DNA from: Naegleria gruberi
Lineage: Eukaryota
Assembly: GCA_000004985.1 (NCBI GenBank)
Contig: GG738857.1
Length of the DNA stretch: 64,000 nt
Direction: 5' to 3' (one strand)
A program made the translations under genes and the position numbers. The notes beneath the pieces are model-generated. The model saw only the letters and a list, made by a program, of their open reading frames with translations, had not been told where the DNA came from and did no database searches. Positions 1 through 64,000 of the stretch are shown in pieces (position 1 is the stretch's first letter; each line of letters starts with the position of its first letter).

Positions 1-1444
1 GTACATTGGAGCATTTACAAATTAATTCCTTCAAATTGGAATAGACTGATGAATCGAAAATGATTTCGAATAAAGATTCTAAACAAGTCAAGTCAGAAAT
101 ATCCAAGTATTCCAAATTAGATAAGGTAGGAGCACTCAAAAAGGTAACATAGGTACTTTTCAATAATTCCTTGTTTTCGCAATCTAAAGCATATGAATTA
201 GAGATGGTGAGCCTCTTTAGATTTGGGCAATGATAAGTGAGGGAAGGAAAGGTTGAAATGTAGGTATTTTTCAAATACAAATCAGTAATTGAGCTTTGGG
301 AGTTTGGAGGACACTGTACAACCTCTGAATTTTCTTTGGTATACTGTGTTCTCTCTTTAAATATGTTTGCATTTGTCCAATTAAACCGTTCAGCTTTGAG
401 TGTTGTGAGTTTTGGTAAACTTGGAGAAAAAATTAAATTTACAAATTCACTATTTGGCATGTAACCGTAGGAAAGATCAAGGCTAGTAATATTGGTTAAA
501 CTTGTAAACAAGTTTGGGTATTGAGATTCATTCAAGCTACGATTTCTAATAGCCAAATATTCCAGATTGACCTTATCTTTCAAAAATGGGACTAGTCCAT
601 TATCTCCTTTCTTCAAATATTGAACATGTTGTGGTAATTTTAAATGAGTGAGTTGATTCAAATATTTGGATTCTGACATGATTTGAAGAATTGTTTCTGG
701 ATAATCATGACTTGATAAATCTAATTTTTTAACACTAGACATGAAACTGCTATTGAGCAACTCTTTTACCTCCTTTTCTGTAAACTTTCTCATACCGGAC
801 AAGTTTAATTTTGTCAAATTCTTAATTGAACATTTCTTTAAATTCTTCACAGTTTGAATTCCCATATTATTAGATGATAAATCCAATTTTGTCAAATTGT
901 CCAACTTTTTACAAGAAGCAAGAGCTTGAAATGTATCCACACCAGCAGAAAACAATGACAATGAAGTGACATTCTTGATAAATGATCCATCTAATAAACT
1001 GGTAATCTCTTCCTTTCCAATTTTGACTGAATTTCTTTTTGTATAACTTTTAGAACCTAATTTCACTTTAAACGAAAGTCTCTTCAAGGTTTCTCTCCAA
1101 GTCTTGGATACCAATTGACAGGAATTCATCAGAATTGGTAAATCCAAAAATTGATAAATGTGAAATAAATTATCAGAGTTTAATTGATCGGACGAAACTT
1201 TTCTTCTATGCACATCCAAATCCTTCAAGAATTCGTTAATATTGCCCACAAATTCATCAATCATGGAACTATTATTTACAAAATAATGATGACCAACCAA
1301 TTTCACCTTTTTAGAAAGTGAAAGTAATTGATCATTGACAGAGGTCATTTCATTAAATAAAACACCATCAATATTTTCATCAACATGTTCTTCTTTAGAT
1401 GATGATGTTTCTGCGTGTTTTCTCTTCTTGTTTTGTTTTGGCAT
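1..1444 (-). CDS. F-box/leucine-rich-repeat protein, 5' end present, runs off window start (partial)
   Basis: Minus-strand frame open from ATG (rc at 1442-1444, A-rich upstream) to position 1. Translation gives MPKQNKKRKHAETSSS..., an F-box-like LFHIYQFLDLPILMNSCQLVSKTWRETL, then repeated LxxLxLSxN leucine-rich repeats. Absent from the ORF track because no stop falls inside the window. Frame checked by hand at several places. Confidence 0.7.
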   Translation of the reverse strand, partial: MPKQNKKRKHAETSSSKEEHVDENIDGVLFNEMTSVNDQLLSLSKKVKLVGHHYFVNNSSMIDEFVGNINEFLKDLDVHRRKVSSDQLNSDNLFHIYQFLDLPILMNSCQLVSKTWRETLKRLSFKVKLGSKSYTKRNSVKIGKEEITSLLDGSFIKNVTSLSLFSAGVDTFQALASCKKLDNLTKLDLSSNNMGIQTVKNLKKCSIKNLTKLNLSGMRKFTEKEVKELLNSSFMSSVKKLDLSSHDYPETILQIMSESKYLNQLTHLKLPQHVQYLKKGDNGLVPFLKDKVNLEYLAIRNRSLNESQYPNLFTSLTNITSLDLSYGYMPNSEFVNLIFSPSLPKLTTLKAERFNWTNANIFKERTQYTKENSEVVQCPPNSQSSITDLYLKNTYISTFPSLTYHCPNLKRLTISNSYALDCENKELLKSTYVTFLSAPTLSNLEYLDISDLTCLESLFEIIFDSSVYSNLKELICKCSNV

Positions 1445-1553
1445 TTTTTTTCTGGTGATTTTCATTCAGATGTTCCAGAAAATGGTAGAAGATTTTTTTT
1501 TCAATTCTTTCATTATTGCCCTTAATAAAAGAAACTAGTTTAAATTAATTTAT

Positions 1554-4548
1554 TTACACATCATTTAAAACATCAAAGAATGAAATCTCCTGATTATACG
1601 AGTTTGTTGAAGCTCTTCTATCTGCAGATGGAGAGAGAGGAGTGTTACTTCCACCTAATTCCAAACTAGTATTATTCAAACTCGTTCCAAGAGGAGATGG
1701 GCTAATTAGTGAGCCACCACTTCCAATTGAACCAGCCAAAGTTTGTGCTGTGCTTAATAAATCGGTGGTTGGTGTATTGGCTTTGTCACTTCCAACACTC
1801 ATAGTTCTTCTCAATTCTCTCATTCTAATTTCACCAAAGAGAACACATCCATCAATCGGTTTGGCATATTGATTGAGCATTGGAATACTTCTGCAACCTT
1901 TCTTTAATTGACGAACTGGAAGATAATTTTCACATAAAAATTCATTCGCAGTCTTGTTCTTGTCATAAACTGAAATACGAATTACAGCCAACTCTGGACA
2001 GGTAATGCTAAAGGCAAATCTCTTGTTAAAAACTGGATTGAAACCATTGTCAGTTACACTTTCTGACTTTTCATCATATTCATCTTGTGGAATACCTAAT
2101 ACTTGAAGTCTGACAAATGGATCAACAATTTCTCCCTTATCACTCATACCTGGTTTTGGCAATTGTTCTCCACAAACAACCTTTCCAATAAAATATTCCA
2201 GTAATTTCATTCAATTATTTAAAATATAAAGTTAATAATAAAAATAAAGAATAGAAACTCACTGTAAAAACAACAGATAATACTGGTGAAGTTCCAGCAG
2301 AGAATGGACTTGGAATGCCCTCTAAACGTAAAAAGTCAGGTTTTACAACATAGCCACATTTTCCATTCTCCTCGAATAAAACTTCGTTAAATCTCATATG
2401 TTCATCATAGGTCTGATAATTGAGAGCAACCATTTGACAACCAGTGGCCCAGCCCAACATTGGATTGTAATTACTTGATGAAATTCTGGTACCTCTTGGA
2501 TAGGTTCTAGAGATGTGATTCTTATTATACTTGACAAGGGCTTCTGGATCCTTCTTTAGGAGCTTTTCCAATTTACCTTCAGAGAAGCTGTGCATTTTCC
2601 AACATGGCTCAGCAAACTCTCCATGGAATGAAACTGCACACAATGCAATTATATCTGAGAGACCTTTGGCAACTTTGGACTTTTTCTTTTCCTTCTTTGG
2701 TTTCTCCTTCGAGGAGGATGGAGTAGAGACAGCTTCGTCATCCTCATCGTCTTCCTCCTCATCGTCATCTTCATCAGTTCCACTGCACAATCTCTTACCT
2801 TTGAGAAGGATCTTTCTCCTCAATTCGTGAGGAGATGGATATGTCACAATATCTTCAGGTGGAGGCATGTACAAATCCTCTCCAAATATTTGGACCATAA
2901 TCTTGGCCATCATTTCTTGTTGTGGTTCACTGCAGTGAACTTCCAATGATAAAATTACAGGGTACTCTGACGCTTTGAAGGCATAGTCGTGAATAATTTG
3001 GACTACATCTCTGAATTTAATTTTAGAGACGAGAGTGTGACCATGGAAAATGATTGGTTCATCCTTACCATCCCAACAATCCAATTCGACACAACGACAG
3101 CCAGTCAACAGTACATCTCTATACTTTTCAACAGAGCTTTCTCCTTTCAATTGATGTCCTGTCAGGTAGGTATTGTGAGAAGATGAAATAAAGTAGTGAG
3201 ACAGTGGTAGAGTCATATCTTGATGTAATTTCTTAAATCCTGGTTTCAATATTGAGTTTGCTTGTGAAAATAAATATCTGGTAAAATCATAACTTGTCAA
3301 ACCCAATCCCATTTCTGTTTGAATGGCTCCATGATTTTGCATTAATTTTTCTGCATCTTCAACTGTTTTAATATCTTGATCATCTTGTTGGGAGAGAATA
3401 AACTCAAAGAATTGTTGAGAGAGTACTAATTGGTGTTTCTTTGAATATCTGGCAAAGATTGTACTTTCAATTTCAGGTCTTCTCATCATAGATTTGTAAA
3501 ATTCAACAAATTCTTGGTATTCAATATATCCACTTCCATCTGTATCAAATTGTTTGTATTTTTGTTTCATTGATTTACTTGACATGTCAATATTCAACTT
3601 TTGGCATAATTTTACAACTTCCTAATAATAGCAAAAATTGTTTAATACATTAAATAAAAAAATTGAATGTGAATAAAACTTACCTTGTAATCCAGTTGTC
3701 CATCATTATTCACGTCAGCTTTCATCCAATGTTTTAAAATCAACAACTTGGTTGGATCTCTATCATAACTAATTCTTGATTCTCTAATCAAGTAATTGAG
3801 TAAACAAATATTTTCATTAAATTCATTCAAACTCTCACACATGATATCAATTTGTTCATCCTTGGCACCATAAATAATTGTATATCCATGTTCCAATTGT
3901 GGTGACTCTATTTTTCTACCAAAATAACCTTTTGATTGAGTTTTTGCTGCTTTACCCATCATGTCACTACCACAAATTTGTTTAATATCTCGTAAAAACA
4001 CTATCAATATCAAATCATTAAATTTCAATTATTTTCATCAATATTACACATCATAATAATAAATAGTACGTGTTTGTTTTGATAATAACAGGTTTAAATA
4101 GTTTAGAATATTTCCTACATACCATGTACTTTAGTTTCCTTCTTTTTCGAATCCTTTACCTCTATAAAAGTTTCCTCATCATCCAATACAAAATAATGAT
4201 CCTTGAGTGTGGTAGCTTTCTTCTCAAGGGATGATTTTAACTTTCTTCCCGACTTGAATTCTTGTAAAATCTTGTTAATATAGGCTGGTTCAGCATATTG
4301 ATAGGTTTGTAGTAAATGTTGATCAATGCAAATCTGTTCACACAATTCACTATTATCACTTCCAACGTGGAAGCTCCACCTCGAGGTGAAGATTCATTAT
4401 TGTGATTTGTTGTTGTTATTGTTGTTGTTCTACTATTATTGATGATGGATGAGGTGATGATGGGTGGTTGTAGTGGTGAGGGTGATGAAGATAATGATGA
4501 TGAAGGCAAATCATCCAATGCTCCTGGGCTTGTTGGATAGGATGACAT
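1554..4548 (-). CDS. Phosphoinositide-specific phospholipase C (PLC-delta-like), multi-exon
   Basis: Minus-strand exons. 1554-~2192: C2 domain ([11 protein letters not shown]...[12 protein letters not shown]). ~2270-3597: EF-hand ([13 protein letters not shown]), PI-PLC X domain ([39 protein letters not shown]), acidic X-Y linker and Y domain ([10 protein letters not shown]...[11 protein letters not shown]...[10 protein letters not shown]). 3642-4028 and 4115-4548: PH-like/N-terminal exons. GTGAGT donor near 2268 and AG acceptor near 2193. The 5'-most exons are in two frames (intron or frameshift unresolved). Confidence 0.8.
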
Positions 4549-4931
4549 TTTTTTCTAATTGTCAAATGTCGGAGCATGTTGCCAAATGGTTGTGTACCAG
4601 GTGGATACTCATTTGATATTTACACAACAAAGCGTTAATTGTTATTTCAATGAAATTCTTAACATCACTTATTTTCTACCTAACTTCATGTAACATTACA
4701 AGTTCATTCCGAAGCCTAAAATTCTAAATTTTAATGCCTAAAATTAAACAAGCTATTAATATCAATAAGAATAGACACGTTTTCCTTCCAATTTAATAGA
4801 TTCACCTTACTGATTCCATAACAAACGTACTCTATTTTAAATATCTTTGGAGCAATATCACGTTACCGGCAATCTCCTCTATTTAAATTGTGCTTTCACG
4901 TTTTGTTTTTTTAAATCTAAAAATAAAAAAA

Positions 4932-5579
4932 ATGTCTGTTACAAGTAACAGCAATAGTAGTAACGAGATGAAGGAAAATGCGGTTCTGCAGTTTGTTGTA
5001 CACGATGAACAGCAGCCATTATTATTAGGATTAGAATTGGATGGTAATACGAATGAATTGCTATCAATAATTAATAACATGATACCGAGAGAGGATGTAA
5101 ATGATGATCAGGATGAATTTTTAATATTTGATAATTTTGATTTTAATTTACAGTCGCCGAATAATTTGAATTCGAAAAGTGGAAATGATACCCTTATGAA
5201 TAATAGTGATTCTACTTTTAATGCTACAAATAATTATTTATTTAACAATGTGAGAGTAGAGGAAGGGAAGAACAATGAGGATGAATCTGATTTAATATTT
5301 CCCAAACAGTTATGTCTTCCAACTGGAATGACAATAATTTGCAACAATATGGAAGAGTATAAACTGTTTAGGACAATATGTAAGGATCAAGAGACTGGGG
5401 ATTTTATACCTATTGTACAGGAAACTAAACCACCACCATCAGTTCTCAAACGAATGGAAGAAAGAAGGAAGGAATTATCTTTAAGGAATAATCAAAATAA
5501 TCAAAATAATCAACATAATAGGGAGAGTCATTTAATGAATCGGGGTTGTGAAACCTCACAAGATGAAAAAGAAACTTGA
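4932..5579 (+). CDS. Hypothetical Asn/Gln-rich protein
   Basis: ORF with ATG at 4932 in A-rich context (aaaaaaaATG). Low-complexity N-rich and acidic sequence. No recognisable domain. Confidence 0.45.
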   Translation: MSVTSNSNSSNEMKENAVLQFVVHDEQQPLLLGLELDGNTNELLSIINNMIPREDVNDDQDEFLIFDNFDFNLQSPNNLNSKSGNDTLMNNSDSTFNATNNYLFNNVRVEEGKNNEDESDLIFPKQLCLPTGMTIICNNMEEYKLFRTICKDQETGDFIPIVQETKPPPSVLKRMEERRKELSLRNNQNNQNNQHNRESHLMNRGCETSQDEKET

Positions 5580-5977
5580 ACGAATGATTGGGTCAACTGT
5601 GTATGAAAAGGATTTTTTCGGGATGTAAAAGAATCGAGAAAATATTCCCACTCACTAGGTACTAAAATTTATCAGTCAGAGTAGTATCATCTGATTAGAT
5701 CTAGGCATGCTTGAAAGGAATTAGCAAAATTCTATTACAAAATTTGAATAGTTTTTTGTAAATAATAACAAGAATAAGCTCAAAATTATTCTTTTTATCC
5801 TTTTTTCTATTCTTTTAAAATATAATTTAAGGTTTACACAAGCAACACTACCAATAAATTGACCATCAACGTGGAAATGGTCCATGATCTGGTGGTTGTT
5901 TGAGTTCGTTGATAATCACAAAAATTACAAACCAAATTTTTATTGCTCTTATTAACATTTTTTTCAAAGAAGCCAGA

Positions 5978-6058
5978 GCAGACTTGGCCGAGAGGTTAAG
6001 GCGCGAGACTCGAAATCTCGTGGGGAAACCTTCGTAGGTTCGAATCCTGCAGTCTGCG
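5978..6058 (+). tRNA. tRNA-Ser (anticodon CGA)
   Basis: Cloverleaf: acceptor GCAGACT/AGTCTGC, D-arm GCC-GAGAGGTTAA-GGC, anticodon stem CGAGA/TCTCG with loop CTCGAAA (anticodon CGA), long class-II variable arm, T-arm AGG-TTCGAAT-CCT, discriminator G. Confidence 0.9.
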
Positions 6059-6434
6059 ACTGACTTTTACTTTCTCCCAATATCAGCGATCTTTTCTCCC
6101 GTTGTTTAACTTTAAATACTTCAACTTTCTATATCTTCACATCCACAACTGTTATACTATCATATCTGAAAATATTACCTCTCTTCTCCAAGTAATTATC
6201 TAGAACGAGCTGTTCTAAACTGTCGATAGGTTTTTTAGCTTGAACTTTTCTTCGTCAAAGAGTTGGGACTATGCAGATGTGGAGAGTGTATGTGAAGAGA
6301 ATCTTGATAAATGTAATTATTGTGCTCATAGGAATGTTGAGCAAAAGTCTAGTTGTTATGTTTTTCTGCAAATATGAAATTGAAATTGCAAATAAAGTTC
6401 ATTAATAAAAAATGTCGCAACTTGAAGACCCATC

Positions 6435-7353
6435 TTGATAAATTCTCTTCCCATAGAATTAATTTTGGATATTTATTCATTTTGCAATTTGGATGATTTA
6501 CGTAATTTAATGTTGTCTTTTTCACAATTTTATGAATTGTTGAAAAGTTCGGAAGCATATAGAGTGTGGATGATTCAATTACATCATCTCGATCTTATAC
6601 GAAACTCGAAAGAGAGAAAAACAAGGAAACAATTCAAGAATTTTTCCTTTTTGGAATTGAGTGATAATTTCGAAAGAGTTGGAAAGAATGGTTCCATTGA
6701 AAATAGAACGACAGTAATAATGAAGGTAATTCGTAAACAGTTACATTATTGTATTTTGAAGGAATTGGGTAGTGCAACTTTTTTAGAGAAATGCCATGAA
6801 AGACCAAGGTATTTGGAGGATTTTAGAGATTTGGTGATTGAAAAATTGACCAAAACTTGTGTCATTACATCGATGAATAGATATTTACTGGAATATGATC
6901 CATTCTATTTGTTTAAATATTCTAGTACAAGTACGATTGATCAGATCTTTTTGCAAACAGTTTGTAGATTTATGTTTTTGACAGAAAGTAGTTCTTTTGG
7001 AAGTGATAGTCCATTTCTCCAAACTTGGAAAAAAATGTCAAATAATCAATTGGAACCTAATGTTAAAATTTGGAAGGAAGTTTACCAGAAAAGGTTTTGC
7101 AAGAATACCAAAGCTTGTTTGTTGGCCTATTCAACTGCCTTATTATTTACATGACGGAGAATACAAGACAGCTAGTGAGTTGGTGAAAGAAGAGGGCAGA
7201 TTGAAATGGTTACCACGTTTCATTGAAGAGTTTGAATGTGGTGAAGAATTCAAAAATTTGACGAATCCAAACTGTGAGGAAGCATTAGGATACTGCCAAC
7301 ACTATTTCTACAAGTTCAATATCAATACTGGAAAAAGGCAGTACTTTTATTAA
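6435..7353 (+). CDS. F-box domain protein (two overlapping reading frames, probable intron or frameshift)
   Basis: N-terminal F-box MINSLPIELILDIYSFCNLDDLRNL. ORFs 6435-7154 and 6997-7353 overlap in different frames, so the junction needs an unresolved intron or an indel. Confidence 0.5.
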
Positions 7354-7437
7354 CCTGAACAAAGGACTGATTCACTTGGAATATTTACTTAGTTTATCTT
7401 ATAAATAGTTCAATATTATGATTTTTGTATTGTGGTT

Positions 7438-7555
7438 GGCTACGGCCATATCACGATGAATGCACCTCATCCCGTCCGATTTGAGAAGTTAAGCATCGTC
7501 GAGCCACATCAGTACTGAGGTTGGAGACAACTTGGGAACCTGTGGTGCTGTAGTC
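7438..7555 (+). rRNA. 5S ribosomal RNA
   Basis: GGCTACGGCCATATCACG...CATCCCGTCCGATTTGAGAAGTTAAGC...GTACTGAGGTTGGAGACAACTTGGGAACCTGTGGTGCTGTAGTC matches conserved 5S blocks (CCCGTCCGAT, AAGTTAAGC, GGGAA...GGTGCTGTAG). Terminal helix I pairs 5' GGCTACGG with 3' CTGTAGTC. Followed directly by T5. Confidence 0.9.
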
Positions 7556-7560
7556 TTTTT
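7556..7560 (+). terminator. Pol III oligo-T terminator of the 5S gene
   Basis: TTTTT directly after the 5S 3' end. Confidence 0.7.
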
Positions 7561-7730
7561 AGTGAGCTTTTTCAATTTCCTTTTGAACAATAATTCAATA
7601 GGACATTAATACAGTTGCTTAATAGTTTAAGCAAAGAGAGTATAATTTCCTGCGAAATAAGATTTATTGAACATTGTAGTTTTAATACTTTAATACGGAG
7701 AAAATCCCCTTAATTGTTTTTCAAAAAAAA

Positions 7731-8876
7731 ATGGCTGAAACACTATTGTTCTCAACTCATAACCAAGCTGTACGGAAGAATATTGAACATTGGAAAACTT
7801 ACATCCACAAAAAAACTAATTTCTTAAAGGAAAACAAACTTTTCTTTAAATCACGAATGTCTGAAAATATGGAACAACGAAGCAGATTATTATATGATGT
7901 TTTATCTCCCGAGCAAAGAGAAGAAATAATTATTGATAAGTTTGTTCTTGATTTGTTTCTGATATGGAATGTACAAGATTACTATGATGATCTTGAGAAA
8001 AGCTTTCAAGTTCCGTTTTTTTTGAATGACCATTTCGATAAATATACCATGTACAGCTTGCTGTTTTTTAGAAAGATATTGTTTGAATCTGATTCTTATA
8101 TGGAGGAATACATTAGAGAATACCCAAAGATAGCAATTTATTCTCCCATGTTCAAATGTTTTTCTAGTTTTGTAAAGGAAGAATATGACTTGAAGAGTAA
8201 GAGATCCTCAATGTTAAATCACATTCCCTTCTTGAATTTCATTATTAAGCTTTTTAATTCTATGGGAGTTGAAGTTAAGGTGAATGATTATTTAAGAGAT
8301 GAGAATGGAAATATCCTAGTCAATCAATTACTAGCAATTAGCTATGAACAATTTAATATGTGTGGAATAGTTTCAAATGACTTGTCAATAGAGAGTGAAG
8401 AGGAATGGAGAAACTGTATTTTCACTTCACACATAATGCAAAGAAAACAAACAAACTTCAAAAAAGGTAGTATGTTCTCTCTTTGTTTCATTATCCATGG
8501 TTGTAAAATTACTTTCTTTTGTTCACATCAACCTTATTCATTGGATTATTTCGTATTCAACAAGATTCAAACCTGGGACTTTTGCAATGTGGATCATCTT
8601 ATTGAAATAGTTGGATGCCTTTTCATGTTTATAAGTCTTTCGTGGATGAATTCAAAAACAAATCCTTTTGAATATAAAACTGGAGAGATTCTTTCTGCAA
8701 TGAACACTGTTGAACTTTATGAACAAAAACTAAAAGAAAAACAAAAATATGAACAGGAGAGACAACAGTATAGGATAATTAAGGAAAAGCATAGATTGTT
8801 AAAGAGAAAGGACAAAAAAATTAAGTTTACTGATAGTGTTATAGAGCAATTATTAAAATGTACAATTAATAAATAG
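7731..8876 (+). CDS. Hypothetical protein (381 aa)
   Basis: Single long ORF with ATG in aaaaaaaATG context. Lys/Glu-rich C-terminus. No recognised domain. Confidence 0.5.
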   Translation: MAETLLFSTHNQAVRKNIEHWKTYIHKKTNFLKENKLFFKSRMSENMEQRSRLLYDVLSPEQREEIIIDKFVLDLFLIWNVQDYYDDLEKSFQVPFFLNDHFDKYTMYSLLFFRKILFESDSYMEEYIREYPKIAIYSPMFKCFSSFVKEEYDLKSKRSSMLNHIPFLNFIIKLFNSMGVEVKVNDYLRDENGNILVNQLLAISYEQFNMCGIVSNDLSIESEEEWRNCIFTSHIMQRKQTNFKKGSMFSLCFIIHGCKITFFCSHQPYSLDYFVFNKIQTWDFCNVDHLIEIVGCLFMFISLSWMNSKTNPFEYKTGEILSAMNTVELYEQKLKEKQKYEQERQQYRIIKEKHRLLKRKDKKIKFTDSVIEQLLKCTINK

Positions 8877-8991
8877 AATAACCAAAGTTTAAACACCTTC
8901 TGACCTAGATGTTGGTTAATTAAGAGATTTTAGGTTCCGATTTATTAAGATATTAAGACATTAGCATATTTTTATGAGGAATGAATAAGAT

Positions 8992-9063
8992 TCCCGTGTA
9001 GTCCAATGGCTAGGATACCTGGCTTTCACCCAGGAGGTCCGGGTTCAATTCCCGGCATGGGAG
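8992..9063 (+). tRNA. tRNA-Glu (anticodon TTC)
   Basis: TCCCGTG-TA-GTCC-AATGGCTA-GGAT-A-CCTGG-CTTTCAC-CCAGG-AGGTC-CGGGT-TCAATTC-CCGGC-ATGGGA-G. Anticodon loop CTTTCAC. Typical eukaryotic tRNA-Glu 5' end TCCCNTNTGGTCTA-like. Confidence 0.9.
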
Positions 9064-9707
9064 AATCATTTTGTTTATTATTCAAAAAACTAGTCTTAAT
9101 TCGTGATAGTTCCTGTTTGAGATTTTCGACCACAAGCTTAGGTCAGAAATTATTTCCTTCCAAACAATCCGATGGGATATCCTGTTGTTTTTCTTATCTA
9201 CCATTGACGCACTTGTCCCTTCTTCAATGAAACTGAATATTTTTAAAATTCTTACTTCATTCCAATAGAAATAGTTCTCATCTTCAACGCTTAGTGTTTT
9301 TAATTAAAAAATGAACAGTTCTAACTAATTTACTAGACTTGGGCTAGTTCCATTGTTTTCGTTTGTAAAAGCAAATGTCGAGATGTGGCCACATTTGACT
9401 CCTCAAAGAAATTCTTCGCTCAACAACAAATTCCATTTAACTTTTTTCGAATCGTAAAATAAATTAACAAAATAATCATGAAGTTAACAAGTATCTAAAA
9501 TAGTTTCTGACTACCATTCTAAACAAATAACTTTTCACAAGAATCATTTTCACATCATCAAGTACCCAATTACCCAACCAAAAAAAAATCATTCAATACC
9601 CTACCTCATCCTAGTCTGGTCAATTGATACGTATTGACGTTAATTTTCACAACAACACTCATCAACGCCTGTTTTCCATCAAAACTAATCAAAACTAATT
9701 CAAACTA

Positions 9708-11516
9708 ATGAGGAAAAAGTCTTCTGCTTCATCCCACCTGTATTATTTTCCGTTGAGTTGTGTAATTCTTGATGGTGCCACTAATTTATTGACCACCATT
9801 GTGGACTCGTTCTCTCAACAAGATTCCACATCTTCAGCAGCAACTGGAAATAACCAAACTTTCAATGATACTTCATCAAATTGTAGCTCGCCATCATTAA
9901 TGACCGTTGACAGTTCAATGACATTTACAGAATATCATGATGGAAGATCGTTCACTGTTCCATGTGTTTATGAACTGAGAGATCGTTTTCAGAGGTTTTT
10001 GAAAGAAACTTCAACTAGGAGAGCTGATGATTATCTCATCAAGTTGCATAAATTAATGTTTTTAGATGAATTTTATGATCCAACAAGGAATAGAAGAAAG
10101 AGAATTGAGAATTGTGAAACATTATTCAGAATGTGTGATCAATATTTGACATTGATTCATATTCAATCAAAAAATTCACTTTCCTTTTCATTATTAGATA
10201 CATTCCCATATTTGTATAACTTTGAAGAAATGCAAAAGATTCAACCTGACAATTCCATTTTGAAAAATCATGAATATTTGGTGAAATGGTTCAGAAAACA
10301 ATCTGAAAATTTAAAGAAATATTTGGCAGAGAAAGCTAATCAAGAAGTATTGAATGGTGGAGAATCCACTTCACCAGTTTCACCAGAGGAATCAACACAT
10401 GACCTAAATGAATCGATGGCTTCTCCAACATTGAGTGGATATATTAATTCTCCAACAAAATCCATACCTGGCATTGAGGAAAAACAAGCAGAACAATCGA
10501 AACTTGCCGATTATTTGGATGAAAATGAATTGAAAATGTTAACATACATGTTGAGTTCTGAATTGGAAGATTACTTTTCACTCTTCCAAAAGTCAAATGT
10601 TAAATACATGAAAAAGTGGTTGGAAAAGAATGTAAAAAGTTTGCCAAACTATATTATTGACACAATATCCAAAAAGAGAAAGAAATATTTACATTATCAT
10701 GAAAATTACAAATTGAGAGAAGAAGATTTGAATATGAAAACAATTCTCGACTCTGATTTTGAATTCATTCAATATTTAGCAGAACATACTGAAGATTGGA
10801 CAATAATGAATTCAGATTCTCCCATCATTCAAAGTTTCAAATCAAAAGAAAACTATTCGAAAATTCCAGATATGAAAATGCAAAAGTTCATTTCAAAAAT
10901 CAATTATTCCATTGAAAATGTCTTGAAAACAACTCTTTGTAACACAGATGAAATTGGTGAAAAGGATAACATGATTGAATGCTCTGAATATCATCACTAT
11001 ACTGAAATTGATCCTTCCGTTTCGAGTAGAAAATATTCTTCAGTCATTCAAACTTCAATTATGAATTATGGATCGATATTTAAGAAACGTTCATTGGAAA
11101 ATGTAATTTCATGTAGGGCAACGTTTTGTGGAGATGAAATACAAGATGCCATTCATCTCTACAAGACATGTTCCTATGTTTCTAATAAGAATGAAGATTC
11201 TAAAGCTCCTGTAAAGATAGTTATTGTTGGAGGGAGAATCTTTTCAAGAATCGATTCGAATAGAACAAAAGTAATTGATGTACGAATGTTCAATGTTGGT
11301 GGAATGTTTTTCAATTCAGATTTTGTAGTGCACAAACTTTCGTCCAAGAAAATGCTAGACGATACTTTGGAATATTTGGAAAAATCAATGAAGAAATCAG
11401 AAAAGGAAGGTTTCCCAATGCCACAATCTGATAAGCATTTTATTTGGAAAACTTTTGCAGATTATTGTAAAGTTCATTGTAAAGTAAATGTTGAATTGAA
11501 ATGGGAGAAAAACTAG
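9708..11516 (+). CDS. Hypothetical protein, member 1 of a tandem-duplicated family
   Basis: 602-aa ORF. Shares a ~100-aa block with the next gene (LIKLHKLMFLDEFYDPTRNRRKRIENCETLFRMCDQYLTLIHIQSKNSLSFSLLDTFPYLYNFEEMQKIQPDNSILKNHEYLVKWFRKQSENLKKYL). The block is identical at protein level and nearly so at DNA level (10060-10330 vs 12160-12430). Confidence 0.6.
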   Translation: MRKKSSASSHLYYFPLSCVILDGATNLLTTIVDSFSQQDSTSSAATGNNQTFNDTSSNCSSPSLMTVDSSMTFTEYHDGRSFTVPCVYELRDRFQRFLKETSTRRADDYLIKLHKLMFLDEFYDPTRNRRKRIENCETLFRMCDQYLTLIHIQSKNSLSFSLLDTFPYLYNFEEMQKIQPDNSILKNHEYLVKWFRKQSENLKKYLAEKANQEVLNGGESTSPVSPEESTHDLNESMASPTLSGYINSPTKSIPGIEEKQAEQSKLADYLDENELKMLTYMLSSELEDYFSLFQKSNVKYMKKWLEKNVKSLPNYIIDTISKKRKKYLHYHENYKLREEDLNMKTILDSDFEFIQYLAEHTEDWTIMNSDSPIIQSFKSKENYSKIPDMKMQKFISKINYSIENVLKTTLCNTDEIGEKDNMIECSEYHHYTEIDPSVSSRKYSSVIQTSIMNYGSIFKKRSLENVISCRATFCGDEIQDAIHLYKTCSYVSNKNEDSKAPVKIVIVGGRIFSRIDSNRTKVIDVRMFNVGGMFFNSDFVVHKLSSKKMLDDTLEYLEKSMKKSEKEGFPMPQSDKHFIWKTFADYCKVHCKVNVELKWEKN

Positions 11517-11741
11517 ACAAATAAAAATTAACAGATCACACAATTTAACCAATAGTTGTTTAAAATGGAGGGAAATGTCCATAAATACTTGTTATCATCT
11601 CTTAAACGCATAAATACTATCACATGTCATTTGACTTTTGGCAAGTGTTTGATAAAATTAAGTTTAAAAAAAAATTAGTGAAAAACTAACACATATCCAA
11701 TAAGAGAATCATCTTTTAAAGGTGCGACACCCAATTCTTCA

Positions 11742-13613
11742 ATGAAATCTGCAGTTAAACCTTCATCATCATCCAAACATTTGTATTACTTTCCACTCAG
11801 CACAATTATCGTGGATGGATCAACAAGAAGTTTGTCATCCATGCTTTCTGAGAAAGCCACAACAACAGAAGAGGAAGTTATTAGAAAGTCAATAATGAGT
11901 AGAAGTAAGAGTGTTTCGTCTGCTTCAGGTTCTTTCGGTTCTACTCAACTTACAGTTGGTCCACTCTATACGAATGATTCGTCATCTGGTTGTAGTAGTT
12001 CTCCTTCACAATTAACTATTGATAGCAATGCAACGTTTACTGAATTTCATGATGGAAGATCATTCACGGTTCCATGCATTGTCGAATTGAGAGATCGCTT
12101 TCAACAATATTTAAAGTCAACTAGTGGAAATTCTGGTGATTTCCTATTGAAATTGCATAAATTAATGTTTTTAGATGAGTTTTATGATCCAACAAGGAAT
12201 AGAAGAAAGAGAATTGAGAATTGTGAAACATTATTCAGAATGTGTGATCAATATTTGACATTGATTCATATTCAATCAAAAAATTCACTTTCCTTTTCAT
12301 TATTAGATACATTTCCATATTTGTATAACTTCGAGGAAATGCAAAAGATTCAACCTGACAATTCCATTTTGAAAAATCACGAATATTTGGTGAAATGGTT
12401 CAGAAAACAATCTGAAAATTTAAAGAAATATTTGTCAGAGAAAGCTAGTCAAGAAATTGAAGTTTCCTCTTCACCTGAAGATAATACTGGAATGTTCTTG
12501 TCACCTTCAGTATCATCAACAACACTAAGTTTTGTAAATTCTCCAACATTGTCATTCCCTGGAAGTGATGTTGGACAGCCACTAGAAAAGACAAATCCCT
12601 CTTCTCAATTATTACTAGAATATTTGGATGAAAATGAATTGAAAATGTTAATTTACATGTTGAGTTCTGAATTGGAAGATTACTTTTCACTTTTTCAAAA
12701 AGCTAATCCCAAGTTTGTTAAAAAGTGGTTGGAAAAGAATGTAAAGAGTTTGCCAAACTATATTATTGACACAATTTCCAAAAAGAGAAAGAAATATTTA
12801 CACTATCATGAAAACTACAAATTAACTGAAGAAGATTTGAATATGAAAACAATTCTAGACTCTGATTTTGAATTCATTCAATATTTGGCCGAACATACTG
12901 AAGATTGGAAGATTCTAATGGATTCAAATCCAATAATAGCAGGATTTAAATCAAAAGAAAATTATTGTAAATTTACTGACATGAAAATGCAAAAATTCGT
13001 TACAACGGTCAATTATTCACTGGAAAATGTATTGAAAACCATGTTTGCTAACATTGAAGAATTAGGAGGTAGTGATAACATGATTGAAAGTTCTGAATAT
13101 CATCACTATACTGAAATTGATCCTTCCATTTCGAGTAGAAAATATTCTACTGTAATTCAAACATCATTGTGGAATTATGGATCAATATTCAAGAAACGTG
13201 CATTGGAAAATGTCATGTCATGCAAGGCAACATTTTGTGGAGATGAAATACAAGATGCCATTCATCTCTACAAGACATGTTCCTATGTTTCTAATAAGAA
13301 TGAAGATTCCAAAGCTCCAATTAAAATTATTGTGGTAGGAGGCAGAATATATTCCAAAATAGATTCAAATAGAACAAGAATTGTAGATGTAAGAATGTTC
13401 AATATTGGTGGGATTGTTGGAAACTTTGATTTTGTAACTTCAAACAAGTTGGTAGTGAAAAAGTCAATTGATGGAATTCTAGAATACTTGAAAAAAGCCA
13501 TGACCAATGCAGAAATGGAAGGTTTTCCAGTTCCTGATAGTTCTAAACACATTTGGAGAACACTAGTCGATTACTGTAGAGTGCATTGTAAAGTAGATAT
13601 TTCTAAATGGTAA
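11742..13613 (+). CDS. Hypothetical protein, member 2 of tandem-duplicated family (paralogue of 9708-11516)
   Basis: 623-aa ORF collinear with the upstream paralogue. The C-terminal halves are also highly similar (ATFCGDEIQDAIHLYKTCSYVSNKNEDSKAP...). Confidence 0.6.
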   Translation: MKSAVKPSSSSKHLYYFPLSTIIVDGSTRSLSSMLSEKATTTEEEVIRKSIMSRSKSVSSASGSFGSTQLTVGPLYTNDSSSGCSSSPSQLTIDSNATFTEFHDGRSFTVPCIVELRDRFQQYLKSTSGNSGDFLLKLHKLMFLDEFYDPTRNRRKRIENCETLFRMCDQYLTLIHIQSKNSLSFSLLDTFPYLYNFEEMQKIQPDNSILKNHEYLVKWFRKQSENLKKYLSEKASQEIEVSSSPEDNTGMFLSPSVSSTTLSFVNSPTLSFPGSDVGQPLEKTNPSSQLLLEYLDENELKMLIYMLSSELEDYFSLFQKANPKFVKKWLEKNVKSLPNYIIDTISKKRKKYLHYHENYKLTEEDLNMKTILDSDFEFIQYLAEHTEDWKILMDSNPIIAGFKSKENYCKFTDMKMQKFVTTVNYSLENVLKTMFANIEELGGSDNMIESSEYHHYTEIDPSISSRKYSTVIQTSLWNYGSIFKKRALENVMSCKATFCGDEIQDAIHLYKTCSYVSNKNEDSKAPIKIIVVGGRIYSKIDSNRTRIVDVRMFNIGGIVGNFDFVTSNKLVVKKSIDGILEYLKKAMTNAEMEGFPVPDSSKHIWRTLVDYCRVHCKVDISKW

Positions 13614-13623
13614 ATTAAAATAT

Positions 13624-15363
13624 TTAATCTACATTATTGAGCAACTCGTCCATCTTTCTCTTTTTTGATTGTGATTCCTCTTCGTCTTCTGATTCACTCG
13701 AATAATATTCAGCATATTCGCTATCAGAATCAAATACTTCATCAAACTCCTTAGTTTCCTCTCTGTATCGTTTTGGTTTTGGAATATCATATACTTCACT
13801 TCTTGTACCCCAATAATTAAACCAATCTTTGTATTCCCTCTCATCTAGTTCTTTTACAAGTTTTCTGAGTCTCCAATTTTGTTTCAATCTATTTGAGGCA
13901 TACTCAATGCTATAAGAATTATCCTTCACAGCCTCTGTAACAATTTCTAGATCATCCTTGAATGTATCAGATACATGCTGGAGTACAAATCCATTACCTT
14001 TAACAGTCTCCAAAATAAACTCTCTATCACTTTTCAACTCCTCTGGAATCTGCTGGAAAAGTGCTGAGTTTTTTTTGAGTGCATTCAATAGCATGTTTCT
14101 GTCAACATTACCAAAATCTTTCATTTTCTCTAAAATTAATGGAACATTTTCTCGTGATAAAAGTGTGGCCTTCTTAATGTCATCCTCTCTTTCCATAATA
14201 TATTCTATTGCATTGGTGTGAGTGGATGTTGTCATGGATAGAACTTCCCAGTCATTTTGTAAATCAGGATCAGCATACACAATAGCACTTCCATCATTGG
14301 AAACGGCTGCCAAAACAATTTCCTTATCTGCCTGAAGCTCTTCTGAGGCATATTCCAAAGATAGCCCACAATTTCTTACTGCATTCAATACAATTTCACG
14401 ATCATCTCCATAATCTTCCCAAATATAACTCAAAACTTCTCCATTTTCATTTACACATTCCAAAATGAAATCTCTATCCTGATATAGTTCATCACACGAA
14501 TATTGAATTGCATATGGAAAGGTTTTGATAGCTTCCAAAATGATTTCGTTGTCTCGGAGGAATTCATTGTTCACAAATTGAATAGCCTCTCCATTATTCT
14601 TTAGGGCAAGTAAAACCATTTCTCTGGTTTGATTCTCTGCATAAAACAACATTTCCCCACAATGTCTCACCATACGGCAGAAATCTTTTGTGTTCACATA
14701 AAATGGTTGTCGGAACTGCCAGTCATCCAATGGATTCTGACTATATTTTACAGATATTCTTTGCAGTTCGTCACTGGCATCTAGGTCCAGTTCAAAGATA
14801 TTTAGATCTGGATGCTCTTTTGTTAATCGTTTAAGAAAATCCATATTCGTTTGGTAATGCTGACCAGTCGCAAAAACTCCTGAATTCAAAGCCACGTACT
14901 TTCCCACACTTTGACTGATATAATATTCATCATTTTCCAAATAAGGATCATCAATACATGCAATTTCAAATAGCTCTGTACAAGCATGTCCACATGAATC
15001 CACAAATTGATAAGCTGATCCATCGTTCTTAATAGCTTCCTTACAAACATCATAAGTGACCAAACCATGATCTGAAACACAACTCAGAGCATACCCATTT
15101 TGTTTAACAGCTTCTAACAACAATCCATACTCTACAATTTCATCATCATTGAAATATTCCATTGCCATTCCATTGTGTTGTACAGCTTTTAAAGCAAGCT
15201 TCTCACGAAGATCATCGCTAGCCAAGTCAATCAATTCACAACAATACATGCCAGCCTTTAACATGAATTCTTCATCGGAGCCTAATATTTTCATCATTGA
15301 AGCTTCAATAGGAAAGTCAGAACAAACCGATGGATAATATTCCATGAGCCTCATGTTAATCAT
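13624..15363 (-). CDS. DUF4116 repeat-containing protein
   Basis: Repeated ~25-aa units of the form (E/D)(I/V)VLxAVxxNGxALxYAsxELxxD(K/R)E (e.g. DREIVLNAVRNCGLSLEYASEELQADKEIVLAAVSNDGSAIVYADPDLQND). Acidic C-terminus. Possible short 5' exon at 15356-15562. Confidence 0.65.
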   Translation of the reverse strand: MINMRLMEYYPSVCSDFPIEASMMKILGSDEEFMLKAGMYCCELIDLASDDLREKLALKAVQHNGMAMEYFNDDEIVEYGLLLEAVKQNGYALSCVSDHGLVTYDVCKEAIKNDGSAYQFVDSCGHACTELFEIACIDDPYLENDEYYISQSVGKYVALNSGVFATGQHYQTNMDFLKRLTKEHPDLNIFELDLDASDELQRISVKYSQNPLDDWQFRQPFYVNTKDFCRMVRHCGEMLFYAENQTREMVLLALKNNGEAIQFVNNEFLRDNEIILEAIKTFPYAIQYSCDELYQDRDFILECVNENGEVLSYIWEDYGDDREIVLNAVRNCGLSLEYASEELQADKEIVLAAVSNDGSAIVYADPDLQNDWEVLSMTTSTHTNAIEYIMEREDDIKKATLLSRENVPLILEKMKDFGNVDRNMLLNALKKNSALFQQIPEELKSDREFILETVKGNGFVLQHVSDTFKDDLEIVTEAVKDNSYSIEYASNRLKQNWRLRKLVKELDEREYKDWFNYWGTRSEVYDIPKPKRYREETKEFDEVFDSDSEYAEYYSSESEDEEESQSKKRKMDELLNNVD

Positions 15364-15973
15364 ATTTAACGTTGAGAAACTTGGTTCTTTCTTGTGATGT
15401 TTCCATCAAGTGTTTTTTCAACAACCTCCGCAGCCATAATTCATCATGATCACCATCACCATCACGATTAGAATATTCCAATAATGATGGATTCGATGAT
15501 GATGTTGTTATTTGATGATGAAAATCTATCAAAGTAATCACAACGTTATCTTGTCGGGACATTTTTTCTTGTTTCTACCAAAGAATGGAAATGTTCACTG
15601 TTGTACATTTGCAGGAACTATTTACACTTGTTTTGTTGCAACATGGGTATCTGTGGTTTTTTTTAAATTAATTATATATATATTTAAAATTATTGTTAAC
15701 GGTACCCAACAGCGCCATTTCTACTATTGGGCAGTCTAGACTACGGCACTGAGTCAATTCTGGTTTCAAATTGTAACAATAATTATTTTAATAATCAATT
15801 CACTTGCTGTAGTAAAATAGAATTTTCAACAGAGTTCAGGTCAACTTGGAAATTTCTAAACGGAATAAATCAATTTCTCCATTGTCGCATCCAGTGAATT
15901 TCACAATCCAACGAAATTCCACTGTATCCACTAATAACATGTCAATAGTTTGGACTGTTCGAAAGAAAAAAAA

Positions 15974-17717
15974 ATGTTACTCACTGCTTTCACCATACTT
16001 TCGTATAGTTTATTGTTTATTCTTTCTGTTGCTTTTCTATTTCTACTGCACAGATATGTAGTTTATAGAAAACATTGTAAAATGGTTTCACATATTCCTG
16101 GTCATTGTCAATTTGTTCCTCCGCCACTTGTCAAATTTATTCCACAATTTTTACGAGATGAAAATTGGATTACTGACATGGGTGATGTTTTTTCATTGGA
16201 TACTTTATTAAACAGCCAGAAGAAATTCAAAACAGATCATTACAAAATGGTCTTTGGATTCTTAAATGCTCCAATGATAATTATTGATAATCCAAAAATG
16301 GGAAAGGAAATTGCAACCAAGAAGAAATTTAAAAAACCAAACATGTTAAAATCAGCTCAAGTTGAACTATTTTCTGGAACTAATATTTTTGTAGAAGATG
16401 AATATCATACTTGGTTACATCAGAGACAATTAATGGATCCAAGTTTTACTCCAGAAAGTTTGAGAATGGTTGCACATGTTACTTCTGAAACTGTTCGAAA
16501 CGATATGATTCCATTTATAGAAAGTAATAGAAATGGAAATGATATTATGGGTGATTTTGCAAAATTAACAATGAATGTTATTGGAATTGCTGGATTTGGT
16601 AAGTTTTTATTGATTATTTTTTATATGATAAATTCGAATTGTAAAAGGTTACAATTTTGATACTTTCAATAATAAGGATGAAAATAGTTTGGAAAAGAAA
16701 TCAGCTCTCTATATTAATTCAATTAATACTTATAGAACTTGTCCAAAAGTTATTAGAAACCACATTAATATTGGATTGTTTGGGAAGGTTAGAGATGCAG
16801 CCACATGTTTCAAACAAGCTATTGGAAAGATTATTCAAAAAAGAGAAATTCATGAAGAAAATGAATCAACTTCAGATGACCAAAAGTCAGACGTCTTGTC
16901 AATCTTATTAAGAGAAAGAAAAACTAAACAGAAAGATGAAAATGGCTCTCTCACCAATGATGAACTAATCTCTAACTCGTTTGTTCTTTTAGTTGCCGGC
17001 CATGAGGTTCGTGTTTTATAATTAATTTTACAAGTATTTTACAAAATATTTGAGACAACTGCAAGAACTCTTGGATTTGCAACTTTTGTGTTGGCAACTA
17101 ATGAAACAGTTCAACAACAAGTTCATGAATTCATTGATGGATTTGTCAAGCAAAATAATGGAAGGGAACATTTCGATTATGATGATTTTGCATCTGGTAA
17201 ATTGGATTATCTCAGAGCTCTATTCCGTGAAACTTTGAGATTATATCCAGTGGCATTGGGTGTTCCAAGAGAGCTCACTTCCAATTCATCAGAATTTAAC
17301 AATGTTTTACTGCCAAAAGGTTCACTAGTTCTCTATTCATGGGCAAATACATTGAGAAATGAGGAATATTGGAAGGATGCCGAAACATTTAATCCTCTCA
17401 GATTTTTGAAAGATGAAGATGAAAGAAGAATGGGTGTTTTTGGTGCATTGCATAATCCACAAACTAATCCATTTGTTTATTCTGTATTTGGAATTGGTGG
17501 AAGAGTTTGTATTGTAAGTTTTTACAACTAATTGAAATCTAATAATACCTTGTAGGGAAGATATTTTAGTGAAGTTGAATCAGTTATTGCTCTTGCCTAT
17601 CTCACAAGAAAGTATTCATTCAAATTGTCTGATCCAAATTATAAGCTTGTATTAAAGACAAGAGTGACACTCTCTCCACAGGACACTATTCTCATTGATT
17701 ATGTTCCTAGAAATTAG
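15974..17717 (+). CDS. Cytochrome P450 monooxygenase, 4 exons
   Basis: Exons ~15974-16598, 16648-17006, 17055-17513, 17556-17717. Donors gtaagt (16599), gttcgt (17007), gtaagt (17514); acceptors ...aaaag, ...tttgag, ...cttgtag. N-terminal membrane anchor. AGHETTA split across intron 2 (LLVAGHE | TTARTLGFATF). ExxR (FRETLRLYP). Heme-binding FGIGGRVCI|G. Stop TAG at 17715-17717. Confidence 0.85.
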
Positions 17718-17847
17718 ATCAAGAATTGAGAGAGTTATTGTTAAACAATCAGATCAATAAAGTTGTAAAACTCTCAATAGTATCATGTATAATATTTATT
17801 TGATTGTTAAATGGAATAGAATTTCAAGTCTTGTACACCTCTGCTGA

Positions 17848-20068
17848 TCAATCAGATTGTTTATCACGCTTTTTGTTGTAATACTTTTGATAGCACGAAT
17901 TGCAAATCAAACCAAGTCCAATATCTTTTCCCAAATACTTGTTGTAATCATCGATTGTTGTGTAGGAGGTATTATGTTTGCTGGCGAGTGAAGTTGCACC
18001 TCCACAATTTACACATTTTGACAAGTGTTTCTTCAAGGAATTCAAATCTTCATCATTTAAACATTCAATTTCCTCCTCTTCGTCATGATCGTTATATTCT
18101 TCAATTTCATCTCTAGGTCCAGTCCCCAACTCTTCATCCATCTTGTCTTTGCGAATTGGTTTTTGAGTGGCAATTGAAACCACACATACAGTTTTATAAC
18201 CAACTCCGTACTCTTTCAAGTCTGCCTTTACGTTCAATTTTGACGGCCACCTTAAAGAAGTTTCTCTTTTTCTTATAATAGATGTGACTGGCAAGGTAAT
18301 CTTTTTCTAATTGTAATCTTAAATAGAAACAATGTTTGATAGGATCAATACTTCTATCAAAGTAAATCTTCAATCTGGTAAATCTAAGGAATTCTAGGAG
18401 TCCAATCCTTTCACAATTTTCCTGAGTGATGGTTTTAACTTTGTTAATATCAATCAGTGGGCTAAATCTTAATAGGAATAATTCAGTATCTTGTTTAACA
18501 TACATGTCAAACAGTGTACCATTCAACACAAGCTCCTTAATTGTTGAAGTTTTCCCATCCTGCTCTATTTCGCTCTCTTGTATCATAGCTGGGACAAATT
18601 GGTCCTCTGTTTCATTGGTGCTGTTGGTTCCAACAACTGAAGGTTCTTCTTTGAGAATCAAAGGAATTGACGCATTGGATGGGTTGTTATCATCTCTGGA
18701 TTTTAGAGATGATGTAATGATTGATTCAATACCTCTTAGAAGAGCACTACCACCAGAGCTTTCTTCAATAATTTCACATGATTCAACATTCTTATTCAAA
18801 TATTCATCTTTTAGGTAGGGGCTCAATTCTTTTTTAACTTGTTCTAATCTTTCAACTGAAACCATTTTTTCCAAACTTTTTCTAAAATACACTAGCTTGG
18901 TAATGGCTCCACAGAAATATAAGAGTTTAACACCATTGTGAAACATCATCATGGCCAATGGTTTGGTAATCTTCTCGAGTGCTTGTTGAATTTCATCTTC
19001 CAAATCTTGATAATGAGGTGGAAGTTCTTCACTCTCTGGATCATCAAATAGTTCAGCCATAGCTTCACATGGATCAATACCATGCTTGGTAAAAACGTCA
19101 TGAATCAATGAAATGCCACTTGCATTTCCATTCTTGAATGTTACAATCGGTTCCTTCTCTTTCATCTCAAGCATGATAACATCAAGAGTCAGATGTCCTA
19201 AATCAGCAATCATAACACCACTATTACTGACGAGTAAACTGGCATGGACAAAATGCTGCAAACAAGAACTCTCTTCCGTAATGTAGACGTCATTAAGATT
19301 GAGCGTGTTTGATGAAAGTCTTGTAAAGGCATCAAGAATCGCATTTCTATAAATCAACTTTACATAATCTGATGTACCAGTTGGACATGTGAAAAACAAT
19401 GCGCTCACACCATGGAAATATGACTTGTTGCGTGTTTTTTTAGTGGTCAAATTTTTGAAAATGTTTGTAGTAATTAATGAAATTAAATCAGCAACCCTTT
19501 CTCTTCTGCCACCCTTGAACTCAATTTCTAATAACTCTGAGACCATGAACACCTTTTTGATATTCTCAATTTCTTCCCATGATGATGGGGATGTTGAGAC
19601 CTCTTCAGGAGAGCCAGTTTTTACTTCAGGAGAACCAGTTTGGTTGACCCTTATCCAAGATCTACTTGGAAGAAAATCTTTTTTGTCTCCATCAAACCTC
19701 AAGAATCTGCAGAGAAGGTCGGTTCCTTCTTTCGGTACAGTACAATTACATGCCTTAATAAAACTTGAACCCATATCAATATAATAGATTGTCTTTCCAA
19801 TATACTTGGAAACGTTGAATTCTTTTTGGAGAGAAGGAAGATTATCAACTGATTCCAAACTACTTGGTGCAACTTTGGATTTGGTTTGAGTTCTAACGAC
19901 TTGGAAGGCTTCTTGTCCATCGTAAATTACTTGGTGGACATGTTCGTTTATATCCTCAGCTTGATTGTTCTCTTCTGTTTTCTTGTCGGTGGTTGTTTTT
20001 CGTTGTTTTGGCACTGGTTGGTGTTTACAGTCTTTCCTCTTGCTGTTTTTCCTTTTTCTTGCTGGCAT
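17848..20068 (-). CDS. Ppx/GppA-like (ASKHA-fold) phosphatase-like protein with Cys-rich C-terminal exon; two frames joined by probable intron
   Basis: ORF 18194-20068 has phosphate-1-like IYYIDMGSSFIKA and phosphate-2-like VMIADLGHLTLDV motifs (weak match to the Ppx/GppA/actin-like ATPase fold). Basic N-terminus. ORF 17848-18294 overlaps in another frame and carries CVNCGG...CNSC (zinc-ribbon-like). The junction is not resolved. Confidence 0.4.
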
Positions 20069-20706
20069 GAGTTGTTTTATTTTTTTATCTGTTTTTTATT
20101 TAAATATTTTTTTGAGTTTACAAGAAATTTTGACCAGAACAAAAAAGTTAGTTCCAATGCAACCTCCTTTCCAGCATTTGGTTTGCTTGTTGAGTATACC
20201 ACTACAATACCCTACCAACCGAAACCATCTCGCCGAGACAAGCAATCCAGCTTGTTAGTATCCAAGTTTGCTGTTTGTAAAATTCATAACTTTGCTTTAA
20301 ATCAATCTTGTGGATTTCCGAGAAAGCGAGAACGTTTTTAAACGTAGTAGAATCAAATCATCGTGAAGCTGTTTGTTTTTTCAACTTAACACTATGCACT
20401 TCGTTTTGCTTTAGCCCCTCAGTATTAGGAGTTTGAGTTGTTATTAGTAGTGGTAGTATTCATTAATTAATGAATACTATCTAGAAAGACAAGCGTCCCT
20501 CTGAGCAAGCTCATGTAGTCCTAAAATCTACAACCTTTTTGTTAGTAAAATCACACTTATTTTGTTATTAACAAAACAACATCTTTCTTATCAAAATCGG
20601 AATAATGGTCTTGCTGGACATGATTTTAAGCTCGTTTCCTTTGGAATGATGTTACGTTTTGCTTCAAATCATTCCCTCTCTCAGGAAATCCTGTAGAATG
20701 TTGGTT

Positions 20707-22338
20707 TTACATGAATTGAGAAAAAAATTCCTCAATATTATCCAACACCTTGTCAAAAGTAACCTCTTTGAGTTCTTTTAGTGGTTCAAGATGCGAGACA
20801 TCATGATCTGTACGCTTCTCCTCATCGTCTGTACACTTCTCTTTATCCTCTTTCTTGCCAGATCTAAAATAACAAAAAGGAGTCCAATAGAATATTTCAC
20901 CAGCAGCCTTTCCACAAATAACAATGTCCTCAAACCCACAAACGATAGCACAATAGTGGAAATCGTACTTTCCTTTCACATAGTATAAATTCTTTTCCTT
21001 ATATTCAAAATCGTAGACATCACCAATTCCATCTGAATAAAATCTCATAGAATCTTGCAGAGCACGATATTTCTGCGAAAATATTGAGTCTCTCTGGATT
21101 GATCTATATTCTGCAATGAGATCTAAAACAAAACCATACACTTGATCTTTGATTTTTGGATTTCTTGTTTCGGCTACATCTCCATACTGATGATGAGTTG
21201 TCGGTTCCTCATCTACCCAAAATATTGTAAGAGGATCAAGATCTTCAACATCCCCTATTTGTGCTGGTTCAATTGAAGCAGATAGAGTCTTTCTTCTTCT
21301 TGTTGGTATTTCAATATTTTCCCAAACAGATTGATTCATCACAGATTCACAAGGATTTTCATCCTTTCTAATATTAATGAGGTATCCTCTAAGAAATACA
21401 ATACACATTACAGAATTACACAATGACTCAAAACTTAGTTCCTCAAGTCCTGAGATGTGTTTTTGCACTGCATTTTGCACAAGACAATCATCAGAGCCAA
21501 AGCATTCTTTCTCAAATATATTTTCTGCTGGATCTAAAATATGAATCTTGAAGAATTCGTAGGGGTTTGTTGAATCACTATCTTTTTCAGGTCTAAAATG
21601 TACAAGTTTAAACGTTCCACCATTTGACTTTCTCAAGGTTACTATATAGGTTTGTTCTCCATCATTATCATAACATTTTCCTGAAATGAATTGATTTGCA
21701 ATATGTGGTAAACAGAATTTGGTTGCAATTTCAGAGGAAACAGAGAAAGAGGCCACCGATCTATAAGTTAAATCCATTACATATTTGGCCATATTTTCAG
21801 TGTGTTGAGAATCATCTCCAAATTTCATTAAATCAATTAAGGAATCAATTTGATGCGTTAATGGACACCAACGATAATCCACACCATCCCTTTCCTCACG
21901 AAATTTCTCATTTCCAAAATAACTAACAGGTGCACGAAGCTGCTGTTGCTGATTTTGATTATTATTCTTTTTCTTCTTTTTACCTGGTTGTTGATTGACT
22001 GGAGGGGGTGGAGGTGGAGGTGGTGGAAGAGGAGGGGGTGGTGGATTTTTAGCATACTCATAAGAACTCAGAATGCAATCCAAATAACGATCTATCTTCT
22101 TAACGCCTGCAATTCCTAACATTATTCTAAAGAATACCTCCATTTGAAAATTTCCCCTAATTGTAAACAATAAATTGTCAAAAGAGCTATCAAATATTCT
22201 TTTCTGCGAAATTTCAACCAATTTTTCCAATGAGGAATCGTTCAATTCCCTTGCCAAATAATAATGACCAACTCCCCTTGTTAATTTCACATTCTGATGC
22301 AAGACAACTGGCTCATTAGCGCATGTGAAAAATTTCAC
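20707..22338 (-). CDS. Hypothetical proline-tract protein; probably extends 5' through the assembly gap to ~23079
   Basis: 543-aa ORF with PPPPPLPPPPPPPPPV run, KKKKKNNNQNQQQQ, Cys-rich C-terminus. ORF-track start is a GTG. The frame stays open upstream (…SCRDDYYHSEDEDSGDDEREEEEDIYSSIHVKFF). Further minus-strand ORFs at 22605-22880 and 22882-23079 flank the N gap. Confidence 0.45.
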   Translation of the reverse strand: MKFFTCANEPVVLHQNVKLTRGVGHYYLARELNDSSLEKLVEISQKRIFDSSFDNLLFTIRGNFQMEVFFRIMLGIAGVKKIDRYLDCILSSYEYAKNPPPPPLPPPPPPPPPVNQQPGKKKKKNNNQNQQQQLRAPVSYFGNEKFREERDGVDYRWCPLTHQIDSLIDLMKFGDDSQHTENMAKYVMDLTYRSVASFSVSSEIATKFCLPHIANQFISGKCYDNDGEQTYIVTLRKSNGGTFKLVHFRPEKDSDSTNPYEFFKIHILDPAENIFEKECFGSDDCLVQNAVQKHISGLEELSFESLCNSVMCIVFLRGYLINIRKDENPCESVMNQSVWENIEIPTRRRKTLSASIEPAQIGDVEDLDPLTIFWVDEEPTTHHQYGDVAETRNPKIKDQVYGFVLDLIAEYRSIQRDSIFSQKYRALQDSMRFYSDGIGDVYDFEYKEKNLYYVKGKYDFHYCAIVCGFEDIVICGKAAGEIFYWTPFCYFRSGKKEDKEKCTDDEEKRTDHDVSHLEPLKELKEVTFDKVLDNIEEFFSQFM

Positions 22339-22621
22339 ATGAATTGATGAATAAATATCTTCTTCCTCCTCTCGCTCATCATCACCACTATCCTCGTCCT
22401 CCGAATGATAATAATCATCCCTGCAACTTTTTAATCTGCTTTTAATCTGAGTTTTTTGGATTTAAATAAATCTTGAAGTCAAAAATTTGCTTGACTTTTT
22501 TGCAGATTTTTTTGTTTTGATTAAAGCTGAAAAAAAAAACGTTCGTATAATCTTTGCGAGTTAATAGGTGTTTTTTGGTTTTATTTGAAGCCTGCTTTAT
22601 GGATTTAATTAAATCTTGTTG

Positions 22622-22671
22622 NNNNNNNNNNNNNNNNNNNNNNNNNNNNNNNNNNNNNNNNNNNNNNNNNN
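22622..22671. other. Assembly gap (50 N)
   Basis: Run of N. Confidence 1.
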
Positions 22672-23338
22672 CAATAAAATCCCAACACTTCAATCAATCC
22701 ACTCTTGAAATAAAAGTTATGAGCATTCAATGAATGACAATTCACCTTTCCCAATGTTTCCTCAATATCATGAATCATCAATGGATGACTAAATTCCACA
22801 CCTTGTGCAATATATAAATTACGTAAAAAACCATCAAGTCTATATAACATTGCCTTTGCTTGTTTGTTTTTATCATTCATTTCATGAACATTTGAAGAGG
22901 AAGAATAATAGGCATGGAGAATCTACATAGGAGAGAATTGTATCAAGTATTTGAATACATGATGATAATGTTGTGAAGAGTGAAAACTTTTCATGTTTAG
23001 ATTCAATTTTCTTCTTTTTGTTCTTTGATTCAAATTCACTTGTTGGATCATCAAAATCTTCAACAAGTCTTTTTAACATTTTTTTTAAATATTAATTAAT
23101 TGAAAGATGGCACAATTGCTTTTTTATCTTCTCAAACAATTGTCATAAAACGGTCAGACCTCCCTTAGTATTTGTTTATTCATTTCAAAGGTTCTGACCT
23201 TTGAGTTTACATAGAATGAGATTTTGTATTTCAATTTCCCAATCATACCAGGTTTGAAACATTGCTTTGGATTTCGGCCATATCTTACTATTTGAGTGAG
23301 GTTAAAATCTTATTCAAAAATTGATTTATTTTCTCTAT

Positions 23339-26227
23339 TTACTTTTTTACAATAATTGTACTTCCTTGTTCTTCCTCTTTCTTTGTCAACTTGAGAAGTA
23401 CACTCTTTGGAAGGAATTTGAGAGCACCATCTCTGACCATTCTTTTAACTCCTGATTTTGCTAGATAAACATCCACACCTTCCCAAACAGTCTTCTTTTG
23501 AACTGTTTTAATTCTTTCTTGCATTGCATTTTCATACTTTTCAAAAGCTTGTTGTAAGCAACTATCGAAATAAATACTCTTCTCCAATGGGATTGTATGT
23601 AAATTATCTTCACCTTCTGTCGAGGCATGGGTTTCTAAAACATTTCTCAATTCCAAAGCAAGAGTTTTAGCAGCAACAATGGCCAAAGCACCACCTTTAC
23701 CACTCAATGGAGTACAAGCTTGACAAGCATCACCAACTAGTACGCATTTGCCCTTGTACCAATTGTCTAAATTTCTAATTTGAGCCAAATCGTCATAGTA
23801 AATGATTCTGCTATCAAAAACGAGATCCATAATGTCGTGGAATAAGAATCCACAATCATCAAACTTGTTCTTTAAGAAATTCTTTCTATCTTCAGCTGAA
23901 ATAAAGAAAGTCTTTGAGTGGTGTGACTTTTCAACCTTTTTCTTCTTTTGTTTCTTTTCTGATTTTTCATTTGGAGACTTTTCGTCATTGCTTGTTGGTG
24001 AACTGCTGCTGTTGTTTGAGTTTGGAGTAACACATTTTTCTTCCAAGTTTTGGACGCTTGCTGATTCTCTGTTGGCCATCGACTCGTTAACCATTTCCAT
24101 AAAAGCTTCAGCAATTTCCTCATCCTCTTCCTCCATTACTTCCTCATGATCTTCAGAGCTGTCACTTGAGTGAGTAACTGATCTTTGATCGTCATTGTCA
24201 TGATGATCTTCAAACTTGTTAATGTCGAATGAGTAGAAATGATTTGTTAAAGATGAAGCAGATGAAGATGGATCTTGAGCCAAGTCATTCTTGATTGGAG
24301 ATTCGGTATGTTTTCTAAATAGAGAAAATCTCTTTCTCCACTTTTCATGAGTTGAAGGTGATTTGCTATCATTTGGTGAATCAATAAGTGCATCATCTAC
24401 AAATGATTTACTCTTACTGACAGTGTAACTTGAGCTTTCTTTCAACATGTCCTCTTCTTTTGGTTGTCTGTACACCAATGATACTGAAAGCTTGTTACCA
24501 TACCTCAGCACATTCATATAACGTCCATGATTTAACAAAACTGAGCTAGATTCTCCATCTTTGATTAACTCGGCAAGTTTCTTAGAAACTTCTTTCATTT
24601 TGGCAATTCTGTCGGGTGTCAATGGTTCTAATCCCTTAATTCCACTAATTTGTGTTGGGTCAAAAGATTCTGTCGACTTCTTCTCCGATCCATAAACATT
24701 ATTCCAATACTTTTCACTCACTTGTTGCTCATCTGCCTCTGTCAAAATCATGTCAACAATAAAGCAAAAGTATCCAACTCCCAAAAAATGTTTAAAATTG
24801 CTCTCATCACCAAAGATTAGTGCTCTAGTTTGACTGTGAATACCATCAGACCCAACCACTAGATCATATTCTTCTCTTTCTATTTGATATAATTTACGAT
24901 CTTCTGTCGATTGATAAACTGAACTCTCAAACGAATCACCTTCATTGAAAGTTACAAGTAAATCATTCATTGAAGTTCTCTTTGGATCATTGATAGTATT
25001 CAATGGAGCAGACATTGGACTACCTTCAAGTAAAATGTTACTTGAACTATCGGACTTGGTTTTTTGTGATGGAGATTGAGCATTTGATTCCTTCTTTTGG
25101 AAAAATCTTCTCCAACCTGCTGATTCCTTTCCTGCACTGTTTGGTGTTGCAATTTCTGCTGGTGTTGTTGTTGAGCTCTTTTTCATTGCTTCCTCTTCCA
25201 TTTGTTGCAAATCTCCTGAAGAACCAGTTGACTTTCTCTTGTGAAGTTTTGAAAGTCTATTAGTAGGACTATCCTTCCTTTCTAAATTTGAAATATCATT
25301 CAAAATTCTAGTATTAAGTGGTGAATTAACACTACAAACTGAACTTGATCTCTTCATTTGAATATTTTCTTGTTGTTCCTTTTGATATTGTAAATGCAAC
25401 CAATCATTCTTATTCATTAGAGTAACTTCAATCTTTTCCTTGTTAAATAAACTTGGTCTCATACTGTAAATTACTCTATTCATCTTGAAATGTTTATCAT
25501 CGGAAAGTTCATCATCTGAAGAAGGTGTTGAACTATTCGAATGTAAATTAGCATTGGAAAGAATGGTTAAATTTCCATCTCGTCGGACTATTAATGGTTT
25601 AATTCTCTTCATTAAAATCTCATGAAATTTATGTCTTTCATATCTTCTACCTTCTTCTTTATATTTAATAACTGAAGATTCATCAAAACTTCTTACGTGA
25701 CGTCCATTCTTGGTGTAGAAATGTTGTTTGGATCTTGGAATTTCAATTTGATGGAGCTCTTCTTCTAGATTCATTTCTTTGAGAGCTCTTATAACTTGTT
25801 CTCCTTCTAGTGTTATGATGGCACCTACTTGTCTATAGTTTGAAATTATAATAGGACTTTCGAATAAATTATTTGAAACTTACCTATACACTGAAGCCTT
25901 CTCTACAATAGTAATTTCGATTGGTAAATTGTTGTGTTTATGACTCAATGAATGAAGTAAATAATAGGAAAAGACTAAACCTGCAAAACCTCCTCCACTC
26001 ACTAACACTTTATAGGTATGATGACTATTCGAATGATGATTCGAATGATGTTTATGATTATTTTGTTGAGAAATCAATGACGATGAACGTCCATAAGAGA
26101 AAAAGTAATTATTATCCTGTTGTTGATTTGTAGATGGAGGTGATTGTGAAGATGATGAATTTTCCTCATCATCATTATCTCCAAAATATCTATGAGTGCT
26201 GATATCTTGATTGTTGGAAAGCATCAT
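23339..26227 (-). CDS. FAD-dependent monooxygenase (PHBH/salicylate-hydroxylase fold) with very large low-complexity insertions, 2 exons
   Basis: Exon 1 (26227-~25889): dinucleotide-binding YKVLVSGGGFAGLVFSYYL...IVEKASVYR. Intron ~25839-25888 (gtaagtttc...ctatag). Exon 2: QVGAIITLEGEQV..., DLVVGSDGIHSQTRALIFG (GxDGxxSxxR motif) and GKCVLVGDACQACTPLSGKGGALAIVAAKTLALEL (GDAxH/GQG-like region). The motifs are separated by hundreds of Ser/Asn/Glu-rich residues. Confidence 0.7.
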
Positions 26228-26935
26228 TGTGTGGCAGTAAAATTATGTGTGTTATCTGATTGTTGTTGTTGTTGTGTGTTGAATGAGTTTTGGCTTTTTT
26301 TATGAATTGTTTTCAAAGCAATGAAACGAATTTTGCTCTTTTATGGAAATTTTAAAAGGAAGGCTTGAACAGCTTTTTTGTGTAGTCCTTTATGGTGTAC
26401 CACTTGCCTAATGTTTGTCAAATATTAAAAATAGTGCTGCAGCAGAGTGGTGTTTTGTATTTCTCCAATTTACCATCGATTTGATTTTTGCAATTTGATT
26501 GAATTTTGGGATTATGAATCTACGGTTTTTAAAAAAGTACAAAATGAATAAAATCGAATATTACTCGAGCGGTTTTTTGTGCACCATTTTAAATAAAAGA
26601 ATCTTCTTTTGGCTGGCTGGAATAGTAAATAATAAAATACTGCTATGGAGCGAAAGAATGGGATATCAGAAATTGTGTAATTTTAGAAACCATTTCCAAG
26701 ATGAGATTCTTTATTTCAAATTGAAGATTATACTAATATATTAAATGTGCACCTAACTACAGCTCAATGTTAATAATTTTAAAAGAGTTTGAAAAACAAA
26801 GATTTCAAAGTGATAAGAATAGAGTTGAACAACAGAAAATTGTAAACAAGTAATTCCACCTCATCATCCTTGTCATCATGGACTCAACGATGTAATAAAA
26901 ATCATGAAAAATTATAGAGATGAACTTTAAAAAAA

Positions 26936-28859
26936 ATGCTCAACAATAGAATCATCCCTACCACTCCCTACATTAATCCAAAACTTAATTATGGTGCTGC
27001 TGTTATAGCAAATTTACATCTTGATCAAGTTGTAGAAGTGAAGGGATCGCATTGGTATTGTGATCCATCCGTTGTAACAAAAGAAAAGATATTCGGACCT
27101 ACAACAACTCTTCAAGTTGGTGGAATGGACGCCATTGATACTGCTTTTGTTAAAAGTGTTCAAAATTCAATGTTTTTCCGATTTGATCTTGATGATGAAT
27201 TTGTAGTCAATAGAAATTATTCGCTAATTATTAATGGAAATACTTTACAAGTTGATAAGGAACTTGTTTGTAAATATTCAAGTGTATTGAAACAATTAAT
27301 TGATTCGTCTTCATCATCGGAAGTTGTGATTGAAGAGAGTCAAGGTGAATATTTACAACATGTATTAACATTTATTCATGAAGGAAAGTTAGGTGTTGAA
27401 TCATCTAAATTCTCCTCTCAACAAGATGCTGGATTGATCAATTTGAAACAATTAATAGAATTGATTAAAATAGCAGACAAGTATCAAGTTGAAAGTTTAT
27501 TAGTAGAAATTGCAAATATTGTTAATGATATGATTGCCATGATTATTATTGAGAAATGTAAAACTATTTCAAATGAGGGCAAGAAGATAGTATTTGAAAA
27601 GTGTTATGAATTTATTGGATTCAATCCAGCAAGTGTTGTTGCTGCTAAAGTTTACAATGACCAACCAATTATCACAAACTTTTTAGAAGATTTCAGGATA
27701 AAGATGCAAGAACTTCAATTAGCTTCAGAAGATATGATTATTGATTATTTATTCTCAGAAAATGGATATGATGTCAATGTTGATATTACAAACAACAAGA
27801 AGACTTTTGCTAAAATGATTGGTGCCCTAAAAACCGATGCATCATTGATTGCCTTTTCTGAATTGGATGCTGAAACATTGATGGGAATTTTGGGTAGCAA
27901 GTTTTTATCAATGAAAACTGAAGTATTATTGAGCGTTCTTGTAGGATGGTATTTAGCTGATACTAGTAGACTTGAAGATGCATGCAAATTTTTATTAGCA
28001 AACGATTGGAGTGATTGCGAAAGAGAAGCTTTTAACCTATTATTTTACAATATTTTCATATTTGGAGCTAAAAAACATGAAAATACTGAACTGTTGGACA
28101 AACTTAGAGATAAGCTCAGCCAAAATATGTTCAAGAAAGAAAATGTTATGGGTGATGAGTGGCATGTTTACAATGAAAATAGACCACCAAGATCAGCTTA
28201 TCGTAATAACTCTGGAGATTTGAGAGTTTTATTGCTTGGATTGGATGCTTCAGGAAAGACCTGCATCTTATACATGATGAAATTAGGAGAAAGAATTACA
28301 ACAGTAAGTAATTAGTCGCTTTGCAAGTTTTTGAATGTTTGTGAAGATTCCAACAATTGGTTTCAATGTGGAAACAGTGAATAGTTGTGGAAAGAATTTA
28401 ACTGTTTGGGATGTTGGTGGCCAAGATAAGATTCGCCCATTGTGGAGACACTATTATTCCAACACCTCAATTGTCATGTTTGTTGTTGATGCTTGTGACA
28501 GAGAAAGATTTGAGGATGCTTGTGATTGCATTCAAAGACTTGGATCAGAAGATGATTTGAAGGATTGTACCATTTTGGTATTTGCAAACAAGATGGATTT
28601 ACCAAATAGTGCCTCTATCAAAGAAATTGTTGAAAAATTAGAATTGAATAGATTGAAAAATCCAAATTGGATGGTTCAAGGTTGCAGTGCAACTCAAAAC
28701 ATTGGTTTAGAGGAGGGTTTCAAACTTGTAATTAAGGCTCACCAATACCAATCCCAGAATACTGCTGTTATTGAACAGTTGACCTCTCAAGAACATGAGA
28801 AGCCACCAAGAACCACTACTCACTTTGGACTCTTTGAACCTAAATTTAACACATTTTAA
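26936..28859 (+). CDS. BTB/POZ domain - Arf/Arl-family small GTPase fusion protein, 2 exons
   Basis: Exon 1 26936-28303: BTB-like (DDEFVVNRNYSLIINGNTLQVDKELVCKYSSVLKQLIDSS...YLQHVLTFIHEGKL) and Arf P-loop start LLLGLDASGKTCILYMMK. Donor gtaagt at 28304. Exon 2 28347-28859: IPTIGFNVETV, WDVGGQDKIRPLWRHYY, LVFANKMDL, CSAT (G1-G5 Arf motifs). Confidence 0.75.
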
Positions 28860-28964
28860 TTAAAAAAATTATTGTATAATACATTTGGTTTTTTTATCAA
28901 TTATGTTAATTTTCCATAAAAGCTCTATGGATTATCCTACTGAGCTTGTTGTCACTTTCCAAAA

Positions 28965-29273
28965 ATGTGTATTTTCCTTTTTCAGATGAAACCTCAAATT
29001 CTTTCATTCTTAACCAGAGAAAACATTCCAACAAGAAAAAAAAACACAAACATGAAATTCCCATTCAACACAAGTGGTACTCGTTCAACCACAACAACCA
29101 CCACCAACACAACAACCATTGTAAACAATCCAAATACAGTAAGAATGTCAATTGACCAACCGATTAGTGATTTAGATAGAAGAGAAATGATTGGTTTAGA
29201 TGATGTCGAGGATATTCATTCTGCTCTCATCTTTGAAAACATTCCTCGCAGACGTTTCAGTTTCCAAAAATAG
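28965..29273 (+). CDS. Possible small Thr-rich protein with basic C-terminal RRRFSF motif
   Basis: ORF with internal ATG at ~29051 (MKFPFNTSG...IPRRRFSFQK). Lies between convergent genes. No domain recognised. Could be noise. Confidence 0.25.
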   Translation: MCIFLFQMKPQILSFLTRENIPTRKKNTNMKFPFNTSGTRSTTTTTTNTTTIVNNPNTVRMSIDQPISDLDRREMIGLDDVEDIHSALIFENIPRRRFSFQK

Positions 29274-29533
29274 AAAATATCATTTTATTTATTGTAAATA
29301 TATCAACCAACTATTAAACTATTATATCAATTACAAAAGAATTTCAAAATTGCATTCCACAAAAAATCTGTTGTAACTAAAATGGTAGCCACCTCTGACT
29401 CAATCTTGCAACCCTAGACCAATAAATTTGTTATATTATTAGAAATGGATCTCATTCCAATTCACAAACTTCACAAGCCTTTGAATTCTTTGAAAAAAAA
29501 GCCTTCAACAAAACCTTTGCATCTACTTTTCAA

Positions 29534-31756
29534 ATGGTAAAGAAAAGAATCAGCAACAAGAATGAAGAGAAGGACGACCTTCTTGATGCGAACTCCGGAG
29601 AGGATGCAATAACTTCGGAATCATCAACTATAGCATCTGCTGTTAGTAGTACAATGCAACAACAACAAGTAGACAATAACAATATGCATCATCGTAAACT
29701 TGCATTGGAGGAGGATGAATCATGCAATACTAATTCTCATCATCATGCTAATGATTATTCCAAGCAAGTAGTAGAAGATTCAGAACAAGAAGGTACTTTG
29801 AATGCACAAGGTGTGAATGATGAGACTGATCATGCACAAGTAGCAATTTCTAATAATCAAATACAGAATGAAGTGACTAGTAATGAAGTGAATATTCCTG
29901 ATGGCATGACTAGAAAGCAAAGAATTATAAATCACTTGAAAATGGGAAAGAATGAGCTGATTCAAGTTTTAAAATTATGTTGGCCTGCTGTTGTGATGAA
30001 TGTTTGTTTTCAATTACTTGGTTTGGAAAGTTTGTCTTTTATTGGACATATTACTTTGGAGGATAATGAAATTCCAGGCATTACTAAGGATAAAGTTGGT
30101 GAATTGTATATGGCAGCAGCATCTTTGGGAAATTCATTCTTTTTCTGTATGTTTATTTAACATTTTCATTTTAATTTTCAACTATTTCTAAAATAGGTCT
30201 TGGATTTGTAATTGTTGGATTAATTCATGGTCAAGATACACTCGTTTCACAGGCGGTTGGTGCTAAAAATTTCATTAGAGCTGGTCACGTTTTAGCACGA
30301 TCCCTACTTACCATTCTATTGTGTTCAATTCCAATTTGTGTAGCATTGTGTTTTGCTAATTATTCTCTCTATTGGATGAATCAGGAAAAAGTTTTGGTTG
30401 ATCTAGTTGGAAATTATTTAAGAATTTTAACACCTGGTATGATTCCATTTGTGGTTTGTGAGGCATTGTCTCTGTATTTAATTGCTCAGAATATTTTAAT
30501 GCCAAATGTCATTATTTGGATTATTTCTGTAATTATTAATTTTGGATTGAATTGGTTATTAGTTTTTGGATTTGGATTTGATTCTCTTGGATTTGTAGGA
30601 GCTCCAGTAGCATTAACCATTACAAGATATATCATGTTGGTCATGTACATTGTATTTATTTATTTCAAAGGTTATATGAAAGAAACATGGAAAGGATTTA
30701 TTGATATTAAGGCTGTTTTTAAATGGGATGGATTTAAGGAATATTTGAAATTGGCTCTTCCAGGTTCTGTCATGTTAGCAGTAAGTAATTATTCTATTCT
30801 CAAAACAAATTTGAAACATATTGATATGAAGGCTGAGGTTTGGGGATTTGAGTTATCAACAATTACTTCCTCCTTCTTAGGACCAACTGCATTGGCATCC
30901 CATAGTATTGTTCTTAATATTTGTGCCTTGACATTTATGGTTCCTTTATCAATCGCTACTGCAACAGCCATCAAAATTGGACAATATATGGGTGGTAGAG
31001 AACCAATCAAAGCCAAATATACATCTTATGCATCAATGGTCTTCTCAGGATTATTCATGTTCTGTTCTGGAACTACATTGGCCATATGTAGAGAGTGGAT
31101 TCCACAAATTTACACACAAGATGCTGATATTATTTACAATGCTTCCATTATCTTCCCATTGTGTGCTCTCTTCCAATTCTTTGATGGTGTTCAAGCAATT
31201 GCTGGAGCTACCATTAGAGGTGTCGGCAAGCAAATTGTTGGTGCTGCCAGTACTCTCATTGCTTATTACGTAAGTTGTTCACACAATACTATTACTAATT
31301 CCTGCAAATTTAAAGATTATTGGTTTACCTATTGGAGCTGTATTAGCCTTTGTTGCTGGTTGGGGACTTGTTGGTATTTGGTCTGGATTAGCCATTGCTC
31401 TCTTCTCTGTATTTGTTGGCATGTTATTGTTCATTCGTTTTAGAATTAATTGGGAGAAGGAAGCAGAGGTTGCCTACAATAGAGCAACAACAAAAACATC
31501 AGAAGGATCTTCATCAGTAGAACTGGAAGCAACAGCAGCAGATGAATCAACAACAAGCAACAAGATGATGACAACACAAGTAGAATTGGAGGAAGGAAGA
31601 GTGGATGAAGAAAACAAGGCTGTTGTTATTGATGGTCAAGCAGAAGATTCTAGTGTATCGCCATCTTTGGAAGAAGATGAGGACTATTCAAGAGTGAATA
31701 GCAGAGTAAATTTACTGCAGAGCACGAGCACAGTTGCGCTGGAGGATGAAGAATAA
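29534..31756 (+). CDS. MATE (multidrug and toxic compound extrusion) family transporter, 4 exons
   Basis: Exons ~29534-30146, 30197-30780, 30832-31269, 31316-31756. Donors gtatgt, gtaagt, gtaagt. Phase checked. N-terminal hydrophilic extension, then LKLCWPAVVMNVCFQLLGLESLSFIGH, GLIHGQDTLVSQAVGAKNF, VMLA|AEVWGFELSTI. 12 predicted TM helices. Acidic C-terminal tail. Confidence 0.8.
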
Positions 31757-31967
31757 CATTTTTATTTGATTTTAAAACTAATTTTTAATATTTTAATTGT
31801 TCAAGTAAGATCGAATGGTTCATTCCCAAGAACGAAAAATTGTGTGATAAAAGAGAAAATTTATACATTTATAAATTAATCGTTAACCTTGTTCAAAAGT
31901 TGTCATTCTCCCCCGCAGTTCTATTGTAGTTTTTTGGCGCCAATACAAATACAAATATTTCAAAAAA

Positions 31968-33826
31968 ATGGCTTCTCTTTCTGCTTCAGCCTCATCAAAA
32001 AGTTTAACGGGAAACAACAAGCAAAGTTCCGAAGATCATGTCTGGATAAATGGTTTGTATTGTATTGTATAAGAATATGAATTAATTGTTCTTCTTTAGC
32101 TTGGTATGATCCTCTTGCTTCCGTTACCTCTCTTTCACAATGTATGATGTTTTCTGATATTAATGGTGATGGAGACTACAAACTTGTGGTAGCTACTGCA
32201 AGTAAGAATCCCTTAGAAAGTAAAAAGACAAAACAAGCTCACAGATTGAGAGTCTATAAAGGTACTGGTATTATCAGCGAAAATGTTTTAATGGAGGAAC
32301 CTATTGCACTCGCTTCCTACTACACTGACTACTCATCACCTAAAAGACCTATGATTGTCGTCGCAAGTAGTAATCACATTTACTATTACAAAAACCTACA
32401 ACCATTCTACAAGTTTACTATGCCGGCAAAGACTACAGAAGAAAAGGAAGTGGAAATTTGGCAATATTTAAAGGAATCTAAATATGATGCCAAGACTGGT
32501 TACGCTGAATTAGCAAGACTTAGAGATCATAATATTACTCTTAGTACAAGGAGTTACGAACTTCTTTCTCTTACATCAAATGAAGATATTAAGGCGTTCA
32601 TTGATACCAGGAAAAATTTTGCCTTGGAGAGTCCAAATAATATTACAACTCTATCAATTCTTCCAAAAGACAGAGAAGGAGATGACGCAATTGGATGTCC
32701 AGTTGTCGGTACAGAGAGCGGAATAGTTTTTATCTTAACTCCCCAAGGATCACAAATCATGAAAGCTGTTCAATTGCCTTCAGCACCTGTAAAATTTTGT
32801 ATTGCTGGTAACTATGATAGTGATTATAGAATTACAGCAGCATGTAGAAATGGAAATGTATATACCATTAAAAATGGAGAAGTGAGTGGCGTGGTTATTG
32901 AGTTGGAATCTCATCCAGTTTCTATTGTAAAAATAGACAAAACTTTTGCTATTGGCCTTATGAACAATAGTATTCATTGCTACAATACAAGAGGAAAGAA
33001 ACAATACTCTATCTATTTACCATCTAATATTAAGGACATGGAAGTTCTTGAAATGAGAGGCCAACGTAGTGTGAAATGCATAATAGTAGCTATGGAGAAC
33101 AAGGAATTGAGAATTTATAATGGTAAAAATTTGGTAAATAGGATTGAATTATTTGAAAATATTGCCAGTCTCAGATATGGAATATACGGATCTGAGGTTA
33201 ATAGTTTAATCATTTCTTATAGAAATGGCGGTCTTGATTTTAAAGTTATCTCAAGAAAGGCAAGTTTGGAGAGCAAATCCAAAACTGGTCCACCACCAGA
33301 ACAGGAAGAGCCTTTGGATTTACCCTCCAAGACTTTCCTTTATTTGGAACAAACAAAGAGAGAAGTGGATTATTGCTCTGAAATGCATAATGTTTTCCAA
33401 AAAGATTTGGCAAGAATTAGACTTCACACTGCGAGGGCATATGTTAAAATTTTGACAGATGGCCAAGGTCCATTATCTTACACTTCCGGATCCTCTATTC
33501 GCTTGACGGCCCAAGTGCAAGGACTAGGTCCAAAGTTTAAGATTAATATTGAGGTTCAGAATACTGGCAAAAAGTCAATTTCCCAGTTATTCATTCTATT
33601 TGTTTTTAATGAAGATCTTTACTCGGTGGAGGGTGATGCAAGAAGATTGCTTCTTCCTCCTCTTCTTCCAGGACCAGTATACAGATTTAGTAAGGCAGTA
33701 ACCATGCTTGATCCTTTAGTTGCCCCAGAAACAATGAAATTATATGTTTGTAGTAAGGAGAGTCAAACACCTGTAATAACTGCTGTTGTAAATATGCCAC
33801 CAACAGAAATGATTGAATTAGTATAA
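31968..33826 (+). CDS. BBS1: Bardet-Biedl syndrome 1 protein (BBS1, BBSome subunit) homologue, 2 exons
   Basis: Exon 1 31968-32052 (MASLSASASS...HVWIN, donor ggtttgt), exon 2 32100-33826. Collinear with metazoan BBS1: HVWINAWYDP vs WLDAHYDP, DGDYKLVV, YYYKNLQPFYKFTMP vs YVYKNLRPYFKFSLP, AACRNGNVYTIKNGE vs AACRNGNIYILRRD, GPPPEQE, HNVFQKDLARIRLHTARAYVKIL vs [40 protein letters not shown] vs QGLGPTFKLTLHLQNTS. Confidence 0.85.
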
Positions 33827-34274
33827 ACTTTTTATTAATAATTTGAAACTCTATAATTGCCATTTTACCAGAGAATATTACGATTAATTGAGATATGGAA
33901 ATATCATGATTTAACTTCGCAAGCCATAATGTTCATGATCTTAGAATTCTTTTAAATTCACGGTTTTGTTTTTTGGAGTGCTCCCAAAAAGTCATTCTGC
34001 AAACATTGTGATTTCTTCCCAGTGCTCTGTGGAAGCAAAATAGATGTTAATTTGGTTTGGAATCTTTAGTAAGGGTGTTGAAACAACTCAAAAAGCTCTC
34101 TAATTTTAAAAAAAAACCACTGCTAAAATATTTGGGCCCCTAAAGATTCCAAACCAAATTAATATTTATTTTGATGGAATCATTCTTGAGAAGTGATACC
34201 ATCATTCCATTAGAGTGGGTCCAGTCTTTGTGCTATTCTTTGAATCCAAATTTTGAGGAGAAGGACAAATCAAA

Positions 34275-35500
34275 TTGATAAAAATTCTACCATGGCATTC
34301 CTGTGTCAAAAGTGAATTGACGAGTCAACAAAAAATGCGTAAATCAACATCTGAAAAAACTCTTCCAGAAACAATCAACATAAAAAACCCATCCGAAGAT
34401 GAAAAATCCACTCTCCAACAACAAGATTGGTTTTGTGAATTAGTTTCAACCTACACAGAGCACAAGATAAACGCACTTGAGAAGGAAAATCAAAACCTAA
34501 TCCAAAAGTTGTTGGCTCTAACAGTTGATCAACGCTATATTAAATTTCTTGAATCTATTCCTTCATTGATGCAAAAACAACAAGAGCACAACAAACAAGG
34601 AAACTCTGACAATGAGTACAAAAAGTTAAACGAGAAGCTTGATGAAGTAATTGATGATTATGAGGACGTCAAGAGGAAATTAAAAAAAGCAGAAGAGAAT
34701 GCAAAAAAACCAAAGATGCTTTTGTTGAACAGCACTATTATAATGAAGAGAATATTAAAGAAATCACCAGGAAAGAAGAGAAGGTACGTGAAGAATTGGC
34801 TACCTTGAATGGAAAGTACCTTTATGAAAAGGAATCGTTCTTGAAACAAGTGTCCGAGTTAACAAAAGAAAGAGATCAACTAAATGATCAAATTTCAATT
34901 TACAAAACTCGAAATGATCCTGCCTTGCTGATGAATGACTTTTCTGATAACACAGTCAAAAAGATACATGATGAATATGTCACTTTGAAATCACACGATT
35001 TGAATTCTTTTGTGGGAAGAGTAGTTGAAGAACATTCATTAAGTGAAGATCAGGAATTTGATTTTGATTTAAAAATTGTTGCATTTGCATTCAAAACAGT
35101 CCGTAAACTCATTGAAGAAACCTATTCTGAAATGAATTTCGAACTAATTGGCAAGAAACTTACAAATGAAGAATCAGAAAGAAACCGCCTTATTGAAACC
35201 CTCGTCCAGACAATTGCAAAAATGGAAGAAATTGGAAAGAACAAGAAATTACAACAAGCTGCCAGAGAATTTATAACCAAACTCGTGAAATTCTATTGTA
35301 ACATGTTTCTCATTGATAAGAAGCTTGAATTGGTTTGGGCTTCAACTGGATCTCTCTACAATCCTGAATGGTACGATTCAAGAAATGCAACCAGTAACAT
35401 TGTAGTCACTAATGTTTTCAAACCTGCTCTCATGGACACATTCACCAAAACAGTCTACGAAAAAGGAATTGTTGAAACTACCCAAAAAAGGAAAAAATAA
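34275..35500 (+). CDS. Coiled-coil protein, member A of a lineage-specific family with conserved C-terminal domain; contains an apparent 1-nt frameshift
   Basis: ORFs 34275-34808 and 34796-35500. The good protein sequence switches frame inside an A7 run at ~34703-34709 (…KAEENAKK | DAFVEQHYYNEENIKEITRKEEKVREELATL…). C-terminal domain RNDPALLMNDFSDNTVKKIHDEY...LVWASTGSLYNPEWYDSRNAT...KPALMDTF is shared with the genes at 38801-40422 and 40567-41778. Confidence 0.55.
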
Positions 35501-35522
35501 CAATTATTACCTATATCAATAT

Positions 35523-38500
35523 TTATATTAAAACTCTCTTGTATGTAATTAAATATTCAGGATAGCATTGATTCCTATCATAGATAATATATTCATTGTA
35601 GGTGTGTTGTGATACCGACTTGGATCTTCCAATAACACTGTCATAAACTCTTCCATTTGAGTTTTCAATGACAGGTGGTCTTCTTTCATTTCTCATCTTT
35701 TCCCTTGTTTTGAAAACCATCTGACCTAACAGAACTCTACTGAGAAATATAAAACACTCACCATCCTTATTCGAAACACAATATTGATCACTCTTACTAC
35801 AGCAATCAGCAAAGTATATTCCAGCTCCAAACAAACCACTCAAAGCACTCAATCTTTCATCAAAGCCGTGTTCTGAAATGATTGACTTGACTACTTCTGT
35901 TGTTCCATGCCATAAATAAACTTCATTCACATTGGAATCTAATTCACACATTTCGTCAACAAAATCATTTCTAATTGGTATATCCATTACCTTCTTTTTA
36001 TCCTTATAGGAAATTAGGTGTTTCTTCTTTGATAGATACATTTCATAAAGTGATAAATTCTCAATTCTTTCCACTTTTAGAACTTGTAACTTGTTATATG
36101 GAAATGAATCTTTTTCATGGTTTCGTTTCTTTCCTAATGTAATTGTTACACATGTCTTATCCAATAAATCTTGAATATCCTCTTTTAATTCAGCGGTAAC
36201 ATCTATAATTGACATGTTATTTTGATTTGATTTCCAATAGGAAGGCTTTTGTTTCGTTTCCTTTCTTCTTGTCCCACGAAAGAATTCATGTCTTAATAAC
36301 TCAGATGCAGATAAAGTACAAATTTCTTCACGAATATTAATTGAGTCCATTAGCGTTTTCAAAAGAGATGAATATTCATCGAGTCGTTCCATTGACATGA
36401 TGTCAATTACCATTTTCACGAAACAAAACATTTCTTTCTGGAATGGTAATTTGTTTCCCTTTTCCTCTATTTTCACAACATTATCAAATCCATCCAATAT
36501 TAATTTAACTTGTTCATCTTCAATAATTTTCACATACACATTCGCAGCTCTAATATTTCCATGAACAAATGAATAGGTATGAAAATGATGAATGGCTGAA
36601 AGAATCTGAAACCAAATATCTTCCCATCCTGATCTAATGGATGAAAAATCTTTCAATGTTCCAATTGAGTAATATGGCATAACAATACAAAGTTTATCTT
36701 GACAAAGATAAAATCCAATTAATTCTGCAATATTTGAATGTTTGATTTTCTCTAGAATTTCAACTTGTTCAATTACCATTTCAATTTTATCCAATGAATA
36801 TTGTTTAACACGATAGAAAATATTCGAATTCTTATCAACTGCCTCAATAAGCATATAATTCAGAAATGCAGTTTCACTAATTGTAGTCAATTCCAAAGTG
36901 CTTACATCTTGAATTCCTATAATTTCTGATAGTAAATCATAGAATCCTGATCGATAGAGTGTAATTGATTTGTTTCGAATATCATTTCTGTTAATTTGAA
37001 GAGTTTCGAGTTCAGTTTCTTGTTCCATAATTTTTAGACAGGGCGCAGTTGATGTTGAGTTGTTTGTTTCCCACAATTTTTTCTCAATTTCAATTGATCT
37101 TTTGCGTGCTTCAATGTTCTCACTCATTAATTTGTAATTAATTCCATATTTAGAAATATCAAATTTAGAAATTATTGTTAAAGTTAATTGCATATTTTTA
37201 AATTCATTACAGATGGTAGTAATATTATTGATAAAATCAAGGCAATTATTTTTCATATCATCAATAAAGTAGCAATATCCTTTCAATTTCTTTTTCAATA
37301 AATGATACAATTCCAAATTTGGATTTTCTTTCAATAAGGAAAATAATTTTGAAATGGAATCTCCAATATCATTTGTATCATTGCTTATTTCTGAAAATTC
37401 AAGTGTTGAAATATTACTTGAAAAATTTGAAAGAAAATTTGCAACTCCACTCAATTGCTTATTACATGTATTAATCCATTTCTCCAAATTAGTCGAATAT
37501 TCTTCAAATGTTAATTCCAATTCTTCATAATTCGATATTTCATTACATGGAATTTCTTCTCCACCATTCAAAAATTCATTAATTTCTTTAGAAATTTCAC
37601 TCAAACTCTTTACAAATTCAATAAGAAAATTTCCATAATCACTTTTCTTAATTTGATTATTCATTGATTCATGGATTTGAAATTTGCTTCGAAATTCAAT
37701 TAAATCTTGAGGATTTTGTGATGAATAAATCGATTTTGAATTAATTTGGATAGGGCTGAGAAGATTCTTAATATCTGTAAACTTTTTCATGTCATATTCG
37801 TTAATTATGATATTTCTAATAAGTCTATCAGTGGTAAATCTTATAGTTTCCAATTGATTTTTCCTATTTTTGTATTCGAAACCTAATTGGGAAAGCTCTG
37901 TAAATATTGATGCAAAATGAATGAATTTAATTTCTATTGGAGATGTGCTAGTAGATGCTTGACTCACTTCTACATTAATTTCTTTTGTTTCCACATTAGT
38001 CTTATTTCTTTTTTCAGATTTCATTTCCTTTTGAATCGTTTTTATGGATTTCCCGCCACATTTCAATGCTATTGATATTTTGATATTAGGATGTTCTAAT
38101 AATAATTTTCACAATTTCAATTTTATCTCTTTCGCAAGCAACTTGCAAAGGTGTTTTAACCTTCCAAAATTGGTAAAATAAAAACTTGCAAATTAATACT
38201 TACCATCTTTAATCTTAAAACTCAATTAATTAAATATCAAACTTACATTCTGAATAATTCAATAAATGTATACTCATCATTAACAAGTTACTTACACCCT
38301 TATTAACATCCAATTCATTTGATTCCAATAATAATTTCACAATTTCAAGATGACCATCATAACATGCAATAAACAAACAAGTTTGTTCTGATTCTACACC
38401 ACAAAATGTCTTGAATAACAAGCTAATAAGTATTCATTTTGCTTCAAATCATACTTACTTCATTGACATTGACAAGTGACAGTAAATATTTGACAATCTC

Positions 38501-38782
38501 AACATTTCCACTTCTACAAGCATGATACAATGGAACCTAAACACATTTAACAATATATGATGATATAAAACCTACTCCGATTCTTGGATTTACCTTCTTT
38601 TCTTCTAACAAGTATTTTGTAATTCTTGTTGAATTATTAGAAATTGATTCTTCTAATAGAGTTTTGTTCGAAACAAGAGTTTTTGAAAAATCGGACAAGG
38701 ATTCAGCTAATGAAATGAATTGCTCTAAATTATCACTTGAAATTGACGAGATTACTTTCTTCTCAAGTTTCTTTTTCAACAT
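35523..38782 (-). CDS. Ankyrin-repeat / protein-kinase-like (probably pseudokinase) / PARP catalytic domain protein, multi-exon
   Basis: Large exon 35523-38066. Kinase-like region has HGNIRAANV in place of HRDLKxxN and GFD in place of DFG. C-terminal PARP fold: VYLWHGTTEVVKSIISEHGFDERLS...GAGIYFADCCSKSDQYC...YNEYIIYDRNQCYPEYLITYK (H-G-T, Y, E of the ART triad). Upstream small minus-strand exons encode ankyrin repeats (VPLYHACRSGNVEIVKYLLS; LFIACYDGHLEIVKLLLESNELDVNK; GKTPLQVACERDKIEIVKII) linked by gtaagt/ag introns. Assigning the ANK exons to this gene is an inference. Confidence 0.6.
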
Positions 38783-38800
38783 TTTTTTTAAACTAAACTT

Positions 38801-40422
38801 TTAATTCTTTTTTGACACTCTGACAATTACTTTTGCCTTCTCATAAATACTTCTCGATTGCAACTGCATTAGGGATGGAAAGACTGTGCACTGAATCTTT
38901 GGAATGGTTGTGTTATTTCTTGCATCTTGTTCGTATGGATTAAAATTGTCCTTTGCTTTATACCAAACGAATTCCAACTTTTTTGAATTGGTAAACATTT
39001 TCATGTAGAGTTCAATTGCCTTATCAAGTAATTCTGAGGTTAGATTACTAACTTCCCGATCTCTACAAATATGCTCAGGATTCTCAACTTTGAATTTGTT
39101 GAAAACGTGTTCAATGGAGGTGAAAATCTCATTGTGGCAGCTTTTGAGTAGTTTTTTCTTATCTGAATCTTCCAATGGCTTGCATCCATAACCTAATTTC
39201 TTGTCTTTCAATCTGTGTTGTAATGATTTGCCCTTATTGTCGTCTTGAGCTGGTGAAAAGAGGTATTTGGCTAATTCCATTTCAATTTCACATTCAAAAT
39301 CTTGTGCTACATCATCTCCATTAAGATTTTCACTCATTTCTTCACAAAGAGAACCCAATGAATTCTTAATTTCAAAATAAGCATCCTTAATTGACTTGGT
39401 GGTATTGTCGGAGAAATTGTTCATCTCAAGAGCTGGATCATGTTCTGCTTTGACAATTCTAAAATTATCTTCAAGTTGAGCAATCTTTGATTCTAAACCA
39501 TTTTTCAGTTCGATTAGTGCTTCTTTTTCTTTCTCAAATCTTGATTGGTTTTCACTTGCTTCGGTTCTCATTCTGTTTTTATCCTTTTCCAGATTTGAGA
39601 TTTTACTTTCAAGAGATTGAAGGTTTGCCTGGAGTTCAAGTGTGTCATTTTTAAGATCCTTATTATCACTTCTCAAATCTTCAAGCTTTTTGGTTGTATT
39701 TTTGTGGCTGTCTTGTTCAGTCTTCAACTTTTGTTTAGTTTCATCATGTTCACTTCTCAATTTGTTGAAATTCTTTTCTAAAGTGTCCTTTTCCTTCTTG
39801 AGATCTGTAAATTCTTTTTTCTTTGTATTCAATTCAGTAATCTTTTGATCTTTTTCACTAACCAATTGCTTTTCACGGTTCTGCAAATCATCATTTTCTT
39901 TCTTTAATTTCTTCTCATTATCTCTTGCTTCATTGCTTTCTTTGGTTAATTTTTTAATTCTTTCATCTTGATTTTGGGATTTTTCTAATGAGATTGATTT
40001 AAGGAATTCAACAAGTTTCTTATCAACTTGTACAGTGTCTAATATGTCTCTTAATCTGTCAACTTCCTTGGTATGCTTTTCTGACTCTTCCTGGATGTGG
40101 TTAACTTTGTTTTTTTCCTTATCAAGATTACTTTGGAGAATAGAAACTTGTTTTCTTTGACTCTCTAAATCTTGTTTAACCTTGTCAAGTTCGTGTTGGA
40201 GGATTTGTGCTACATTCTTTTCCTGGTCCCAATTACTTTGCAGATTGGAGGTTGTTAGCTTTTCTTTATTAAAGGCCTCTTCAATTGACTTGAGTTGAGT
40301 TTGAAGTTGTGAAATTCTTTTTTGATAATGGGAGGGATCTACTTCTTGTGTTGGGGGTGGAACATCACTTGTTGGTTGTTGTTGGGGTTTGATGGTGGAT
40401 GATGGTTTATTTGAATTGGATT
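38801..40422 (-). CDS. Coiled-coil protein, member B of the lineage-specific family
   Basis: Long heptad-rich region (LQSNLDKEKNKVNHIQEESEKHTKEVDRLR...). C-terminal domain AEHDPALEMNNFSDNTTKSIKDAYFEIK...FVWYKAKDNFNPYEQDARNNTTIPKIQCTVFPSLMQ homologous to members A and C. Likely ATG at 40422 (rc) preceded by an A-run. The ORF-track start at 40528 is probably upstream read-through. Confidence 0.6.
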
Positions 40423-40566
40423 CGTTTGTCATTTTTTTTAAAGACGTACGAAAATTTGACGAGTTGTAATGTAATTTTGAAACCTGCATTCCGTGTTCCG
40501 TTCTGTGAATTGACGAGTCATCATTCACTTGTCAAATGTTTAACTATCAAACAAATAATCAAAAAA

Positions 40567-41778
40567 ATGGGATTCTTTGGGTTTTTCAGTGATGACAATA
40601 AAGAAGAAATAAAGAAGGAGTTGAAGGCGGCAAAGGAACAAATTGAATACCAAAAGAAAGAGGTAGAAAGCCAGCGAAACAAAATTATAACATTAGAAAC
40701 AAATAACACCAATTTGCAAACTAGAAACACAACTTTACTCCAAGAATTTAAAATTTTAAACCCGAAACTTGAAAAATTAACACTTGAAAAACAAAATTGC
40801 GAATATATTTCCTCTCAATATCAAGCAAAAGCACAAGAATTGAACAAGAAATTACAAGAACTCGACAAGCAGTACAATTCCACTGTTCAAAATCTCAACA
40901 CTGAATTACAATCTTGTAAATTTCAATTCAATCAAGCAATCACTGAGTGGAAGCAAGAGAAGAACAAATTTGAATTAGAATTGAAAAGTGTAAAACAATC
41001 AAGAGATCAACAAATTTCTTATTCCACTCAATTACATTCAGCATTGACTGAAGAAAGAGAGAATTTCATAAACTTGTCCCAAACCAAAGAACAAGAAATT
41101 GAAAAGTTGAAAGCTGACATTATTTTAATCAAAGCTCAAAATGATCCAGCACTTGTTGTCAATGATTTCTCAGATGAAAGTCCTAAACAAATTAGAGATT
41201 TGTATCTTCAATCAAAATCAAGTATTGACACTTTGACAACAACCTTGGAAGACAATTTGACAGAAGATGAACAAGAACAATTGGAAATTATTATAGCCAA
41301 GACACTCTTTGAGAAATTAGAAGAGACTGTTATGAAATTTGTGTGTGAAACAAAACAAGTTGACAGCAGTGATAGAAAGCTCATTGGTGAATTATTGAAA
41401 TCAGATATTGAAATGAGAAAGCTTGTTATTTATCATACTTCAGTTGGATTAATGAATCAAATTAAGGAACAATTTGCCAGTTTTAGTAATTTTATTGAAA
41501 ATTGTAAAGATGAAGAAAGAATTCAAATTCAAAATGAAATTGACACAATGTCAACAAGTTCAATTTCAATGCTAGCAATGATCTTGAGAAATGAGCAAAA
41601 TATTGGTTTCGTTTGGTATAAACCAAAATCAGATTTCAATACTTTAGAACAAAGATCAAGAAATGCTGATAAGAAAATTGTAATTGATACTTGCATTTAT
41701 CCTTGTTTAATGTTGAAGGGATCAAGAAGTGTTTTTGAACAAGCAGTTGTTACAACAAAATTAACAAAACACAAATAA
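40567..41778 (+). CDS. Coiled-coil protein, member C of the lineage-specific family
   Basis: ATG at 40567 (aaaaaaaATG). Coiled coil, then AQNDPALVVNDFSDESPKQIRDLYLQSK...FVWYKPKSDFNTLEQRSRNADKKIVIDTCIYPCLMLKGSRSVFEQA. Divergently oriented to member B with ~145 bp between start codons. Confidence 0.65.
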   Translation: MGFFGFFSDDNKEEIKKELKAAKEQIEYQKKEVESQRNKIITLETNNTNLQTRNTTLLQEFKILNPKLEKLTLEKQNCEYISSQYQAKAQELNKKLQELDKQYNSTVQNLNTELQSCKFQFNQAITEWKQEKNKFELELKSVKQSRDQQISYSTQLHSALTEERENFINLSQTKEQEIEKLKADIILIKAQNDPALVVNDFSDESPKQIRDLYLQSKSSIDTLTTTLEDNLTEDEQEQLEIIIAKTLFEKLEETVMKFVCETKQVDSSDRKLIGELLKSDIEMRKLVIYHTSVGLMNQIKEQFASFSNFIENCKDEERIQIQNEIDTMSTSSISMLAMILRNEQNIGFVWYKPKSDFNTLEQRSRNADKKIVIDTCIYPCLMLKGSRSVFEQAVVTTKLTKHK

Positions 41779-41994
41779 ATATTTACAAATATTACAAAAT
41801 ATTTAAAAATATTGAAAAAATTACTGTAAATTTTGATCATCACACTAAATCTGCATTAACTTTCTACACAATTGTAGTTGACGGAATTTACGGAATTGAA
41901 AATTGTAATATGACTTAATTTGACATGGGAAGTGTCCATTTCAACACGTCATGTCAAAGTTTCTAATTATCAATTCTCAAAAAACAAAAAAAAT

Positions 41995-43871
41995 ATGAGC
42001 ACCAGCACCCTCATCAAACCACAAGCAGGTAAAAACTTTGTCGTTTGCATTGACTTTGGATCTTCAGGTTCTGGCAGTTCAATTCTCTTCGTAAAGGATG
42101 AAGATAAAATTTTCACTCTCAAAACTTATCCAGACTCCCCTAACGTAGTTTACAATAAGAATATGTCATGTATTTTATATGAAGATGGTAAGAGACATAG
42201 TATTGGTTATACTGCTAGAAAGACAATGTTCTTTGAAAATGATGACGAAGATTCAGATGAAGATTCCGGTGAAGATTCGGATAGAGATTCAGATAGTGAA
42301 AGTGAAGAATCTCATGGATCAACTTCAACTGCTCCATCAAAAAAATCAGCAACTCCACTAAAAGATAGAAAATTTATCAGAGATTTAAAAATTCAATTCA
42401 TGGAAGCAACAAAAGATGAGAAGGAAATTTCAATTCCAGAAATAGTAATTTCCAATGATGGAACAACCAAATCTTTACTTGATGTGATGGCAGATTACTT
42501 ATCCATGTTATTCACAGATTTTATCATGAAGAGTTTAAAGAATAACGATAGCTCTGTTAAGAAAACTGATGTTCGTTGGTGCATTACAGTTCCCGCCAAC
42601 TATTCAGAACATCAAAAATCCCTAATGAGGAAAGTGGCATGTAAGGCAAAGATTATAGATAAGGAAAATTGTGATGAGAGTGATTTGATTATCATTTCTG
42701 AACCAGATGCTGCTACCATGTTCTGTATGAAACATAAGGCTAAATCTAAACCACTTACAAATGGTGAAACTTTTATGGTAGTTGATGCTGGTGGTGGTAC
42801 TGTAGATGGTAAGTTTGAGAAATTCTTGATTTAACATTTAAATTCTGTAACAGTCAGTTGTCATATGCTTGAAAATGGTAAATTGAAAGAGTTGGCAGTT
42901 CAAAAGGCAGAGCTATGTGGTTCTACATTTATTGATAGAGAATTTATTAAGATTTTAGAAGAAAATTGTGATAATTTCAAAGAATTTACAGAGAAAAATC
43001 CAGAAACTCTTGTCAAGATATTATCAATTTGGGAAGATGTTAAGAGAGGTACTTTGACAGTTGACAAGAAATTGACATTTGACACATCTCCAATGTTTAA
43101 AAAAGCAAAACCTAATAGTTCAATTTACAAATCAAGATCTACCAAGATTGCATTAACAGATGAACAAATGAAAAGAATATTTGACAGTCAAGTGTCAAAA
43201 GCACTCAAATTGATTGATGAAGTTTATAGAGATTATGAAGAAGATTATCCAAGTAGAAAGATGGATCACTTATTTATTGTTGGTGGTTTAGGAGATAATG
43301 GTTATTTCCAAAATCGTATTAAGGAAAGATTTGAAAAGAAATTTAAGGAAATTTTAATTCCACTTTTCTGTTCGACAGCTGTCATGGAAGGAGGTGCATT
43401 ACTTGCTAAGGATCCATCATTCGTTCAAGAAAATCAAAGTTATCATATGGTGTTGGTGTCATGGAAGAATTTGAAGAAGGGCATCATGCTGAAAGCAAGT
43501 ACAAGGTCATTAATGGTAAACATATGGCAGTTGACGTGTTGGATGTTTTTGTTGAACAACGTGAAGAAGTTGAAATTGATAGAGAAATTGTTAGAGAATA
43601 TGAATGTTTACCAGGTGCTACTCAAATTGATGTTGTTCTCTATTCATCTATTAAGAGAAGAGAAGCAATTCCTTATATTGATTCACCACTAGTTTCTAAA
43701 GAGGAAACAATTACAATTCCTTTTAGAGATTCATCAAAGGAGGCAGATAGAAGAGTTTTTATTAAATTCTTCTTTGGTAAATCAGAATTAATGATTACTG
43801 TTGAAAATGCACAAGGTGAAGTTAAGGAAATTAAGAGAGATTTTGAAGCAAACTCACTTGCCCTAAAATAA
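41995..43871 (+). CDS. HSPA12-like atypical Hsp70 (actin-like ATPase) protein 1; one intron plus an apparent frameshift (possible pseudogene)
   Basis: VVCIDFGSSGSGSS (phosphate-1), ISEPDAATMFC, FMVVDAGGGTVD (phosphate-2). Intron ~42810-42853 (gtaagt...aacag) gives GGGTVD-V-SCHMLENGKLKELAVQKAELCGSTFIDREF, collinear with paralogue 2. LFIVGGLGDNGYF (adenosine motif). Near 43411-43420 the reading frame must shift by 1 nt to continue into the conserved C-terminus (…LLAKDPS / IIRSRKSKLSYGVGVMEEFEEG…, matching paralogue 2 DSLISTRRMRMTYGVKAQKGSEE). Confidence 0.6.
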
Positions 43872-44116
43872 ATAGTTGAAATTCCATTCACAAAAATCTT
43901 AATATTTATTAGTATGAGCGAAATATAACCTCAATATCATTATTACAATCTGATCTTTTTCGTTTATCAAAACTGTAGAAAGCTTTTTTTGAACTGTAGT
44001 CACTCTCGAATCGTGATTCATTGTAAAACTTGTCAAACTTACCGATCAGAATTCCGTATGACGTACGATTTCTCATTTCTCATCAGTTTATTCTGTTCCA
44101 TTAACACACAAAAAAA

Positions 44117-46556
44117 ATGTCATCATCAACTGTTCCTGTTCGTTCAGGTTCCCTCAACAAGAAGAAAGTTGTCATTTCCATTGATTTTGGTACATCAAGA
44201 ACTGGTTTCTGTTATTCACTCACCAATGATGTGAAAAAGACTCGAGTTAAGAATACCTCATGGAAAGATGCACCAAGTGGAGTTTCATTCCCAAAGACTC
44301 TCACTCAATTACTTTATGAAAAGAGTGATACAAGAAAACCTGTTGCTTGGGGTTACACTTCACTTGACATGTTGTCAAGAGAATTTGAAGATGAGAGTGA
44401 ATCTGATGAAGATGAAGAAGGTGGTGAAGAGATTCCAGCACAAAATAGCAAGTATTATCATTTCAAGACATTCAAAATGGGATTATTCAATAATCCATCT
44501 GGTATGGTGAAGGATACAACTGGTGTTTTTGAAAAGAATGTTGGTGAATTGATAGTTGACTATTTGAAATTATTATTCCATGATCAGATTAAGCCAACTG
44601 TTGAGAAATCATTGGGATCTAAATTGAATCTTGATGAAGTTACTTGGTGTTTAACAGTTCCAGCCATTTGGAAAGATGAACAAAAATCAGATATGAGATT
44701 AGCTGCTTACACTGCTGGTTTAACAAAGACACCTGAAGCATCTTCTGATGATTTTAAGATTATTCTTGAACCAGAAGGAGCTGCTGCTTATTGTATGGAA
44801 TATCAAGCTTCTAAAGGTAAACCATTGAGAGAGGGCGAATCATTCCTTGTTTGTGATCTTGGTGGTGGTACAGTTGACTTGACATGTCATAAATTTGAAA
44901 AGGCAAGATTGAGAGAATTAGCTGAAGGATCTGGTGATGCATGTGGTTCTACATATTTAGATGATGCTTTTATTATTTATTTGGAAGAATGTTTTGGTAA
45001 GAAATTTGTTGAAACCTTAAGGAAAAAGTATGGCCAAACTTATTTGGACATTTTAAAGATTTGGGAAAGAACAAAAGTTACAACAACAGATTTAACAAAA
45101 GATATTAATGTTGATATGCCTGGTCAATTAAGTAGTTTTTTAGAAAGTGCCAATGTTAAAAGTGATAAATTCAGAGCTAAAAGAGGTCAACTCAAAATTA
45201 CAAGTGAAGCTTTACAAACAATTTATCAAGATTCATTAGAAAAAACAAGAAATCTTGTTGAAAAGCAATTAGAAACAATCCAATCAGAGACTGGTAAAAT
45301 GGTTGATTATATTTTCATAGTTGGTGGTTTTGGTGCTTCCAAAGTAGTTCAAAACTTTCTAATTGACAATTTCTCTTCACAAGTTAAGGGAATTGTAATT
45401 CCAAATGAACCTGCTGAAGCTGTTGTTGATGGTGCTGCATTATTAGGTATTGATGATTCATTAATTTCAACACGTAGAATGAGAATGACTTATGGAGTTA
45501 AAGCTCAAAAAGGAAGTGAAGAAATATTCGATACTTTTGTAATTGCTAATCAAGAACTTGAAGTTGATCAAGGAATTTCAAGAGAATACAAAGTTCAAAG
45601 AGCTAATCAACAAGCTATGAAAATAATCATCTACAGCACTAAATTGAAATCAATTACAAAAGTTGACGAAACTAAATGTCATAAGATTGGTGAAATTCAA
45701 GTACATATGACAGATATGACAGGTGGCATGGATAGAATAGTGAAAGTTACAATGTATTTTGGTAGATCAGAAACTAGAGTTACTGCCATTGAAAAGAATA
45801 CTGGAATTGAGTATAGTGCATTAATTAAGTATGATGGTGAATTATTTTCACATGGTGAAAGTATTGCTGACACTCCACCAGTTCAACCTCACCATTTGTA
45901 AGTATAGAATGTTATATTGAAGTTTACAATTTCTAACTGTTAAAAGAATTTTTGCAAATGATGTTTCAGGATCAATGTGGGCAAGAGATGCTTTACCAAC
46001 AATGAGTTTACTTAAAGTAAGTATTCTTCCATGATGTTTTTTACTAATATTCAATTAGACCTCTCATAATAACAGAGTAGGAGCACTTTATGAAGCATGT
46101 TATGCCTTTTTAGAAACAAGAAAAGAAACTTCAGATATTTCATCGTGTATTCTTCATAATCATGATTCAATCATTATTTATGATAAAAAACCTGCAACTC
46201 CATCACTTGTTTCTGATTACATGATGAAATATAATGCCGACGGTGGCAACAACTTTTTAAAAGTATTCGAAACTGTCGAACAAGTTCTCAAATCGAGTAA
46301 TAACGAGGAATTCAAACCAATAGTTTTCTTTATGACAGATGGTGCTTGGCACGACGACGGAGCACCTGCCTACTTGGAAGGCTTAATGTTAAGATATCCA
46401 GATTTAACAGTTCATGTCATTAATTTGGGTAGTTCAATTAATTTTGAATTGATGAATAGAATTGCAAAGATTGGTAGAGGAACCATTTCAACATCTGGAA
46501 TGAGCGCTGTAGAATTGAAGAGTACCTATCTCAGCTTGCTTCCTTACTTGGATTAA
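44117..46556 (+). CDS. HSPA12-like atypical Hsp70 ATPase protein 2 with C-terminal von Willebrand factor A (vWA) domain, 3 exons
   Basis: Exon 1 44117-~45896: VVISIDFGTSRTGFCYS, ILEPEGAAAYCMEY, FLVCDLGGGTVDLTCHKFE, IFIVGGFGASKVVQNF. Donor tt|gtaagtat. Exon 2 ~45953-46012 (acceptor ...ttaaaag) encodes L-IFANDVSGSMWARDALPTMSLLK (DxSGSM MIDAS motif). Donor gtaagt; acceptor ...acagag. Exon 3 ~46076-46556: VGALYEACYAFLETRKE...NADGGNNFLKVFE...IVFFMTDGAWHDD...VHVINLGSS (vWA fold). Splice phases are compatible across both introns. The ORF-track stop at 45901 is the TAA inside the gtaagt donor. Confidence 0.6.
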
Positions 46557-46659
46557 TAATATTTCCCATAAAACATTCCCATGGTGGATATCCTTGTATT
46601 GTACAATATTATGAAACTAATAGTATTAATGAATAATTTAATAAAAAGTATTGGTAGTA

Positions 46660-48539
46660 CTACCAATTTGGTTGTGGATTTTTAGTTCTAGATTGATATT
46701 TTCTATCAAACATTTGATATAAATAACCTTCACACATTCCTTGTACTTTGTTGAAATGACATCTAACAAATGGATCAATTTTAGATGCTAAAATAGTTCT
46801 CTTAACATTTGGTCCTAAAATTGGTAATAAGAATTTCTTAAACCACCAATTACCACCTTTAGCATCTAATTGTAAATCAACCATTGTTGCCATAATATAT
46901 GGTGGAATATAAATTCTATAAACACGTGTTTGGAACTCTTCAAATGTTTTGTAATCAATTGTAGAAACATCTCTTCTTAAAATTTCATCTAAAATTAATT
47001 GACATTCTGTCATACATGTAACACCTTGTCCATAGACAGGATTTAATGATCCAACTATTTGCAATTAGTTAATGAATTAATCAATTAGTCAATTAGTAAA
47101 TGAATCAATCTTAATAAATCTTAATAAAATTGCTTACCTGAATCACCAAGTGCAAGGAAATTTTCAAGAACATGTTGATTTCCATTTTCATCCTTATATT
47201 GTGTAATCTTTTCCCAATGATTTAAAACAGTTCCATCCTTCTTATAATTTGACCAATCAATAACTGGACCTTGTTCTAAATCACAATGTTCAAAGAATAA
47301 TTTAGTCTTTTCTGAAATATCAGGTGAAACCTTACTTAAATAATCAATACAATCTTCATGATTCTTAATTTTAACACATTCTGGATTTTTACTACCAGTT
47401 TCACCAATAATAAACATTCCCTTATCTTGTGAAACTCTATAGTAAATCATACCACTTTTAGTTGGAAAACCAACATTACCAATATATGCCCAAACAGGTG
47501 TTTTACCATCTTTTTTAAAGAATCCATCTTGCATATTTGGATCTTTCAATTTGTAAATTGCTGAAGTGTAGGTTGTTGTGAGAATAATCTTACTCTTTTC
47601 CATTTCAAATTTTCTATTAGAATCTTTGGAAAATTCTTCTTCAACCCAAATTGGTGTTTGAGTTGTTAAACCTGAACAATCAATTACTAAATCTCCATAA
47701 ACTTGTTCACCTTCTTGTAATTTAACACCTTTAACACGATGAATAATTTTAGAATCTTGTGTTTGAACCTTTTCAAATATTAAACCACTAACTGTTTGAT
47801 CATCTCTGAATTGAATTTTACCCAATGGTGATGAATTTTCATCAATAGTACTACTATTATTACTACTATTATTACTATTACTATTATTATTGGTGTTGAC
47901 ATTAGTTGAAGTAGATGATTTTCCAATTAATGATGAAGAATTCTTATTAATATTCATAATTAAATCTCTAATATAAGATTCAATTTGATATCTTGTCATT
48001 TGATAACCAGGTGGACAAATAGTTTGACCTTCAATTAAACCACATAATTTATCAGATTTACCATCAATGGCAGCATAATCTGTATTTTCAATTAAAATTT
48101 TAAAAGCTCCCATCTTTTCAATTTCATTAATAAAATCAATATTTAAATAACCACCAAATAATTTCTTGAAAATTGTAATACATCTCAATAAAAAAATGTG
48201 AGTTTGAGTTCCTTGTGGAGCAGTTGACTATTACAATAATATTTAATATTAAATATTAAATTACAATATTTAACATACCTTGTTAGTTTCATATCTCTTC
48301 TTTTCAAATAAAATAACATTTTCAAAATGGAAACAAGCATTGAGTGCAGTTGTAATACCACCAATACTACCACCAATAATAATACATGTACCTTTCTTTT
48401 TCTTATCTGAAACTTGTCCAAGTTTAGAATTTTCCAATTTGACTTGAGCATCAAAGAATGGTTTAATATTATTTAACCAATAATAATAGGCATAACATGG
48501 AAGTGCAACTAGTGCAGACAATGCAAGATATCCTAACAT
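46660..48539 (-). CDS. FAD-dependent monooxygenase-like protein (PHBH fold), multi-exon
   Basis: N-terminal exon 48270-48539 has TM segment plus GTCIIIGGSIGGITTALNACFHF (GxGxxG). Middle exon 47121-48188 has an N/S-rich insert and DLVIDCSGL. C-terminal exon 46660-47064 has IVGSLNPVYGQGVTCMTECQLILDEIL (degenerate GDAAH...GQG motif region). Confidence 0.55.
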
Positions 48540-49180
48540 TTTGGACTATAGTATAGTTTAGGTGTTGAATTAATAATTATAAATATATTTGTATATTGGA
48601 GTGGTGTTATATGATGAAGTGGAGAAGAGTAATATGAATCAACCATTCGTTATATGGTTTAATAGTAATAGTTGTTGTTGTGATAATGATGAGAGGAATG
48701 GAGCGGCTATTAACACTTACTTTTTTTTCTATTCGAAAGATTTTAATTGATGCGTGCTGGAATGCTGTCATTCGATTGATTTGGAAAGCTACTTTGAAAG
48801 ATGGTAGTCAAAATACGGTATGAAACCTTCAACAGTTGATTATCAGATCTGATTACGAATTTTTCAAAAGGCTTTATGAAATTACTGTGAAATAATTGAT
48901 GAAAATATTATTTCTCAGAACTGGTAATTATTTGGTACCGAGTATTACGACATCTACTGTTACTTTACAGTTTTCCGATTTCAACAGCATCATCAAATGA
49001 GAAAAGCCTTATTCCTTGTTACTCCTTCATCAAACACAGATTGTGCTCACTATTAAAAATCAAATGCATTTTTTTAATAATCTAGATTATTGATAAGAAT
49101 TTTAGCAAACCAAAATGCAATCGAATTAAAATCTGCTCAAACAACTAGTTCTTTCGAATACGTTATTCATGATTGAAAAT

Positions 49181-49339
49181 GGATGTGTAGCTCAGTTGGA
49201 AGAGCAAGGAAAACTAGTCCAAGCTGTGTATCAAGTGAAGTGGATGGGAGATGGATGGGAATAAAACTTGATTAAAAAACAGCTAGACTCTGGGACAGAT
49301 CCCAGGCCCCTGGTCGCACGATCGAAACGTGTCACATCC
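49181..49339 (+). ncRNA. tRNA-like Pol III element: tRNA 5' half and 3' half separated by ~85-nt insert (intron-containing tRNA, pseudogene or tRNA-derived element)
   Basis: 5' GGATGTG-TA-GCTC-AGTTGGAA-GAGC (acceptor + D-arm, A-box) and 3' GCACG-ATCGAAA-CGTGT-CACATCC (T-arm + acceptor complementary to GGATGTG; GATCGAAAC T-loop as in eukaryotic initiator tRNA-Met). I could not pair a canonical anticodon stem across a position-37/38 intron. Confidence 0.4.
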
Positions 49340-49413
49340 AATAATATTAATTTTTCATATAAATTGATTGGCAAACAAATATCAACTATGACTAAAATAG
49401 TTTATTTACAATT

Positions 49414-50790
49414 TTAGTAACTTTCTATTACACACGCTTTTAAAGATGAAATAATTATTTCAAATTGTTGTGAACAATTAATATTATGATTTCTTTCTTT
49501 GCAAAATTCAATTAATGGAATAAAATTAGCAAGAAAATGAGTTGTAAAAAGAGATCTCTCACCAATTTCAGTTTTAAATTCATTCTCCAAATTGCTAGAA
49601 TCACAGCAATCGTCACAAATATCAAATGAATCATAACCATCCACTGTTGATTGATAAAATCCTGAACATGTTTGATCACATATTTTACATGTCTTTGTTG
49701 ATTCAATTTTAAAAATATCAAAATTATTTCCATACTTTTGTTTCATGTTTGGAATCAAGTTACTTATTTCTGATGGTAAATGATTTAATAATTCAAAATA
49801 TTGTAAAAATTCAACAATACTTCTTCCTACACATGTCAATTTGTGATCATTTAGGTATGATTTGATTAACCATTTTAGTGATTCTTCCATATTTGGCAAT
49901 GTACCAACACCAACACAATACATGTAAGCTACTCCATATTGTGCAAAGCAATAGTTTTGTTTGGCTGATTTTAACAACCATTCAAGTCCAAGTTTTAAAT
50001 CTTTTTCATAATATTCACCAGAATAGTAATAAATACCAATCCAATATTGAGCTAAACAATTTCCATTTCCAGCAGATTTGAAATACCAATCTGTTGCTTT
50101 TTTGAACTCTTCATTAAGTCTATAATGTCTAGCGAGTTTATGTTGATATTTACTATTTCCTAATTCAGCTCCTTTTAAAAGCCATTTTTCTTTCATTTCT
50201 GATGAATTTTTGTTTAATTTTTTCATTTTCTTTATGGCAGGAAAATAATTTAATTCTGCTGATTTTTCCAAAAATGTAATATCCTTATTATATAAATAAA
50301 TTAAATAGTTAAAAATTGGATTATTGGTTTGTTTGGCACATTTTTTATAAACCTTGTTCAATTTAATTCTACTTTTAATATTTGGTAAATCAATTTCAAA
50401 TTTTTTTAATTGTTTAATAATTGAATTTGGAGAAATAATTAATTTTTCCAATACTTTTAAACTAAAATCACCACTTAAATATAATTTTTCCAATTTTGTA
50501 AATAATTTACAATTAAAAATAGTTTTTAACATTTCAGTATTTACATTATTAAAACTACATTTACAAATTTGTAATACTATTTGACTATTACAAAATTTTT
50601 CCATATCCGAAAGTGAAACAAAACGTGTAGAAACCATTTTCAATTTTAAATAGTAATAAATAGACATATCAGACCAATATTTACAAACAAGTCTATGAAC
50701 CAACCATTCATTTGGTAGATAACTTGAAATGTGTGCTAAAATCTCAGGTGGAATTTCATCATTGAAATTTCGTTTTGATAAATTAGACAT
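49414..50790 (-). CDS. F-box / Sel1-like repeat protein
   Basis: N-terminal F-box (IPPEILAHISSYLPNEWLVHRLVCKYWSD). Central Sel1/TPR-like repeats (AELGNSKYQHKLARHYRLNEEFKKATDWYFKSAGNGNCLAQYWIGIYYYSGEYYEKDLKLGLEWLLKSAKQNYCFAQYGVAYMY). Cys-rich C-terminus. Confidence 0.65.
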   Translation of the reverse strand: MSNLSKRNFNDEIPPEILAHISSYLPNEWLVHRLVCKYWSDMSIYYYLKLKMVSTRFVSLSDMEKFCNSQIVLQICKCSFNNVNTEMLKTIFNCKLFTKLEKLYLSGDFSLKVLEKLIISPNSIIKQLKKFEIDLPNIKSRIKLNKVYKKCAKQTNNPIFNYLIYLYNKDITFLEKSAELNYFPAIKKMKKLNKNSSEMKEKWLLKGAELGNSKYQHKLARHYRLNEEFKKATDWYFKSAGNGNCLAQYWIGIYYYSGEYYEKDLKLGLEWLLKSAKQNYCFAQYGVAYMYCVGVGTLPNMEESLKWLIKSYLNDHKLTCVGRSIVEFLQYFELLNHLPSEISNLIPNMKQKYGNNFDIFKIESTKTCKICDQTCSGFYQSTVDGYDSFDICDDCCDSSNLENEFKTEIGERSLFTTHFLANFIPLIEFCKERNHNINCSQQFEIIISSLKACVIESY

Positions 50791-51206
50791 TTTTTTTAAA
50801 GTTGATCAAAACTCCACAATTTCTAATTCTATTAATAAAAGTGCAAAATCACCATCACGTTTATCACGTTTTGTCAAGTTAGAAAGTTCCAACTCAATTT
50901 TATTTAAATAAAATTTCATTGTTTTTGAATATTACTTAATCATTGAGAGTTGATGAAACCAGGCTTCAATACATGTCTTAATGAGCCTTCCGAGTTCTCG
51001 CATTGGATTAAAAAAATTGTTTAATATTCTTTACAATCCATTCAACAATGAAGGCTTGATTGAAAGGCTTTCATGAATTAGAACTCATGAACTTGATATT
51101 AATATCATTAGAAAAAATATCTTTTCATCATCAACTACCACTCTCTTGTAGAAATATTCATCATCCGATCACATCAAAGTAGTACTGATAGAAACAATTT
51201 GCTATT

Positions 51207-52668
51207 TTGTTCATGGGTAATAAATCTTTTAAACAAGCGAACAACAAATCAATTTCATCAACAAGTTTATCATCACAACCCAATTCCAATTTTAATAACA
51301 ATAACAACAACAATAATAACATGTATCAAAGAAATACTCATCATCTTAGAACTGGTGGGAAGAGTGTAGTTTTTGGTTGCGGATATAATTCAGCATCATT
51401 ACTCGGAGTATCACACTCTGATGTTGAAGATAATGGAGTTCATGGATCAAATTCCTTTTCTCAAGATGTAACACAATTTGTTTTCTTATCAACATTACAA
51501 GAATTATTGAATAATGATTCTCCTGGACAACATGTTTGTCAAATTGTTGTTCAATTTTCCAAAACCTACTTTTTAACATCTCATGGTCATGTCTATACTT
51601 CATTTCCATTAGCAAGAGATGTTCAATTTGATAGTATTTTACCTGATCGTGTTGTGGAAATGAGATCAGGACAGAATAGAACATTATTTAGAACTGAATT
51701 TGGTCAAATTTATGTAAAAGCAGATGGTCCACTCTCTAAAATTACTGGAGTTACTAATACACAAGTAAATAATGTAAAATTATTTGGAGTTGGTGGTTTA
51801 CATTACTGGTTATTAGATGATGAAACTAATCGTTTATATGGTGAAGGAGAAATTAATGGAGCTAGTGTTGAAAAAGTTATAGAATTGAATGATTATTTAC
51901 AGAAAGATGAAAAAGTTAGAGATATTGTTACAGGTGGTAATTCGTATGTTTTTTTTATTTCATTTTATAGTAACAATTATATATAACATTGTTTAAATAA
52001 TGATGAATTGAAATTTGAAATTTGATAATAGATTTGTTTTAATAACAAATAAGAATAATATTTATGTATATGGAGAGAAGGAAGCTTTTGGATCAACAGT
52101 TGATGAACATTATTCTAAACCAACAAGATTAAGACAATTTGATGGAATGGTAAAATCAGTTGTTTGTGGATGGTATTTTACAATTATTTTAACATTTAAT
52201 GGACAATTATGGATGGCAGGTAGAAATACATATCAACAACTTTCATCTAAAAATCTATCATCTCATGATAATGTTGTTCAATGGTTTATAGATGATTCAT
52301 TAGTATTAAATCCAAATGAAGAAATTGATCAAATTGGATCTGGATCAGATCACGTTTTAATATCAACAACAATTGGAAGAATTTTCACAAGAGGAATGAA
52401 TACATATGGTCAACTTGGTAGAGATAATAGAACTCAATCTGGAGTATTTATGGAACCAAGTTTTAAAAATCAAAATTACAAGGAAATTATTTCTAAATTT
52501 GTTGGACCAAAATTTTCAATTTCATTTGCAGATAATAATTTTAATACTTTAAGTTCCTTTTTAATTATTCATTCAGTTAGAGAATCAAAGGAACTTATTC
52601 AAATGAGATCAAAACTTTTAAATTGTTCAAAACAATCTTTATTATCAGATTTAGTAATTTTACATTAA
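51207..52668 (+). CDS. RCC1-repeat (regulator of chromosome condensation-like) protein, 2 exons
   Basis: Exon 1 51207-51943 (donor gtatgt), exon 2 52024-52668 (acceptor gataatag). Repeated GxNxxGQLG-type blades (GRNTYQQLSS, GMNTYGQLGRDNR, YGEGEINGAS). Confidence 0.6.
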
Positions 52669-53247
52669 AACATTTTAATTTATTATTTAATATATTATTT
52701 TGATGATTGTAAAGTTAAAATGATGATCATGTGAGGATTAGTTATTATTGATTCAAGTCATTAGAGATAGATGAATAATAATTGATGAAATTTGAATGAA
52801 AATTTATTGTTTTTAGAATGTACTGTCAACATAATTTTTCCATAAAAGTAACAATTGTGAATCTTCGTAATGTTAAATATCAAAAATCAAAAACTGATTG
52901 ACGTTGTGTAAAACCAAACGTCATCAAAAATCGACTCGTCATTAAAAAAAATATCTGAACAGCTCTTAACAATAACAATCATCATCACCTGTTTCTGATA
53001 ATAAAATTATTATTATTTGATTATTATCGGTTTCTAATAACAATAGAGGTTAAGTGGCAGTAGAGTAATATAGAAGTTTTTTATAGAAGGAGTAGAAACA
53101 AATCATCATCATCATCATCTCTCTCCAGTTACTCACTCCATAACTATATTGTTATCATCATCAATATCATCAATTTATTATTATTATTAATAATATTAAA
53201 TAGTGTACATATTACAATAATAATAATAATAATATTAAAAAATTAGA

Positions 53248-54992
53248 ATGTCAGGTTTTTCATCACAATCTATTCAAGCATCACTTGTTAGACCATCCAA
53301 ATATAGACATTTAAATGGATTTGAAACTAAAAGTGAGAGATATGAAAATATTAATGTTGGTTATGGTCAAAAATTAAGTAATACATTAAAAACCAATGGT
53401 TCAATCTATGCATTACCATTTAATGTAACAGGTGGTACTTTATCATTTAAATATTTAAATGATTATGGTAGATGGGATGAAAAATTACAAAATTATGGAA
53501 TTATTAAGGCTCACAAGGGAAGATTATCAGATTTTGATATTTCCCCTTTTAGAAATAGAGATCATTTAGTAACTGTTTCTAATTCTGATAATATTATTAG
53601 ATATTGGAAATTACCTACAAATAATAATGATAATGATAATAATAGCAATGATATTTCTTCTTCTAATATTACTTCTACTAATACTTCCAATATAAATGGT
53701 AATAATACTATATATAGAACCTATGAAGAAATGGATTGTGATTTGGAATTAAATGATACAAATAATACAAAATCAACTATTAGTAGAATATCATTTAATC
53801 CACTTGTTGATAATTCACTTGTTAGTATTCAAGGAGATTTAATCCATTTTTGGGATGTTGAAAAAAAGAAAATTTTAAATTCAATTCAAAATTTACCAAA
53901 TCCATCAATTTCTAGTAAAACATTACCAACAGTTGAAAGTTTAGGATGGAATGAATATGGTAATTTATTTATATGTGGTACAAATGATCGTTCCATTAGA
54001 ATTTATGATATTAGATTATCTTCCAATTATAGTAATAATAATAATAATAATAATAATCAATCTAATAATCAACAAATATGTATAACTGAAGGACATTCAA
54101 GTATGAAACCATTTCAAACATTATATTGTGAAAATATGTATATATGTAGTGTTGGATTTTCTAAAAATGGAGGTAGAGAATTAGCCATGTATGATATTAG
54201 AAAAGATTTGAAATGTTTACAAAGAATTTCCATTGATAATGGTGGTTCAGTTTTAACACCATTTTATGATTCAGATATTAAATTACTATATTTAGTAGGT
54301 AGAGGAGATGGTAATATTAGATTTTATGAATTAGAAGGTGGTATTATGCATTATTTAAATGATTATAATTGTCAATCTACATCTGCATCTGTTGATTGGT
54401 TACCAAAATGGAAATTAAATGTTAATAATTTTGAATTGGCTAAATTTTTAAGATTAACAAATGAAAAAACAATTGAAACTCTTTCAATGAGAGTTTCTAG
54501 AAAATCAAATATTGAACAATATTTTCAAGAAGATATATTTCCAGATACTTGGAATGGTCAACCTATTTATAATAATACTAATCAATGGTTAAATACTATT
54601 ATTAATAATAATACTACTTCTATTAATAATAATACTATACAAAGTAATATTAATAATAGTAATGGTAATGGTAATGAAAATTTGAATGAAAATGAATTAT
54701 TACAAACTAGACCAACCATGTCATTAAAACCATCTGATAAAATATCTATCTATGATGTACCTATTAGTGAAGGTGGTAAAATTAGACCATCCACTACTAA
54801 TTTAAGTAAATTACATTCATCATCATCTTTAAATAGTATTGAAAATACTCCAACTACTACATTAGATACCCCAACTACTATTACAAATTATAATACAAAT
54901 GAACAAGTTGATGATGAATTTAAAGATTTAAATGAAAATCAACAATTTGATGACAATGAAGAAGAAGAAGAAGAATTAATTACCATTAATAC

Positions 54993-55023
<31 letters not shown>

Positions 55024-58000
55024 GAACATAATCATAATAATTTTAATGATTTAAATGATATAGATTCATTAATGTCACCAACAGAAGCAACTTCCAAATC
55101 CATTTCCATTGGATTAGTTTCTAGTTTAGGTAAAAATGTAGCACTTGCATCAGCTCATATTCCATGGTATAAAAGAATTACAATGGGAATGGGTTATTAT
55201 TTAGGAATGGCAATGTTTTTAATATTTAAATTTACATTCATTTCAATACCTGTTTGGGTTTATCGTAAATCTACTGGTTACACTCCTCCACCTATTAAGG
55301 AACGTTTCGAACAAGTACCTGTTATTAAGGTTATTAAGAAACCTTCAAGAAAAGTTTCATCAAATATCAATTCTTCTACAAGTGTTAAACGTAATATTGT
55401 TGGTGGTGGTGCTAATACTAATAATAATAATACTGATAATAATAATATAACACCTACTACACCAAATGATTATATTAAATCATCAGTATCTAATACATCA
55501 TTATCATTAACTCCACAAACTCCAAGTGGTAGCGGCAATAATTTAATCATTTCAGATCCACTTGCAAGTGAATCAAGTCGATTACTATCACGTGAATATG
55601 GTAGAATTATTATGGAAGAATATATTGGTAAATTAACTAAAGAAGATATATTTCCTAAAAGAGCACATGATAAAGATACCAATCTAAAACAAGTTCTTGA
55701 AATTGATGTAGTTGACTTGAAAAAAGGTCTCACTCATGTACTAATTTGGGTAAAAGGACGTAAAAAATCGAGAGCAACACTTGCACCACTTTATTGGACA
55801 AGTTTAAATCATAATGATTGTTTCATTTTGGATTGTGGTAAAATTTGTTACATTTACAATGGACAATATTCTAACAAATTATGTAGAGCTAAAGCATTAG
55901 ATATTTCACAAATGATTAAATATAAGGAAAGAGGTGGTGATTGTCAAGTTGTAATTATTGATGGTATTGATTATTCTAATAATGGAAATAATTCTAATAA
56001 TAATTCTAATAACAATGACATGACACCATTATATAAAAAACAAGTATTACAATTTTGGAAAGAATTAGGATTAACAAGTGAAAATGAATTTTGTGAATTA
56101 TTAAATATTCACTTTCCTAAAAAGGAAGATTCTAGTAGTAGTAGTAATAATAATGTATTAAACAGATTAAAATTAACAGATAAATCTAAATTTACATCAA
56201 AAGATGAATTAAATGATGATTTATATCAACAATTTAATGATTTAGGTCAAAGATTATATAAATTAAATTCAGAAATCTTTGAAGAACTTCCACTAAAAAT
56301 AGAATTAAATGAAACACAAGATGAATACATAGAAAGAATATCACCATATATGTTAAGTGTTATAAAATTAAATCAAATACCAGGTGGTGAAATTGTAAAT
56401 TTAAAAGAATTAGAAAATTTATTAAATAATGAAAAGAATTTAATTGATCCAAATAAGGTATCAGAAATTACACAACCATCACATCATGTTTTACATTCTG
56501 ATCAATGTTACATTTTTGAAAGTTTATTTACAAATGAAGTTTTCTTTTGGAGTGGAAAACAAAGTAATTTAAATATTAGAAAATGGGGAATTGCTATTGC
56601 TAAAAAATTAGCACAATATAGATCTTTAAATAATAATCCATTTTCATTGAAAAATCCAATTTTACAACGTTTTAAATCTATTTTAAATAATTCTATTAAT
56701 ATTACTATAAATGGAAGTAATTCTATAAATGGAAATCAATTACCTAATAATAGAAAATATTTATCATCCATTACACGTGTTATAGAAGAAGGTGAACATT
56801 CTATTTATAAACAAAAATTTAGTGATTATCCAGGAATGTTAATGATTCAAACACAATCACAAGAATCACGTGGAAATGTTGCAGAAAAAAAGAAACAATC
56901 AAAAATTAATTTTTTAGAATTATTAAAATCTAAAAATAATTTAAAAGAAGAATTAAAATCTAATTCACAAAAACAATTTATTGATCCAACTTTAGTAACT
57001 ACCATATATAGTAGTAAAATTAGAATGTGGAGAGTGAGTGATTTTCAAAAAATACCATATCAACATTTAGGTCATTTCTTTACAGGTGATGCATTTATTA
57101 TTTTATTTACCTATACAAAAATAGAAGGTGGTAAATCTTTCCATAAATTATTCTTTTGGCAAGGAAGAGATATTAAAAAGAAAGATAAAGGAACATCTGC
57201 ATATAAAACTGTTGAAATTAATGAAATGATTGATGAAGGTGTTGTAGAAAATCAAATTAGAGTTGTACAAGATAAGGAACCTAAACTATTTTTAGATTTA
57301 TTTAAATTTAACCCAAATAGTATGGAAGAGAGTACTACTATTGAAAATGATAAACATTATAAGAAGGTACCTTATTTTATTCATAAGGGTAAATATAGAC
57401 CTTCTGTTTTGGAATCTTTTGAAAAGGCTAACAAATTATCTTCTATTATTGGTAATATTTCTAATAATAATAATAATGGAAATATTAATCCAAAATCATC
57501 ACCATTACCAAAATTAAATATTTCTAATAATACAAATGATAATAATAATACAAATAATACCACTACAACTACACCAACAACACCTACAATTTCAAATGAT
57601 GAAGAAATGAATCTTGCACCTGTTAAATTATTTACTTCCATAAATGGAAATTTAGATGAAAATGAAAAATTTTCACCTCAAATTTTACAATTCCAAACAG
57701 AAATGATTGAAAGAATAATTTCTAAAAATATAAAATTAGAATATTTAAAATCCTATGATTTTAGAAATGGAATTTTATGTGAAACTGATGATTTACATCC
57801 AAATTATTTAAATCCATTTAATTTAATAATTTTTTCAAATTTAAATTTTAATGTTTATTTAAATAGAATTGAACTAAATAAGGAAATTGAACAAGATGAT
57901 TTAAAAACTATTATTTATTATGGAAAATATTGTAAAGAATCTGATAAGAAATTTATTGAAAATAATGTTTTAAATTTATTTAATAATAATAATATAATTA

Positions 58001-58908
58001 CTATAAATGGAAATAATCAAGAATTATTAGAAAATGTATTTACTAAGGAAATTGATCCAACATTTGAATATTTTATTTCTAGATTTAATAATTATTTAAA
58101 TACTTTTGAATTTAAAAATAATTATAATATTTCCTTTTATAATATTAATGATCATTCAGGTGAATTTACTTTAAATAGATTGGATCCATTTGGTGAAATT
58201 GATTTATCTTCTTCACAAGCCTTTATTTTAGATTGTCTTGATTTAGAAGGTAAAATCTATGTTTGGATTGGAATGTTATGTAATATTGAAACAAAGAAAT
58301 TTGCACTTTCAACTACCATTCAATATTACTATACATGGAAATCACAAACTTGTAATGATGAATTTTATAAGAAGAAACCTCAAAATGATGACATGGATGA
58401 TTTTGATCCAAGTAAATTTTTACAAAAATCAGATGAACAATCATTACTTGTCATTCAAGAAATGGAAGAACCACAAGAATTTACAAAACATTTCATTTCA
58501 TGGTCAATTAATTCAACTTCATTCAAAGTTAGATTTAAACAATTACAAGATCCAAATTTAATTTCAAAGGGTTTTGTTAAAACACCAAGAACTCCAAGAA
58601 GATCAAATATTAATGTTCAAATTTCTAAACATGAAAAGAATTTATTTGAACATTCTTCATCCATTTTTGAAATTGAACATTGTTCAAATGTTTTACAATT
58701 ATATAACAAATTATTTACTCACAAAACTTATAGTTATGCAATTTTAACAAGTGGTGCAAATATTCCAGAAGGTATTGATAAATCTAAATTAGAATCTTAT
58801 TTATCAAATGAAGAATTCCAAAAAGTATTTGGAATGGATAAAAAGAAATTTGCTACTTTACAAAATTGGAAACAAACCTCTTTGAAAAAGGAAAAGAATT
58901 TATTTTAA
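53248..58908 (+). CDS. Villidin-like giant actin-binding protein: coronin-type WD40 N-terminus, gelsolin repeats, C-terminal villin headpiece
   Basis: Single 1886-aa exon. N-terminus SKYRHLNGFETKSERYENINV...DFDISPFRNRDHLVTVSNSDNIIRYWKLP (coronin signature). Gelsolin-like repeats in the C-terminal half. Terminal LSNEEFQKVFGMDKKKFATLQNWKQTSLKKEKNLF (villin headpiece). Contains poly-N, His10 and a ~30-aa hydrophobic segment (GMGYYLGMAMFLIFKFTFISIPVWVY). Confidence 0.8.
54034..54057. repeat. (AAT)n microsatellite within coding sequence (poly-Asn)
   Basis: aataataataataataataataat in frame within the villidin-like gene. Similar AAT/CAA/CAT runs recur throughout the coding regions. Confidence 0.8.
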
Positions 58909-58975
58909 ATCACTCGCATATATTATTATTAAATTTGTATATTTTTTAAAATGATCATATTCTTTCAAAAGAAGA

Positions 58976-61670
58976 TTAATAATTTGTACATCCATTTTCC
59001 TTCATGTACTTTTCTGCATCAAGTCTAGAAGTAAATGATTTAAATTTTGCTCCTTGAAATTGATCAACTTGAATTTTACATTCGTCCCACGTATTAAATA
59101 TACCTGTTCTTCTACCAATACAAACACAATATAATTTACCACTCTTTGACATTCCACTACTTCCACTTCCACTTCCACTACTACCATAACTTTTAGATGT
59201 ATTACTGTTACTGTTGGATGTTATTGCTCTTCCAGGATTAAGTTTTGATTTTTTCATAATTTGTGAATGATAAGATGTTCCACTCTGAGTAGAATTTGAA
59301 TCATTTTTACGTTTCTTTGTATTTCCACCACCACTTGTAAAATCTGATAAATCTAAATTTTGTAAAGTTTCTTCAAATATTTTTCTTCTCTTTTCAAAAG
59401 ATTCTTCATTCTTTTTTAATAAATTTTCAATAAATAAATCTTTTGAACTTGTATCTTGTGCTGAATATTGTTCTTGTTTTTTAAGTTTGTTATAAAAATC
59501 AATTGCTTCTCTATTTATATGTCTAGTTAAATTATATGAATTAAAATTTGTAACTTTTAAATATTTCATTGTTTTTGCACGTGATAATGCAACATAGATT
59601 TGACCTGGACTAAACACTGTTGATAAATCAATTACACATTTTTGTAATGTTAATCCTTGTGTTTTATGTACTGTCATGGCTATTATTATTAAATTTAAAA
59701 ATATAAAATATTAAATATTAAATATTAATATAAATTAAATATTAATATAAAAATATTAAATTATTAAATATTAAATTAAAAAACATACCATAAGCTAATT
59801 TTAAAGGAATTTGAATTCTAACACCTTTAGATTTTTTTGGACCATCTGTTTCAAAAATGGTAGGATGTACAATTTTAATAATTTTAATTTCCTTTCCATT
59901 TTCTTCTCTTGTAAAAACCACTTTTGGAAATAATTCACCATTTTCATTAATATATTGTTCAGCATATTGTTTAATATTCTTATTTGAACTTTGTAAATCA
60001 CTTGGTGTTTGTTTAATAAAACCAATAATTTCACCTCTTGTTCCATTCACTAATTGATTTGTAAAATCATTTTTAATTATCATTACTTGTGCTCCAATAC
60101 GTAAATTAATTTCCTGTGATGCATTAGATGAATTAAAATTTGTTAATATAGCACTTTTAATATATTCTTTAATAGTTGGATGATCTACTTTTGGATCATA
60201 ATCTCCATATGAAAAAAATGTTTGATCTCTATAAGTATATTGTGGTGGTGATAATTTTAATAATTCTGTATCATTCACTGTATCTACATTCTTATTTAAT
60301 GTATGAATAACTGTTGCCTTTTCAATTCCATCAAATTTATTATTTTCTAATCTTTTTAATGTTTGTACTATATTATTATTAGTTTGACAACATCTAATAG
60401 AATTTAATATTGATATCCATTCTTTTTCTTCCTGTCTAAATACATTACTCAATTCAAATGTATATTTAATTGTACGTTCCCAACATGTAGCTTTAAAACA
60501 CATTTCCTTTTTTTGATAAATAGTTTCACCATGTTCATTTTTAAATGATTTACTAACAGGTGGTAACTATAAATATATTTGATAGATTTTGAATAGATAT
60601 TGTAGTAGAATTATTATTATTAGATTAGATTAATGTGAATATGAATATTATATTTTGAGATTAAATTGAATGGTATTAGATTTGATTGGTGTGAATATGA
60701 TTGAAAATCATTAAAAAAAACAAACCTGTAAGAAATCACCACATAAAATAACTTGAATTCCACCAAATGCAGGTAATTGTTTCATAATAACTTCTTTAGG
60801 TGCTCTAGATGCAGCAATTTCAAAGAAACATCTAATTTCAGTTGCAATTGATTCTAATTGATCAAAATATTGACCATCAATCATTGAAATTTCATCAACA
60901 ATTAAAACATCAACACTTCTCCATTCTTTTTCATTTCTCCAAGCTGTTTTACTATCAACTTTACCATTATCCAATGTTCTAATACCTGCAAATGAGCTAA
61001 TTAATTTTTAAATAAAGTATTACAATATAATTACAATGTTAAATATAAGTATACTATAATAATTAGAAATATTTACATACTGTATAGTTGATCCACCAAT
61101 ATTAACAGCAGAAATACCAGTTGAAGCAGTCACCACAACTTTCTTTTGTTGAACATTTGATAAAGTTTGAATAATACATTCTAATAAGAAACTTTTACCA
61201 GTTCCAGCAACACCTGTAATAAAAACTGAATGTCCTTCCATTACACATTTCAAAACATTCATTTGTTCATCACTTAATTTTGATAACAAGCCTTGATAGG
61301 TATCACATTGATTTAAATCAAAACTAGCTAATTCGGGAAATATTGTTGAAGGTAATTCTTGTTGTTTACTTTTCAATTTCATATCATTTGCAAATGATGT
61401 AATTGATCCGAGTGTTTTTGGAGGTGCTTTAGTTGTTGTTGCTGTTGATGTTGTTGTACTATTACTAACACCAGTACTAAAGGAAGGCTTTTTAGATGCT
61501 GAAGCTTTCTTAATTTTAGGTGGTGCACCTCCTCCGGAAGAAGGCATTGATCTTGGTTTTGGCTTTGCATTTGCAGGTACAAATACTACTCCATTCTTTT
61601 CTAACATTATGATGATGAATTTGTGTTCAAAGCCTTTGTTGAATGTTTGAAGGCTTTTTTTTTGATTCAA
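58976..61670 (-). CDS. Pif1-family 5'-3' DNA helicase with C-terminal RNase-H-type hybrid-binding (Cauli_VI/HBD) domain, 4 exons
   Basis: Exons (minus) ~61081-61670, 60726-60996, 59789-60566, 58976-59679. Introns have gtatgt/gtttgt donors and ...ttag acceptors, phase-checked. Helicase motifs: I FITGVAGTGKSFLL; Ia TASTGISAVNIGGSTI(H)SFAGI (split by intron); II DVLIVDEISM; III ILCGDFLQ|LPPV (split by intron); IV/V GAQVMIIKN...LVNGTRGEI; C-terminal PLKLAY|AMTVHKTQGLTL...YVALSRAK. Last ~50 aa KLYCVCIGRRTGIFNTWDECKIQVDQFQGAKFKSFTSRLDAEKYMKE match the RNase H1 N-terminal hybrid-binding domain consensus. N-terminal Met uncertain. Confidence 0.75.
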
Positions 61671-62226
61671 AGTGTTTTTAACGTTCTATTAAAAATTAGA
61701 ACATTTTGGCGGGTTGAACGATTCTTGAACTAAGACACTTCTCAATAGAATTTATTAACAGGTAACAATGTCGAAATAACTTTATGATTAAGGGCATCCT
61801 GCTAACTCCCACTGATTTAAAAAGTCAGACGAAATTCACTAAAGTGGTAGTAGCATTGAATAATAATAAATAATTTAATTTTAAAATTGTAAAACGAAAT
61901 GATTATTATTCAATAATATCTTCACTGTTGGAGCACAATTTCCAATAATAATGCGATCATCAATGTCATTGTCATTTCCTTTCACATCATAATCACAAAA
62001 AAATCACTGATTCAAATCTATTCAATTAGCCTTTGTATTTGACTCTACTATTGTTGTTTCTCTGATTTTAACGTTTGATTCTCTCCAACTCACCTCTATT
62101 GGAGCCTTCATAACTTATAATACTCAACAGCGCTCTCTTTCACGAAATATCACAACACCTCATCAATAATAATTCATTGAAAAAAAACAATTCTATTGTA
62201 TCATATATATATTGTAGAGCAAAGAG

Positions 62227-63675
62227 ATGAATAACCGATTACTTGATGATGATCATGACGATGATAATGATTCACTCCTTACACCTGGATTAAATCAACA
62301 ACAACAACAACAACAAGCCTTCAGTAAGTCAACAAATCCAAACTCAACTAGTAGTTTACACGACCGATATGATGATGATGATGATATTTCTGGTGATGAA
62401 TATTTACCTCATAATTCACTATTATTGAATAATCAAAAAGACTCCAATACAACACAAGCCTCTAAAACAAATAAGAAATGGTGGAATTTAAAAAAGGATC
62501 GTAAATCACACGTCGTTTGTTGGATGATGATTTTAGGATCTGGATTATTATTGACTTCTATTGGTATCGTTTCAATGGTTTTATTAGTCATTTACTCTCC
62601 AACTCCAAAGGAAATGTATGTTTTCATATCGTTTTGATATATTTAAATAATAATATTATTTTTTACTTCAATATTTTTTATTCAATTAAATGAATGAAAA
62701 AATTTTGTAATAATTTTAATAATAATTTTAATAATAATTTAAAAATAGTTTGAATGGTACAAGTCCAATTAGTGAAAAACAATGGAAAGAAATAGTATTA
62801 GAAACATTTGGAGTAGTGAGTGGATTTGTTATTGGTATTGGAATAGTTTTATCAGTTACACNNNNNNNNNNNNNNNNNNNNNNNNNNNNNNNNNNNNNNN
62901 NNNNNNNNNNNNNNNNNNNNNNNNNNNNNNNNNNNNNNNNNNNNNNNNNNNNNNNNNNNNNNNNNNNNNNNNNNNNNNNNNNNNNNNNNNNNNNNNNNNN
63001 NNNNNNNNNNNNNNNNNNNNNNGCACAATTGTCATCTCAATTGAATCACAACAAGAAACAGCAAGTCAAGCTCAAAGAGAAGTTGGTACTAAATCAACTT
63101 CAGTGATTGCTGTATTGAAGAATATTAATTTTGTAACAAAATTAAGAACTGCCTCTATTACATTATATCCAATTTATCCATCAACATTGAATCCATCTGT
63201 TACAATACCATATAATGAAAGTATGAGAATTGTTGGATATAAATCATCTAATACTATTTCATTCACAGTTACAAGTTTAACAATTATTGGTGAAGTATTG
63301 GATAAATTAATTGAATTGGGTGTAACACAAATATCAAGTATTAATATGCAAGCAAATGAAACAGCTGTTAATAATGCACGTGAACAAGCTCTTTCATTGG
63401 CTGTACAAGATGCTAAATCTAAAATTGAAAAAGTTGTTGCAACATTGAATCCTGATTTAACCATTGAAACTATTAGAAGTAGAATGTATACCTATGATGT
63501 TAATATTGATAGTGTTAATAGACCAATTCCAATCGCATTCCCTTATTTTGCTCAAGGTGCTTCATATAGAATGGATGCTGCTCAATCACAATCTGTTCCA
63601 GTAGTAGGTGGTGATCAGACTATTGATTCATATGTTACTGTAAAGATGGTTTTTAGACAACAACAACAACAATAG
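62227..63675 (+). CDS. SIMPL/DUF541-domain protein with N-terminal TM segment, 2 exons, interrupted by assembly gap
   Basis: Exon 1 62227-62615 (acidic/poly-Q N-terminus, TM helix MMILGSGLLLTSIGIVSMVLLVIY, donor gtatgt), exon 2 from 62749. The 160-N gap at 62863-63022 lies inside it. C-terminal region ...SQAQREVGTKSTSVIAVLKNINF...NNAREQALSLAVQDAKSKIEKVV...SQSVPVVGGDQTIDSYVTVKMVF resembles the DUF541/SIMPL fold. Confidence 0.55.
62863..63022. other. Assembly gap (160 N)
   Basis: Run of N inside the predicted CDS. Confidence 1.
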
Positions 63676-64000
63676 AATATTTGAATTATGATTCCTTATT
63701 GATTTTTTTGAGATTAATTTGAAAGACCTTTTTGTATTTTTTAATAATAAATTGCGAAACTTTTTTGTCAAGTTTTTGGAAGAAATTTCTGACAAGCCTC
63801 TTGTGAAGATAACTTGAAAGGCTTTGTTCTTCGAGCAAAAAATAGAATATCACCACTCAAAAAAATACCTAAGTGATCCACCTAGTGATTCACCCCAACA
63901 ACTGTAAATAACAATCATTCCGAATCAAAGCCTTTGTACAATATGTCCCGTAAAACAACCTCTCAAGAAGAAAAGCTCGACATTGTTGTTGACTTTTTCC

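What the first reader, a model, noticed from the sequence alone, without database searches (positions are those of the whole stretch)
58976..61670. Pif1 helicase carrying a C-terminal RNase-H-type hybrid-binding domain (HBD)
All Pif1 signature motifs are present across four exons. The extreme C-terminus (KLYCVCIGRRTGIFNTWDECKIQVDQFQGAKFKSFTSRLDAEKYMKE) fits the RNase H1 N-terminal / caulimovirus-VI hybrid-binding fold, preceded by a Ser/Gly/Asn-rich linker. A Pif1 helicase tethered to an RNA:DNA-hybrid-binding module suggests direct targeting to R-loops or Okazaki/primer hybrids. There is no Rep endonuclease domain, so it is not an obvious Helitron.
Basis: partly seen in the sequence, partly recalled or inferred. 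Interest (0 to 1): 0.55.

Follow-up and report, generated by a model that had tools for sequence, protein, structure and literature searches.

The report
Pif1 helicase with RNA:DNA-hybrid-binding tail
This is a real, single-copy Naegleria gruberi gene for a Pif1 DNA helicase that carries an RNase H1-type RNA:DNA-hybrid-binding domain on a flexible C-terminal tether; the same combination occurs in related amoebae and, with the domain at the other end, in mushrooms and slime moulds, so it is a believable but untested 'R-loop-seeking helicase' rather than a new kind of system.

Summary
On the minus strand, four exons (61607-61081, 60996-60726, 60566-59789, 59679-58976; GT..AG introns of 84, 159 and 109 nt) encode a 759-aa protein. 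It has an intact Pif1 helicase core (Pfam PIF1 E=1e-36; best solved relatives are the Candida, yeast and human Pif1 structures). It also has a complete RNase H1 N-terminal/Cauli_VI hybrid-binding domain (HBD) at aa 707-750 (E=7e-16). The predicted fold of that domain matches human HBD bound to RNA/DNA (TM 0.92, rmsd 0.6 Å).

Helicase motifs V/VI, the linker and the HBD lie in one uninterrupted exon, so the fusion does not depend on splice prediction.

The window is Naegleria gruberi NEG-M. N. lovaniensis has the same gene, tail-to-tail with the same coronin-villin neighbour. There is no Rep domain and no second copy in the window, so it is not a Helitron.

The architecture is not unique. Willaertia, Acrasis and some metagenomic protists have a C-terminal HBD. 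Physarum and many basidiomycetes have an N-terminal HBD. A 2016 in-silico survey of amoebal Pif1s already noted "RNase H1-like RNA binding" accessory domains.

Targeting of the helicase to RNA:DNA hybrids is a reasonable inference but untested. Verdict: a new member of a known kind, of modest interest.

The parts
58976..61607 (-). Whole Pif1-HBD gene, from ATG to stop: 4 exons, 759 aa
   Evidence: Gene model. It is 66% identical along its full length to N. lovaniensis P0001 and 54% to Willaertia P0002. tblastn finds a single copy in the window.
61081..61607 (-). Exon 1: low-complexity S/K/T/P-rich N-terminal region (aa 1-105), then helicase motifs I (Walker A, GVAGTGKS, 61191-61214) and Ia (TASTGISA, 61107-61130)
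   Evidence: These motifs are invariant in alignment A1. The intron after GGSTI^H is at the same position in N. lovaniensis.
60726..60996 (-). Exon 2: Walker B (LIVDEISM, 60882-60905), the Pif1 signature region (DQLESIATEIR...PAFGGIQ, 60753-60863) with a 16-aa clade-specific insert, and the first half of motif III (GDFLQ)
   Evidence: The insert shows as a gap in the alignments to Candida and yeast Pif1 and is shared with P0001, P0002 and P0003.
59789..60566 (-). Exon 3: the rest of motif III (LPPV), motif IV (VFRQ), and the 2B/SH3-like domain (IGAQVMIIKN...LVNGTRGEI)
   Evidence: Pfam Pif1_2B_dom 29.3 bits. Motif positions. An in-frame TAG immediately upstream of LPPV fixes the acceptor site.
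58976..59679 (-). Exon 4: one uninterrupted ORF holding helicase motifs V (AMTVHKTQGLT) and VI (GQIYVALSRAK), the linker and the HBD
   Evidence: ORF 58976..59677. The translation is continuous. N. lovaniensis has an equivalent last exon, and a metagenomic ORF, P0258, starts at the same Met.
59348..59443 (-). Predicted long alpha-helix (aa ~604-636) just after the helicase core, conserved in Naegleria and Willaertia; no known domain
   Evidence: AlphaFold helix at residues 78-107 of the exon-4 product, pLDDT about 70-77. Alignment. No Pfam hit.
59144..59338 (-). Disordered Ser/Gly/Lys/Asn-rich linker (aa 640-704), including a KKRK motif (59300-59323) that may be a nuclear localisation signal
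   Evidence: pLDDT below 50 over residues 114-178 of the exon-4 product. Composition: S 19, G 10, K 8, N 7 out of 65. KKRK/KRK is conserved in P0001 and P0002. The NLS role is inferred only.
58997..59137 (-). RNase H1-type hybrid-binding domain (HBD), aa 707-753
   Evidence: Pfam Cauli_VI E=7e-16, full profile. 3bsu and 1qhk at about E=2e-10. pLDDT about 94 with beta-beta-alpha-beta-alpha order. Foldseek against 3bsu: TM 0.92, rmsd 0.6 Å. The equivalents of Y29, W43, F58 and K59 are conserved.

Best explanation
This is a chromosomal, vertically inherited Naegleria gruberi gene. It encodes a catalytically intact Pif1-family (SF1B, 5'->3') DNA helicase. Its C-terminus carries an RNase H1-type hybrid-binding domain (HBD) at the end of a tail of about 110 residues: one helix, then about 65 disordered Ser/Gly-rich residues.

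Proposed mechanism:
- The HBD binds the minor groove of an RNA:DNA duplex, as it does in RNase H1. Candidate substrates are an R-loop, an Okazaki or mitochondrial primer, or a telomerase-RNA/telomere hybrid.
- This raises the local concentration of the helicase motor at the hybrid. The flexible tether lets the motor engage adjacent single-stranded DNA.
- The motor translocates 5'->3' on the DNA strand and peels off the RNA. That destroys the HBD's own binding site and releases the enzyme.
- The layout copies the logic of RNase H1 (HBD, flexible connection, catalytic domain), with a helicase in place of the nuclease.

What is shown: the gene structure, the identity and integrity of both domains, the disorder prediction for the linker, orthology and synteny, and recurrence of the fusion in other lineages. 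What is inferred: hybrid binding by this particular HBD, recruitment, the substrate in vivo, and the cell compartment.
For: - Gene model with canonical introns.
- PIF1, Pif1_2B and Cauli_VI all score above Pfam gathering thresholds.
- SF1 motifs I-VI are intact and invariant across orthologues.
- The best solved relatives are cellular Pif1 helicases.
- The HBD model is confident and superposes on 3bsu.
- The equivalents of the hybrid-contact residues Y29, W43, F58 and K59 are conserved.
- The linker is predicted to be disordered.
- Helicase motifs V/VI and the HBD share one exon and one ORF.
- The N. lovaniensis orthologue has the same domains and the same coronin-villin neighbour in the same orientation.
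- The C-terminal HBD is also present in Willaertia, Acrasis and three metagenomic protist proteins, which cluster in a neighbour-joining tree (Acrasis falls beside that cluster, not inside it). N-terminal HBD-Pif1 proteins occur in Physarum, many basidiomycetes and others. The pairing has therefore arisen or been rearranged at least twice, which argues for functional coupling.
- Among 130 of the best HBD matches scanned, PIF1 was the most frequent catalytic partner apart from the RNase H-type domains RNase_H and RVT_3.
- Published background: Pif1 helicases unwind RNA:DNA hybrids and suppress R-loops, as reviewed in PMC8998199 and PMC10641170.
Against: - There is no biochemical, transcript or localisation evidence for this protein.
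- The equivalent of K60, one of the three residues mutated in the standard binding-dead human HBD (from my own knowledge), is Ser here. That column is variable across the family, so this is weak evidence against.
- HBDs also bind dsRNA, more weakly, and the same fold serves other roles in caulimovirus P6.
- PMC8998199 notes that ScPif1 unwinds only 15-20 bp of hybrid at a time, and that RNase H1 rather than Pif1 resolves long co-directional R-loops in a reconstituted system. A strong R-loop resolvase role therefore cannot be assumed.
Confidence: 0.65

Rival explanations
1. The helicase belongs to a Helitron or another mobile element (a RepHel-type transposase fragment or a captured gene), not to the host's genome-maintenance machinery.
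For: Helitron helicases are Pif1-like, and Helraiser gives a weak match (7lcc, E=6e-11). In the basidiomycete Pleurotus, a separate gene carrying a Cauli_VI domain was found captured inside a Helitron (PMC4289320).
Against: - There is no Helitron_like_N/Rep domain in the protein.
- No ORF of 40 aa or more lies in the ~620 bp between the start codon and the next gene, and only 67 bp separate the two stop codons at the 3' end.
- The locus is single-copy, with no repeated flanks in 64 kb.
- Cellular Pif1 structures match about 50 orders of magnitude better than Helraiser.
- Synteny with N. lovaniensis is colinear, and two intron positions are shared.
Confidence: 0.02
2. The fusion is an artefact: two adjacent genes (a Pif1 and a small HBD protein) wrongly joined, or a decaying pseudogene.
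For: The spliced 759-aa model is not in the public protein collection, and no N. gruberi protein appeared among the top 120 homologues. The public set therefore holds no model that independently confirms the fusion in this species.
Against: - Helicase motifs V and VI, the linker and the HBD are read in one 233-codon ORF with no stop or frameshift.
- The same contiguous arrangement is annotated in N. lovaniensis, Willaertia magna and Acrasis kona and appears in an independent metagenomic ORF, P0258.
- All catalytic motifs are intact.
Confidence: 0.02
3. The C-terminal domain has the HBD fold but does not target RNA:DNA hybrids. It would instead bind dsRNA or another nucleic-acid form, or act as a protein-interaction or regulatory module, for example auto-inhibiting or dimerising the helicase.
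For: - The K60 equivalent is Ser.
- The Cauli_VI fold occurs in many contexts, including long tandem arrays and fusions to unrelated domains such as Snf7, MoaE and G-patch.
- Accessory domains of other Pif1 helicases modulate the motor rather than target it. An example is the WYL domain of TePif1 (bioRxiv 10.1101/163188).
Against: - Four of the five residues known to contact the hybrid in human HBD are conserved, and the fold is nearly superimposable on the hybrid-bound structure.
- The dominant partner of this domain family is RNase H itself (62 of 130).
- The domain sits on a long disordered tether, the arrangement expected for an independent targeting module.
- Attachment at either end of Pif1 in different lineages argues against a specific intramolecular docking role.
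Confidence: 0.2
4. The protein does target hybrids, but it works in the mitochondrion, on RNA primers or R-loops of mtDNA replication, rather than on nuclear R-loops, Okazaki fragments or telomeres.
For: Pif1 helicases of yeasts and humans have mitochondrial isoforms (PMC8998199), and RNase H1 is described as mainly mitochondrial (PMC10641170).
Against: The N-terminus (MLEKNGVVFVPANAKPKPRS...) is not an obvious amphipathic presequence. Conserved KKRK-type basic clusters lie in the linker and N-terminal region. Neither point was tested with a predictor, so this remains open.
Confidence: 0.15

Closest known systems
Cellular Pif1-family helicases (S. cerevisiae Pif1/Rrm3, Candida albicans Pif1, human PIF1)
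   Same: Same SF1B core with motifs I-VI, the Pif1 signature region and the 2B/SH3 domain. Matches of E=4e-68 to 1e-58 to their solved structures. Like them, it has low-complexity N- and C-terminal extensions.
   Different: Those proteins have no recognisable nucleic-acid-binding accessory domain at the C-terminus. This one carries an HBD. It also has a 16-aa insert inside the signature region, shared only with its closest relatives.
RNase H1 hybrid-binding domain (human 3BSU, yeast 1QHK; Pfam PF01693 Cauli_VI)
   Same: 42-50% identity and the same beta-beta-alpha-beta-alpha fold (TM 0.92). The Tyr, Trp, Phe and first Lys contact residues are conserved. The domain is joined to a catalytic domain by a flexible linker.
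   Different: It is C-terminal rather than N-terminal. It is attached to a helicase rather than to the RNase H nuclease; there is no PF00075 hit. The second Lys (K60) is Ser.
Pif1 helicases with accessory domains in amoebae (Harman & Manna 2016, Mol Phylogenet Evol 103:64; known to me only through citing papers)
   Same: Andis et al. summarise that survey as finding amoebal PIF1 helicases with 'RNase H1-like RNA binding' motifs among other accessory domains (reference identified). That is the same kind of architecture.
   Different: I could not read the paper. I therefore do not know whether it lists this N. gruberi gene or the C-terminal arrangement. No experimental follow-up turned up in the searchable literature.
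N-terminal HBD-Pif1 proteins of Physarum and Agaricomycetes (e.g. P0009, P0012, P0018, P0024)
   Same: The same two domains in one polypeptide, with a Pif1-type (not Helitron-type) core.
   Different: The domain order is reversed: the HBD is at residues ~5-50. In a neighbour-joining tree the helicase cores fall in clades separate from the heterolobosean group. Basidiomycetes also keep a second Pif1 clade in which no HBD was detected (P0012 and P0047 both come from Volvariella).
TePif1-WYL (Thermotoga elfii Pif1 with a C-terminal WYL ssDNA-binding domain)
   Same: A Pif1 motor with a C-terminal accessory nucleic-acid-binding module. This is experimental precedent that such modules change substrate affinity and coupling.
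   Different: A different fold and ligand (WYL binds ssDNA), in a bacterium.
Helitron RepHel transposases (e.g. Helraiser, 7LCC)
   Same: A Pif1-like helicase domain.
   Different: There is no Rep/HUH domain. The similarity is far weaker (6e-11 against 4e-68). The gene is single-copy, syntenic and contains introns.

Membership tests
Pif1 family (SF1B helicases) | Match to the PIF1 family profile above the curated threshold | tested here: met
   PF05970: 127.1 bits against a cutoff of 25.9, E=1e-36.
Pif1 family (SF1B helicases) | Intact SF1 motifs I (Walker A), Ia, II (Walker B), III, IV, V and VI | tested here: met
   GVAGTGKS, TASTGISA, VDEISM, GDFLQLPPV, VFRQ, TVHKTQG and YVALSRAK were located. 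They align to Candida and yeast Pif1 and are invariant in the orthologue alignment.
Pif1 family (SF1B helicases) | Pif1 family signature sequence between motifs II and III | tested here: met
   Both halves are present (DQLESIATEIR ... PAFGGIQ), but a 16-residue insert splits them relative to Candida and yeast Pif1. The insert is shared with P0001-P0003.
Pif1 family (SF1B helicases) | 2B (SH3-like) domain | tested here: met
   PF21530 Pif1_2B_dom: 29.3 bits against a cutoff of 23.9.
Pif1 family (SF1B helicases) | ATP-dependent 5'->3' DNA unwinding | not testable with these tools
   Needs recombinant protein.
RNase H1-type hybrid-binding domain (PF01693) | Full-length match to the family profile above threshold | tested here: met
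   58.6 bits against a cutoff of 21, profile positions 1-44 of 44, aa 707-750. 63.7 bits when the tail is scanned alone.
RNase H1-type hybrid-binding domain (PF01693) | Three-stranded sheet plus two helices, superposable on solved HBDs | tested here: met
   AlphaFold pLDDT about 94, element order E-E-H-E-H. Foldseek against 3bsu: TM 0.90-0.93, rmsd 0.6-1.2 Å. Against 1qhk: TM 0.68.
RNase H1-type hybrid-binding domain (PF01693) | Residues that contact the hybrid in human HBD (Y29, W43, F58, K59, K60; residue roles recalled from the 3BSU work, not checked in a paper here) | tested here: inconclusive
   Y, W, F and the first K are conserved; the K60 equivalent is Ser. That column is variable across the family (consensus 'YKxF').
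RNase H1-type hybrid-binding domain (PF01693) | Preferential binding of RNA:DNA over dsRNA and dsDNA | not testable with these tools
   Needs binding assays.
RNase H1 (the enzyme) | RNase H catalytic domain (PF00075) | tested here: not met
   No RNase_H hit in the 759-aa protein at E<=0.1. It is not an RNase H.
Helitron RepHel transposase | Rep/HUH endonuclease domain (Helitron_like_N) N-terminal to the helicase | tested here: not met
   No such hit. The N-terminal 105 aa are low-complexity. There is no upstream ORF.
Helitron RepHel transposase | Mobile, multi-copy element with defined termini | tested here: not met
   Single copy with no repeated flanks in the 64-kb window. The position next to the coronin-villin gene is conserved in N. 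lovaniensis. The rest of the genome could not be searched.

The most novel reading that the evidence does not exclude
Pif1 and the hybrid-binding domain have been joined independently at least twice: at the C-terminus in Heterolobosea, and at the N-terminus, sometimes in tandem, in Amoebozoa, Agaricomycetes and other eukaryotes. If so, removal of RNA:DNA hybrids is a directly selected, primary job of a dedicated Pif1 paralogue in these lineages. These proteins would then be natural non-nucleolytic 'R-loop/primer strippers' that work alongside, or in place of, RNase H1. The N. gruberi gene also appears to be missing from the public protein set, so it would be an unannotated example in a model amoeba.
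Probability: 0.45. Interest if true: 0.5.

Novelty: new member of a known kind. Interest (0 to 1): 0.35.

Why it matters
Which helicases act on R-loops in vivo, and how they find them, is debated. The evidence for Pif1 is mostly genetic, plus in-vitro unwinding of short hybrids. A natural protein in which evolution has attached the canonical hybrid sensor of RNase H1 to a Pif1 motor, repeatedly and at either end, is independent comparative evidence that Pif1 motors are used on RNA:DNA hybrids.

It also offers a compact, testable model. One can compare full-length with delta-HBD protein, or graft the tail onto yeast Pif1. Practically, the result adds a missing gene model to the N. gruberi annotation. 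It also shows that ORF callers tend to recover only the last exon (helicase C-terminus plus HBD) of such genes.

Tried and rejected
- **Helitron reading.** Rejected: no Rep domain, single copy, conserved synteny, and only weak similarity to Helraiser.
- **Exact look-ups of the spliced model.** The cluster look-up did not find it. The neighbouring ORFs did identify the organism as N. gruberi NEG-M. Contig look-ups for two of those neighbours found nothing.
- **Structure prediction of the full spliced protein.** I folded the contiguous exon-4 product with orthologues instead.
- **Exhaustive representative search with the 60-aa HBD.** It worked, but the top of the list is dominated by tandem-HBD proteins. 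It gives context, not a census of Pif1 fusions.
- **Harman & Manna 2016.** This is the one paper that seems to describe such fusions, and it is not held. Only a one-sentence summary in Andis et al. was available.
- **The PF01693 mention in a Pleurotus Helitron paper.** It concerns a separate captured gene, not a Pif1 fusion.
- **Intron conservation.** I first inferred from tblastx that all intron positions are shared with N. lovaniensis. Mapping the annotated protein showed that only the first and last are shared.
- **Deep branches of the neighbour-joining tree.** They are not reliable. I use the tree only for the grouping of the C-terminal-HBD proteins and for the separation of the two basidiomycete clades.
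Full report
**What is there.** The region is AT-rich eukaryotic DNA. On the minus strand, four exons join through three GT..AG introns of 84, 159 and 109 nt: 61607-61081, 60996-60726, 60566-59789 and 59679-58976. Together they form an open 2280-nt CDS of 759 aa. Three observations fix the splice sites:
- The junctions reconstitute canonical Pif1 motifs: GGSTI-H-SFAG, GDFLQ|LPPV and LKLAY-A-MTVHKTQG.
- An in-frame TAG lies directly upstream of LPPV.
- The model aligns end to end with orthologues, at 66% identity to Naegleria lovaniensis and 54% to Willaertia magna, including the N-terminal M..NG..FVPA.

The conserved ATG is at 61607.

**Domain content.** Pfam gives PIF1 (E=1e-36), Pif1_2B_dom (above threshold) and a full-length Cauli_VI / 'Ribonuclease H1 N-terminal domain' at aa 707-750 (E=7e-16; 1.8e-17 when the tail is scanned alone).

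Against solved structures, the core matches Candida albicans Pif1 (7otj, 4e-68), ScPif1 (5o6b, 5e-63) and human PIF1 (about 1e-58). The tail matches the human and yeast RNase H1 hybrid-binding domains (3bsu and 1qhk, about 2e-10 alone).

All SF1 motifs are intact. One peculiarity is a 16-residue insert that splits the Pif1 signature region. It is shared only with the closest relatives.

An AlphaFold model of the exon-4 product, built with six orthologues, shows three features:
- an HBD with pLDDT of about 94 and strand-strand-helix-strand-helix order;
- a linker of about 65 residues, rich in Ser, Gly, Lys and Asn, with pLDDT below 50;
- a moderately confident long helix just after the helicase core.

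Foldseek places the HBD on the human HBD-RNA/DNA complex with TM 0.92 and rmsd 0.6 Å over 47 residues. The equivalents of Tyr29, Trp43, Phe58 and Lys59 are conserved, and Lys60 is Ser. That last column is variable family-wide.

**The fusion is real.** Helicase motifs V and VI, the linker and the HBD are read in one uninterrupted 233-codon ORF (58976-59677). The fusion therefore does not rest on any splice prediction. N. lovaniensis has an equivalent last exon. A metagenomic ORF, P0258, starts at the same Met and ends in an HBD.

**Organism and genomic context.** Exact look-ups of neighbouring ORFs identify the window as Naegleria gruberi NEG-M, on a scaffold of 573,072 bp. The 1886-aa neighbour is XP_002679446.1, named 'coronin'.

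The 759-aa model is not in the protein collection. No N. gruberi protein appeared among the best 120 homologues. The gene therefore seems to lack a public model. This is an inference, since I could not inspect the GenBank record itself.

In N. lovaniensis, the PIF1+Cauli_VI gene lies tail-to-tail with the orthologous coronin-gelsolin-villin-headpiece gene. tblastx is colinear across both genes. The first and last intron positions are shared and the others differ.

**Not a Helitron.**
- There is no Rep/Helitron_like_N hit.
- There is no upstream ORF, and only 67 bp separate the two stop codons at the 3' end.
- The locus and its flanks are unique within the window.
- Helraiser matches about 50 orders of magnitude worse than cellular Pif1s.

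**Distribution of the architecture.** Among the best homologues, HBD position depends on the lineage:

| HBD position | Where found |
|---|---|
| C-terminal | N. lovaniensis, Willaertia magna, Acrasis kona (all Heterolobosea), and three metagenomic proteins |
| N-terminal | Physarum polycephalum, many Agaricomycetes (Volvariella, Phanerochaete, Hypsizygus, Tricholomella, Mycena, Antrodiella), and several unassigned sequences |

One of the metagenomic C-terminal proteins sits on a gene-dense contig of a cellular eukaryote.

The exhaustive HBD search also turned up Pif1 proteins with two tandem N-terminal HBDs, and a UvrD-type helicase with HBDs.

In a neighbour-joining tree of the helicase core, six C-terminal-HBD proteins and the truncated fragment P0003 form one group, with Acrasis next to it. 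The basidiomycete HBD-bearing Pif1s form a clade distinct from a second basidiomycete Pif1 clade in which no HBD was detected. Deep nodes in this tree are unreliable.

The opposite domain order implies at least two independent fusions or a rearrangement.

Of 130 top HBD matches scanned, 62 carry RNase_H, 16 RVT_3, 3 PIF1 and 1-2 UvrD domains. The HBD is therefore mainly an RNase H accessory, and helicases are a minor, recurrent partner.

**Mechanism.** The design parallels RNase H1: a hybrid sensor, a flexible connection and a catalytic domain. The most likely function is that the HBD anchors the protein on an RNA:DNA duplex and the Pif1 motor, moving 5'->3' on the DNA strand, displaces the RNA.

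This fits published biochemistry and genetics. Pif1 is more processive on RNA:DNA than on DNA:DNA, and it is implicated at R-loops, tRNA genes, Okazaki flaps and telomerase (reviewed in PMC8998199 and PMC10641170). The same reviews note its limited processivity on long hybrids.

Binding specificity, the in-vivo substrate and the cell compartment are all inferred. A conserved KKRK cluster in the linker hints at nuclear import but was not tested.

**Prior knowledge.** Full-text searches found no paper describing a natural Pif1-HBD protein in the R-loop or Pif1 literature.

Andis et al. (bioRxiv 10.1101/163188) do state that an in-silico survey of amoebae found PIF1 helicases with 'RNase H1-like RNA binding' accessory motifs. 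That survey is Harman & Manna 2016, which I could not read. Orthologues in public databases already carry both Pfam annotations.

The architecture is therefore known at the annotation level and functionally unexplored. This N. gruberi copy appears to be an unmodelled member.

**Verdict.** The functional reading is plausible and untested. Novelty: a new member of a known kind. Interest is modest (0.35), because the fusion is a neat comparative argument and a tractable experimental handle rather than a surprise.

Noticed in passing
window 53248-58908 (+): A single 1886-aa ORF (XP_002679446.1, named 'coronin') combines an N-terminal coronin-type DUF1899/WD40 propeller, gelsolin repeats and a C-terminal villin headpiece. 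From memory, this resembles Dictyostelium villidin. N. lovaniensis has a 2014-aa orthologue with the same domains next to its Pif1-HBD gene.
   Followed up: partly
window 60753-60863 (-), aa 221-257: The Pif1 signature region is interrupted by a 16-residue insert (CFFEIAASRAPKEVIM) relative to Candida and yeast Pif1. It is shared with N. lovaniensis, Willaertia and metagenomic P0003, and is shorter in P0004 and P0006. Its functional meaning is unknown.
   Followed up: partly
window 58976-61607 versus public protein sets: Neither the 759-aa model nor the exon-4 ORF product is in the 15-billion-protein collection, and no N. gruberi or N. fowleri entry was among the top 120 homologues, although neighbouring N. 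gruberi genes are present. The gene may be unannotated in the reference proteome.
   Followed up: partly
window 62227-63675 (+), gap 62862-63022: The divergently oriented upstream neighbour encodes an acidic, low-complexity N-terminus, a transmembrane-like segment and a SIMPL/DUF541 domain (PF04402, E=5e-28). A 161-N assembly gap interrupts the gene, so its model is incomplete. No tblastx match to the N. lovaniensis locus was seen beyond 61.4 kb.
   Followed up: partly
window 50000-64000: GC content falls from about 0.31-0.35 over most of the window to 0.22-0.27 in the last ~14 kb, which holds the coronin-villin and Pif1-HBD genes.
   Followed up: no
window 5978-6058 (+) and 8991-9064 (+): Two tRNA genes were predicted: tRNA-Ser(CGA) and tRNA-Glu(TTC).
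   Followed up: no
proteins P0259, P0177, P0208: Other helicase-HBD fusions exist. One is a 1138-aa UvrD-type helicase with an N-terminal and an internal HBD. Two are ~955-aa Pif1 proteins, rich in Gly/Ala runs, with two tandem N-terminal HBDs. Many proteins consist of 3-8 tandem HBDs.
   Followed up: partly
L001 10001-13010 versus window 58976-61607: Intron turnover between orthologues. N. lovaniensis has four introns and N. gruberi three. Only the first (GGSTI^H) and last (LKLAY^AMTVHK) positions coincide. The GDFLQ|LPPV intron of N. gruberi is replaced by one 26 codons downstream in the N. lovaniensis annotation.
   Followed up: yes
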